In this document: positions 1-64,000 of the stretch, in pieces
Layout: the number at the start of each line of letters is the position of its first letter
How positions within the stretch are numbered: position 1 is the stretch's first letter
Assembly (NCBI RefSeq): GCF_000497125.1
Contig: NC_090599.1
Span: 1,488,001-1,552,000 of the forward strand
From: Spironucleus salmonicida
Lineage: Eukaryota
Reading direction: 5' to 3'
DNA length: 64,000 nt
Position numbers and translations under genes: made by a program
Notes under the pieces: generated by a model
What the model saw: the letters and a program-made list of their open reading frames with translations, nothing else
What the model was told of the DNA's origin: nothing
Databases searched by the model: none

Positions 1-366
1 TAAGATATCGTAATTTTATAAAAATCTTACTAAGACTTGTTATACACATAGAATTATAGTTTTTTAAGAATGCAGTTTACATTACACTAATAAGTTTAAT
101 AATGATTTATTATATACAGCTAAAATTGATATACTTTGTGATTCTTTAATTATTATAGATTAGAATAATTGTTTTAAACTCTAAATAATGATTGTAATAA
201 ACACTATTATGAGTAAAATAAATTTACATTCGTAATAAGAGAAATATAGATATAAAATAATTGAAGTTTAACAATATAAGATATATAAATATTCAATAAG
301 CTTATTTGTCATCTAATATACAATAATATGTATATAATTATCCATAACTTAAAACTTTAATTTCAT
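1..366 (-). CDS. possible hypothetical protein, 3'-partial (runs off window)
   Basis: ATG at 366 (minus) diverging from the 420 ATG across an AT-rich spacer; no TGA to the window edge in table 6; no motif. Confidence 0.35.
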
Positions 367-419
367 TTATATACTTTAATTAATTTTATAATATTATATA
401 TTATAGTGGTGTTTATTAA

Positions 420-2126
420 ATGAGGATTTCAAATGTGTTTGGCTATAATTAATTATCAGAAGATAGTTACGCTATTTTAAATGATAAACTATTTATTATC
501 AATGAATATATAATTGAAATTCATTCTGCTAACCAAAATAAGAAATTATCTGACTATTCATTTGGGAATATGGATTCATCATTTAAAATCATCTAACTTT
601 AAGCTTTCAATGATAAAATATTTGTATTATTATAAAAAAATAAGAATTCTATTATATTTGAATTTTATTAAAACGTGTTCTAACAAGTTCAAATCATCAA
701 TGAGAGATGTGTCTAATTTCTCGTGCTCTAACAAGACGGTATAGTTTCCTTTTTGTTTAAAACTATTACCGGATAAATTTTTCAGTAAATGAGCAATCAA
801 AAAAAAGAAATTATAGTTAAAGGCCTTTCGCGCCTATAAAATATTTAATTCCTATCTTTATTAGTTCTGGACAATAGTTTTATTGATCTCAATGGGTAAT
901 TTGCTATTGATCAAGAATTTCCTTCTTGTATAAGATAAATTGTTTATATATAAGATCGCCTTTATATTCTCCTTTTTAATAACCATGTATATGGCATTGA
1001 ACGAGGACATGAACCCGTACTTATCATAGATTATGATGTTCTTTAGTTTCCAATAGCAAAGCTTTTAGCTTTTCATGGTGTGTTATTTTTTGTTACAACA
1101 AAATTGCGTCTATACTATCTTACCGAAGGTCCTAAAATAATAAATATAGGCGCAGTGCGTGATACTGAACTAGAAATAGTAGTGTTTGCAGCTTAATTAG
1201 AGAAGTAGATACTTCTATCAGGTAAAAATGGGAAATTTATAGTATTTAATCCAACAAACAAGGAAATGTTCCAGTCGAACTCTAATTCACGATTACTACC
1301 ATTAGAGATTGAACATTATGACCCAAATTCTATGGTACTGAACTATCAGCCAGCAGCAAGATATTAAGGATTTGTGCCATAAGGGTATTGGTAGTTACTG
1401 CTTGATAATGGGCGCAAGGAATTTCTTTTTCAAAATTTCGAAAAATAAAATCGTTGTTCTATTATCGATCTTTCTGGTGCACCAAGGCTTGAAGATAGTC
1501 AGCATGCAGTGGTAGATGTGGTTGATAAAATGCTTATGCTGTTTTACTCACCTGATGGGCATTCATTACATTATGCTAAATGTAAGGGTAAGGATAAAAT
1601 ATTCAAATAATTCACTTGTAGTATACAGATTTAAAGGCTTTATATGTCTAAGTGTGAGGATAAGGTGTTTGTTGCTGATATTAATAACAACTTAAAATTG
1701 CTCGATTTTACATAAATACCGGAATCAAAACTAATATAGTCTTTTCGGAACGAGATCGTATTTGTTGAAGCACAACCTTCATATATTTTGATAGGATCAG
1801 GTATGAATATGTATATTTGCTGCAATCTTCGCACAGTAGACATATTCAAACTATAGGAAATTCCATCAGCCTGCTTTATAGCTAATCCAACGGATCATCT
1901 TGGACACCAAATCATTGCTCTAGCTTACCAAAATGGTATTATAGAATTGCGACATCTTATGAGCTTTACACTTCTTTAATAGGTATCTATTTTGAATCGA
2001 AAATTATCTTAACTTGCAATCGTAAATCAGTAGTTACGGTGCGAGGACGCCGAAACACGATAAATATTCATACTAGATAAAGTATCATCTCTGGATAATA
2101 TGTTATTAGATTTTGGCCTGGTATGA
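420..2126 (+). CDS. hypothetical protein, beta-rich (possible beta-propeller), 568 aa
   Basis: ATG420 MRISNVFGY... open to TGA 2124-2126 in table 6; AGTGA 3 nt downstream; WD-like strands near the C-terminus (LAYQNGIIELRHL). Confidence 0.75.
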
Positions 2127-2366
2127 GGGAGTGATTTTTTCGTCACAAATCCAAGAAATTATCATAAAGTGTTATGAAGGAATCCTTGATCTTTTAATAA
2201 TAATCAGAGTTTACATAATATTATTATTGGAATGCTCATAATCCTACCATATAGATAAAATATGCAGAATAATAATTAAACAAATATTTTACTATAGTTC
2301 TATCATTTAACAATTATCGGCTATATATTATATAATATCAGTAAATTTCGTCAAATTATTTTTATT

Positions 2367-2873
2367 TCACAAATCATAGAAATCTTCAACGAATCTACTT
2401 TGTCTCATATGATTAGCAGTTTCCTCTTCCTAGTTCTTTATTTTCAGCAACTAACTCTTCACGATATCACTTAAAAAATCATGATCTGTTTCAATAAATG
2501 TCCCAGATTCTGCAAATTGCCCTTTTAATTATGAATTTTTAAGCTAAAAAACGTCTGAATCCCCTAAAAAGTGTTATTATGCATCGTAAACTGATTTTTA
2601 TAATTATTCTACTAATTCATGTACTGGCTTTCCGTTCAAAAGACTAGTTTTAAGGTTGATCTTAGCATTTAAAAGGGCTGCTTTTACCTATTAAAACTCA
2701 ATTTCAACATGATATTTATTAGGATGAGAAAGAATATTTTGAAATTAAGAATTAAGGTTATTAAAAATTTGAATAAGAGATGAACAAGAATTTAAATTAG
2801 TCAATTACTGTATTAATTTAGTGTGTATTTCTGTGTAAAATAATTATTCAGTTTTAATGGAATTTAAGTTCAT
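2367..2873 (-). CDS. hypothetical protein, 168 aa
   Basis: AAAAATG start MNLNSIKTE..., ends ...VEDFYDL-TGA; helical composition. Confidence 0.65.
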
Positions 2874-3576
2874 TTTTGTATATTATTAATAAATAGAATA
2901 ATAGATAATAAGTAAAATAGTTTTTTAACTATAACATACTCATGCTAAATATGGGTAAAAATTGATAAGAGAGTAATGAATAAAGTTTACCAAGTTAAGT
3001 AAGTATTATAATATTAATTTTTCAACATAAAATAATATATAAGGTTTTTTTCAAAAATTTGAAAAGCTTTTATGGTTTTAATAAAAATAGTAATTTTGAT
3101 GATAAGTTAGACATATCTGTTTTAAACATTAAAAATAATCTCAACATAAATTTAATTTTATCTTTAAACTAATATCCCTGGTCATGTGTTAAAGATATCA
3201 GTTTTAAATCAAGATATATAGACAATTATTTTACGAATCCGATAACTATCAATTATTATAACTAAGATGATACCTTATTATCTAGGTTCAGTTATATTAA
3301 TAATTACTTAATTAATTTATACTGCTGCAATGAGTTTTAGTAAGATTTTTAAACATGAGTTGATATATTTGCTAAATTCGATTAAAAATATATGTTTAAG
3401 ATTTAAATATTATTAAAAAAACAAGCAATACCTTAAATTAATATATTTTATTTTTATTGTTTATCTGCTCCCCAAAAAGAGATATTATTTAATAGAATAT
3501 ACCATATTCAAATAATACTACAAACATAATTAACTGAATATTGTATTATATATAATGGGAAAACCATTTCCTCAAA

Positions 3577-6500
3577 ATGAAACCATATTAATATGTTAGT
3601 AATATTAACTCGAATGATAAGATTAATGAATTTTTGATTAATCATATCTAAAATAATTCATAAGAAGGTAAAAATATATTAGATTTTTTATTATTATAGC
3701 ATACAAAAGTTGTTGCTGTTTTTATGAGGAAAAATAAGATAAAATATGCCGATACAGATGATAAAATAGCAAATTTTACCAATCCAGGTTTTACACGATA
3801 ATATATATTATGGCTATTATATGATGCACCAGTTCCTATAGTTAATAACATTTATGATCATCACATTGTTATTAATGCTCCAAAAGATTTTCCTACTCCT
3901 AAATTAGTTAGCATTTAGTAAATATTAAGTACTGGAACTGCAAAAACTATAGCTGAATTATTATTTAAATCCAGACATAAATTGCTAAATAAATAAAATT
4001 TTATTAAATAATCACGTATTCTCTATGAAGATGACTTATAAAGTGAGTTATTAGAATACAACGTGTTGCTAGATTCTAGAGTTATTCTTAAATAATTTGA
4101 AGCTTAATTTATTAATGCATCACCAATTGATGTAGCTGAGATATTGTAAGAACATCTTCCTATAGAATAAATTTAGGAACTAATAAATAATTTTAACTTC
4201 ACATCTGATTAACCTGTTACTATAAATAAATGTGAACTCTATTAAGATAATGAAATAATTTTATAAGCTTATAATAATATTTGTAATTTGATATCATCGA
4301 ATTGTGCTAGTATTGAGCCAGATTTATTACATTAATTAGAAAATATCAGTTTAGACATTATATAATCAGATCCTTCTTTGTTTTCTAAATTTATTTCACT
4401 TACCCTAAATAGTACTTCTGAGGTTTTGGTATTTAATCATATTAGTTTGTAAGTTGATGAACTTTTTTAAAATAAAAACTTATTGAAGAAGAATTCCATT
4501 CTTTAATAGATTAGCACTAGCATTTTAGATTTATTCTTATAAGATAAATTTCTTCTATCAAAATTATTATCCACAGTATCTCCATAGGTGATTATGATTT
4601 TATGTAGCGAGCATTATCCATAGATTGATATACCTTATCTTATATTGTTAAGAACATATTAAGATGGTCCACAGTTTATTAATTCTATTTTATAAGAATC
4701 AATAAATCTTATACAAATATTACCATTTGAGATTTTATACTTTATTTTGGAATTTTCTCGAAAATTAATTTGGCTTACTGATGATTTGATAATATTTTAG
4801 TAATAAAGTTATCTCAATACTTTCCCTTTACTAGAAAATTTTGTTACAATAGTTAATGAACATTATTCTGTTAACATTCAGCATATAAATAATTTAAGCT
4901 AACAACACCCATTTGTTTTATAATCATCTAATGCTGTATTATTATTTTTGAAATCTTTCTAATTTAATGTAAATCTTGTATCTAAAAATTTATTTTCATC
5001 ATTATTAGACGAATCAGAAATAAATAATGCAACTATTGTCCGATAAGTCCTTGTAGATGCTTCTGAACTTATTGCTTCTGATGTAAATAGTATTTAGATT
5101 AGGGCATAAACTTTTTAATTTATTTTATCAATGATTTAAACATATGATCTCTTATTATCCCCAGTTCTTTAATCAAATGAATATATGTAAGAAAGTGGGT
5201 GGAATTAACTAATTTTACAAAATATTATCAAAGCAATTAACCTTTTTATTACTGTAGACTCTTAAGTATAGTTTTAAATTATATAAATTGAAAACACTAT
5301 ATCATAGATTACTATAGAAATTGACTAAATTTCTAAGTAAATTTAATTACTTAGTTAATAATCAATACAAAATAATTATTTATAGTAATAGAAATAAATA
5401 GCACTTATATCTTAACTCAAATAAAAAAAATACTCTTAAATCAATAGAAAAAATTAGTTATTAAAAAATATAGAATTAAAAAAACAATACGAAGATAAAT
5501 CTGCTTAAAACTAATAAAAGTCTATAGAACAAGACATGAAGAAAATCCAATCCTGCATAATTCAATTTTTAGACATTAAATAAGTTTAAAATAAACCTTA
5601 CCTATTTAATCTTATAAAACTTATATCTTAGTAAAATAATTGTTCATCCATGCCATCAGTTGATGCCGACTAATTTTAATTTGTTGTCCAAAGAAACATT
5701 GCTCCCAAAAAGATTATGAAAGAAGTAGTTATTATTTTAAATAAAATAGTTCCTGCAACTGCATTTAAGGTAGCTTCAGATATTGCAGTGGAATATCCTC
5801 ACTTAATTGAGTATATTGCACAATTTGTACTTTTAGATAGACTTATTTAAGACCAATCATAGCTACTGTTAAATTTTATGAACGGTCTGCTTAGTATTAC
5901 TTCCTAATAAGCTGACGTTGTAATTGATAAGCTAGTATTACCACTATTAAGATATATCTATCCACGTTTTTTCCATATCAGTTTTACAGTATAAAATTAG
6001 CATTCTATCAACCTGTAGGAACTTGCTTCAGACAAAATAAAAAACTCATAAATCACGTTTTAGTCACCGAAATCGAATCGTTCTCTAATGTAAATCACTC
6101 TTACTCAGATTGCACACCTTTTGTCCGCCTTACTTAGTTAACAGTAGATATATATATAAACACCATTGTAATCTTAAACCAAACTAATGAACACCATCAT
6201 CTACTATCAAGCTTACTCTATAGATATTTTGAATGGGCTAACGCTAATATCATTCACATAATTTATTAGAATAACTATATAAAATCTTCAGTTTTCTAAA
6301 CATCTAGCCCCATTATTTGATAATGCCAACAAAATTCAGTATTTCATTTTAAATTAATATAAGCCATGCAACACTTATCTTCTGGATACTGAATCCTTAT
6401 AGCAGTTCAAAACGGATATATAGCTTATCATTAATAATAAATAGTTTGAGCCATAGTTTTTTTAAGATTCAACTTTTTCTGCATTTTATCAAAACTTCAA

Positions 6501-6828
6501 AGCCGATTAGTATATTCTTAAAGAATTAGATATGCGTCTAAGAGCTGCTAATATTGAATTCTGCTAAATATTAAATCGTCACTTACCAACATTATAGTTA
6601 TAACTCTAATAATTTTTTATGCAGCCAATTCATTTACAGTAGAATTAAATTGTTAATGAAATGATAGTTGTACCGTTTAAGTTTGCTAAGATTACATATT
6701 TTTCTATGAAATTGCAATAAATTTATGTATATTTAACTTAATTTAGAAATGCAATAATCAATGAGCAATTTAATAGCTAGGTTGGAGTAATTATTGAAGA
6801 TTTTGTATCTGTTGATATTGTGGAGTGA
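3577..6828 (+). CDS. large hypothetical helical protein with a Gln-rich segment, 1083 aa
   Basis: 3.25 kb frame free of TGA, MKPYQYVSN...VDIVE-TGA, stop in AGTGA context. Confidence 0.85.
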
Positions 6829-6967
6829 AATAATCATATTAGTATACACCTAAGTATCACTTAAAAATAAAAATTATGTACTTTTAATTATTGTAAATAA
6901 TAAAAATAATGCATCCCAACCAACAAGTTCAAAGTTAATTCGCTCTTAATCTTATTCACCCAAAACC

Positions 6968-7234
6968 TCACTCTTTCTAAAGCTCTATAAGTTCCTGCGG
7001 GGCTACCTCGCCTTCACCAAATTCAGTTTCTAACGGGTCGTATGCCATATCCTCGAACCAGCGAACCAAGCGAGTACGGTAACGGCGTAATGCCAATTCA
7101 TATTAATATAACTTACGATCTTTCTCTTTGGCCAACAGTACAAGCCTAAGATTCTGCTGCGCAAGACGCTGGTTTTCTTCTTATAGGATAGCCAGTTACT
7201 ACTGTATTTCTGAAGGGGTTTGCTGCTTGCTCAT
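6968..7234 (-). CDS. small coiled-coil protein, 88 aa
   Basis: MSKQQTPSEIQQQLAILQEENQRLAQQNLRL...QKE-TGA; AGTGA stop; pyrimidine/C-rich leader. Confidence 0.75.
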
Positions 7235-7323
7235 TGAAGTGGAATGTTAGGCAATACTGAAAGGGAATGTAATTATAAATTTAAATATAATAATGGTATA
7301 TTTTGGAATCCTCTAAAAACTTA

Positions 7324-7863
7324 ATGCAGGAGACGTTGCCACAGTAAGCACGTAAATAATATTTTAAAGCTAAGTAATAATTAAAGCAACTAGAGAATTT
7401 AACTGCAGGATTTTCGTTATATCGCTGGATAGGTACTACAGTATTAACAGTTTTCTACTTACTATTTGTATTACTCACTCATTCCCACTACGCCATTGTA
7501 TATTTTCTCTATATTTACATCTTATCTGCTTTTATTCAATTTATATCACCAAAAACAGGAGACTCAACCGTAGCTCTTCCAGTGAGTACAACAGATTTAG
7601 CAGATGCAAAGAATTATCAAAGGGAGATGTGTGAATTTGACTTCTGGTTTGTGGCCACCATTTGGACATTTATTTCACTCATTCTCTCATTTTTCCCATT
7701 TACAGATATCCCCGTTTTTTGGCCTGTTCTTGTACTATACTCAATCGCTTTAACGATAGCCATAGTACATAAGGAACTTTAGAAGTGGAAATCAATGAAT
7801 GTTGATGCTAAAACGGCTGTGAAACACTGGGTTGGTCTCAATAAACCAAAATATTCGCAGTGA
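7324..7863 (+). CDS. RER1: Rer1 ER-retrieval receptor, 179 aa
   Basis: Rer1 motifs: RW + TM helices, FISPK, EFDFW, FFPFTDIPVFWPVLVLY, C-terminal KPKY; AGTGA stop. Confidence 0.9.
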
Positions 7864-7871
7864 ACCCTTTA

Positions 7872-8528
7872 TCACTCAACTTCATATGTGCAGTAAGAGT
7901 AAATCTGATCTTCTGTTTATATAATAATAAACTAAGCACTAAAGTATTCAATCAAAAAAATCTCTAGTTATGTCTCAAATTTTCTGTTATATAATTATAT
8001 TACTTTTCTATTTTTTAAACCCTAAATATTAATTATTATATTAGACTATTTAATTTTTATAGTACTAGGTAGTTTCAACTGCAAATTATGATTATCTCCT
8101 TCAAATACATCGGCAGAGCTAGTTTAAATAGAAATATGTGGATAAGAGATAACTACCTGAAACTTGTCTAATATTTCTATTTTATTTATTTTTCGGGCTC
8201 CAATCAAGCAACTCTTAAATAATGCCATTTCGTCTCCCACAGTATCAAAAGCTCTGAAAAATAATAGTTATTTAATCTATTATTTGTGATTATTGTATAA
8301 TATCTGATAAGTAAACTGCAAATTTCTCTACAATAATTAAATCAAAAACTTCTCTAAAATTTAATTTTTATATCGTAATTTTATAGAAAGGCATTCATTA
8401 CCAATCAAATCCATGAAGAAATTGTCTAATGTCTCATAAAAATTACCATGTATCAATTTTTCATTCCTCAAGATATCTTATAGTGTCAGAAACTAAAGTT
8501 CATCTGACAAATAGGTTAAATCTAACAT
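7872..8528 (-). CDS. hypothetical protein, 218 aa
   Basis: MLDLTYLSDELQF... open to an AGTGA stop; start uncertain. Confidence 0.6.
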
Positions 8529-8554
8529 TCTGACAATAGTTTGTAGAAAAAATC

Positions 8555-10087
8555 TCACCCGAACAAGCACTTATATACGTGCAACAACAACCATGCTGCT
8601 CCAAATTCTCCTTCTACTTCAGCATTTTTTTCTCCTAGTGTCTGCTCTAATTTTGTAGCCACGCCTTTGCTCTATAGACTCCATTCATCCTTTCCTACGT
8701 CTTCTACGCATGCAAGCCCAACACCAATAACCAATATACACTATTAGTAAAAACTTGATTCGGTTCCGTAAAATCTCTCGATGTATTCAACACTAAACAC
8801 TGCACTTTAAATAGCTTCCTTTACATCAGCACGGAAGCTCAATTTGTCCTCTTCACGCATCTATTCTGCTCTATTATAGTCCTCAACCATTCTTTTTAAT
8901 ATAGGATTACTATAATCTGTGTTCTCAGGTATTTTTCGTTCTTTTTTTAAGTTTTCGATAGCGTTCGTCATTGGTGCATAAAACTACATCAATGAGTCTC
9001 TAAATATGTTTTACGCCGATAATAAAGCTTACACACTTTACGATTCTGAATACTTTTCACTGAAAAGCCCTAACTTTGCAACAGAATAAATCTACAAGCA
9101 AGTTTGGAGTGAGTTTACACCGCACGCCAAAGTTGCGAAATAGAGTGCAGATGCAGCGGTATTAAGTGCCTATGTGAAGTCTTTTTCAGCGATTAGGACA
9201 CGCGTCTGAGATGTCCAATATTTACTTTGCAAATATGCTAATCCAGCGCCAGAATTCGATCTGTAGACTTCATCACGGAGCGAATTTTCTAACTAAATTT
9301 CAAGTTCGAGTTAAAGAGCCGATTTCAGTTGCGTTAGATGCTGCGGTGGATTTGACATTGAGCCTCCACTTTTGCTCAAATTACTATTCTAATTGACATT
9401 GCTACCTTAATTATCACCAATTTCTTTCGCTTTCTTAACTATTGACTCAGCTAAATCGATTTCAGCCGACATTCCAATCATATCTGGACGTATTTCGTTA
9501 ATATTCTCGAGATTTTGAATTATATCTTATTTCAGTTCGTTTTGGCATAAGCTTCGAAGCTCTGCTTATCGTTACTGAATCAGAAATTTAGCACGCGAAA
9601 CATATCCTCGTGCCGCATCTTTGGCGCCAGCAAGCGTTGCGACATCAGCAAGGGCCAGTAATGGTGGTACTAAATCTACACTTCCCTATCCATGAACTTC
9701 ACGAGCAAAAAATAGCGATCTTTCGGCTGCTGGTAACGCTAATTCATTATTACCTTCTAAAACATGTCTTCTACTTTCTAAATAAGAGACTCTCCGACAT
9801 TCGTCCTGAAGTGCCGCAAGCCGATTTGCAGTTTCTGGACGAGAACGTGTTGCCAATGGCAACTTCAAAATTTCTCGGATTGCAGCTTGACGCTCACAAA
9901 GAATCGCGTGGCATGCCAAGTCGTCCAAAAGCAGATGCTCTCTGCAGCAATAACATGTTCTACACTGTGTGCACAAGAAGGCTCCATCTGAGTTACAGAT
10001 AACACATATATACCTTCTACCTTTTGGGGCGGATAAAGCATGTACTTGAATAAACTTTGATGGTAAACGTATTTCTTCGTCCGCCAT
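8555..10087 (-). CDS. ZMYND12: MYND zinc-finger/TPR protein, ZMYND12 (inner-arm dynein p38)-like, 510 aa
   Basis: APKGRRYICVIC..CTQC..YCCREH..HAILC, then LEGNNELALPAAERSLFF..GQGSVDLVPPLLALA, collinear with ZMYND12. Confidence 0.85.
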
Positions 10088-10209
10088 TATTGCGAAAGTA
10101 TAATAATATAAATATAAATATAATAATAATTAGTTACGGAACGAATGCAAATGGGTTAATTTTAGTTATTATTATATGATTTCAATAGCATTATATAAGA
10201 TAAAAATAA

Positions 10210-10584
10210 ATGCTAGTACTAGCAGTTTGTTTTGGTCTTTAAGGATATAGAGCTGTTAATTATGCTCCTTAAAAAACTGCTTTATAGGCTATATAAGAAC
10301 TTAAACCTACTAAAATACTTCTTTTTCATGCAAAATGGTGCGGTGACTGTTAAAAACATGTCCCATTCATATCAAACATCTTTTCACAACTGTAAACAAT
10401 AATACCATAGGTGGAAATAAATCAGATAGAAGTAGATTATAACAAGTAAGATTAGAATGGGCTAACGAAATAATTTAAAATTACAAAAATACCTACAATC
10501 ATCATATTACGAGGTAAACATTTATGTAAACTTACTGAATATCCTAAAGTAACTTGGGAGGATGATATGGCTGATTGTTTCTGA
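10210..10584 (+). CDS. thioredoxin-fold protein with WCGDC active site and short hydrophobic N-terminus, 124 aa
   Basis: MLVLAVCFG...FHAKWCGDCQKHVP...KIPTIIIL...TEYPKVTWEDDM; CxxC and cis-Pro (IPT) motifs. Confidence 0.85.
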
Positions 10585-11042
10585 TTTGTATTAATATTGG
10601 AGCATCTGGTGTTTTAATTAGTTATTTTTTAAAAATTTAGTGTATTTATCCTTTTATATAGTAATTAATATAAGTAGAAATAAACATTGTGTTATATCTT
10701 TAATAGATAAAAATTTGAACTAGTATTCAAATAAAATATTATTCCAACTATTGAATATAATATCATTCAAAATTTTGGTATTAATAGAGTACTAGTATAT
10801 GCATATGGTGTGAATGATTACATATATATTTCTTCATTGTATTGCAAAAAAATTATGTGATAGATAAAATTTCAAAATCAGGTAACGGTTTATTATATAA
10901 TTGAAAAAACTTTTAATATATAATAAGTAAAACATCATAATTACTAATAAAGAATTGATACATCTCTATATTAATTTAATTCTCTTATCAGAAGACTTTC
11001 ACAAGATATTATAAAACCCTGCTTTGTTAAATAGATTTTTGA

Positions 11043-11720
11043 TCATAAACTATCAGGAAATGCCCAAAATCTATTTCCATTATGTAGGTACCAATCTACT
11101 AACTCAACAGCAAACCTAAAATCAGGACCACAGCTGTTCAATTTCTCTATTGTGGCTGGAAGAACACTTACAGTCCCCATACTTAACATGAGCTCGACCT
11201 CAGGCCGCATAAATAAGTTACGATTCAACATCCTACCTACCCTCCATTTTGCTTCTAGCATGGTTCGGCCTGATCGCAGTAGGAGATCAATAGCACGGTT
11301 AGCATCCTTTTTGATCACAGAGTCTTGACCAGCTGTGAACGTTCGAAAAGTAGTCACATAAACCATTAATTAAATTACTATTCCATTTGTATGAAGAGAT
11401 TTTCCCATATCTTCGATTTCATTTGGCACCAAACGTACGAAAAGCCGCTATCGAAATGTTTTCATGACCTATTCTTCTGCAATTAACTCTAAATATCTTG
11501 CGAAGTATGATACTGTATATATCTACACTGCTGCTCCTGTAACCTTCTCCATGATGTTTTCCTTCGTAAGACCAAATATCATCGGATTTGCTTCTGCCAG
11601 TTTTGATAGAACTACATCTAAATGGATTCCAGAAACGCGTACTATTTCATGAATATTGTCTCGAGTTGGTACCATATTAATCAGCCCATTCAAAACCCAT
11701 ATACTCTAAAACTGGCTCAT
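11043..11720 (-). CDS. hypothetical globular protein, 225 aa
   Basis: MSQFQSIWVLNG... extends track ORF 11043..11366 through TAA/TAG; balanced composition. Confidence 0.8.
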
Positions 11721-11794
11721 TGTTTGATTCTATATAAAATATATTATATAAATTATTTCTTAAAATTATTAATGACTACTAACTTATTAAATTA

Positions 11795-12670
11795 ATGAAA
11801 ATTATAATTACAGGGTTTAATGGCTTCATAGGTAAACATTTAATGTCAATATTAAATGATCAAAATGATATATTTATACTGCTTTGCAGATAGTCAACTA
11901 AAATATTAACTAATTTTTAAAGTAATATGGAAATCTACCGGGTGAATTCTTTTGAAGAGCCAATAAATTTATCATGTGATATTCTAGTTCATTTAGCGGG
12001 GAGTTCTAAATGGGGGACGTTAGAAAATTCTAATTCCTTCAACTCATCAATATGTATAATGAAAAATCTTATGGATACTATTAAATTTACTCGATTTGTT
12101 TATATTTCTTCTGGAGCTGCTGATCTTTACGAGAAATCATAGCCAAAATAACTTTATTATTATGCATTATCAAAATATTTAAACGAATTACAAGTTAAAT
12201 AATTATAAAATTATATTATTCTAAGGCCTGGAGAAGTGTACGGAAAAGATGATAAGTTAATTACAGCTTAAAATATCTTAAATTTTCAATCCAAGATTTG
12301 TTTTACTACAAATTCGATAATTTCTGTTACAGATGCTAATTCTGTAGCTTTTGGAATAAAACAGGCAATTTACTCATCAAAAACTGGAATTTATAATTTA
12401 GGTGGTGAAAATATAAGTATAGATCGTCTCGCACGGATTGTATAGTAATAAAGTGCGATATATTCTACTAATATAATTTTCAGCTCAATTTTAGCACGAT
12501 ATTTTGCGAAGTTTGGTAAATTTTTTGGTATTGATGATGAGTCTATTAAATACGGAACATTAGACTGGTATTAAGATAGCTCAAAATCTATTGAGGAATT
12601 GTAATATAAATATAATACAGTACCATATATTGTTAAAAATGTAGTTGAATGGTTAAAACTTAGATCGTGA
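11795..12670 (+). CDS. NAD-dependent epimerase/dehydratase (extended SDR), 291 aa
   Basis: MKIIITGFNGFIG (TGxxGxxG), HLAG, YISS, YALSK (YxxxK), ILRPGEVYG, GIYNLGG. Confidence 0.9.
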
Positions 12671-12796
12671 TAAATAAATTATATCATATTTATTATAAAT
12701 TATAGTAACAGCATTGTACAAAATTATCTTCGTTTTTCTATAACAAAAATTATTAGTCATATAATTATTATTAGTTATAAATATTATTTAATAAAA

Positions 12797-14716
12797 ATGA
12801 CACAATGTAATAATCCTTAATAGCCACCTATTTTAATATTCACAGTAGTACTAGGTTTACTAATACCAATTTATAATAAAGATACAAGGTTTCCTTTCAT
12901 AAAAGCATACATGGTATTATTTATTGTTACATTTATTCTCAACCTAATTACAGTTATTGTTTATTTCTTCTAAAAATTTTGGTGGGGAGCATTTGCTACA
13001 TTTGCAAGTACAATCTTGACATTATCATATTTATCTGGTATGACTTGGGATTTAAATCGATCATAGTAGGTTATAATTGCTTAATTATTCATCACAGTAT
13101 TCTAAACAACAGTTTTTGCTATATCTATAATTTCATCGCAGGAAGATAATTTGTGCAATATACCTATGTTTGCTGCTCTACCTTTGGCATCTATTAGTTT
13201 TTAATTTTCAAGTCTAGTTTACTTTGTTTATAGAATATTTAATTTATATAAGCAACATAACAGAACATTAATGTATGTGCCAGATGAAGCTAGAAGTACT
13301 ATTCGATTACATAGATATAATATTCCCGAAAAATTCTAAGTGAAATTACCTTGGTTATATTTTACAGGAAAAGTTGCTGACCATGTCGATTATGGCTTAT
13401 AATATGTGATGAATATTTCCACTGCTAGGAATATTCCTGTAAAAATATAGTAAGGTCATGATATTTAAAAACTTATAGTAGTTGGTAGGAATACTATTTA
13501 GTTAGATATCGTTGATGATGATGATTTTTAGTAGAATATAATTTTAGTTTAAAGAAAATAAAAATTATCTTAGTAGCATAGAATGGATTTAATTCGTTAT
13601 TATACAATGTTATCAACTCCTTAAGATAAATTTTTTACTATTAAACTTCATAGACACGAAATATTAAAAGATTTCATGTCCGAACTATTAAGAACACCAC
13701 TTGAACATCATGTATATGACTTGAAAACAGTAATTGCAGGGTCTGATAGCTATAATCCTAGAACTATTCTTGTAGACTGTCTTTCAACCGTCGCATTCAA
13801 GTTATTTACACCATTTTTAAACAATAAGGATATTGATGATGTCCAGTCTATCTAGTCATTTTCAATTTTAAACTCGAATGAGAATGATTCAAACTCGTTT
13901 GTTAATTATTCCGAATAAAATACAATAATCATGTCATCCGATATTTCTTCATCTCATGCCTATCTTATGGGTTGGATTATAGGAAAATGCCTTCTAGAAA
14001 ATGTATAAATTTGTGCACCGCTATCTAAACTTTTCTTAGCTCTCACAACGGATCTTCCACCTACTATTTCCGACGTTGCGGATTATGATTCTTCTTTTAA
14101 ATTCGATCTTGTTTAGGCCGAAATTGATGATCACTAATTCCATCAATTAGTTAACTCAATAGGTAATGTAAAACACCAAATCATTAAGGTGAAGAATTCG
14201 GAACTGCGTCTGCACGCGATCGATATTGCACATGCTGTATAGCTCAAGTTTTACGCAGGTAATGCTATAAAACTATAGGCTCTCCGCTTGGGGTTCAGGA
14301 ATGCCATCCCGTAGCCTGCTGATTTTTATCTTGATAGTGAACTGCTCTTCAAAAAACTTGTTGGGTCCTCTAAAATCGATGTTGAGGACTGGTAGAAATT
14401 CACAATCTTTGTTGATTTCCCAGGAAATTCATAAATTTCTGTCTGGTTTTTCGAAATTCTGCGTGAGAAAGTCAAGTTCTGCGAATTCGTTCTTAGACTT
14501 GCAACAGGTCTTCGTTGTGTCCCTTAAGGTGGTTTTGAAGAGCTAGGACGTGCTAAGTTTAGCGGTGTTAAAAAAGTGCTGTTTTAAGTATAGAGATGCG
14601 ACTTACGTGTTGGAGTATAGGGAGGTGATTTTGGTGTTTTTAGGTGTCCAGATTGTGGTAGCAAAGGATAACTAGAGCGGCTTATGGAGGAGGCGAAAGA
14701 TTCTATGATCGAGTGA
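12797..14716 (+). CDS. multi-pass membrane protein with a degenerate C-terminal HECT domain, 639 aa
   Basis: about 5 N-terminal hydrophobic helices; HECT-like GWIIGKCL, GFRNAIP, GSSKIDVEDWQKFT, SVWFFE, LATGLRCVPQGGFEEL; AGTGA stop. Confidence 0.8.
14712..14716 (+). terminator. AGTGA polyadenylation-type signal fused to the stop codon (one example of many)
   Basis: recurs at or just after the stops of about 20 genes in the window; reported for Spironucleus salmonicida. Confidence 0.7.
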
Positions 14717-15198
14717 TTAGGGAATTGAAGTTATTTGACCTAATTTGGATATTAGGAACCGCGTAAATAGTTTACTCCATTTATCTAATATAAAGTCGTC
14801 TATTTATTATGAAATAAATTATTATTACAAAACCAATCTTCAGAAGATTATAAATAACATGTTTTACGGTTAAACTTAAAATTATTAATTGAATCAAGTA
14901 GTTATTCTAGAAAATAGTTTATTTTTATTATTATCTTATTTATCATTTGATATGAGTTATCTAAAATAACATTTTATAAATTTATTTATTCGGTAAGAAA
15001 TTAATATAACCATATTACAAGATCATAGGAAATACAAATCTCCCTACTCGTCTTAATATTTGAATGTATCTGATTATTTAGAGAATACTGAAATATCATA
15101 ACTATATACTGGAAATCACTGTATCAGTTATTCAATAATATTACTATATTTTTTATATCAACATATTATATAAAACTACCAAATAAAGAAATGTATGG

Positions 15199-16185
15199 TC
15201 ATTATTCAACCTAAATATTATCTAAATTATTATCATTAACATTATCTCTAGTTAAATATTGGGCCAAAATAAGGTTTTTAAGCAAAGCTTATAAATGGTC
15301 CTTTTCATAAAAATCACGCAAAAATTAATACTATGACTATAGTTCGTTTGAAACCTAACATAAGTATAATTCTTATTTGTCAATGTTCTGAATTGATTAA
15401 TTTCTAACTGCTTATAAATTTGTCATAAACTATTTATAAGTTTAATTATTTATTGATAGGTGATGCTCTTACAATAAAAGTTGATGGAACTGTTAAGTTT
15501 TTAATTTTTATATATCTAACTATATTTGATAATCTTAGGATTGAGATTCATATAATTAATGGAGATAAGTTTATTTAGTTAATAAAACTTAGTTAATATC
15601 ATTTTATTAATCCCTTAAACCATAAAAAATAGACTTATAGTCTATAATTTATTATTATATAAGATTAAGGTTGATATCTGACGCTTAAATTTAGTCCTTA
15701 TATGATTAAATTCTTTATAATTAGGTTTAAATAATTTCTTTATTATATTGAATTTGATTTATTTTGACATTGTTATCCCTGTATAAATACGTTAATACAC
15801 TTAGTTAAAATCTATATTTTGATAAGCTTTTAGTATCGATGATAAATTTAAACGCGTTACTAGAAAGATATTAGAAATCATTATCTATTACTTTTTAATA
15901 TAATGTATCATTATTTTTGGTATTAAAATCATTTATTTAGTTTTACAACACTTAAATTTTGTCAACAATTCTCTAATATTGATCATTTTATATATAAAAT
16001 TTTAATTTTTATAATTTTGTGTTAAAGTCTGATTCTTTTTAGCCCAAAATTTGATTTTTATAACAAATTTATTCGCCATTAGCGAGTTCATTCTTTAACT
16101 ACTCAAAATATTAAGTTCTTTGTATATATTTTTAGCGAATACTAGACAATTTTTTCCTTAATAAGTTTATTATTTATTAATTCAT
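15199..16185 (-). CDS. Gln-rich coiled-coil hypothetical protein, 328 aa
   Basis: AAAAATG start MNQQIINLLRKKL..., long TGA-free frame with heptad character. Confidence 0.6.
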
Positions 16186-16221
16186 TTTTATTAATATAAA
16201 AATAAATATATAATAGATTCA

Positions 16222-16530
16222 TCACTTTAATTCCTGCTCTTAACTGACAACAAACGATTAATTAATTTTAAATAACAGATTATAGACACCTTCGTTTTCT
16301 AAATCATCTATCTTATCCAATTATTTATTTATCTAGTGAGTAATTTTGATTTAGAATTCTTTTTCCTCAATCATTTGTTACTGAACTTCCCCATATACTG
16401 TTCTCATGAAAAAAGGTCTTACTTCACGATAATATAATATATAATATTACTTTAAGTCTTATTTTAAATTACTACGCTTAGCTTTTAACTCTGATATTTC
16501 ATTCTTCAAAAACTAGATTTATTATTCCAT
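16222..16530 (-). CDS. small coiled-coil hypothetical protein, 102 aa
   Basis: MEQQIQFLKNEISELK...QEQELK-TGA in AGTGA context. Confidence 0.55.
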
Positions 16531-16693
16531 TTAAGTTTTTCTTGAATTATTAATTACATATATAATACTTTATTTATTAATATTTTTTGAATACAAATAT
16601 ATATATTATATAATTTTATATACAATTATTTTGTTGAAATATAGTTAAATCTATATATTATAGACTCTTACCAGATTCCGCTCCAATTGACAG

Positions 16694-17305
16694 ATGAGTC
16701 TAAAGAAAACAATCACAGTTCCAACTTTAAAGTTATCACGTTTAAATAACTAATATGACCCTATAACTAGATAAGACTTTGGTGATGATACTAAGCGTTA
16801 TGTGGAGATAGGAGATCATACGCTATTTTTATAATAAATCACAATTCTTAAAGATCAATAGAAAATAATATTTAACAGTCCAGATTATCAAAATATTTTA
16901 TTATTATCAGAAATTAGCGATTATTTTGGTTAACTTGAAGCAATGTAAGAAAAGATGGTGTTTTAATTCAAAATTTATTAATCATTTCTAACTCAAGAAT
17001 AAGTTAGAAATTTAGCTCTAGTAAAAGAGGCATACAACCTTAAGGAGCTACTATCTAATAGTTATTTCGTAGAAAATGTAAATTAAGAATTAAATATTTA
17101 TTAATAAATAAATAATCAGTTAAAATAGATAATTTAACTAACGATTATATAATAATAGTAATCTAAATCACTACAAAAAAAAATAGTGCATTAAAAGGAG
17201 AAATATTAGAATAGTATAATAGACGAAGCTTATTAAATTTTAGATAAGTTAAGACACTCTAGAAATTAGTTATCTAAATATTTTACTTAAGTGTAACTAA
17301 AATGA
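16694..17305 (+). CDS. hypothetical protein, 203 aa
   Basis: MSLKKTITVPTLKL... open frame, convergent with the kinase gene. Confidence 0.65.
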
Positions 17306-17323
17306 ATTGTGAATTATTTATTA

Positions 17324-18520
<1,197 letters not shown>

Positions 18521-18583
18521 TTTTACAGTAGCAATAGAAAATAATTAATATACATTACCTATTATTAGTATAACTTTTTATTT

Positions 18584-19009
18584 ATGAGCGATTAATAATA
18601 ATCTATAAATGATAACTATCTCGCGTACTTAGTCCGCTAAACATTTAACGACTTCACTTCCAAATAAAATCAAATGTTTGATACAATAAAACGTCGAATA
18701 TAATCATAAGAAGATGATGTAGGATAACTAAAAATTCAATATGACGAAGTTCTTAATGATTAGACTAGTTTATTTTAATAATTAAACAGTTTAACCTGTG
18801 GTGGAGTTGTTCTTGATCAATAGGCACTTTAGCATTAAATTTAAAAACATTAAACTTAATTTAATGAGACGCTACTATTTATCGAACCATTTACTAAAAA
18901 GTTGGAACGTAGCTAGACGCTCCAAAGTGTTGCTCAGATCTAATTAACAAAATTAAAAGAGGAAATTGACGGGACAATAAAAATCGTTCAAGAGCAAATG
19001 CTACATTGA
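18584..19009 (+). CDS. coiled-coil hypothetical protein, 141 aa
   Basis: MSDQQQSINDNYLAY...QEQMLH-TGA; AGTGA about 10 nt downstream. Confidence 0.7.
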
Positions 19010-19140
19010 ATTTCTAATTAGTGATTTTGGTAATTTCACTTGTGTAAATTAGATGTAGTATATATTATTTATATTAGTAGATCGAATTAGGCTTTTAATT
19101 ATATATTAATACTATATAAGTATATATTGCTACATAATAA

Positions 19141-20142
19141 ATGCTGTAAATATATAGAAAGATTCACTTTAATCCACCGAAATATAAACTAGGCTACATT
19201 CTGTCAGTACCCACATAAGTAACATCTTTTTTGGCTTCAGATCTCAGTTCACCCTAATTTAGATAAAATTACGCCATTTTCGTCACACAGACTCTTAAAA
19301 AGCAAAACTTTGTAGACTTCATCTCAAAGTCCACTATATCATCACTTATATTTCTAGCATTGTAAACTTAAATTGTCATTCCGTTATTATCTTTTCTTGC
19401 TGCAAACTCAGATATTTTGGGTGAAATTTTAGCATTTTCAGGTGGGTTTCAAGTTTGTTAATAGTGGAAATCTAGAGACTGTATTGAACTTGCAACTAAC
19501 ATGTTAGCAAGCTCAGAATCATCATTTAAGGCTCTCCCAGATAACTTTTTATCATAAATCAATTCGACAAAAATAAGTCTAATGTGTATTTAAAATGAAC
19601 TTTTCATTCCGTAATCCATCCAATATATTGAAATTTGGCGAGACTCTTATGCCCTTACTGCTATGAGAATATGCTGCTAAAAATAGTGGAAAATTTAATT
19701 ACCAACACACGGTGAACTATTATAAATTGGATCTTCTGAAGCGTTTTCCCTCATTTTGTGCTCACCAGCTCCAACTGAATCAGTGGATTTATCATAAAAA
19801 TTCGTTTCATCTACGTCAAATTCCCAGATCTAAATCTTAGCATGCTGCGCAAAATTTTCACTTTTCACCCTTAATCCTGAAATCACATTGAATTTAGCAT
19901 TAAATGATCCAATTTTAGGAGTACATGCTCTCGAAATTTTAATTAAAAATCCTTAAAAGTCTTACATCTCTAAACTAAATACAATGTATTTAAACTGTGG
20001 TGAAAAATGCCTTGACTTGGTAATAGAGCTTCTAGTATGCGAAATAGCGTAGAAAGACCAGGTTTTGTGTATTATAGAACGTATGGTCAGAGACGGTATC
20101 GATGGTAGTTTTGAGGTTTTAGAGGCACTTTCGGAAATGTGA
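19141..20142 (+). CDS. hypothetical helical-repeat-like protein, 333 aa
   Basis: MLQIYRKIHFNPP... to TGA 20140-20142; amphipathic helices. Confidence 0.75.
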
Positions 20143-20336
20143 AAAAATAGTCTACTATATAAAGTGTAATAATATGGGAATATATTATCCATATAGTCAG
20201 TTTATGCATACTATTTTAATCCACTATACTATTGTTGAGTTGCGTAACATTATTTAAATAAACATTTCAATAACTGCAATTTAAAATATCATATTACTTA
20301 TGTTTCAAGACACAATATCATTATTAACTTATATTA

Positions 20337-21419
20337 TCAATCCTAAAATAACGATGAACAATCTACTCTAAGCACTTCTTTAAGCCGCGCAAACACTAAT
20401 GAAATGTCTTCTACATTATCTTTAGTAATAAATAATTTATAAGTTTATGTGAATTTTGACTAAATAAGTAGATTTTATATTTGCTGTGCGCTGAAACATG
20501 TAATTACTCTATCGTAATTATTATTTAACGCATCTTCCAAAGCTTCAAGCAGGAAGTTGAATACTTTAAAACAAACGATCATTCTATTTATTTACTACAA
20601 GTTTAAATTTGCTATTAGTATTCCGATTTATTATAGATCAAGCAACTAACTTATTTAAAGAATAAACTAGCAAACTTCTACTAATTATGGCCCTTTCTAT
20701 TTCCGCAAAATCAAATTTACTAACTAAAGTGCTTTATTATCCAAAAGGAAGTAAATTCCATTTGTTAACGTTAATAAATTTAAGGTTTTCAGTAAAATAA
20801 ATGCATTTGAAAACTTTACTGTGATAGAACTTTGCGGTTTAAGAACAAATTTTAATAAGAATTAAAAAACAACTTAAAACTCTATTTAAACTAAATGTTC
20901 AAGCTAACTATACTATCTAGCAGTGTTTAACATGAAAAATAAATACGGATTAAGCATTTCTGGTGAGTAATTAAGGAAGTCAATGAAGTTCTTGTTAATA
21001 AAATCGAAAAACTGATTTGTGAGGTCTGAATCCGAGTTAGTGATTTATGCATATATGTTAAAAATGTTTATAATGGTGTTCATATTATCAGAGTTTTCCT
21101 TAATGAAAAATGGTAGGTTTGCATAAAAATTATATCTCTTCACTAAGGAAAATCGCACTTCAAGGTCAGAAATAATATTATAAACTATGAAGAGAGCTTT
21201 AGTTCTATCTGAATAAATTGGTGAAGTAATCTAGTTTAACAATAACTAAAGAATTTCTGGTGATTTATAGAAATATAGAATAACATTTTCAGGCGGTACA
21301 CTAATAATCTGCGTGAAACTTACTGAAGGTTCATTCTAAATATGTAGTTAACTTTGTCTATTAAACTATAAATTTTTTGGGTCTTTCAACCAGATGTGCA
21401 TGTGAAGTTGTTTATACAT
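20337..21419 (-). CDS. hypothetical helical-repeat (ARM/HEAT-like) protein, 360 aa
   Basis: MYKQLHMHIWLKDP...SSLFQD-TGA; Leu/Ile-rich amphipathic helices. Confidence 0.7.
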
Positions 21420-21470
21420 TAAATGATATAAAATATTATGATATAATATTATATAAATAGATAAAAGTAG

Positions 21471-22217
21471 TCACTCAAATAGGTCAAAAAGTTCTTAAGG
21501 AATCTTCGCTGGCGGGGCATTCATTTCCTTGGTACTCATATAATCGTTAGTCATACCCTCTAAAAACTAAGAATCAAAAGCATTGTTGTCTAAATCTTCA
21601 TCATTTTCTACAAATTAATTTTATTGAGAGAAAATATTTCGCGAGGCGTTAGATGCATGACTAGAATTACTAGATTTAGGTTACTCATCTAAATCAGCAT
21701 ACTTCTATAATACAGATTTGGCTGCCTATAAAGCAACTTAAGGAGTAACTGTACGTGGAACTTTCTTTAATAACTCATCACGTTCATTCTCTGCTTACTA
21801 TCTCCTTTATTATTCCTACTAAAGCAAGGTTTTCAATTATTAATTTTCCGTTCTAAGTCTAGTTAATTCTGAATTAGGGGTTTGCGCTATGCAGCTAACT
21901 ATTTGTTAAGGCTGCAAAACTGGTGTAAAATCTGACCGTTACGACTGCTAAGATTATTAAGATGAATTATTTAATTATATAATTGGAGACTATGCACTGA
22001 GTTCCTCATATAATAGTTTAAACTCCTTCGATGATTATAGTAGAGACTCAAAATCACGTTTATCAAACGATGTTATATTATTCCCTGTAATAATTTTAGT
22101 TATTAACTCAATTTAGTATCTTTTCTCTCTTTCTTATTCATATTCAGCATATTCCTCTTTAGTCATATCAGCTAAGCGTTTACGCTTAGTTGTTAACGGT
22201 GTTGGCATATAGGACAT
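21471..22217 (-). CDS. low-complexity hypothetical protein, 248 aa
   Basis: MSYMPTPLTTKRKRL (NLS-like)...PQELFDLFE-TGA, AGTGA stop. Confidence 0.75.
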
Positions 22218-22296
22218 TTCAAAAAATCTAGCTAAATGTTTATATGAATATATTAATTAATTAGTTAATATATATTTATTGAAAACAAATGAATAC

Positions 22297-25200
22297 TCAT
22301 TTATGATCGATAATATCATATCCTAGATCAAATCTTTCCATTGCAAGCTATATTGCTTTTAATGTTTGCTAATATATCTCTTAAAAACAATCAGGTTTGA
22401 AGTTATCACCTAATAAAAACGGTTGCTAAATTCTGGGAACCCCTTATTCATCTTTAAAAGGATTCTAAAAACTTCCCTATGACTAATAAATTTCAATTCT
22501 TTTCTATCCCGATTACGACTTATAAAGTTTTATAATAATATGTGACATGAAATCTATCCATTATCTATCGACAATTCCTATATAACGTCTAATACTATTA
22601 CAAATACCATGTAAAAGACTTTCTGAAACAAAATATAGTTATATTCCTGGGGTTTCTAACTATTCTGCTATTTCTTTTAGCATTTCATGAGCTATAAGAC
22701 CAGAAATCACCTATCTATTTATTCCTGATGTACCATATTCTAGGGGAATGGAAAATTTTGCCAGAGTTCTTGACATTTCATACGCCTTTCTAAGTCTGGT
22801 ATAAATAGGTTCTGGCAGCAAGTTTCCAGACTAAAGTGCCTCATATCGCAATGTATCATAAACATCTCCTATTTTACTTACGTTAAAATCTTCTTATTTA
22901 CTAAATTAGTCTAGTCCTGCTTGATATCTAGCGATAGTGACGTCATATTTATTTGTATTATCTTGCAATTTCATTTCTAGATAAATATCTAAGATTTCAG
23001 TCATAATATCTCTAATATCTGTCAATTTTTAAAGAGGATTCCCTAAATCTTCAATTTTAAATCCATCTAATTAACCAACTAATCTTTTCATTGTTTAAGG
23101 TAAATCCTTGAGAGGTGTATTACAAAGCTCGATGTTTAATGTAAGTGCATCATTTAATAACTATTTTTCCATTTCCATTAATTTTCGTGCACGTTAATCA
23201 GTATACGATAAAGTTTACTTCTCTTATGGAATTAGTTCAGGAATATTAAATGTTGAACAAATATGTTAGGAAAACTATTGTGCAGTTTCTTATACTCGCT
23301 GCTCATCATTAGTAAATATATTGAAATTCGATAATAATACTTTTAACTCGTCTGGTTTATCGATTAAATCTTCTTATATATGATCTTCTAAAATTTTTGC
23401 TCCTACTTACGATTGAGACATACCTAACTATGTTAATACACCACCGTATTTAAGAATAATAGTACACTTCTTAATTCCTTTCCATGGTACTGGAAACTTA
23501 ATCTAAAATTTCATTGCAGGGGGATATGTCATCGCAACTTAGAATAGTATTTCAAGTTACTAGAAGTCTTTCTATGAAAATTCTTGTCTATGTTCTAATA
23601 AAAACTAATTCATTAAAGGGATCGAATAAGTTATTGATTCTATATGTTTATCTATAGAAAGAGAAATATCCTTAGGCTATGAAGGTTTTAAGTCAAATAA
23701 TTTGATAATTAAATCAACATAATGTGGAATATAGATATTAATCTTTATTTTTTATTTTGGTTATCTATCACCATGCCTATAAATGCCTACAACTGATTCT
23801 AAAGTAAAATCTGCATTGAATTGAGAATGCTTAAGGATTTTTGTACTGAGTTTATTCATATTTGTTAATGGAAATAACGAAAATATCATTTCTGGGTCAT
23901 CAATTGGCATTGAGTTAAATGGTACTGGCTGCCAAGAATCTTAGCTTTGTCCACGTGAGTAATAAATCTCTACAAATCTAGATGGACCTTAAAGATTTTC
24001 TGAGTTAATTAATTCATCTACAGATTTTGATAAGTCATAATCGTCACTGATCTTTTATAGATAATCACTACTTTGAAGTTCAGAATACAAAAAATGCAGT
24101 TAAGAACAATAATTTACTGCTTCTAATTACTATTCAGTCTAAATATTAAAACTAGCAAGTTCCTACATTTATGTGCCTGATAATAGATTATAAAGAGCAT
24201 ATATATGAGGTTGATCTGTTACGTAAAATCTGACTTAAAATTTATCCTTTTATATTATTTAAACTTCATCTAATTTACTAGAATGTTCTGATGGCGATTT
24301 AGGCGGTAACCTTTTCTTGCTTGACTTTGTTAATTATTAGGCAAATTTAAGAACATTATTATCAGATTAAATTACATTATTGCTATCTGAAAATTCTTAA
24401 TCATGACTACTTTTCATTGAAGAACCAACATTTGATTCGTCAACAATTTCTTACTGACGTTAAGTTTGATCCATTTTTTACATTTATATAATTTCTTGTT
24501 TTCTAAAATAATTAAAACTCATCTACATATCATCTTGAATACTACGAAGGAGGTTTGCTGTAATTTTTTCTCCTATTTATACTTTGTATAATTATGTACA
24601 CCCATACATGACCCCAATTAATGGTTTATAATAACTACTTATTAATACAAAAAGCTCTTAAAATTCTGGAATACTTTTCACCAACCCACCATGATGGGTA
24701 AGAAGAAATAAAAATAGTTCATATAGATCAGTTATTTTCGAAATATTAAAAAGAACTTTATTGTCCTCTTACAATGTTGCAAACTGCCGTACTACATATT
24801 ATATAAAACTAGACATGCATATATCTGATTTTACATAAACTGTGTTGTGATTTGTAGCTGCAAATAATATGTATTACTTCTACGATGCCAAAATTTATTC
24901 TAATTAAGATAAAACAATTTAAATTAAATTAGTAATATGTTCGAAAATCATTTTATGTGTGAAATTATAGCCGTAATTTTTCTTAAATTCTTATATACAC
25001 GGATAAAACTACTCTCTTATTATGTCATAATATCTTATTCTAAAATGCTTCCCTGATATATTATTAAAATCATCATTAAGTAAAAAATTATTTATATCTT
25101 TTAAGTACTGTTTTTATCTAATTTTTAAAGAATTCGATTATATATTAAGCGATTAATCTTCACATTATAAAAGATTTCTTAAATGATGAATTGAATAATC

Positions 25201-27201
25201 TAATGATGGTATATTTTAATTATTATGTAGTTTCTCAAGATAACTAAAAATATCTGGGCAAATAAAATCTGACGATGTATATGGTTCTTAATTTAAAAAT
25301 GGTAATATCTGCTCAATATCAACCTCGTCTGGTGAATAAAATCCTAATATTAAAGCTTATGCAGATTTAAATACTCGTCTTTCAGATGTGTGAAATATTT
25401 TCAACAAAATATCTTTATTGCTTTTAGTTTCAACAAATTTTTTTCTTGCTAGCTTACCAGCTTTAAATGCCTAACGTAATCCAGCTATTGTTAAATATCC
25501 ACCCCATTTAATAGTAAACTAATATGTTCCTTAGCTTAGGTCTTTAATTTATATTTTTGTACCAGAAAGTTATTGAATAATTAAATAAATCATCAATTTA
25601 ATACCTTCTAATGTAAGAGTATTTATTTATTTATTAGAATCTATCTCTTTTGGCTCATGATCTAATATATTTTATGGAGTTGAAATAACTTAATAAATTT
25701 TGGATATTTAAATTGTTGATAAATTTACTTTATGCAAACTAATATAATCCTCTAGATCTTCTGCAATTTACATAGATCTTTCGTACTAAAACTCAGGCCT
25801 CATACGGAAATCTAATCTCTCCCCTTATTCCGGTTTATTAACAAAGAGCTATAGTAAATCAATATCTTAAGTAATAAATCGAAACTTAAACTTTGGTGCA
25901 CGATCAGCATGCCTAAAAACTGACATCAACCCTCGTTATTTAATAGAATTGTTACTAATATATTTGTTATAGTAATCAGTACTTAAATCTTTACTAAGTT
26001 TATCTATGTATCTATTCGAAAGTGTTAATATCTTGTTGTTAAAAACATCATACGATGGTTACAAGTACTTATTGCTTATTACGAATAAATCTTTACCTAA
26101 ATATTAATAATTTCTTCTATATGCATCTAAAATTATCATTTTTGCTATAACTTAGCAACATTAATCTTCATAAAATAAATTTCCTTTGACAAAACTGAAA
26201 CCATTAACATCCATTATTAGTGATTTCCCATCTAAGGTTCTTAATATATCTAAACCACATATTAATTATCGAAAAGCTAGCCCAACATTCCGGGCCATTT
26301 CTCTTTCAATTTCAGAAAGCTCAATCTACTACCTTTTTTCTTTTCCTGTTATTTCATCTCTCTCAACCACCCCATCAACATGTGGAGCTTTTCTTATTTC
26401 TGCTAGCATATAATTTGGATAAATTGAATATATCTTCATGTCTTTCCCTCCAGAGTCCAAAAATTCTTCGTAAACATAACAGCCATCTCTACGAATTTAA
26501 AACTATCCTTCCTCAAAGCTAGAAGCCTTATTTTCAATTTTACGAAATAGTTTAATTATTCCAGTTTTAGTATAAATATAAACATTATGGTTATCTGCAT
26601 CCATTGGTTTTTCAATGAATGGTCTATTAAGTTTTCGTCCATTGTAATCAATATAATCATTAGTTTAAATTAAAGTCTACGGATCCTTGTATTAACAGGT
26701 TAAACAATTTTATTTAAGTACAGGATAGTCCTATTCTTATTTCAAAACAAACTCACACGAACATGTTTTACTAGTCAATTTGCCTTTATTTTGGCTAAGG
26801 ATCTACTTCTAAATAGTCTAACAATCTTGGCAATATACTCTTTATCTATGAATTATTATGAATTATGGTTATGGTACGTTATGATTGTTAAGTAAGTGTT
26901 TTATGTAACCTCTATTGAACAGTATTTTTTAATTCTCAATAGAGCCATTTACAACAGTAATATTACGCTTTTTCACATATTGAATTACTTTATTTATAGG
27001 AAAACCTGTTGAATGAAAAGCTATAGCAGCAAAAACATCGTCTGGCCAGTTCTCAATTGGCTCATTGAGAATCATTTCCTCGGAAAATATTTTAATTTCT
27101 AAAGTTTTTGTTTCTTACATTATTTTCTTAAGAATTGCTTGCATTGGCTTGGCATTGGCTTTTTTTGCCATACATATTATACCTAGTGCTTATCTAAACA
27201 T
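22297..27201 (-). CDS. VIP1: inositol pyrophosphate kinase VIP1/PPIP5K with two histidine-acid-phosphatase domains, 1634 aa
   Basis: GIICMAKKANAKPM, ILNEPIENWP, FHSTGFP, EKPMDADNHNV, EIRKAPHVDG, CGLDILR, DVNGFSFVK; RHADR at 25900-25914 and RHGDR at 23764-23778. Confidence 0.95.
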
Positions 27202-28331
27202 TAAAACCATATGATATTATATTATATAATAATTAAAAATGTTCCAAACCATTTTACATCTTAAAAATTAGTGAAAATATAGAAGAATATAAAATATTTT
27301 TGAATAAATTATAAGATATAACTATAAATAGTGAATGAACATTGATCTTCCATTAAAAATTAATATTGATTGATATGATGTACAAATATGATAAAGCATA
27401 TTACTATTGGCACTAAATCCATTTATGATTGATTTTGTAGATAAATTATAGTTAAATATGAGCATAGGATATATAAAATATATCTATAATTTTATTAAAT
27501 AAACTCAATTCTAATTGATGTTATATCGATGAACTTTATTTTCATTGTTATCCTTACAATCTTATCTAATTAAAATTATCGAAGAGTTAAATAAATCTAG
27601 TAAAAATCATATATTAACGATATTTTGTTACACATTAGTAAAGTAAAATACGTATTTTGGAAATCCTTATATAGTTTATCTTTATTTTTATAATTTAATA
27701 TCTTACATTATGAATAATTTATTTTATCTAAGTCTAGTATACTACTTGAATTATACAATTTATACAAGTCTGTCTGATTATTATTTATTAAAATTGAAAG
27801 TATTTCTATTTATTACATATTTAGTATTGTGAACGTATGTTTGTTAGTTAAATATGAAAGTGTTAAAATAATATGTTACAAAATTATAATTATAGTAGTG
27901 ACATATTTATAAGAATTATTAAAGTTAAATTAAAATTTATTATCAGATTATACTGATATAATTTTGATCTAACAGGAATTCGTCAGAATTTAGTCGTGTT
28001 CAAATATTATTGATAATAAATTGTTTATTTCTTGTAACTAAAAGAATTAAACAATCCTTTTGTAAATAGTGTAATAGATACAACAAAAACTAAACGTAAA
28101 ATATATAGCTTTTCAATATACTTATTAATTCAAAGGCATTATATTATATTTTAATAATAATATTAAATAAATGAAATCTTATTTTTAAATATCTTTATTT
28201 AGACTATAAAAACTCAAACTATAATATATATACTCTATATTATGATATTTATAATATTAATAAACTTAAACATTTATAAAAGGGACATACTATACAAAAA
28301 TATAAAGATATTTAGGTAAAATGTAAAATTA

Positions 28332-28946
28332 TCACAAATAAGTGGTATCTAACTAGCAGTAAGTATTACCATAGTCATCTGTCTTAAGTAAAATGCCAAC
28401 CTGACGCTTTTTCCCTTTTCTAAAGGCGGATAAAATAGTATCCACTAGAACAATAACAAGTTGAATAGGAAAAGCCCAAGTAATAATTACTTCTAATATC
28501 TTTTTTCCACTATCAGTATACATGTAACGTTTCAACTGTTCAGGTGACACCCTAATATTAGCAGCGGATAAGAAGTTTTTAGAAATAAAAACGATACCAG
28601 TTGCATTGTTGATCCAGAGCCAATTATATATACAACAAATAAGAAAAATAGCACATATAGATTGGGAGATAGTGCCGAAAAGATTGATATACTTACGATT
28701 TAATAACCATTTGAGTGAATTTTCAACAAATGCAACTGTTAATGAGAAAATGACTCCCCATGTCATGTGGAAGTAGATTCCTGATGGAGGAAGTATCATG
28801 GTAAAATTTTTATTCGCTATGACAGCTGCAAAGGTGATGAAAACTTCTATAACTGCAAGTACTAATATTGTTATAAATGGAACAAAGCCTACAATGTGCT
28901 TCTAAGGTATTGCCAGTACCACCGCGCTTTAGTGTGCTTACGACAT
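28332..28946 (-). CDS. transmembrane protein (about 4 TM), 204 aa
   Basis: extends track ORF 28353..28799 at both ends in table 6; four hydrophobic segments and a basic tail. Confidence 0.8.
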
Positions 28947-29118
28947 TTATATTTTCTAAAGATACGATAATATATAATTTATTGAATATAATATAGTAAC
29001 ATATTTGTTTTTAGTTTTTAGTATATAGAATGATTTTAAATAAACTAAATTTTAATAAACTTATTTTTATTTTAATACTATATTTAAAATTAATATATAA
29101 TAATAATATGTATTACAA

Positions 29119-29883
29119 ATGAGTGTGATTTAGTGTAGAAAAGCTACCAAGGACTATACGAAGAAACGTGACGATATGATGACGATATAGGCCAATGATA
29201 TAATAGAAGTATATAAAATTGAAAAGAATGGATGGTCACATGGTAAAAACCTTACAACAAATACAATAGGCTGGTTTCCTCATGCATTTACAGTCTTAAA
29301 CGAGACTGAGAATTGTGATTCATAGTCTCAAGATTATGAATCTTTGCTTAATTAGGAGTTATAAATCGAACATGAATTACGCTAGAAATTAGTAGATGTT
29401 AGATAGCAGAAATAACTCAACATAATGTTTTAGATCGCTCCTGAGGCTGAGGAACTTGAATAATAAAATTTATTATTAAAATAGCAAATTTTATTACGGG
29501 AGAAAGAAGTTTTGTTGCAAAAATGTGAGCTTTTGCGTCTGCTTGGGACTGAAAATGATCAGATTGTATATAATAATGAAGTTAAAAATTATTCAGATTT
29601 ATAAAAATCGTAAGAAAAAGCAGTTGATACATTGTCTAAGCTTACAGAAGAACTTACAGTTTAGTTAGTTTCTGAAAAAACTGTTTGCGAACTCTAATAA
29701 AAGGTTGATGAGTTGAATACGAAAGTTAGGTCTGCTCGTAGTGAGTCAGAAGGAGTAAAGTCAAAAATAGTTTAAGACATAGGAGAGTAAATTAAGTAGT
29801 AAAAAGATGGAAGACTAGAAATACTGTTAGGTATTGATTATTGTGATATCGCAGACGAGTATTTAAAAGTTGTAAGTAAGTGA
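29119..29883 (+). CDS. SH3 domain + coiled-coil protein, 254 aa
   Basis: ATKDY..RDDMMTIQANDIIEV..EKNGWSHGKNL..IGWFPHAF; AGTGA stop. Confidence 0.85.
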
Positions 29884-29896
29884 GAATTTGCTTAAA

Positions 29897-30166
29897 TCAC
29901 CCGCTCTTAAAGATTAGGAAGGCAAGTTAACCTACATAAAAATAAATCATCCTTTTAGCTTCATGGGAGATGTTTGTGGTGAAATTTTTACCAACGAGCA
30001 CGTGCCAACAGGGCTAAAATTTCTTATCGAACTCTTTCTTAATGTAGGCTGATATATCTTTTTCCAACACAAAACGCTCCATAGCTTGAGATGCTAATTC
30101 TTAAGCCTCACCTTGCATGTCTTCTGGCATATCCTGAAGTTTTATGATAATTTGACGATCTGACAT
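29897..30166 (-). CDS. DYNLL: dynein light chain LC8 family, 89 aa
   Basis: MSDRQIIIKLQDMPEDMQ..EKDISAYIKKEFDKKF.PCWHVLVGKNF..HE..IYFYVGQLAFLIFKSG. Confidence 0.95.
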
Positions 30167-30170
30167 TTAT

Positions 30171-30179
30171 ATTGCGGAA
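30171..30179 (-). promoter_or_regulatory. TTCCGCAAT motif just upstream of LC8
   Basis: same motif upstream of the 42493 gene (42518-42526); variant TTTCGCAAT upstream of ZMYND12 (10089-10097). Confidence 0.4.
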
Positions 30180-30212
30180 GGAAAAATATAACTGTGTAAC
30201 TAAATAATAATA

Positions 30213-30833
30213 TCATTCAGGAAAAATCTTCAAAGTTATATATTTGTCAAATTATTTTTTTGAAAAATCATTAAAACCAAGTTGCTTCCAGTCTGAGACA
30301 TATCTATTGACGAAAAGACCTGCCAATTTCCCACATGTACTTTTTCTGTAAATTCTGCAATAACTTTCGAAAAAAATTATCTTAGTAGTAAACTTTCTCA
30401 TTATAGTATAGTATTTACACACTAATATTACTGGTAATGCTGTTCCTGGTCCATTTGTAATAAGTAACGCTGGACGGTAATATCCTACAACACCTGCAAC
30501 TCCGAGAATAGCTTAAATAGTTGAAAAAATACTAGAAAAATACGACTAACCTACTTCTCTAGCCCTCGGAATTTTTATGAAATGACCAGCAGGATACTGC
30601 TTGAGAAAAACGGTTTCTGAAAATCTGTCAGTCTCGGCAAGCAGAAATATCATATTTTTAGGTTTAACGTGGGATAGAATTTCGAGCATTTCCCTGGTAT
30701 GCCCCCCAGACCCCAAAACGACCATGGTGACATCTGATGTATTAGGCTTCGCAAATAGTTTAAAAAACAGGGTCAGACACACAGCAAGCACGCAGAGCAT
30801 CGTAACCCCCAAAAATGCTACAGCAACGGCCAT
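30213..30833 (-). CDS. ALG14: UDP-GlcNAc transferase subunit ALG14, 206 aa
   Basis: N-terminal anchor, VVLGSGGHTREM, IPRAREVGQS, TNGPGT, FESYCR. Confidence 0.93.
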
Positions 30834-30941
30834 TAAATTTTATGTGCCCCATTTTATATAATATTCGCGTATATTGTTAATTTTAAAAGGCTAATTTTTC
30901 ACCTACCGTACTATTAACTCTTTTCGCTTCCGCCTTCCAAA

Positions 30942-31553
30942 ATGGCATCGGCATACCTCCCGCATCACCCGGAAGTCGCTGCGCAGCGCGCAACACTCCA
31001 AGCCTCCAATTCGCTCCAGACCTCTAATGCGGTCTAGGGCACGCGGCTCTCTGAAGCCGTTTCCGCGCTCTCCGCGTCCTTCGGGGAGCTGCACACGCTG
31101 GAGGCGCACGCGGCGGAGGCGAAGAACGCAGTCGAAATCCTCCAAAACTTCGCAGCGGAAACGCACGCGAAGAACGAGTCCCTGAAGGTGCTGCTGGACG
31201 AAACGGACGCCTGGAACCAAAATTTGAGGGCCAAAATAGCGCGCGTCCGCGGCCTGTAACTCGCGCAAAACGACACAGAATCGCTCAAAAAAATCGCAAA
31301 TTGCAAGGCGCACGAGAGTCGGAAATTGCAAAAACAATTTGATTTTTCACTCCAATTGATGGAGGAGTTGAAAATTTGGAACGCGCGCAAGATACCCGAA
31401 ACACTGCAGTTTTCGTGGCTCTAGGAGCTGCAGAAGTCGACGGTTTCCGTCGCGCGGCTGCTCATCGGGCTCAAAGAGGCGTTGGATGTGGAAAACGGGG
31501 CGAATAGCGCCCTGGAGAGAAGTTTGGAGATGAGTTTGGGGCCTTTGGAGTGA
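30942..31553 (+). CDS. GC-rich helical/coiled-coil hypothetical protein, 203 aa
   Basis: MASAYLPHHPEVAAQR...LGPLE-TGA (AGTGA); G/C-ending codons; C-rich leader; still has in-frame TAA/TAG Gln codons. Confidence 0.8.
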
Positions 31554-31869
31554 GAGGTATTTTTGGCTAATTCGCTGAGTTTTTAAGGCAAGGAGATAGT
31601 TGCTCTGAGCAAATTAAGGAGAAACGGCGCAGTTTTAGTTCAAATAGGGATTGAGGTTTCTAAAGTTTAATTGTGTTGCTGTGGAAATAGGTTAATTATG
31701 GTATTTGATAGTTAAGAAAAGTGATGTTCATGCTAACTACTTCTTAGGTATTAATACTAATATTGGCATTCGAATGCTGAGTTAGTGTAGTCAGGATAAT
31801 AAACCACTGAATAAAGTGCAAGTTGTGTTGAAATCAGAGGCGGTAGCTTCTATTATCACACAAAAATGC

Positions 31870-32640
31870 TCACTTCACGAATCGTGACAAATGACGCTGG
31901 TTGTTCAAGAACGGAAAATATTAAGATTTAGAGAGGATTTTGTTCTAAACTTCCGCCAACTTTTACTATGTTATAACAAGTATTTTATTCTTGTTAAGTT
32001 TAGAAGAAAGCTACGGGACAGGGAGTGTTTCCCCCAAAATCAAAAAGTTGAAAACAGATTGAAGTGTAGACTAATTAACCAAGAGCAACCGGGATAAATT
32101 TAGTTATGTATTCGTTAATATTATTGTGTTAGAATTGAAATAATAAGCAAACGGAGCGATTATATCATAAATATTGGTAGAAAAAGTGAAAGATAGAACA
32201 GGAATATTTAACGATTTCAGTTATAGAAGCAAATTAGGTACTAAGTCTGGATCAGAATATGTTACAAAAGCAAAAAGTTGCTAGTTATGCAATTCTTAAA
32301 AAGCTAAAAGAAAGTTTATCTACGCTAAGTTGAGTAAACTCGTCATCTCATGCTAGATAAATAGGAGTAGGGGACCTACTAGCTAGTTTTTGATATAAGC
32401 TTCGATTTATATGAATATAGAAAGATCATTAAATAACGTTTCTAGCTAACTTGATTACTAAAGAGATAATGGGGTTGATATCTATTTAATGAAAGTTGAA
32501 TTTTTTATATTTTTCTCTTAAACTGTAAGTTAAGTGGAATATTGCAATGGTAACTTACTCATAAATGGTAATTTAGTGTAATCAATTGTGAGTTGTTCTC
32601 GTTGGAATACCGAAAGTGATAACTCATTGAGAAAGGTCAT
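31870..32640 (-). CDS. hypothetical protein, 256 aa
   Basis: MTFLNELSLSVFQ...SRFVK-TGA, AGTGA stop. Confidence 0.7.
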
Positions 32641-32733
32641 TAAATATGAAATTTACAATATTATTATATTCAAATATAAGATTCTATAATATAACATTAT
32701 ATTCTATTATAATTAATTTACATTTTAAAAATT

Positions 32734-33624
32734 ATGCCCCTTACTCCAACACCTAAAAACAAGCGATACAATGATATGATTAATTCTACTGTTCTATATG
32801 ATAACATATTCAATTCATAAGCGTCTGTCGATCATTCACCTCCCTATACACCAATTGCAAAATTTATGAAACGAGCTCATAACGAACTACCATTACATTA
32901 ATAGGTTACGAATTCGGTATTAAATTCAAAAATAGTTGCAGAAGGGAAAAGATAAACTATGCACCCTGCTATTTCATCACCTGTTAAATTGAGAATGTAA
33001 CACAATAATAATGCTGTTCGAGAAAGACGCAATGATGAAACGAGAGCTATTTCAGCCCATCTCAATTAAAGAGTGTCGGAAGTTAAAAGTTAATATTCAT
33101 AAAAATCTCCATCAATGCGGCATATAGTTATGGGTGGGTATAAAGGACCAGTTTATAAATTACCAAAATAACCTATTAAAACTAGGTACGACTTGTTAGC
33201 TAATGATTACGAATAGTAAAAATAAATATTTAAGGAGTAGTCCAGGCAAAAAAGCTTAGAAAAATAAGTTATTGGAAATCTTTGTTCAAATTATGCAATG
33301 AGTTAGAAGGAGAGCGTTATGTTTATTTAGGCAAAGGGGGGCATTGATAAATTACTAAATAAGAGAGTGTAAAGTAGTAATTAAAATAAAAATAATGGTA
33401 GTACTGAAAATTAAGAATATGAGTCATGGTATAGAAATAATTAACAACAAGATTGCGGAATTCAAATCTAAATTATTGATAATGAATAATCTATTTCAGT
33501 AGGATCAGTATCTGACCTTCTTTTGATTAAAGTCCCAGCAGAAAATTTAGATGAAATTAGTATTATAAACGATAAAGATATTGAATAATGTGATGACTAT
33601 AATAACAATCAGTCTATTGTTTGA
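32734..33624 (+). CDS. largely disordered hypothetical protein, 296 aa
   Basis: MPLTPTPKNKRY... open to TGA 33622-33624. Confidence 0.75.
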
Positions 33625-33633
33625 ATAATTCAC

Positions 33634-34266
33634 TCATGAACTTATAGCTTCTTCTCCTAGTGATTCAGGTGTTTTCCGAATTCTTTTTCTCTTGTCTCTT
33701 TCGCCTAATTCTATTGATTCTGAGACATCGTAATTATCAAAATTAGCAGTAGTTTTTACACCCACAAAATTAGCATATAAAATATATTGATCTTAGCAGT
33801 TGGTTTTACTTTCTGATAGTAGTGGAATAGGGTGATTAACATCAGGAGCATTGGGAAAGATAATCCGCTGAGTTAATTTATAAATATAACTAATGAGACA
33901 GTTCTCTAGAAACTGAACAAGAGCTAATCCGGATAGAATAAGTTACAGCAAAAATAAAATTAGCTTAAAATTTTCAGAAAATAGAATGTAAAGTACATTA
34001 TACACGATATAATAAATACTTAATGCTAAATTAGTAGCAGACATTGCATTTATGCAGATAAAGGTAATAGGCTTAATGTTGAGTGTGCAGATAATTATAA
34101 CAAAAGAAGTAAAACCTGACAAAATGGCCATAAAATCTTTATATACTGCAATTAATGTTATTGATAATGCTAAAATTCCCATAGATAGAATAGATTAACT
34201 AATAATTAGTCCCATTACTAGATAAAAATATCGTTTTTGCTTCTTATTATTTAGAATTGGATCCAT
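33634..34266 (-). CDS. transmembrane protein (about 4 TM), 210 aa
   Basis: includes track ORF 33943..34182; ends TGAGTGA. Confidence 0.7.
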
Positions 34267-34349
34267 AAAATAATGTTCATAACATTAGTAACATTATTAA
34301 AATTATTACTATATAATAATATGTTAGACTTTTCACTTTTCATTTCACA

Positions 34350-35468
34350 ATGGGAAAACCTGATTAAAAGCATAAGAAGACACTTGTTAATGAAATCCGA
34401 GGTATTAATCTTAAAAAGAAAACACATAAAGATAAAACCAATGTTGATGATTTGAAGTTAATGGTAGATGAAGATATTATATTAAATGTTAGTGAATAGT
34501 CACTTAAATTGAATGCAAACTAACCTAAACCTGTTATAAATAAAAAAGCTGCAGATTTCTTTTAAGTTGTAGATATGGAGAAGTTGGATATTTTTGATCA
34601 GGTAGACGTATTAGATGATGAGGCATTAATTTAAAATGTTATTAATTCTGCGCCTACTTCTCCTGCAGAGGTTCTTTAATCATTAACACCAGTATTTTAG
34701 CAATTATCCATTGTTTTCAGAGATTATCGTTCTGGATCATTGCCCAAATTAATGCGATCCTTACCATCATCTAATCTATGGTTGTAGCTTATGAAGTTAA
34801 CAAATCCTCTTGAATGGTCTCCTAATGCTACAAAAGAATTAACCAGATTATTTATTTCGATGTTACCAGAAAAAGAAGCTTTTTTCTATATAAAAGACCT
34901 TTTAATGCCACGAGTAAGATAAGATCTTCTTTTAAAGCAGAAATTATCATTGTAAGTTTTTGAATCCCTAGTTAAATCTACATATAAACCATTGGCTTTT
35001 CTTAAGGGTTGTGTATTAGAAGTTATATAAGCCGATGATTCTGCAGGGTTAGTACGAGCAGTAGGTAGTGTTATTAAACGTTGCTCTCTTCCTAGAATGA
35101 GCGTTATTAGCTTCATATAAGTCCTGACAGAAGCAGATCCAAACGGCGCTAGTTTGGCATTTTTGGCAACTTTATTAAGCAAGAATTACAGTTTAACTCC
35201 ATAAAACTTAGATAGTGTGTTCAATTATATCATGAAGTATACCGGTGCTATTACAAATTTGGTTTTTTATGATTTGATATTGATATTTGTCAAAAGCTAT
35301 GGCAACTCATTAAGCGGAGAATAACAAGTTACACTATATGAAAAAATGAAGCAATTTAAACATTAGGGTGGTATATCAGAGGAAATTTTGAGAATAATTA
35401 AGCAGTGTTCTATCTAAAATAAGTAGAAATAACTTATGACATTCGGTTAGGATGATATTATTATATGA
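34350..35468 (+). CDS. ENP1: bystin/Enp1, 40S biogenesis factor, 372 aa
   Basis: YRSGSLPK, LTNPLEWSPNA, TRLF, LLMPRVR, KSTYKPLAFLKG. Confidence 0.9.
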
Positions 35469-35480
35469 GTAAAATAATTT

Positions 35481-36173
35481 TCACACTTTAATTGCTTTCT
35501 TTGCTTCAATTAACATTTCATATTTTTATATGTCAGCATTAAGAGTTTTCTCATTCTCCACATTAACCATTTAGATTAATTTAAGGTCCTGAGTTTAATT
35601 ATCTAAGTCCGATTTTCTCGTTTTAAATGCTTATAATTCTCTTTTCTTCTTCACAATTACACGGGCTAATCCGCTTAGATTAATACCAATTTATGAATCT
35701 TATTCTTTTTTCTATTTTAACATTTCCTAAATTTCTTAATCATGAACTTCAATTTATGGTTTGAATTAATCAATACCATCCTTTAGTAACTCTATGATTG
35801 ACTGTGTTTCAGGAAGAATATTAATGAATGTTTCTAATGCCAAATTTAGCTGCTCACACGTAATGAGTTTTTATTGTTTTTGCTAAGAAATAGAACCAGG
35901 TTACGCATTAACTAAAATTTTTAACTATTCTAATTAGTTATCTAAATCAAGCTGGAAAGGATTTTATTTTTAGATAGGCTATTTCATCTATTTTAAATGT
36001 GAGGGTAATATAATAAGTTTTTTTTATTTTTCAGGTTTCTCAAAAGGCCTAGGCAAAGATGATTATCCAGATTATATTTTTAGTTTTATGGCATAATTAG
36101 GCGATGCTGTTATCATTCTTTTTGGTGTTAGAGCAGGTTTAGTGGGTAGCCAATCAAAGAACTTTTCAGGCAT
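35481..36173 (-). CDS. coiled-coil hypothetical protein, 230 aa
   Basis: MPEKFFDWLPTKP...KQLKV-TGA. Confidence 0.7.
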
Positions 36174-36234
36174 TTTGCTAAATTTCAATTATTTAATATT
36201 ATATTCTGAAAAATATAACATATTTGTAAATCTA

Positions 36235-37044
36235 ATGAGTAAATCCATTGAAACAAGAATTACGATTAAGGATTATAAAAAAGAAAGAGATGATATGATT
36301 GAAATTATAAAAGGAGATAATATTAATGTTATAAGTCATACAGAAAAAGGATGGTCTATGGGTAAAAATCTTAGAACAGGTCTCTAGGGTTGGTTCCCAT
36401 TAGCATTTACATAAGAATTAGAATAAGAAGATGAATACTATTATTATTCAGACGAAGACTAAGAAGATTTAAAAGCCTAACCAAAGAGGCCTTAAAAACC
36501 AGTCAGAAATCCTTAGTAGTAAGGTTAAACAGCTAAACAATCAAAAGACCAACTTTTATAAAAAATTGAGGGATCAAAATTATTATAGGCAAAAATTATC
36601 AAAGAAATCGACATGCTTTCTAAAACAGAAACTATTGATCTTCCATTTTAATTAACTAATGATTAATCATTATTTGTTGTTTAAGAAGAAAATTAGTTAT
36701 TAAAATAGTAACTGCACTCACTGGATTAAGAAATTAATATAAATTAATCAGCAATATAAGCAATATAATAAGATTAAGTAGACGTTATAGATTGCACATT
36801 AATTTCTTAAAATTTGGACGAAAAAAGCTAACAAAACTTATCCTGTTTAAAGTAGTTACTAGTTAATTACAATGAATTGAAGATTCGCTAAGATAAAATT
36901 TCAGGATAAAATTTAGTGGCAGAAGAATATTTGACACTTGTCTCTTTATAGAAGCTTAAAAAGGGTTTAGAAAAAGAACTAGAACTTCTCAATCATCTTA
37001 AAATTTCTACTGAGATAGAAGGATTTTTAGCCGGAGCATTGTGA
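36235..37044 (+). CDS. SH3 domain + coiled-coil protein, 269 aa
   Basis: TIKDY..RDDMIEIIKGDNINV..EKGWSMGKNL..QGWFPLAF; paralogue of 29119..29883. Confidence 0.85.
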
Positions 37045-37061
37045 TAATGTGTTACTCACTT

Positions 37062-38285
37062 TCAATTAACTACAATTAAACAAGATGGAAATAATTTGCT
37101 AAGAGTATACTAACACTAATAATGGATATTAGAAAACATTAACATATGTAAATTCTTAAAAATCTACCAGTTTAATATTATATATTCATAAATAATTTCA
37201 CCGCTTAAAACTAGTTCTGAAGCGTTATGGAAGCTATATATACATTAAACATCTATGTGTATAGATAGACACACCACTTTGATCTTTTCAAAAACCACAT
37301 TCTATGTACTATAAATTCTACCACATTATTCTAAGCTTAGAGTTTCTAATTGAGTACAATCTTTCAATATTTATAGATCAACTTATAACTCATTTTTATC
37401 CAAAACTAGAGTTTACAAATAAATTAATTATCTCAAAAAAACAATTGATTATAACTAACATTTTGATAGCTCCAGTTTTTATATGCGTTTATTTAATTTA
37501 ATAAATTAAAAACAGTTATTACTTGCCATTAACTTTTAAAGGTTGTAGCATTTCTCACAATCTATTTCAGTAAGACCACACCCTTCTACTCTTAGTTCTT
37601 TAAGAGTTACTATACATATTTTCACATTTAAAAGCTGACAGTATGAAAGATTTAGTTTTCGTAAATATTAAAACTTATCTAAAACGTTAATATTTGTAAT
37701 CTAGGAATTCTAGGCCGAAAACTCAAACAGTTGCATATTTAAACTCATAATTTATTTGTTATTAACTGCTGTATGATCGAAATTCAGTTATCTTAAATAT
37801 GTAAAAAAATTTAAAAACTCGAATGTATATAATGGTAAATTTGATAAATTGGTTTCATAAATTACATTTTATTATCGAAAAAATTGATTTTGGCCATAAA
37901 TATAGTTTAAAAATATGTAAATTTAATCGGTGTTCATATTAAATTCTAGTAAAAGTTCTTTGATTAGATCAGAAAATATAAAGCAGTAATCCCGTCGATT
38001 TACTTCTTAATTTTTAATAATAAGTTTCGATAAATTAGGTACCGCATTATAAATAGCCTCAATTGGAAGTTTGTTTGAATTTATTTTTAATATAGTAATT
38101 TTATCATTGTTTAAAATAGTAAATAATTATTAAATTTAAGTCAATGAATTTATCTCTAAACTTATAACATTATTGGTAAGCTCAATTTTGAAGTTTCCAG
38201 TTTAATCAATAAATTATTTAGTATCAAATTAATCTGATTCATTGCCGAGTTATTTTTTGATTGTATCTAAAATACCACACCCCAT
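37062..38285 (-). CDS. leucine-rich repeat protein with MGCG N-terminus, 407 aa
   Basis: LxxLxLxxC/N repeats (LRKLNLSYCQL, IQKLELSKCQL, LETLSLEQC); TGA followed by AAGTGA. Confidence 0.75.
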
Positions 38286-38358
38286 AATAAAATATAAATT
38301 CGATAATATTAAATAATAATATGAATATAATTTTGTTCTGTCCTTTTTTCACTTCTAA

Positions 38359-38991
38359 ATGAGTAACAATTAAGTTATGAAAGAGTACGTACAGAAACTA
38401 AAAGACTACGCCTTTTCTAAATTTGAGCTTAATGATTTTGCACTTTGTGAAAGGTTATCATCTTAAAACTAAGAATTTTGGACCAAATTTTGCGCAGATA
38501 ATAAAATACCACATGAGAAACACTAGCTTGTTTTTAAAAATTTATAAGAATAGATATATGCAGATAAATTTAGTACATATAAGCTTAATATTCGTTACCA
38601 TGTGCTTAAAACTCTTATGGAAACAGGAGAAATTCTTAGAATAAATGCTCTTACCAAAGAAGACATTGAAACTTTTGTATCTACCATTGCGGGCCTTTTC
38701 AATGATATTCCAGCATTTTTGGTTAAAAACTATACCAGATAAATGACTACTAAGCTTACAGAAATTAAAGATGCTACCTAACTTGTTGAAAGATTAAATT
38801 ATGAAAAATAAACTGCTACAGATAAGTAATTCCCACTTTGTTTAGAGTTCCTTGAAGAGTATTAATAATTTTTGTAAGCATTAATAGATTTTATTCAGAT
38901 AGAAGAAGAAAAATTTGAAGGAGAAGAAGAGGAACTTTAGGAAGGAGATTGCTGTGACGAGCACTGCGATAAGGACTGTCATGGTCATTGA
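38359..38991 (+). CDS. helical protein with acidic and Cys/His-rich tail, 210 aa
   Basis: MSNNQVMKEYV...EEEELQEGDCCDEHCDKDCHGH-TGA; pyrimidine-rich leader. Confidence 0.8.
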
Positions 38992-39773
38992 GTTATGTTT
39001 GTTATCAGTTTATAATCGTACCCCTATTCTTTTATGAATTCTTCGACCAACCCACGGAAAAAAATTTAGCCATTCATTACTGTCCATCTTGCACCTTTAC
39101 CATTTAATAAACGAACTTCAACTATATTAGTTTCTTAGGTTAACTAAAAATAATTAATCCATACAGAATTTTCTAGTATAAATAATAGGAAATTCAGTGA
39201 TGTTTGATTCTATTAAGTATAATTTCCTTTTACTTCTCCCCAAAATATACTACGTTACGCATGTTTAGCCCATGCCTTTGCTAGTTAGGTTCTTTTAATA
39301 TCTTTTTCCAACTTTTAACATGCTGAAAAGAGTAAATTTTATTAAGTAATTAATATATTAATATTTATAGTACCAATGGTATTTTTGAATTAGAGAATAT
39401 CTAAGATTTTAGTGATATTAAGTTAATTAAAGAATTACGTATAATTTAAATCTGTAAATTTGACAAGTTAGTCATTATAACTTGATAATTTACATAATGG
39501 CTAATTATTTAATATAGCTGATTCATATATTGGAAAAATTAGATAGGATAACAGAGTAGATAAATAAGGATACTGCTTTCCTTAAATGTATGTAGAAGAT
39601 GCAACTAAAAACTAATTCATGGTGTATTCGATATCTTAATACCTTAATATTAAATGTGATTATTATAATTAGTCTTGCTGTAAAAGGTATAATGATTACT
39701 CTAATAATTACGTGTGCAAACGTTAGTGTTCATTATTGAGCCGGTTTAATGCAAGCTAAGTATCTGGAATCAT
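38985..39773 (-). CDS. protein resembling the non-ASCH part of plant ASCH-domain proteins (toxin-like C-terminal domain), 262 aa
   Basis: ILDILQFKNTIGT, LAKAWAKHAQRSIFWG, WINY, VEVRLLNGKGARW, FRGLVE; start could instead be ATG 39620. Confidence 0.75.
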
Positions 39774-39827
39774 TCCTATCTTAGAGATAATTTATATAAA
39801 ATAATTATATTAATATTTTTCACTTTA

Positions 39828-40412
39828 ATGGTGAACCTCGAAATAAAATAAAAAGTGGAGTCCATTTTAGAGTCAAAAACAAGTCTTAATGGAACCGAAA
39901 TGATTATATTTATTGAAAAGCAAGGTTCTGAAGAGTTTTTAAAGTAGGTTATAGATTTTGATAGCAAAATAGTAAAATTTGCATATATTGATATAAGATA
40001 GCGATATTATATACCAGTATTGAAGGCTATTGAAACTAACTTTTATTTAGAACTTTTACAATAACTTATTGATCTTAAATTTCTAAACTAGTTAGATACT
40101 GTTTAAAATGACTAAATTTAACAAATATAAGACATTATTTAAAAAAATTTCAAGGATATACCCGTATTTGTTCTTAAAATGCATATAAAATTCTCAATTC
40201 GCGATATTAAAAAAGCTATAAAAAATGATTATCTCACCCATTTTATTTATGAAACATTAATCATAAATGATGACAATAAATAATCAATATTTTGCTTTTT
40301 AAGTAATTTGAATCATTACTGTAAAGAAAATTAGATTCATTTTACTTTAAAGAAGCTAAGTGTGAAAAAGTCGGAAGAGCAGAATTAGGATTGCAATGAA
40401 TAATAAGAATGA
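39828..40412 (+). CDS. hypothetical protein, 194 aa
   Basis: MVNLEIKQKVESIL... open to TGA. Confidence 0.7.
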
Positions 40413-40454
40413 TATTATTATACTTAATATATGTATTATATTATCATAAATTAT

Positions 40455-40841
40455 ATGTCTTTAGCAAAATAATTAGAATAGACACAACAAACACTTGAAT
40501 AGGCATTAGAACAATGTGCTTTTAATGAACTAAAAGCAAATATGTTAGAAAACAAGCTGCTAAATGTTCGAAAAGAATTTGATAATGCAATGGTATATTA
40601 TTAGGAAGAAATTGAACGAACAGTTAAAGATAACTTAGACCTTATAAAATAATTAAACTCATTTAAAGAATCGTAGATTTCTTTGTTGTAAATACAGCAG
40701 TAAAACTCAGATGTTTCATAATTTAAATAAAAGTTTAACTCAGTCGAGGATATTTTTGAGTATTACTATAATTTAGAAGTTGCAGAATTAAACTAGCTGT
40801 AGCGTATATTAGAAATAAGAAACAAAAAATCCTTTAAGTGA
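40455..40841 (+). CDS. coiled-coil protein, 128 aa
   Basis: MSLAKQLEQTQQTLEQ...KSFK-TGA (AGTGA). Confidence 0.7.
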
Positions 40842-40867
40842 TTATAATTTAAATCATAAAAACAAAA

Positions 40868-42493
40868 TCAGAATAATGGCTTGACAAATCTAGGAGGAAC
40901 ATTCATAGCAGTTTCTCTTTCATCAAGAAGATTTTCATCTCTCGATTTGACTTCAGCTTCAAAAGCAGCAAGTTCAGCACCATATTTTTCTTAATTTTAT
41001 TTCATCTCCCAATAGCGCTTGATAACAGCTTTCTTTTCTTCAATATAACCTCTAATCATGCTTACTTCCCAATCCTCAAGAGGTCTCTAGTTAGGATGTT
41101 TCTTCATAAATTCCTTAAACTCTTATGTAGCCTTTTCATCTTCGGTTAAAGGTAAAACATACGATTTCTTACCTCTACGGGCACGATCACCCTCATCAAT
41201 TCTTGAGATGAAGTTATCCTTTGTATAAACTACATCGGTTTTAGGATCATTCTATGGGAAAACTCTTCTGTTTATAGAACCGTATACATGTCCAAAGTTA
41301 ATTTCAGGATCTTCGTCACATCTGATAGAACCAAAACGTTTAGTTTTATTTTCACCCATTATTTCGGCACGCTTAGTGAGAGCCAAATCGGTTGCATGAG
41401 AATACTCAGAGATTTTCTCGTTACGAGAACGAACAACACCTTCATCACGATCAATTCTGATTTGAGCAATTCTATCATTTTCATTCATAACCTTCTTATC
41501 AAATTAAGAAGTAATATTATGAGTATCTAAGCAAGAAGGACGCTCAGGTGCAATAAGAGATTCATTATCGAAAGTTTTACCCTCACGATATTTATCAGGA
41601 ATAATGCAAGTTTTAATTTTACCATTATTTTCATATCTATCAGCAGGAAGAACACCAGTGGAAAGATCGATTTATTTTTCCTTTCTATTCATTTCTCTTT
41701 CCATTTTGTGACGAACGTCATCATCACAAGTTTATTCAGACATAGTGCAGTTCAGCTCGTTTTTAAGTCTAGCAGCTTCGCATTAGCGCTTATAATCATT
41801 ATGTCCAATTTTGCTCATGCATGAACCATCGTGGAAAATCTTTGGAGATACAGGCCTAACCTTATGTGTGGCTACTTTATTGTTTTTAACGTAATCTCTA
41901 TCATTAATCTCGTCCACAAGGCTATCTTTAAACATTCTTTCTCTCGTGTCTCTTTCTTATTGCGCGATTTTTTCCATTTCATCTAATTATTTTATCTTAT
42001 CTAACTACATCTGCTTCCAATTAAGCTTTTAAGACGATGACATGCTAGCGGTCATAGTATTGCCTAATGCTAACTTTCTGTTTAAGGTTTCTTCACACAT
42101 AACTGCTTCGGGTGGAACATACATTTTTTTCTCAGTATTACTAGAAGGCATATAGGCTGATCTATTTAATTCAACATCGTGTTTTTCTTCAGAAAAAGTA
42201 GGTTGATAAGCCTAAGAATGTGTGGGCTCTCTAGGAAGAGTTTATTAGTTTTAAGACTCAGCATGGACCTACATCTCTTAGATAAATCCAGCATATTGTT
42301 TTTTGATGTCTATGATCTTGGCCTGAATGGCACGCTTCTCAGCAGTAGAAGCGGTCTATGATTCGCGCTGTTCGAGACGTTTAAGAAGCTATTCTGCTTC
42401 ATCCATACGACGCTTTGTTAACTAAATGAGCTATGCTGAAGGTTTGAAACGCTTAGTAGTAGAATATCCTGCTAAAGACTGAGTTGAGTTCAT
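40868..42493 (-). CDS. charged hypothetical protein (possibly flagellar/cytoskeletal), 541 aa
   Basis: MNSTQSLAGY...VPPRFVKPLF-TGA; contains track ORF 41252..41488; long C-rich leader. Confidence 0.85.
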
Positions 42494-42596
42494 TTTTAGG
42501 GATGAGTGGAGAAAAAAATTGCGGAAAAAGGAAATGGGATAATATTAACATTATTATATAGTAATTAAAATTGTATTATTATCGATTCGTAGTCAT

Positions 42597-43967
42597 ATGC
42601 TTGAAAAAAAAAGTATATATTTTGGGAAGTTCATCGGGATTAAAGTGTATGGCACACATTTAAATAATAACAATAATATAAAATAGTTCACACTAACTAA
42701 GGATACAAGTACAAACAATTACGAATTTCAAGCACTGAGAAAATTCTTTAACCAACCAGGGTTCTTTATCAACAGTGAAGGCCCAATCGAGTCTAATGTC
42801 AATTTTTCTCGATCAGACCATCCTCTATATTTTGGTTATTACTCCAAACATATTTAAGTTTACCGGTTCAATAAAGGGTAAGGAAAGAGATTTTTCTCAC
42901 GAGGAATTTTACGAAACAATTTTGCTTCAAATGGTGCCATTGTATATTCTTATGGATAAAAAGCACTGCGAGGCGGACCTGCATGTTCCTTCAACTAAGT
43001 GCCTGATTTGAAGCCGAAGCCAGAGTTTCAGAATTTTAAAAATTCACCTTCTTATATAAAAAACTTGGTTTATGATTATAAAAACATATTTATGCTTTCA
43101 TTAATTGATATGAAAAATAGAGAATTGCTGGTTGCTTAAAGTATATTTGATGGTATCATTGCTTCAGGCTACGAAATTCAAGTTTATTCAGTCTCCTTCG
43201 TCTTGATTTAATGTAAAGATGATATAGAGGAAGGCTCTTAGTTATTTTCTGGACCGGATAATATGGATTCAGAGAGAATTAAGTTTAAGAAAATCACATT
43301 TTTTGATCAGATTGAGGATGGTGTTTACATTTATAGCAAAAATTTTCATTACTTTCACCTAGATTACCATAAAATAATATGTGGTAAGTATAAATACGAT
43401 ATGAGTATATTAAGAGAAGTTTTTGATCTTATCCCCAATAATTTCATACTTAGAGTTAATTGTATCGATTCTTTAGATCGAACTGGCGCAGTACTATCAT
43501 ATTATTTCTAACTTTAAGAAAATAATCACTCAACCCGAAAGGATCATGTCACTTGTGGAAATATATTATCATAGCAGTATGCATCGACAAATTCAATGAA
43601 ATAAGATCAACAAGAATTTAATATACGGACGCTGAAGGGTAAGATTTAAGATATTAATACCTGGTTTCTCAGATGGGTACGAAATAATCATTGTGATGGT
43701 AAAGTTTAAGATGGATATACACTGGTTTAATATGAGAATTTAACTTACAAACGTTATTTTACGATCAATATTTGGTATTACTTACTACTCACTTTTTTAG
43801 TAAATATTGCTTCAACATATTTCGTCTTTAAGTATTGCGTATAAACTAAAATTGATCCAATTTTGCCATGTATCGGCTCAGTAATCTTAATCTTAATATT
43901 TTAATATCTTATGGCCATTCTTCTCAGAAATAGTTTAGTTAGTCTACCCCGCTACACTTTTAAGTGA
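42597..43967 (+). CDS. SAC1: SAC1-type phosphoinositide phosphatase with C-terminal TM anchor, 456 aa
   Basis: GKRFFSRG, LRGGP..FNQVPDLKPKP, LRVNCIDSLDRT (CX5RT), LSQQYAST, DGKVQDG, two C-terminal TMs; AGTGA stop. Confidence 0.9.
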
Positions 43968-44140
43968 TGTTTTGCATAATAATTTAGCTATAAGTTTCTT
44001 GTCATCCGTTTGATGGATTTTATATTTTCTCCCTTCTGTTAACTTCCATCAGTGTTTTTAATTTGATTTCTATAAACTAATTAAAAACTGCTCTATTATC
44101 TTTTACTTATTATTAGATATTATATTATATATAATTTAAA

Positions 44141-44779
44141 ATGCGTCCTCAAAATCTTATATTTTAACCACCATGTAGGGCATTTCCGTAAGAATCTATA
44201 AAAGCCCAAGGAGATTCTTAACAACTTTTACTCTTATAGCAACAGAAATTAGAACTAATGGCACTTATTTCAAAGCTTAAGCAGGAAAACATAGCTATCG
44301 AAGCAACGAAAATTTAATAAAAATCTATATTTGAAGGTAAAATTTAAGATGAAAAATAAAATTTGAAGTTAGTTTAAGATAATTTAGATGAAACGAAAAA
44401 TTAGCTTTTAAACGCAGAATCAGAAATTGAAAAACTGAAGTTTTCACTTGAAAATTTTGACCAGTTATAGTTAGAAAAGACTTGTTCACAGGAAGCCAAC
44501 TGTCGCCTTTTTGCAGAAAAACTAACATTATAAAATGAAAATTAACGTCTGAATACCCTCGTAAAGTAATTTTAAAATAAAGCTAAATCAACCGAGAAAG
44601 AGTTGAAAATCGAAAAATAAGTTGCTTTAGAACTAGAAAAAAATGTTGAAGAAATGGAAAAGTACGTTTAGAACAAGGTTTTTGAGGTAAAAAATGAGCT
44701 CGAAGCTTACTACGAAGCAGGTAAAAGTAGCTTTAAAAGGCGAATTATAGAGTTAGAGAAGTAATTGAGTGAAAAATGA
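44141..44779 (+). CDS. coiled-coil protein, 212 aa
   Basis: MRPQNLIF... E/K/Q-rich heptads. Confidence 0.75.
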
Positions 44780-44783
44780 ATGC

Positions 44784-44939
44784 TCAGATTGAGTCACGTT
44801 CCCTATATTTTATTGTTAATTATACTATTTTTCTCTTACATGGATTCGGAAGTTTTTCAGGTAGTTGATCATCTATAGGGGTTTTCTATGTATTTTAAGA
44901 GGATTCCTCGGTGAATGGGTTTTTCAGAAAACTAGGCAT
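44784..44939 (-). CDS. putative 51-aa microprotein
   Basis: AAAAAATG MPSFLKNPFTEESSQ...RERDSI-TGA; stop 4 nt from the convergent neighbour's stop. Confidence 0.4.
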
Positions 44940-45234
44940 TTTTTGAAGTATGCTAATAATGATAGTATATTTATTGAAATATTCATATTTTATTGAATAC
45001 CTATTTATTTCTTAAATAATATATTAGAATTAAAAGGAGCATTGTTGTTTAAACCAGAAAAATATTTTAATATATCTTTTATTATAAAAACGAAAAGGTT
45101 AAAATAATTTATGTAAAAACATTATATGTAAATTTTATAAAGCTATACAGCATCGATAAAATTCAACAAAATAAATACAATAATAAGTTATAATTTAATG
45201 TAATTATTTAAATGAATCGTTCCAACTTCTTTGA

Positions 45235-45495
45235 ATGGGAGCATGTTAGAATACTATTCATATTAAGCCATGTCCTTTAAACGTCTGTGGTGAAATATTA
45301 AATACAGTATGCAAGAGGAAACTTCACTACGAGTTCGAAGATGATTTTTAGTATCAAGTTGCTGTTGAAATTAGTACTGGATCAAAAATACATACTATAA
45401 CTGAGTCAGAAGAAACAGAGTTATTTTATATAGTATCTTGTATGAATGATTCGTTTTCAAAAAGCCTTTAAGGAATTTTGAGTAAAAGTGATTGA
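45235..45495 (+). CDS. small hypothetical protein with MGAC N-terminus, 86 aa
   Basis: MGACQNTIHIKPC...SKSD-TGA; AGTGA overlaps the last codons. Confidence 0.5.
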
Positions 45496-45758
45496 GTTTG
45501 ATCCTGCATTTTAGTTCATATTAAAAATATAATAGAGCTATAATTATATATAATTTTTAAAATACTTTTGCAAATTTTATCATGAAGCTTCATTTATAAA
45601 ACTACAAGATTTTAATATTAAGATAATACTATGTATAGTATAATCTAAAGTTTATATATTGTCTTCTAAATTACTGTTACTCTCTTACTTACTTATTATT
45701 TGACAATAAAATCTTATAATATTATTATATATAAAAGTTATATTATTTATAAAATTTA

Positions 45759-47369
45759 ATGTCCTGGCTTTACTAATCGCCGGCAGTTTCTTTTGATGCA
45801 GGATTTGAGTCAGGAAATTTAGCTTCTGCAGAAAGAGTAGCAGAATTTGAATATGATCTATTTATCTAGCCAGATCATTAAACTTCTACAAGGTTGTGGT
45901 TTTATTTTAGATGTTCTCAGGTTCCAATTAGTCTACCTATTGTTTTTAATATTATTGGAATTTCTAAGACTAAGACAACTTATACTACATAGTAACGAAT
46001 ATTAGTTCGATCTACCTCAAGAACTAAATGGTAAAGAATGCCATAGCCTCAGCAATTTTATACAACATCCACTAAGCATAAATGTTATACATCAACGCCA
46101 GTACTTTCTTTTGTTTTCTAATTTGATAGATAAGAGGAATATTTCTTTGCATTTGGATATCCTTATACATACTCTATGTTATAAAAATTTATCACTAGAA
46201 TATAAGATCATTAACTACCGTTTGTTTCAATAGAAACATTAGGGTTATCTTTTTAGTAGCGGTAGATAAGTTTAATAAATATAGGTCGTCCTCTATTAGC
46301 TAGATACAAAAATGAAAGCAAACCATCATAGCAACATACAGTACTAATTACAGCTAGGTGTCACTCAGGAGAATTTCCTGGATCTTATGTGTGTCATGGA
46401 ATATTAGAATATCTTATGTCTAATAATCCTAAAGCTAAATTTTTAAGATAAAATATTATTTTCAAGATAATACCAATGATTAATGTGGATGGCGTGATGA
46501 ATGGATTTTATAGAACTAATGCTAATGGGTTTGATTTAAATAGAAACTTTTTTGATCCTCCTGCATCATGCCCTGAAGCAATGCTCATTAAAAACTTATT
46601 TGAATCACTAGTGGGTCCAACTCCAGAACAAGATACATATGCATTTGAATCAAACTTTACAAATACAATGCTATTAGAGCTAGCATAAAGTTTAAACTTA
46701 GTTACTGATTAAATAGAATATGAAACTCCTTAGGAACGAGCAAATTCTTCAAATTCTACTAGATCTGATACAAATCGTCCTGTTAATTCATAGTAAAAAT
46801 AAAGACTTTAAACACCTGCTAAAAAGCCACCTATACCAATAATTATAGCCAAACCTTAACAACCGAGTACTAACTCGTGTTAAACTAAATTGGATTTTGT
46901 TATTGATTTACATTCTCATTCAAATATTGCAGGAGGTTTTCTATTTCTTAATCCGGATTCAGGTGTATTTAATAGATAAAAGAGAACATTTTGTGAATAA
47001 GTATTTCCAGCTTTATTGGCTAAAAACTGCTCTACATTTAATTCATTGAACAGTAGTTTTAAAGAGTCAAAAAATACAAGAGAAGGTAGTCTAAGAAGAG
47101 CATTTATGAATATTGCCAAAGATAAGCTCACAGATGAAGCACCTTATGTTTATTGTTTGGAGGTCAGTAATTCTCATGGGCCAGATCCAAAAGAAGGTGG
47201 AAAGGGTGTATTAAAATAAATGTAAAACGAAGATTCAGATGCAGATTAAGAGGATGAAATTGATGAACAAGAGAATTATGTAGCGTATACTCCTGAAAAG
47301 TATATGACTATTGGGGAAAAAATATGCGATAGTCTTTATGATATTTATAGTTAAATATTTAAATAGTGA
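45759..47369 (+). CDS. cytosolic carboxypeptidase (M14D tubulin deglutamylase, CCP6/AGBL4-like), 536 aa
   Basis: FDAGFESGNL, EYDLFIQPD, WFYF, FAFGYPYTY, ARCHSGE, IPMINVDG, GFDLNR, IDLHSH, YCLE; AGTGA stop. Confidence 0.93.
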
Positions 47370-47414
47370 TTCTTCATTAATATATATAAATCTACTTTTT
47401 TAAGAATCTATAAA

Positions 47415-48152
47415 ATGGAGTCTGGAATTACATTTTTAGCATTCTTTAAATTTTCATGTAAGTAGTGGTATTTATGGACTTTTATAATATTAAATTCTGT
47501 ATTAACACTTTTTATAGCTAAAGAAAATCATACTTCACCAGATTCAACGAGGTTAGGTTATCTACTAAAACTCAACTCAATATACTACTTATCACTTTTA
47601 ATTTCAGTTTTGTTTGTACCAATATTATTTTAAGGTGATGGTCGTTTCTATACTTTTTTACTAGGGTCAAATGCTTTGTTTATACTATTTTTTATATCCC
47701 TACTAAATCCATTTTACTTAGTATCCACACATTTTCCATAATTAGAAAACATGTCAAATAATAAATTATTCTTTTTCTCACTGTTTGAACTAACGGCTTA
47801 TTTAACCATGGCATTATTACATATTCTTTGGGGTAGATATTTAGTTTAAGTTAATAAGTTTAATATTTGGTATATTAGTTAAAACTAGGGTTAATTTTAA
47901 ATAACGTGTGCATATTTTACAGCAGTATGCTTAATACCATCATTCTAACTTGTATTCAATGGATTTTTACAACTTCTAATTAGGTTAATAAAAATATATC
48001 AAGATAAAGCTCTATATTAAGGAGAAAATAGTGCTAGTTTTAGAGAAAGTTATCAAGAATACAAGAGATTATTAAAATAGTAAAAAAGAGAGTAAAAATT
48101 ATTAGAAGAAAGATAGCGTAATCGAAATTAACTTAATTTTGAATCTTACTGA
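47415..48152 (+). CDS. multi-pass membrane protein with charged tail, 245 aa
   Basis: about 5 hydrophobic segments, then a coiled-coil tail. Confidence 0.75.
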
Positions 48153-48205
48153 TAATTAAATTTAATTCACATGAGGTATATAATATTTTATTATATAAAT
48201 ACAAA

Positions 48206-48778
48206 ATGTTGTCAAAGGATGAAAAATTAAGTTTCTTAAAATTATACGAAAATTTATCTCATGAGAAAGCAGTAAAGCTTCTTACTGATGATAATTATTA
48301 GCTGTAATTAATTATACACAAACTTTAATTAAATTATGACATAGGTATATAGGAATAAACAGATAAATTACTTTAGTAATGTTAGCAACCAGAAAACTTA
48401 TATTTTATTAAAAATGCACAGTCTTTAATGGAAAATTTAGGCTATTGTGATATAGTTGGCTAAACACTAGCTTATTATAATGCTGGAGAGCATGAATTAT
48501 CAGTTTAAGGTGTTAAGCGGTTGATGAGAGAAATAAATAACAAGTAATTTAAGACAAAAATAACTAAATAATTTTACCAATTTTACGTTAGTCATCATGT
48601 ACTTTAAAATAAAATCCCTGGATCAGTAATAAAAGCACTATTTCTAGAATTTATTTAATAAGAAAAAGAGTTTCTCAATTATACCCAAAAATAGTTAAAT
48701 AGTGTTAAGCTTCGAATGGAAAAACTTGATGAGTACATAACTAAATATGATGCTTTATAGTTATTTGATATGATATGA
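48206..48778 (+). CDS. hypothetical helical protein, 190 aa
   Basis: MLSKDEKLSFLK...LFDMI-TGA. Confidence 0.7.
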
Positions 48779-48784
48779 ATTAAG

Positions 48785-51700
48785 TCACTTTTTAGCATTT
48801 CTTTCTTCCCAAATTTCACTTGTATTTACCATATTCTGTTAAAGTTTAGCATATAAACAATAGTCCAACTTTGTAAGGGTACTGGCTTTAAAAACTAATC
48901 TATTAATTTCACCTAAGAACGGTCTTAGTACAAAATTAACAAAACCTATCTAACTTCCACACAAAAAATCTAAATCTCTTTTGTTGGGATTCAAAATGAG
49001 GTTAGGCGGCCAATTTAATTCTCTCATTATATCTCCTGTAATTCTTTACTCATTGATATAGGAGTAAGCCCAATATTCAGCAACAGGGAAAGAACGGGTG
49101 GGATTTGCTAAGTCTCCAAATTTCATAATGCACTTCATAACAAACCATTTGAATATTTAATCCCTTTAGTTAATTTTGTTGTGTTTAAACCTATCGAAAT
49201 ATTCCATTAAATAATTAGAACTAATTTTTGTAATTTTTTAAACAAAAGGAAAATGGAACGTCATATCTGTTGCCAAGACAAGTTCAATAAACTTAATCCG
49301 AAATTCTCTAAATTGAGGAACCGACCAGTTCAAAAATATAGTGGAAAATTTTGAAACTAATCCCCAGGATAATGAAGCATGTGCCTATTCCATAGGGCCA
49401 ATATCATTGTAAATAATCGCAGCAACATTCTATGAATTAATACAAAATGGATTATCTATACCAGTATGACCAAAATCATGGCAACATGCTGCCATTATTA
49501 AAGAAAATATATCAGTTGGTGAAAGAATAATTTCTCTTTATGAAGCACTTTATTCAAATGAAGTTTATTTCACGAAAGCTGAATATTAAGCATTTATGGC
49601 TAAAATTTACAAAAATACCATTTGTACGAAATCTGCGATATGTAATCTATTGTGATATAATGTAGGTGTATAACCTTATTCTAATTCATATAAACATGCA
49701 AATAATGCAGTATCTGGAATTTGCAATAGCACGTCAATATCCAAATATTTGATTGCCAAAAATGTAACTGCTAGTGCACAATGACCTTTGGACAAATATT
49801 CTATTTATCTAGCATCAAAAGTTGTCCTGAAAAAGTACTATTACACATATTTAAGAAACTTGTCAATATCATACTCTTTAGTTTCAACTTTATGGTAAGT
49901 GTCATTATTCTTTAAAACATCATTTATATATAACAAGACATGATATAGTGAATCTTACAAAATACTTAATTTGCAATGTCCCTACATATCAAACTAATAA
50001 ACAGTATCATGGATTTCAATTTCCGGTAAATTTAAAGGAGTTCGAATATTTTCAGGATATGAATCAGAGAACAACGTCTACATGTAATGATAAACTTACT
50101 AACATTCTTTAATTCGCTCTTAATTCTGCAAATATTTGGTCGTATCGTACTAAATGGCCAAATACTATTTCGAACTTTTATTCGATTTCACGAAACTCGG
50201 ACTAAAACTTTTCATGCTCTATTTTTCTTCAAAAGTATCATTTTCAAGCACAGAAATAATCTCTTCTTCAGTTATTTCTGCTTTTTCTTCAGTATCAAAA
50301 TCTGCGAATTGAGGCTCATTAAATAACATAGTTGGATCAATTTCATCATCAATATCGCTGCATATTTGACTACGCACTTGAATGTCCTAAATTTCAATTT
50401 TATCGATTAAAACAGATTGCGCTAACGTTTACTCGAGCTGGTTTCTGACATCTTCTGGTAGTTTTAAATTTTAAATTTATTATTCAAATATTTGTAAAAC
50501 CGATTGCATGGCTACTATATGTTGTACTACGGGAGAGTGCTTCGCTTGAATCAGTGAATGAGGACGCTATTATGAAAATTAAAGATATGCCTTGTGTAGA
50601 TGCTTATGCTATGATATTTAGCTAAATTTCTATAAAAATGAGAGAATATTTGCATCCTCGGCATAGTTAAAACGGTCTGGGAGATACTGATTTTATATTT
50701 TAACAATAGGTTGGTAAAAATCAAGTAAGTCGCTTATATAATCTTATTTTTACTAGTCGTTTTAGTTATAAAAGTTATCTAAATCGCCAATATCAATAGT
50801 CTTTTTCTTAGTTTTTATTTCAGGAGGTTTTCCAAACATGAGCTCTTTAAATTGTTCAGACTTTGTTGCGTACTTATATATGAATTGTAAATATTTATCA
50901 GTATCTTTTTCAAGGAAAACATGAGCTAAATAGCATAATTAGAAGCTTGCCTCGAGTTCAGCACAGTAAAAAATATGATTTATGATCTAACGTTATTTCT
51001 TCCGATAAGTCTACCCTTAGGTATCATTACTTGTTTGCTACTACTTGCTTTACTCAGAAGAGTGCTCCTCCTGTATAAATTCGTCATCATCTTCAAAAAA
51101 CATGGTCTACACGCTATCCTACAACAAATTCAAGTTTTTATCTAACTGGTTAAACGCGTGACGAGAAATACTTAATTCTCCGCTCTGAACGAGGTCCTAA
51201 TATTTAATAAAAATAATATTTGCGGTTGTTGTATCAATAGTGAATTGTGTTTTAAGTAGAAATGAATCCTGTAGAAACAATAAGAGATTCTGACACCTAT
51301 TAAAATAGAGCCACCCCGCAAAGAGTTTAAAAAGAACTTCATTCTCGAAAACATTTTCGATTTTCGGTTTTGAGGAAAGGGACACAAAAATAGCTAAAAC
51401 GGAGCTACAAACAAAGGCAAAAAGGATAGGGACGTACATATATAGTTTATCAAATAGAACAAGTGACTTCTAGGCCTCTACGAGGGCATATGCCCATTTT
51501 ACTTTGTCGTTTGTTGCGGATTAGTATATTTTGATCAAGTTGGACGAATTTTCGAAAATTCTAATTAGGACAATTTAAAGATAAAAATCATAAATAATTA
51601 AAGCTAATGTAATGACATTAAAAATAAAAATGATAAGCGGGAGACCTTAAAATTTTGGAAAAATGTTCTTTGGAAGCTATCTATACAGTCGTTAATCTGG

Positions 51701-52336
51701 TAATTTTGGTTCTCTATCTTCTAAAAATGATTTGGAAATTGATTATTTATTGAGGGATGATTATGGAATTTTATATAAATGGTCTTTCGCTTGAACTTTG
51801 CTTTACCTAGATTTGAATAAAAAGAAATTATGCTAATTATTTACATTCATCATATTTAACATTAAAAATTCGTATATTTGAACTGATAAATAGAGTACAA
51901 AAACTAGCAATTTAAAAATGTTGAAGAAAAATATTTAATAAGCAATTGAGTAATTGATTGGAGCTAGGATTAGCAAGAAAAATACAACTGTTTAAAGAAC
52001 AACTACGTGTGGGAAATATAAAGGTTCTAAGTTCCAGGTTGTTATTATTTAATTATAAGCAAGGTTAAAATAACAGGTTAGCATTAGAATTTATATGCCT
52101 AAGTTGATATAATATATGCATTGCAAACCTACATCTGGTTCAAAATAGTTGTATGATACTATAAGCATAAAAAACTGCTAAATTGTTATAAGTACTGCCC
52201 CAATTAAGGGAGTTATAACTGAAAAAATAACGACTGGCATTTTTAATGTTAGAGTCTTCTGTAAAAATATAGCTATAGCACACCAACCCGATATAGGGCA
52301 GGCTAAGGCAAAAAACTTAGAGAAGTTAGAATCCAT
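48785..52336 (-). CDS. class I cyclic-nucleotide phosphodiesterase with N-terminal 7TM-like region and RGS-like segments, 1183 aa
   Basis: YHNRLHIAD, AACCHDFGHTG, MEQAH, LATDM, MKFGDLANP, QIGFVNF; seven hydrophobic helices N-terminally; AGTGA stop. Confidence 0.93.
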
Positions 52337-52440
52337 TATTACTTAAATATATCATATTAATTTTATATATTTATAAATATATAATTTTTAATATTTTAAT
52401 TTAAATTATTATTAATATACTAAGTAATAAATAAAAATTT

Positions 52441-53292
52441 ATGACATGTGATGATGAGAAGATTACTTAATCATGTTATTAAAATGGTAGTATTTATCTT
52501 CTAATATCTTTAATAGAAATGACATCATATATGTTCCTATTAATATTAACAGTATTCAGAATATTCAAAAAATCACCAGCATATATTTACTTTATATGTG
52601 TATATGCAGTTCTTCGATTTGTAAATTGGCTATTTGAGTTTATTAATAAATACTTTTTACTTCCAGACTTTATTAAACACTAGTTATACATTTTACCTTT
52701 GTTTCTTATTTTGATTATATTTTAAAATTTATTACATTAGTGGATTCAATACCTAACTACATATGAAAGAATCATAAAAATAACTCTCCAAATAACATTG
52801 CTACTTAGTATTATATTGTATATCACTAGTACTATTCTTTATCTTATAAATCACTATTATATTAGTAAGGATCAATATAAATTTTTAGTCGTTGGATATA
52901 CGGGTGTATTTTTTGGGTTACTCTATATTATTGTTGCCATAGTTAATATTTTTATATGGCATAAAATTAGATATCTCCATTTACTAGATATCGAAATATA
53001 TGGCGATGTGAAAATAATAATAAAATTTCTTGCTATTTCAACATTTTCCTTTTTGATCTATTCTGGTTTAATCTTAAGTGAAGGGATATATTAAATAGTA
53101 TCAAGATAGTTTGTATTTCTATGTTGTAATAATGGTAGAACATATACTACATATGAAGGTATAGAATTTTTATTTTTTACATCCTAAATTTTCCCTGTGT
53201 TTACAATGGTTATAGTTAGTATTATAAATTTTATTAAATCATAAAGAAATCCTCCATTTCTAAGATTACCAGGAGACTAAATAAATGAGTGA
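52441..53292 (+). CDS. 7TM protein, possibly GPR137/TOM1-THH1 (DUF1084)-like, 283 aa
   Basis: seven hydrophobic helices; TM2 VLRF, TM3 LYILPLFL..FQNLLHQW, TM7 SQIFP; AGTGA stop; family assignment tentative. Confidence 0.8.
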
Positions 53293-53302
53293 ATATGTAC
53301 GA

Positions 53303-53860
<558 letters not shown>

Positions 53861-53972
53861 TTATATTTTACGAAGTGGTAGAGGATTATTTAATACTATA
53901 TAATAATATAATTTAGAAAGATTTCTGTTTAGGAGATTCGAGTTACTTTATAGGTATAATATAATTATTAAT

Positions 53973-55886
53973 ATGATTAACATAAAAATTGAAATGACTA
54001 CAAATCTTAAAAGTTTAAGATTTTTTCCATCTAATTAAGTAATTTAGTAGACATTTGGTCTTGATATTTCTTTATTCAACCAATAAATGTTTTATCTTAT
54101 TCTATTGTCTATAGGATTTTATATGATGATACTAGCAATCCCAGTATTATATGCCTACTAAGATATACATAATAATGAGCTAAATACATTAACTATGTCA
54201 CTGCAAAGTTCACTTTTACGTGGATGCCTGTATTATTTTGGTTTGTTGTCTCTCACATTTTCTGCTGGATTCTTTAGCAGTCTAAGAAAAGCATAGAAGC
54301 ATAATAATAAAAGAGTAGATTTACTGATTATGAATATACCTTAAAATACCAGCGAAGATTAAATTATTAAATCAGTTGAACATATCTCAGGCAATTACAC
54401 TATTAAAACTATATTGAAGATTGTAAACCCTAAAAGCTATAATTTATAAGAAGATCTTTATTTAAGAGAGAAAGAATTTTATGACAGAATAAAATAAGAT
54501 GGAGCTAATAAAATGAAAGAATAACAAGGAAAATTTTGGAAAAAAATGAAATTAACGAAATTTGTTTAATATTTTGGATTTTATAGAGACTATGATTACT
54601 ATAAGTCGTAAATAACATAACTTAATCTTAAAATTAAAATCAGTGCCTTAGATTAGTTAGAAGAAGAGGATGCTGCAATCGTAACATTCAAAGAATTTAA
54701 TCCAGCACAAAAAATTTTAAAGAAATCTAAAGGTATTTTTGGATTTAAAATATAAAGCTCTCGAGTGCGTGTTTTATTTGCTCCTCACCCTAATGATATT
54801 ATTTATGCAAATTTGGGTGTTAACAATAAAGTACGATTTGGAAAATAAGTGCTTACTTTTTTAATTGTTATTATTATTTCATTTGTTAATTTTCTAATTT
54901 TATGCTGGATGCGTTAATTAGAAAGAAATCTACAAGATAAATAACTATCTTTTGCTGGTGGATACTTTGTATATATTGGAATATTTGTTGTAATGATGCT
55001 TTTAGATTTAATTTTCAGACCAGTATTGTATTGGGCTAATTATTTTGAATAACACGTTAGCTATGGAGAAAAGGAGAGATCCTGGATGGTTAGATTATTT
55101 ATTTACTCTTTACTCAATAAATTAAGCATGATATTTTCAAGAAATTTTGTAGCGTTGCTAAATCTAAAAAATAAAGGCTCTGATTACCTGAAGGGTTTGG
55201 CATAAGTATTTTAATATACAACTATTTGGAGAAGAGGATCGGACACAGGTGGGTCAGATTTAATCTCATTTATGTGGGTTTGTATCATTATGTATCCTAT
55301 TTTAGAATTTTTAGCTCCGATACTATACAAATTATGCTAGTACTCAGCGGCAACTACATAATATGACAAAGAAATCGCCAGGAATGGCACAGATATTAGG
55401 TTTACATCTGTATGGACATCGGTCTTAGTTGTATTTTGTACCGTATTTAGTTTTGCTTCTGTATAACCAGAAATAATTTTAATGTTTGCTTTATTTTGCT
55501 GTATATATGGAGTTAGCCTCAAGGTAATATAAAGATATCTATGCAAACGTCCTTTTTAAATAAATGGTGTGGCTCAAACATCTGAAATCGTTATTATATT
55601 TTCTATTTTAATAGCAGTTTTCTTCTTATCAATTACATATGATAACTGGGCAGTATGGTTTGCTTGTGGAATAATATTCGTTATTTTCACTTATATTGGA
55701 AGTTTATTTATATTTTAATCTGTTATTATTCCATATGTTAATAGTACTGAAGCTTTTTTGGAAGAAGAAAGTAAATTGTATTAATTACCTAAACCATTTT
55801 ACAGTATTTTGGAAAAATAATAAATAGAAAGTGCATCTGATCCATATTATACTACTCCGAGAAATCTTTAGTCTTCCTTTATTTGA
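53973..55886 (+). CDS. OSCA/TMEM63 (CSC1) mechanosensitive cation channel family, 637 aa
   Basis: FGLDISLF, LLIMNIP, AAIVTF, APHPNDIIYANL, FEQHVS, multiple TMs; start may be 53994; ends TGAGTGA. Confidence 0.88.
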
Positions 55887-55921
55887 GTGACATTATAATA
55901 AGCTAATATTAATAAATAAAT

Positions 55922-56557
55922 TCAAAGCTCACCAATATCTTCAAAACTGTCTTCAAATATATCTAGATTTTAAGATTTTATCTCTTACAATTTTTCCTAA
56001 ATCATATCGAGGTGTTATGTAACTGCATTTCTGGCCTATATCTCCAAATCAGATTTACCTTTTATACAGACTTATATAATATTATCTCTTATCCATTAGA
56101 GAGCTTCGTTTGCTGTTTCTTATTATTTCATTGCTGCAGCTGTTGTGAAAAAGTGATAAACTATATTAATAGCTTAAACACTATGTACTTAATACTTCTG
56201 AAACGTTTTAAAAGCAAGAAGCAATTATTTATATGCATCCTCTGCAGTTATACTACCCTGTTAGAATTAGATATCTGTAACGAAATGAATAAGTTCTGCG
56301 TTAGTAGCTGGATTCTATTCTGGTTAGCAGTCATTAATAAGAAGCAAAAATTCTTATTCTTTTTTCATATTCCCTAATTTGGCATAAATCTTAATTAACT
56401 TCATATATAATGAGCAGAGTTCTGGAGCAGCCTTATTATTATTAAATGTCTCCATTCCTATTTCAAAAGCTTCAAGCAAATGCTACAAAGCTTCATCAAA
56501 CTATCCAATATAAGAGTAAAAGGTGGCAGTTCTAATCAATTCATTAATTTCTTCCAT
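55922..56557 (-). CDS. TPR-like protein, 211 aa
   Basis: ATFYSYIGQFDEALQHLLEAF and LIKIYAKLGNMKKE TPR-like helices. Confidence 0.7.
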
Positions 56558-56617
56558 TACTCATTACATAAAAATTTTAATATATAAATCATTATCTCCC
56601 TCTTTCCACTCCTTATA

Positions 56618-57673
56618 ATGCCAATCTACTAACCAACACCATCTAATATTGAATATTTAGCAGTATAACTTAAAGCAAATAACCTAGTTGCTATCCCCAC
56701 CGAAACTGTATATGGTCTAGCAGCAAGTGCCTTGTCCCATGAGGCCTGCTAGAAAATATTTACTGCGAAGCAGCGTCCGCCAACAGACCCACTCATCGTG
56801 CATGTTCACAATATTTAATAGATACAATATATAGCGTAGATACCGTATCCTAAGACTTTTAGTTAATTAACAAAGCTATGGCCCGGCCCTCTTACAATAA
56901 TTCTTCCTAAATTGCAAAATATACCAGAAATCGTCACAGCTGGAGGACCCAATGTTGGTATCCGTATTCCTAAATGCCAGTGTACTCTCGAACTATTAGA
57001 AAAATCTGGCCCTCTCGCAGCTCCTTCTGCAAACAAATTCGGTCACATTTCACCAGTTTCTGCGCTTCATTGCGCTTCGGAATTCATTGATTTAGACGTT
57101 TTGGACGGTGGAAATTGTGAAATAGGCATCGAAAGCACCGTTCTGGAAATTATCGCTGAAGGGAAAATATATGTTTTCCGAAGAGGTGGAATTACGTAAA
57201 CAGAAATTTTGGAGGTAGTTGAGGGAGCAGATATCGAGTTTCGCCAGGTGAGTGCCAGCGCAGTCGAAGTGCAGACGGCTCCCGGATAGCTCCTGACACA
57301 TTATGCAATTAAAGACTGCCAGAGTGTTTTCCTGGCTAAAAATGAAATTCAGATGGACCGGGTTCGCTATTTGGATAAAATAGTGTTTTATGGGCTGAAA
57401 ATCGGTATAATAAACTATGGATTTTCGGAAGCCCAACTTGTTGCATTTTAGAAGAAGCAGGGAATTGAAAATCCAGTTATTATGAGTATCTCTGACAAAC
57501 CTGAAAAACTCCTGTATTCGAGTTTAAGGTAAATGGAAGACTTAAAAGTTTAATACTGTGTTATAATTCCGGATTTGACGACCCGTAATGGATCTCCACA
57601 AGGAATTTATGCCAGCGTGTTTGATAGAGTTTTTAGGTCTTGTTCTGGGACGTGTTTTAAGTATAATGAGTGA
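56618..57673 (+). CDS. SUA5: threonylcarbamoyl-AMP synthase Sua5 (t6A), 351 aa
   Basis: VAIPTETVYGLAA, AKQRP..PLIVH, WPGPLT, GIRIP, AAPSANKFG, GIESTV, APGQL..HYA; AGTGA stop. Confidence 0.95.
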
Positions 57674-57679
57674 AAGTTT

Positions 57680-58027
57680 TCATTTCACTTTAATTGGATA
57701 AGAAAGCAAATATTAGATTTAACTAGAAATGCTTGCTGATGGGGGGTTTTAGATTATTTTTTGAATCGAGTCTGGTTTTGGTTAGAGAAGTAACTTAGAT
57801 TAAATATCATTTTAAATAAAAGCTATGTCATAAGGATTTTAGCTTAGATATTTTATTTCAATTTTTGGTTTTTAAGACTAAATATTTTGCGTAGCTAAAG
57901 ACTAAATACAAGTTTAGTCATTAAAAACCGTTGTGTATTCTCTCCATATTTATTAAAGCATTTTCCGCATTAAATACCCTCTTATTGCGGCTTGGATTAA
58001 CTGAATAGATTTAGTTTAAATGTTCAT
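57680..58027 (-). CDS. IQ calmodulin-binding motif protein, 115 aa
   Basis: LIQAAIRGYLMRK matches IQxxxRGxxxR; the frame stays open upstream to ATG 58315, so the start is uncertain. Confidence 0.65.
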
Positions 58028-58450
58028 TATTGGAACAACAGAAATAGTAATATAGTATTATATTATTGGTTACTTAGTAATTAATATAATATTTATTTTC
58101 ATTCCCTAAGGGCTGATGGGAGGAATTTTCCTAATTTATTAATGAAAATGATCAGATGACGCCAAACCCAATGATGATATTTGTACCACGCTGATGTAAC
58201 AAAAAGATGAATAAAATTTAATCTTAGGGTTGTTGCCAAATATTTATATTGCATATTTTTATTTTTATTCTTAATTATACTAACTAAAGTTAACCCAAGT
58301 ATTGTGCGAAATCATATCGTAATTAGGGCCCACTAAATTCAATCTAGTTCTACTTCCTCATATTTATTCACTTATTATGTATTACGCAAAAAAAATAAGT
58401 AACTATAATTATATAATATTAATACTACCCCGAGTATTTTCTAAAATTCA

Positions 58451-59950
58451 ATGGAGAAAATTAAAGTATTTTTACGAATACGTCCTTCAACTGAAAACGT
58501 AATTTTCTTTGCAGACAGTAATACTACACTACGTGTAAATTAAAATGAATCTGGTTATCACTTTGACCAAGTACTCGATCAGCAAATTACAAATTCTGAG
58601 CTTTTTGCTCTTCTTCACCCACCAATTCATTCTTTCCTAGATAATTTTAATACAACAATTTTAGCATACGGATAGTCAAATTCTGGAAAGACTCACACAA
58701 TGTTGTCAGATGATGGTTTGGTGTTCTAAAGCGCCAAACTTATTTTCTAACATATAAAAAGTTTCAAACTTTAGATTTTAGAACTTTATAACGAATAGTT
58801 AATTGATCTATCAACTGGTGTTTAGCTAACTATATTTGAGAAAAACAACATTACCTAGCTCAAAAACGCGTCGGAAACTCTAGTAAATCCAGATAATTTT
58901 GTGCAAATTCTTAAAACTTTACTCAATAAGCGTGCAGTTTCATCCACTAAACTCAACTAATCCTCTTCACGTTCACATCTCCTAATTAGATTTATTAACG
59001 AAAATAATGCTATTCTAACATTTGCTGACCTTGCTGGCTCAGAAAAATAATCTAAAACGTAAGCAGAAGGTTAATAGTTAAAAGAAGCAAACAATATAAA
59101 TTCAGCCCTGCTATCACTCAGTAAAGTTGTTTTTGCTCTTGCAAATTCGTAAAAATTTATCCCTTTTCGGGATTCTAAACTAACCAGAATGCTCCAAAAT
59201 TCGCTTGGTGGAAACTCAAACTGTTATATTATAGGATGTATATCTGGTCTAGAAGTTCATAAAGAGGAGAGCTTGAATTCTATAAAATTTTGCTAGCGGG
59301 CGATGGATATATAGAACTAAGTTGTTTAAGTTAAAAAGGAGGAAAGAATTGATATTTTAGAGCTTAAAAGAGAGATAGAAAGGCTTTAGGGGTTATAAAA
59401 TGAACCTGTATAAAAATGTGACTTTGGAGCCTAAGAAGATAAACTAGAGGTATTTTATGGAGATTTGTATGAAGAATAACATCAAATAATCAATAATATG
59501 GTAAATAGTTATTGCAATGAAATACGAGAGATAAAACAGTAAACTTAAATATAGTAAGCGAAAAATACATTAGAGGTAAAAACTTAGGGGGTTAAAGAAA
59601 TGTTTAGCTTTGTGAATAAATATGTTAAACGAGTTAAACGTTTGGAATAATAAGTTGATAATTTGCTTAGAGAATAAAAGTAATATGGTAATGCATCTAC
59701 ATAAACTGAGAAAAGTGTAGATAATAGTTATAAGGTGTTAGATTCTACAATTATTTCGTCATTAACTTTAAGTGGTTTAGACACATAATCAAACTAACTA
59801 GCATCAACTTGTAATTAATAGACTATCATGAACACCATGGTAAGTAGTGAAAAGAGGTCAGCTGAGGAAAAAATATTAGATAGAACACGAAGTATAAAAT
59901 GTAAAAGACATTAAGACTTAATCTCATCTTTAGAAGGCACAAAAGATTGA
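58451..59950 (+). CDS. kinesin motor protein (N-terminal motor + coiled coil), 499 aa
   Basis: IKVFLRIRP, FDQV, AYGQSNSGKTHTM, LELYNE, NQSSSRSH, DLAGSE, IPFRDSKLTRMLQNSLGGN. Confidence 0.95.
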
Positions 59951-60000
59951 TTTTATTACATATTATGTATATTTATGTACTAGAATATTCAATTTTATAA

Positions 60001-61002
60001 ATGAAAATTTTGTTGTAGGTTATAACAAAGTTCTAAATATTATCACAGCTGAATTTCATGTCTAGTACTAGTGATATTAACTTCTGTTCCTCTATAGAAA
60101 ATAATGTCCTTGGGTAACGTGGATGTAGTACGACTCCAATCGCTTTAGAAAAAAGTATACACAATGATACAGATTTTACAATTATATTAGGAGATGTTAC
60201 AAATTCATTAAATTTTCATACTCCACTGAACGAGCTTCTTTTTTAATTTTATACCAAACAAAAGCTTCTATTCCCAGTTTTTGGCTATTCTGATATAATT
60301 GATAAGCCTGCCTCCATTTATAGTGTTTATTTTAGGTATTATTAACAGAATGCCCTTTTTGGTAGCTATGCGCAAACTTTTAGAAATACATTCGAGAGAG
60401 GTGGGTATTATTATTTTACGAAAAATAAGGCGATATTCGTATTTTTAAATATCTATTATAACCAAGACGAGCAGCAATTTTGGTTAAATAATTTAATTTT
60501 ATCTTATTAAAATTTTCATTGCCATATATTTCTTTCGGATTATCAAAAATTAGAACCTTTATTTAAACGTTATTTAATAAATATGTAATCCCATTCCACA
60601 GTACATACATAATACGACCATGCACTCAAAATATCTTTTAAACTTCCCAATATTATATATCATTCTAATTTTAATATTATTGATCGTGAAAATTATTCAT
60701 ACCGAGTGCTTACATTTAATCCTAAGTTAGTCGAATTTCAATAATACGCTTTAAATATACAAACAACTTAAATAAGTGAGGAGTTCACATCTCTTTCTTT
60801 ACCTTAGTTTAGTACTGGGTTTAATCAAGAAACAATATTAAGTGCAATAGAATCAATAAAAGTAAACTAAGAACTATTTTAGTAAATTTTATCATCGCAG
60901 ACATCATCCTCAGATCATGGACTACTAGAATACTGTTCGGGATTTGTAATTTCGAACGAATAACTTGTAGAATGTATGCAAACAGGTGAAATAAATGAGT
61001 GA
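60001..61002 (+). CDS. degenerate acid-sphingomyelinase/PPN1-like metallophosphoesterase, 333 aa
   Basis: GQRGCSTTP, DFTIILGD, PVFGYSD (GNHD position), TFERGGYY, FLN..Y..DEQQFWL, C-terminal C..C; AGTGA stop. Confidence 0.7.
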
Positions 61003-61009
61003 ATATCAA

Positions 61010-61837
61010 TCAGAAAAATAGATCTAAGTCTAACTCATTTAGATCTTCATTACTCATAATGCATCTAATTCCACCATCTATATTGATATAGACAAAATAG
61101 TAGTTCCCTTTAAATTTTATTCCTTTTATTTATGATTATGACAATCCAAAAATTTATTTCCCTATTTAAATGTTACCAGTTTGGTTAACATAACAAAGGA
61201 CTTCATCAATATATGAAAAATATTAGACTATGTCTGTTTCTAATATCTATCCATTAAACATAATTAATTCATTATTATATGCTAGTTATTGTGCTTTCCC
61301 TCTCACTATTTTTTGTTCGCTCCAACTATTAGTAAATACTCTTTTAAGAATCTGCCCATCACTCTTCTTATAATAAAGGGTTAATTGTTATTTTGATTCA
61401 CTAAGTATAATATTACTTTCATCCACATTGGTATCTATCTAAGATTTAACAAAAACCTATTACCCTTATTAATTTATCAGTATAACATCAAACAGTTTGC
61501 ATTAATACGAATAAATTATATGAAATTCTGTAGATTTTGACACTGCATGAAGTTTGCTAGCTAATATATTTAGCGTCGCCCAACCTACATAAGGAGGGTA
61601 TGAAACATATAGCTTAGAATCAAATCCTATTGATACCAATATATCTTGTCCAATTAATTATCGTACTCTACCTGGAATTTAAATAAAATCAGAAAATTTT
61701 TCTGTAAACTAAGATATAAAAGGTTAGGATTAACTATTAAGGGCAGTGATTATGATTTATTAACTGTTTGAGAATAGATTAATACTATTGAATAATGTTT
61801 CATCAATAAGTCCTATTGCTTTCTCAACGAATTTCAT
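61010..61837 (-). CDS. beta-rich hypothetical protein (propeller-like), 275 aa
   Basis: MKFVEKAIGL...DGGIRCIM..LDLFF-TGA. Confidence 0.7.
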
Positions 61838-61884
61838 TTTATATACTATAATCGAATAATATTAATGATAGTATTATATTAAAA

Positions 61885-62460
61885 ATGTTTGGATACTTCT
61901 CATCAAAAATTACTGACTTTTTGAAATCTAATTCATCTACCGATACACCTGAATCATTTCTATAGTTAAATATAAAGTAGCTAGAGACATTATCCAAATT
62001 AACTACAATACCATGCAATTAGTTACATTCATATTTTATTGCTTATTATGCTTAAGAGATTACTCCTAGTATAAGCAAGGTAATTTTAGAGTTGAAATAT
62101 GATCTTCTTAAGTAGATCTAACTTAACGACTGCCTATTACATATAAATCAGCTTTCTTAAAAATAAATCAAAGATTTCATCAAGCTATCAAGCACACAAT
62201 TCAAAGTTTTCACAGAAGCCCCAAAATTCTTATAAATCTTTATTAAAAGTGCTATTTAGTGCATTCGTAATTTTTCGATTATTGATTTTTTAACTTCTGA
62301 GAGGACTTTAGCTCAACAACATATATTTACAGAAAATAAAACCTACAGAGAAGAGTTTATCAGTCTAGTTTATGGATTAATTGAACAGATAGAAGTGGGA
62401 GAGGAAGAATTTTGCATGGAAGAGGAAGATATGTGTTTTGCCATAGCCAACGAGATATGA
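61885..62460 (+). CDS. hypothetical helical protein with acidic tail, 191 aa
   Basis: MFGYFSSKI...AIANEI-TGA. Confidence 0.7.
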
Positions 62461-62492
62461 TTAAATTAATTATTTTCTTTTTCCGTTCCTTA

Positions 62493-63047
62493 ATGGGCAA
62501 AGCTGAAAATAAAGCGAGGCTTCTTCAATTTTTAGAGACCGAAACCGGTCTTACATCTGTCGAAATGTGCAAAGAAGTAGAAAACAGCAGCCTCCTTGAC
62601 CTTGCATCACAAAAACTCAGCATGGACGCGAAGGTTGTAGAATTCTCTTTTAAAGTTATCCAGGACAACCTATACACTGAAACAATGAGATTAGAATATC
62701 TTAATATGCGATTTTCTATTATTAATTACCTTTTCGGAAAGGGTGTACTATAAAACACCTGGAATTTATAGGCAGAAGCGCTGAAGGAGCTTATTTCCAA
62801 AATATAAGAAACTTACAATTAGTTTCCAACATTTTTGGTATCATAAAGGGTGAGTTCTGTTGTCAAGTAACTTAATAATACTTCACAGAAGCGGAGTCTT
62901 ATGGGTATCGTACTTAACGAATTTGGTGTAATTTCTAATTTCTAAGATCTCAATGTAAAGGAGTATTAGCAGAAATTAGGTGGTATATTAGATAAAGTTA
63001 GGAAAATGGAAGGAGATGGGGTTAAATCTAAGAAAAAAAATAAATGA
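62493..63047 (+). CDS. hypothetical protein, 184 aa
   Basis: MGKAENKARLL...KSKKKNK-TGAGTGA; pyrimidine-rich leader. Confidence 0.75.
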
Positions 63048-63061
63048 GTGAAAAAAAGATT

Positions 63062-63997
63062 TCATATATCGGATGCATCAGAATAAATCGGTGGCAGATT
63101 ATAGAGATCGCAAGTGCGTAATTTTTTAAGAACAAATCGAGAAAACTTTCCTCTATTGTATAATGTCACTAGAGATATCCATGAAAAAATAACTATAACT
63201 ATAAAAATTAACGAAATAAAAAATGAGATCTAGCTTAAATTGCCAATTTGATCCTAAATTTCTAGTTTATTGGTCTACACACAACCTAGTAAATTCTTAA
63301 TGGAGTAATCCATTTAAAGAGTCTATTAAAATTTCAACTGGATCGATAAGTCTTTAAATTCTGTGCCTTGTGTAACAAAAAGATTAAAAATAGACATAAC
63401 TTAAACAGTTATATTTTTACCCTAATATGGCAAATCAGATAAATAATCAAAATATGCAATTTGGCTTACATTTAATTTCTAATCTACATATACCTAAGGA
63501 ATAATCATTTCTTGGTTTTAAAATATGTTAAGGATAAAATTTGGAGAAAAGAATAAACTACCTGCTGAAAATAATGATAAATGATCAGTAATTAATTAAG
63601 GATTATTTCTTATACTTTTAGCACTTATAGTATTCTATATATTAGGATAAGGTTATAATGGTGTCAATAGATGAGTAATCGACGTTTGTATAAGTTCTAT
63701 AAGTATGTCATAATTATATCCAGCATATGCACATTGTGGGGAATTAATCAAATCACAACCCACTAGACCTTATAGTTTTGCTATATTATTTTATGTTTGT
63801 GAAATAACTTTTTATGTAATTAATAATTAATTTTACTATACTGCATATTTATATAAAGCCAGTGTCACCATTAACTATAATAATGTAAATACAACTGTCA
63901 ATGTTGTAAAAATTGAATGAATATAAGAAAATTTAGAAAATTTATATAGTTGCCTTATAGAAAAATTATCATCGCATTGTATATTATTTCTTTTCAT
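63062..63997 (-). CDS. two-TM protein with large loop, 311 aa (may extend beyond window)
   Basis: N- and C-terminal hydrophobic helices; frame open to the window edge. Confidence 0.7.
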
Positions 63998-64000
63998 AAT

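Follow-up and report, generated by a model that had tools for sequence, protein, structure and literature searches.

By its sequence, the segment 22297..27201 on the minus strand of the 64,000-nucleotide stretch of DNA analyzed here (the window) is one gene of the PPIP5K/Vip1 family, with a kinase half followed by two histidine phosphatase domains in series, termed here PD1 and PD2. Under translation table 6, in which TAA and TAG specify Gln, it forms a single frame of 1634 codons with no internal TGA. The frame is open over 22297..27465 on the minus strand, and the Met at 27201, which yields 1634 residues, is favored as the start by alignment of the N terminus; a public model (P0002, 1615 aa) likewise treats the locus as one uninterrupted CDS, with its start 19 codons downstream. 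The CDS contains 82 TAA and 36 TAG codons, both codons occur at Gln columns conserved in the alignment, and no long ORF was found when the locus was read under table 11. The open frame of the gene is far from chance: across this span, each of the five alternative frames carries 18 to 68 TGA, versus none in the coding frame, where base composition predicts 33.5 (probability of none, 1.9e-15). The genetic code and the absence of introns would suit either a hexamitid or a ciliate. Scans of the window for tRNAs and Rfam families returned no match. The gene and the features of its kinase half are as follows.

22297..27201, minus strand: whole CDS, 1634 codons plus a TGA stop at 22297-22299, with TAA/TAG read as Gln
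26107..27201, minus strand: PPIP5K kinase half (residues 1-365), PPIP5K2_N plus the ATP-grasp part
26920-27186, minus strand: PPIP5K2_N (residues 6-94), PF18086, 86.1 bits (cut-off 35)
26680..26838, minus strand: Cys-rich kinase-domain insert (residues 122-174), CxxC ... CxC ... CxxC ahead of YKDP

The protein begins with a PPIP5K2_N domain and continues into an ATP-grasp kinase domain, as expected of a member of the PPIP5K/Vip1 family. The kinase motifs PFIEKP, LFRK, YVYEEF, and DVNGFSFVK (26185-26211) align with mouse and fungal PPIP5Ks, and the RimK ATP-grasp match is weak (15.1 bits, under the cut-off of 21). Many other PPIP5Ks likewise have no listed PF08443. In the same alignment, the Cys-rich insert is present in the window protein and in the related proteins P0122, P0124, and P0272 and is missing from P0125, P0129, P0003, mouse, and fungus.

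Contigs from four sequencing runs, all from one study and taken as RNA by guess only, cover 21469-22207 and about 22296-27177, with depth rising toward the 3' end of the gene. In none of the four runs is there contig cover at 22208-22295 or past 27259, missing cover being in itself no evidence. This pattern looks like transcript boundaries. The junction between PD1 and PD2 is bridged without a joint by contigs of all four. Contigs of three of the four also run colinearly, without a joint, through an insert of PD1 at 24247-24444, which therefore shows no sign of being an intron.

The two phosphatase domains and their residues

The landmarks of the two phosphatase domains, in the order of the protein, are as follows.

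23902..25944, minus strand: PD1 (residues 420-1100), PPIP5K-type histidine phosphatase domain, His_Phos_2 55.6 bits
25891-25914, minus strand: PD1 catalytic loop, RHADRAPK (residues 430-437)
25633-25719 and 24817-24879, minus strand: two smaller PD1 inserts, pLDDT below 50
25543-25563, minus strand: PD1 capture strand, GTKIQIK
25498-25509, minus strand: PD1 landmark KWGG
25372-25386, minus strand: PD1 landmark SERRV
24247..24444, minus strand: largest PD1 insert (residues 920-985), pLDDT below 50
24205-24216, minus strand: PD1 DQPH, with Gln at the Glu991 position
23806..23901, minus strand: short linker joining PD1 to PD2 (about residues 1101-1132), in frame, no stop
22474..23805, minus strand: PD2 (residues 1133-1576), canonical-looking PPIP5K phosphatase domain, His_Phos_2 79.1 bits
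23755-23778, minus strand: PD2 catalytic loop, RHGDRQPK (residues 1142-1149)
23497-23514, minus strand: PD2 capture strand, MKFQIK
23440-23451, minus strand: PD2 landmark KYGG
23293-23307, minus strand: PD2 landmark DEQRV
22615-22626, minus strand: PD2 SESL, with Glu kept and Leu at the His993 position
22300..22473, minus strand: C-terminal tail (residues 1577-1634) after PD2, predicted helix

The Pfam family His_Phos_2 (gathering score 23.6) matches the whole protein in two separate stretches. On residues 420-1119, cut as PD1, it scores 55.6 bits (E 7.8e-15, profile positions 6-308 of 354) and on residues 1120-1634, cut as PD2, 79.1 bits (E 5.6e-22, profile positions 1-349). Our own profile, based on the phosphatase domains of 12 single-domain PPIP5Ks, runs through the protein twice, in order, at residues 423-1044 and 1133-1576. 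As cut, PD1 has 700 residues versus 515 for PD2 and contains low-confidence inserts; the two share 24% identity over 206 columns (BLASTP, E 3e-4). Across residues 1045-1141 there is no in-frame TGA, versus two and six in the other two frames. The C-terminal tail found no family match in the Pfam search, and its helix is predicted at residues 486-506 of the modeled PD2 piece. The original prediction of a VIP1/PPIP5K with a tandem phosphatase domain in one frame is thus borne out, down to the two non-overlapping His_Phos_2 matches that it expected; all 15 motifs that it listed occur in the table 6 translation at about the places given there. It had also held that both copies keep RHxxR, which they do (RHADR in PD1, RHGDR in PD2), and that they are no assembly artifact, in agreement with their low identity and with a frame lacking TGA.

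At E <= 0.01, the only PDB entries matched by either the PD1 or the PD2 sequence are those of the Vip1 phosphatase domain (9grn, 9grh, and 9gro), and PD2 aligns to 9grn nearly end to end (query 15-452 to chain 6-442). The predicted model of PD2 has a pLDDT of 92 and a pTM of 0.90, and that of PD1, made from an input alignment of nine sequences, is moderate (65.4 and 0.71). In Foldseek searches the top nine matches of both models are ScVip1 phosphatase-domain chains, at E 3.0e-24 to 5.5e-21 for PD2, with a phytase next at 6.8e-8, and at 8.3e-18 to 7.8e-14 for PD1, with the next match at 1.4e-3. Phytases, MINPP, and prostatic acid phosphatase, branch-2 histidine acid phosphatases with a small beta1-insert where PPIP5Ks have a GAF domain, were considered as sources of the extra domain and set aside, the Vip1 phosphatase domain ranking first by both sequence and fold. 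The GTKIQIK ... KWGG stretch of PD1 aligns to GTKIQLK of 9grn, and MKFQIK ... KYGG of PD2 aligns to the same capture strand; hmmalign misplaced the capture strand of the window PD1, and phmmer and MAFFT alignments were used there. In both models alpha/beta elements are predicted between RHxxR and KWGG/KYGG. Sequence and predicted fold show both domains to be of the PPIP5K type, complete with the GAF-like substrate-capture insert.

The residues R547, H548, R551, K554, G646, G647, and the ERR Arg are conserved in all 121 single-domain PPIP5Ks compared, and every one of them is retained in both PD1 and PD2 of the window protein. A classification of the window PD1 as a pseudophosphatase by residue loss was rejected, since all of these residues are present; the PD1s of P0124, P0125, P0129, and P0131 would qualify by that measure. 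The Pro553 and Lys554 that follow the RHxxR loop are likewise present in both window domains. In yeast Vip1, R547/H548/R551 and K554 are required for phosphatase activity (PMC11836120). The capture residues K623, Q625, K627, and K644, which are K/Q/K/K in 119, 119, 108, and 121 of the 121 singles, respectively, are also retained in both domains. The copies part ways at the Glu991 position, which is Glu in PD2 and in 114 of the singles and Gln in PD1; the remaining seven singles are also without Glu, so its absence from PD1 does not by itself speak against membership in the family. At the His993 position, His in 108 of the 121, PD1 has His and PD2 has Leu; the equivalent His is kept in the closer fragments P0127 and P0135. 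According to PMC11836120, H993 of yeast Vip1 is buried and structural, not catalytic, and earlier work summarized there found lowered activity on mutation of the equivalent S. pombe residue; by this analogy, Leu at this position could weaken the activity of PD2. The Gln of PD1 at the Glu991 position is the more telling difference between the copies than the H993 column. The structural Zn site of ScVip1 comprises His651, Cys793, His836, and His1064. At the His651 column, where just 40 of the 121 singles have His, the residue of PD1 is Ile and that of PD2 is Gln, and Cys793 lies opposite a Lys of PD2 in a stretch that phmmer aligns poorly.

Relatives and the age of the duplication

The same kinase-PD1-PD2 order is seen in ten proteins or fragments from public assemblies. 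In eight of these (P0122, P0271, P0272, P0124, P0126, P0125, P0129, and P0131), PD1 is followed by PD2 within one protein, and two (P0123 and P0128) are fragments. Two traversals of the single-domain phosphatase profile are seen in 8 proteins of one set of 149 and in 2 of a second set of 54. A second, short traversal in P0049 overlaps the first by 33 positions and was read as an insert, not as a tandem domain. A search of the ESM Atlas with P0124 returned generic PPIP5K clusters only. The domains of the relatives share only 25 to 34% identity with those of the window protein.

In a careful tree of 30 rows, with which quick trees of 68 rows agree, the window PD1 falls in a clade with the PD1s of P0126, P0122, and P0124 (support 96/97), and the PD2s of the same proteins plus P0123 form another (100/99), with the same branching order within both clades. 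The monophyly of all PD1s is weakly supported (36/39). An AU test rejects a clade consisting of PD1 and PD2 of the window protein (p = 0.00018). A lineage-specific duplication is rejected because PD1 groups with the PD1s of relatives and PD2 with their PD2s and because of the AU test. Hence, the phylogeny shows PD1 and PD2 to be products of an old internal duplication inherited by several lineages. On this sequence evidence, the duplication is not confined to the gene in the window but is old and common to at least ten relatives.

The two domains have fared differently since. PD2 is, by these comparisons, the slowly evolving, canonical domain and PD1 the faster-evolving one, with a branch length of 2.43 versus 1.58 in the careful tree. 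An RHxxR residue is lost in four of the eight PD1 sequences (RSGDR in P0124, RYADR in P0125, QFAEN in P0129, and RHGDI in P0131), while the RHxxR of PD2 is intact in all ten. In P0124 the nucleophile of PD1 is gone, but basic residues remain in the capture strand (VRIKLR), and WGG is kept at the hinge. PD1 also has a signature of its own, WGGYL(T/S).(A/S)GLRQ.F, which the window protein shares with P0122, P0124, P0271, and P0272, with WAGFLTVAGLRQAF in P0126. The PD2 of all tandem relatives keeps ESH, unlike that of the window protein.

Proposed function and comparison with known systems

PPIP5Ks set the level of InsP8, a messenger through which SPX-domain proteins are informed of phosphate and energy status, and the way in which the two opposing halves of a PPIP5K chain, kinase and phosphatase, are kept in balance is still being worked out. 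The reading that we favor, and consider probable, is that the window protein is a kinase-PD1-PD2 enzyme in which PD2 is a standard 1-pyrophosphatase and PD1 a second working PP-InsP phosphatase. The kinase, like that of other PPIP5Ks, would convert 5-InsP7 to 1,5-InsP8, and PD2, slowly evolving and canonical in its RHGDR, Pro-Lys, Gly-Gly hinge, invariant Arg, and Glu at the 991 position, would return InsP8 to 5-InsP7. PD1, which holds all the invariant catalytic and capture residues, would most likely be a second working inositol-pyrophosphate-binding phosphatase. Its Gln at the Glu991 position may alter substrate choice or regulation, judging from yeast E991A, a mutant of raised activity that takes 1-InsP7 as well (PMC11836120); the analogy may fail, as Gln is not Ala. 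Several relatives have lost the PD1 nucleophile, so PD1 catalysis appears dispensable across the family; because PD1 of these relatives does without catalysis, its conserved role is probably in part ligand binding or control of the neighboring domains. PD1 catalysis in the window protein itself might accordingly be vestigial. A bolder version, which we think unlikely, is that of a three-activity enzyme in which PD2 hydrolyzes 1,5-InsP8 while PD1, with Gln at the specificity-setting Glu991 position, hydrolyzes or senses another PP-InsP (e.g., 1-InsP7) and, through its ligand occupancy, gates the balance between kinase and PD2. If so, relatives with the PD1 nucleophile lost would be natural pure sensors, giving an enzyme-to-receptor series inside the PPIP5K family.

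The original prediction had proposed a split between a catalytic and a sensing domain. Such a split is not visible in the window protein, where both domains keep the invariant and the GAF capture residues, but it is plausible for the family and gains indirect support from the loss of RHxxR residues in 4/8 PD1s versus 0/10 PD2s. The same counts lend weight to an alternative that we regard as possible but doubtful for the window protein, namely that PD1 is a nonenzymatic ligand-binding or regulatory module (a PP-InsP or phosphate sensor, or a scaffold) tuning the kinase and PD2, much like the inactive second domain of tandem receptor tyrosine phosphatases. The pattern in P0124, which is that of a binder without catalysis, the faster evolution of PD1, its missing Glu991 equivalent, and the conservation across the subgroup of PD1-specific motifs such as WGGYLTxAGLRQxF point in the same direction. 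However, the window PD1 has kept every residue invariant in the 121 singles despite a very long branch, which is difficult to account for unless the active site is under selection, and replacement of Glu991 activated the yeast enzyme rather than killing it (PMC11836120).

The remaining alternatives concern the architecture itself. That the locus contains two separate genes, an ordinary PPIP5K and, downstream of it, a phosphatase on its own, seemingly fused because TAA/TAG are read through as sense, is very improbable. The runs behind the contigs are RNA by guess only, no single record extends across the whole gene, and some PD2 matches are short, possibly fragments (e.g., P0133, 515 aa). Against this, no in-frame TGA occurs anywhere, the junction included; only about 30 residues separate the last motif of PD1 from the first strand of PD2; eight relatives have the same order in one protein; contigs of all four runs bridge the junction; and the public model is one CDS. 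Scarcely credible is a recent private duplication, an assembly artifact, or a PPIP5K fused to a histidine acid phosphatase of another kind (such as phytase or MINPP), for which the bare presence of two His_Phos_2 matches, and nothing more, could be cited. The divergence of the copies opposes the first two, and a private duplication also conflicts with the AU test and with the trees, in which each copy joins the corresponding domain of other organisms. A fusion with an unrelated phosphatase is contradicted by Vip1 phosphatase-domain structures scoring 13 to 16 orders of magnitude better for both domains than phytase, MINPP, and acid phosphatase folds and by the PPIP5K-specific capture strand in both.

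The favored kinase-PD1-PD2 enzyme matters beyond this locus. As a conserved version with a second phosphatase, its PD1 intact in some lineages and without the nucleophile in others, it offers comparative material on the role of the phosphatase module past catalysis and on the natural use of Glu991; it also corrects the habit of assuming a single kinase and a single phosphatase in the counting and annotation of protist PPIP5K genes. No description of a PPIP5K whose phosphatase domain is doubled was found in the full-text literature searched, including parts of PMC13573052, PMC8024741, and PMC12694804.

Like the window protein, ScVip1, S. pombe Asp1, human PPIP5K1-2, and Arabidopsis VIH1-2 carry PPIP5K2_N and an ATP-grasp kinase at the N terminus, and the RHxxRxPK loop, the GAF-like insert with its TKIQxK capture strand, the KWGG hinge, and the invariant Arg are common to the ScVip1 family and both window domains; the proton-donor Glu of that family is matched in PD2. 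In contrast, the ScVip1 family has one phosphatase domain (PMC11836120 and PMC8024741 describe a single one), whereas the window protein has two in series, with Gln for Glu991 in PD1, Leu for His993 in PD2, the Zn-site His651 missing from both, and a Cys-rich insert in the kinase domain. The doubled phosphatase departs from the usual architecture and marks the protein as a variant within the family, not an outsider to it. The tandem relatives (P0122, P0124, etc.) share the kinase-PD1-PD2 order and have orthologous sets of PD1 and PD2. An analogy, with an unrelated fold, may be drawn to the D1-D2 receptor tyrosine phosphatases (CD45, LAR), which also contain a pair of homologous phosphatase domains in tandem, of which one is conserved and active and the other diverged, often impaired, and regulatory (PMC2213029 and PMC6994669). 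There the fold is cysteine based, activity lies in the proximal domain, and the chain has no kinase, whereas in the window protein the domains are histidine phosphatases and the distal PD2 is the conserved one.

Reading frame and extent of the PPIP5K gene

The window is AT-rich, with a GC content of about 23-42% per 2 kb, and under the bacterial code no long ORF is seen in the region of the PPIP5K gene. Read with table 6 (TAA and TAG as glutamine), this region forms a single minus-strand frame from 27465 to 22297, which, from the Met at 27201 chosen in the original prediction, encodes 1634 residues and ends in TGA. The parts referred to below are:

22297-27201 (-): PPIP5K gene, with a kinase followed by two histidine phosphatase domains, PD1 (residues 420-1100) and PD2 (residues 1133-1576)
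26680-26838 (-): Cys-rich insert (CxxC ... CxC ... CxxC, with YKDP at its end), residues 122-174, inside the ATP-grasp kinase domain

Glutamine is read from 82 TAA, 36 TAG, 19 CAA and 6 CAG codons in this frame. Internal TGA is absent from it, versus 18 to 68 occurrences in each of the other five frames over the same span, and 33.5 would be expected from base composition (probability of none ~2e-15). Furthermore, conserved glutamine columns of the relatives coincide with TAA/TAG sites in the gene, as seen for the glutamine of the PD2 sequence TPKQK, that of the PD1 motif GLRQAF, and the equivalent of yeast Vip1 (ScVip1) Q625 in the capture strand, which is TAA in PD1 and TAG in PD2. Because internal TGA is lacking and TAA/TAG fall at conserved glutamine positions, reading the gene with code 6 and as one frame is well founded. 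P0002, the public gene model of the locus, is likewise a single CDS without interruption. Its start codon is the third Met in frame, 19 codons 3' of 27201, and the omitted segment (27145-27201 (-)) removes the conserved GxCxMxKKxxSKP (LGIICMAKKANAKP) beginning of the kinase/PPIP5K2_N domain; this start is probably wrong.

The frame also runs uninterrupted through the junction of PD1 and PD2, where a linker of about 30 residues separates the last PD1 motif from the first PD2 strand. Contigs of all four public runs, which belong to one study and whose RNA origin is a guess, cross this junction colinearly, and no joint was seen in them over 21400-27900. Contigs of the same four runs cover ~21458-22207, corresponding to a Gln-rich, coiled-coil-looking ORF at 21474-22207 (-), directly 3' of the PPIP5K stop, for which no Pfam match was found. 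Under table 6 this ORF reaches 22688, overlapping the 3' end of the PPIP5K gene in a different frame; its true start is therefore probably a later Met.

The window is gene-dense (e.g., ORFs at 17327-18520 (-), 48788-52336 (-), and 58451-59947 (+)), and the neighbors are ordinary eukaryotic genes for a protein kinase, HECT, Alg14, a cytosolic carboxypeptidase, a cyclic-nucleotide phosphodiesterase, Sua5, and a kinesin. These are legible only under code 6, their long ORFs needing TAA/TAG as glutamine. Ten of the 18 ORFs scanned carry uninterrupted Pfam matches, among them Pkinase (2-263 of 263), PDEase_I (1-233 of 238), Kinesin (31-327 of 327), Sua5, Alg14, HECT, and M14 carboxypeptidase; this suggests that the genome is intron-poor, as would fit either a hexamitid or a ciliate. 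The GC content peaks at 0.416 in 30001-32000, versus ~0.23-0.36 elsewhere in the window; this peak includes the Alg14-like ORF (30216-30965), and Rfam and tRNA scans gave no match within it.

Two phosphatase domains of the PPIP5K type

In the whole protein, Pfam recognizes PPIP5K2_N (residues 6-94) and two separate matches to His_Phos_2. The original prediction had proposed tandem phosphatase domains after the kinase, with two His_Phos_2 hits expected, and this is borne out: when the two are scanned apart, the first (residues 420-1119) reaches 55.6 bits and the second (residues 1120-1634) 79.1 bits, both above the gathering score of 23.6. Every motif it had listed is found in the translation. 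The protein also crosses, twice and in order, our own profile of 12 non-redundant single-domain PPIP5K phosphatase domains, and the two copies are 24% identical across their best 206 columns.

In sequence searches of all PDB entries, PD1 and PD2 each match only the yeast Vip1 phosphatase-domain structures 9grn, 9grh, and 9gro. The predicted model of PD2 has a pLDDT of 92 and a pTM of 0.90, and that of PD1, with three disordered inserts, has 65.4 and 0.71. The nine Vip1 phosphatase chains are the top nine Foldseek matches of each model (E 3e-24 to 5.5e-21 for PD2, followed by a phytase at 6.8e-8; E 8e-18 to 8e-14 for PD1, followed by a match at 1.4e-3). A PPIP5K fused to an unrelated acid phosphatase was considered as an alternative origin of the architecture. 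Between RHxxR and KWGG, both copies possess the segment that makes up the PPIP5K-specific GAF insert of Vip1, along with its capture strand (GTKIQIK in PD1, MKFQIK in PD2), and such a fusion is therefore excluded.

Tandem relatives and the age of the duplication

With PD2 as the phmmer query, an exhaustive search of 1.84 billion representative proteins recovered 230 matches at E <= 1e-3, the best of which lie at the extreme C termini of very long proteins. Calling tandems by direct reading of the sequences together with two traversals of our profile, we found two traversals in eight of 149 proteins from this search (P0122, P0124, P0125, P0126, P0129, P0131, and the fragments P0123 and P0128) and in two of 54 from a further search for relatives (P0271 and P0272). 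Among another 120 proteins, only the window's own model and the borderline P0049 showed two; P0049 was rejected as a tandem, its second traversal being read as an insert. The Cys-rich kinase insert is common to the window protein and the tandem relatives P0122, P0124, and P0272, and in the same alignment P0125, P0129, P0003, and the mouse and fungal PPIP5Ks are without it. This insert could be a zinc-binding module.

Profile-aligned domain trees were built as a quick version (68 rows, two models) and a careful one (30 rows, LG+C20+F+G4). In the careful tree, the window PD1 forms a clade with those of P0126, P0122, and P0124 (96/97), the window PD2 groups with the corresponding PD2s and that of P0123 (100/99), and the branching order is the same in both clades. 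All nine PD2s form one group (86/93), and all seven PD1s lie, weakly, on one side of a branch (36/39). Constraining the two window domains to group with each other lowers the log-likelihood by 39.5 units, and the AU test rejects it (p-AU 0.00018). The rows of these trees are long-branched and compositionally odd; however, long-branch attraction would not be expected to give matching orders in two independent domain sets. At the least, the tandem is older than the separation of the window lineage from the P0122, P0124, and P0126 lineages, and one origin for all the tandem proteins would be compatible with these data.

Active-site divergence and place in the PPIP5K family

According to PMC11836120, R547, H548, and R551 of ScVip1 are essential, and K554, the hinge P553/G646/G647, and the GAF residues K623/Q625/K627 are required. 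It further describes Glu991 as standing in place of the phytase proton donor, with E991A activating the enzyme and allowing it to accept 1-InsP7, and His993, once called a second catalytic histidine, as buried and structural. R547, H548, R551, K554, G646, G647, K644, and the arginine of ERR do not vary among 121 single-domain sequences; both window domains retain all of these and the capture strand, the nucleophile being His431 in PD1 and His1143 in PD2. The Glu991 position (Glu in 114 of the 121) is Gln (Gln997) in PD1 and Glu in PD2, and the His993 position (His in 108 of the 121) is His in PD1 and Leu in PD2. Since the closer fragments P0127 and P0135 keep His here, the leucine is private to the window lineage.

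PD2 is intact in all ten relative sequences, and PD1 has lost an RHxxR residue, either the nucleophile or an arginine, in four of eight: RSGDR in P0124, RYADR in P0125, QFAEN in P0129, and RHGDI in P0131. The P0124 PD1 retains its basic capture strand and WGG hinge despite RSGDR. Branches in the careful tree are longer for PD1 than for PD2. On the basis of these residues, we read PD2 as a putative canonical InsP8 1-pyrophosphatase; PD1 in this organism is probably a still-working, ligand-binding phosphatase with a changed specificity or mode of control. In the family as a whole, the conserved role of PD1 is probably in part independent of catalysis, and the PD1s of P0124, P0125, P0129, and P0131 are natural candidates for pseudo-phosphatases of the PPIP5K type.

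The usual PPIP5K combines one kinase with one phosphatase domain, as described in PMC8024741 and PMC11836120; in contrast to the single phosphatase domain of the enzymes treated there, the window protein has two. Full-text searches of the literature returned no description of a PPIP5K that carries a second phosphatase domain. The double-phosphatase protein is thus a departure within the known PPIP5K family rather than a new kind of protein.
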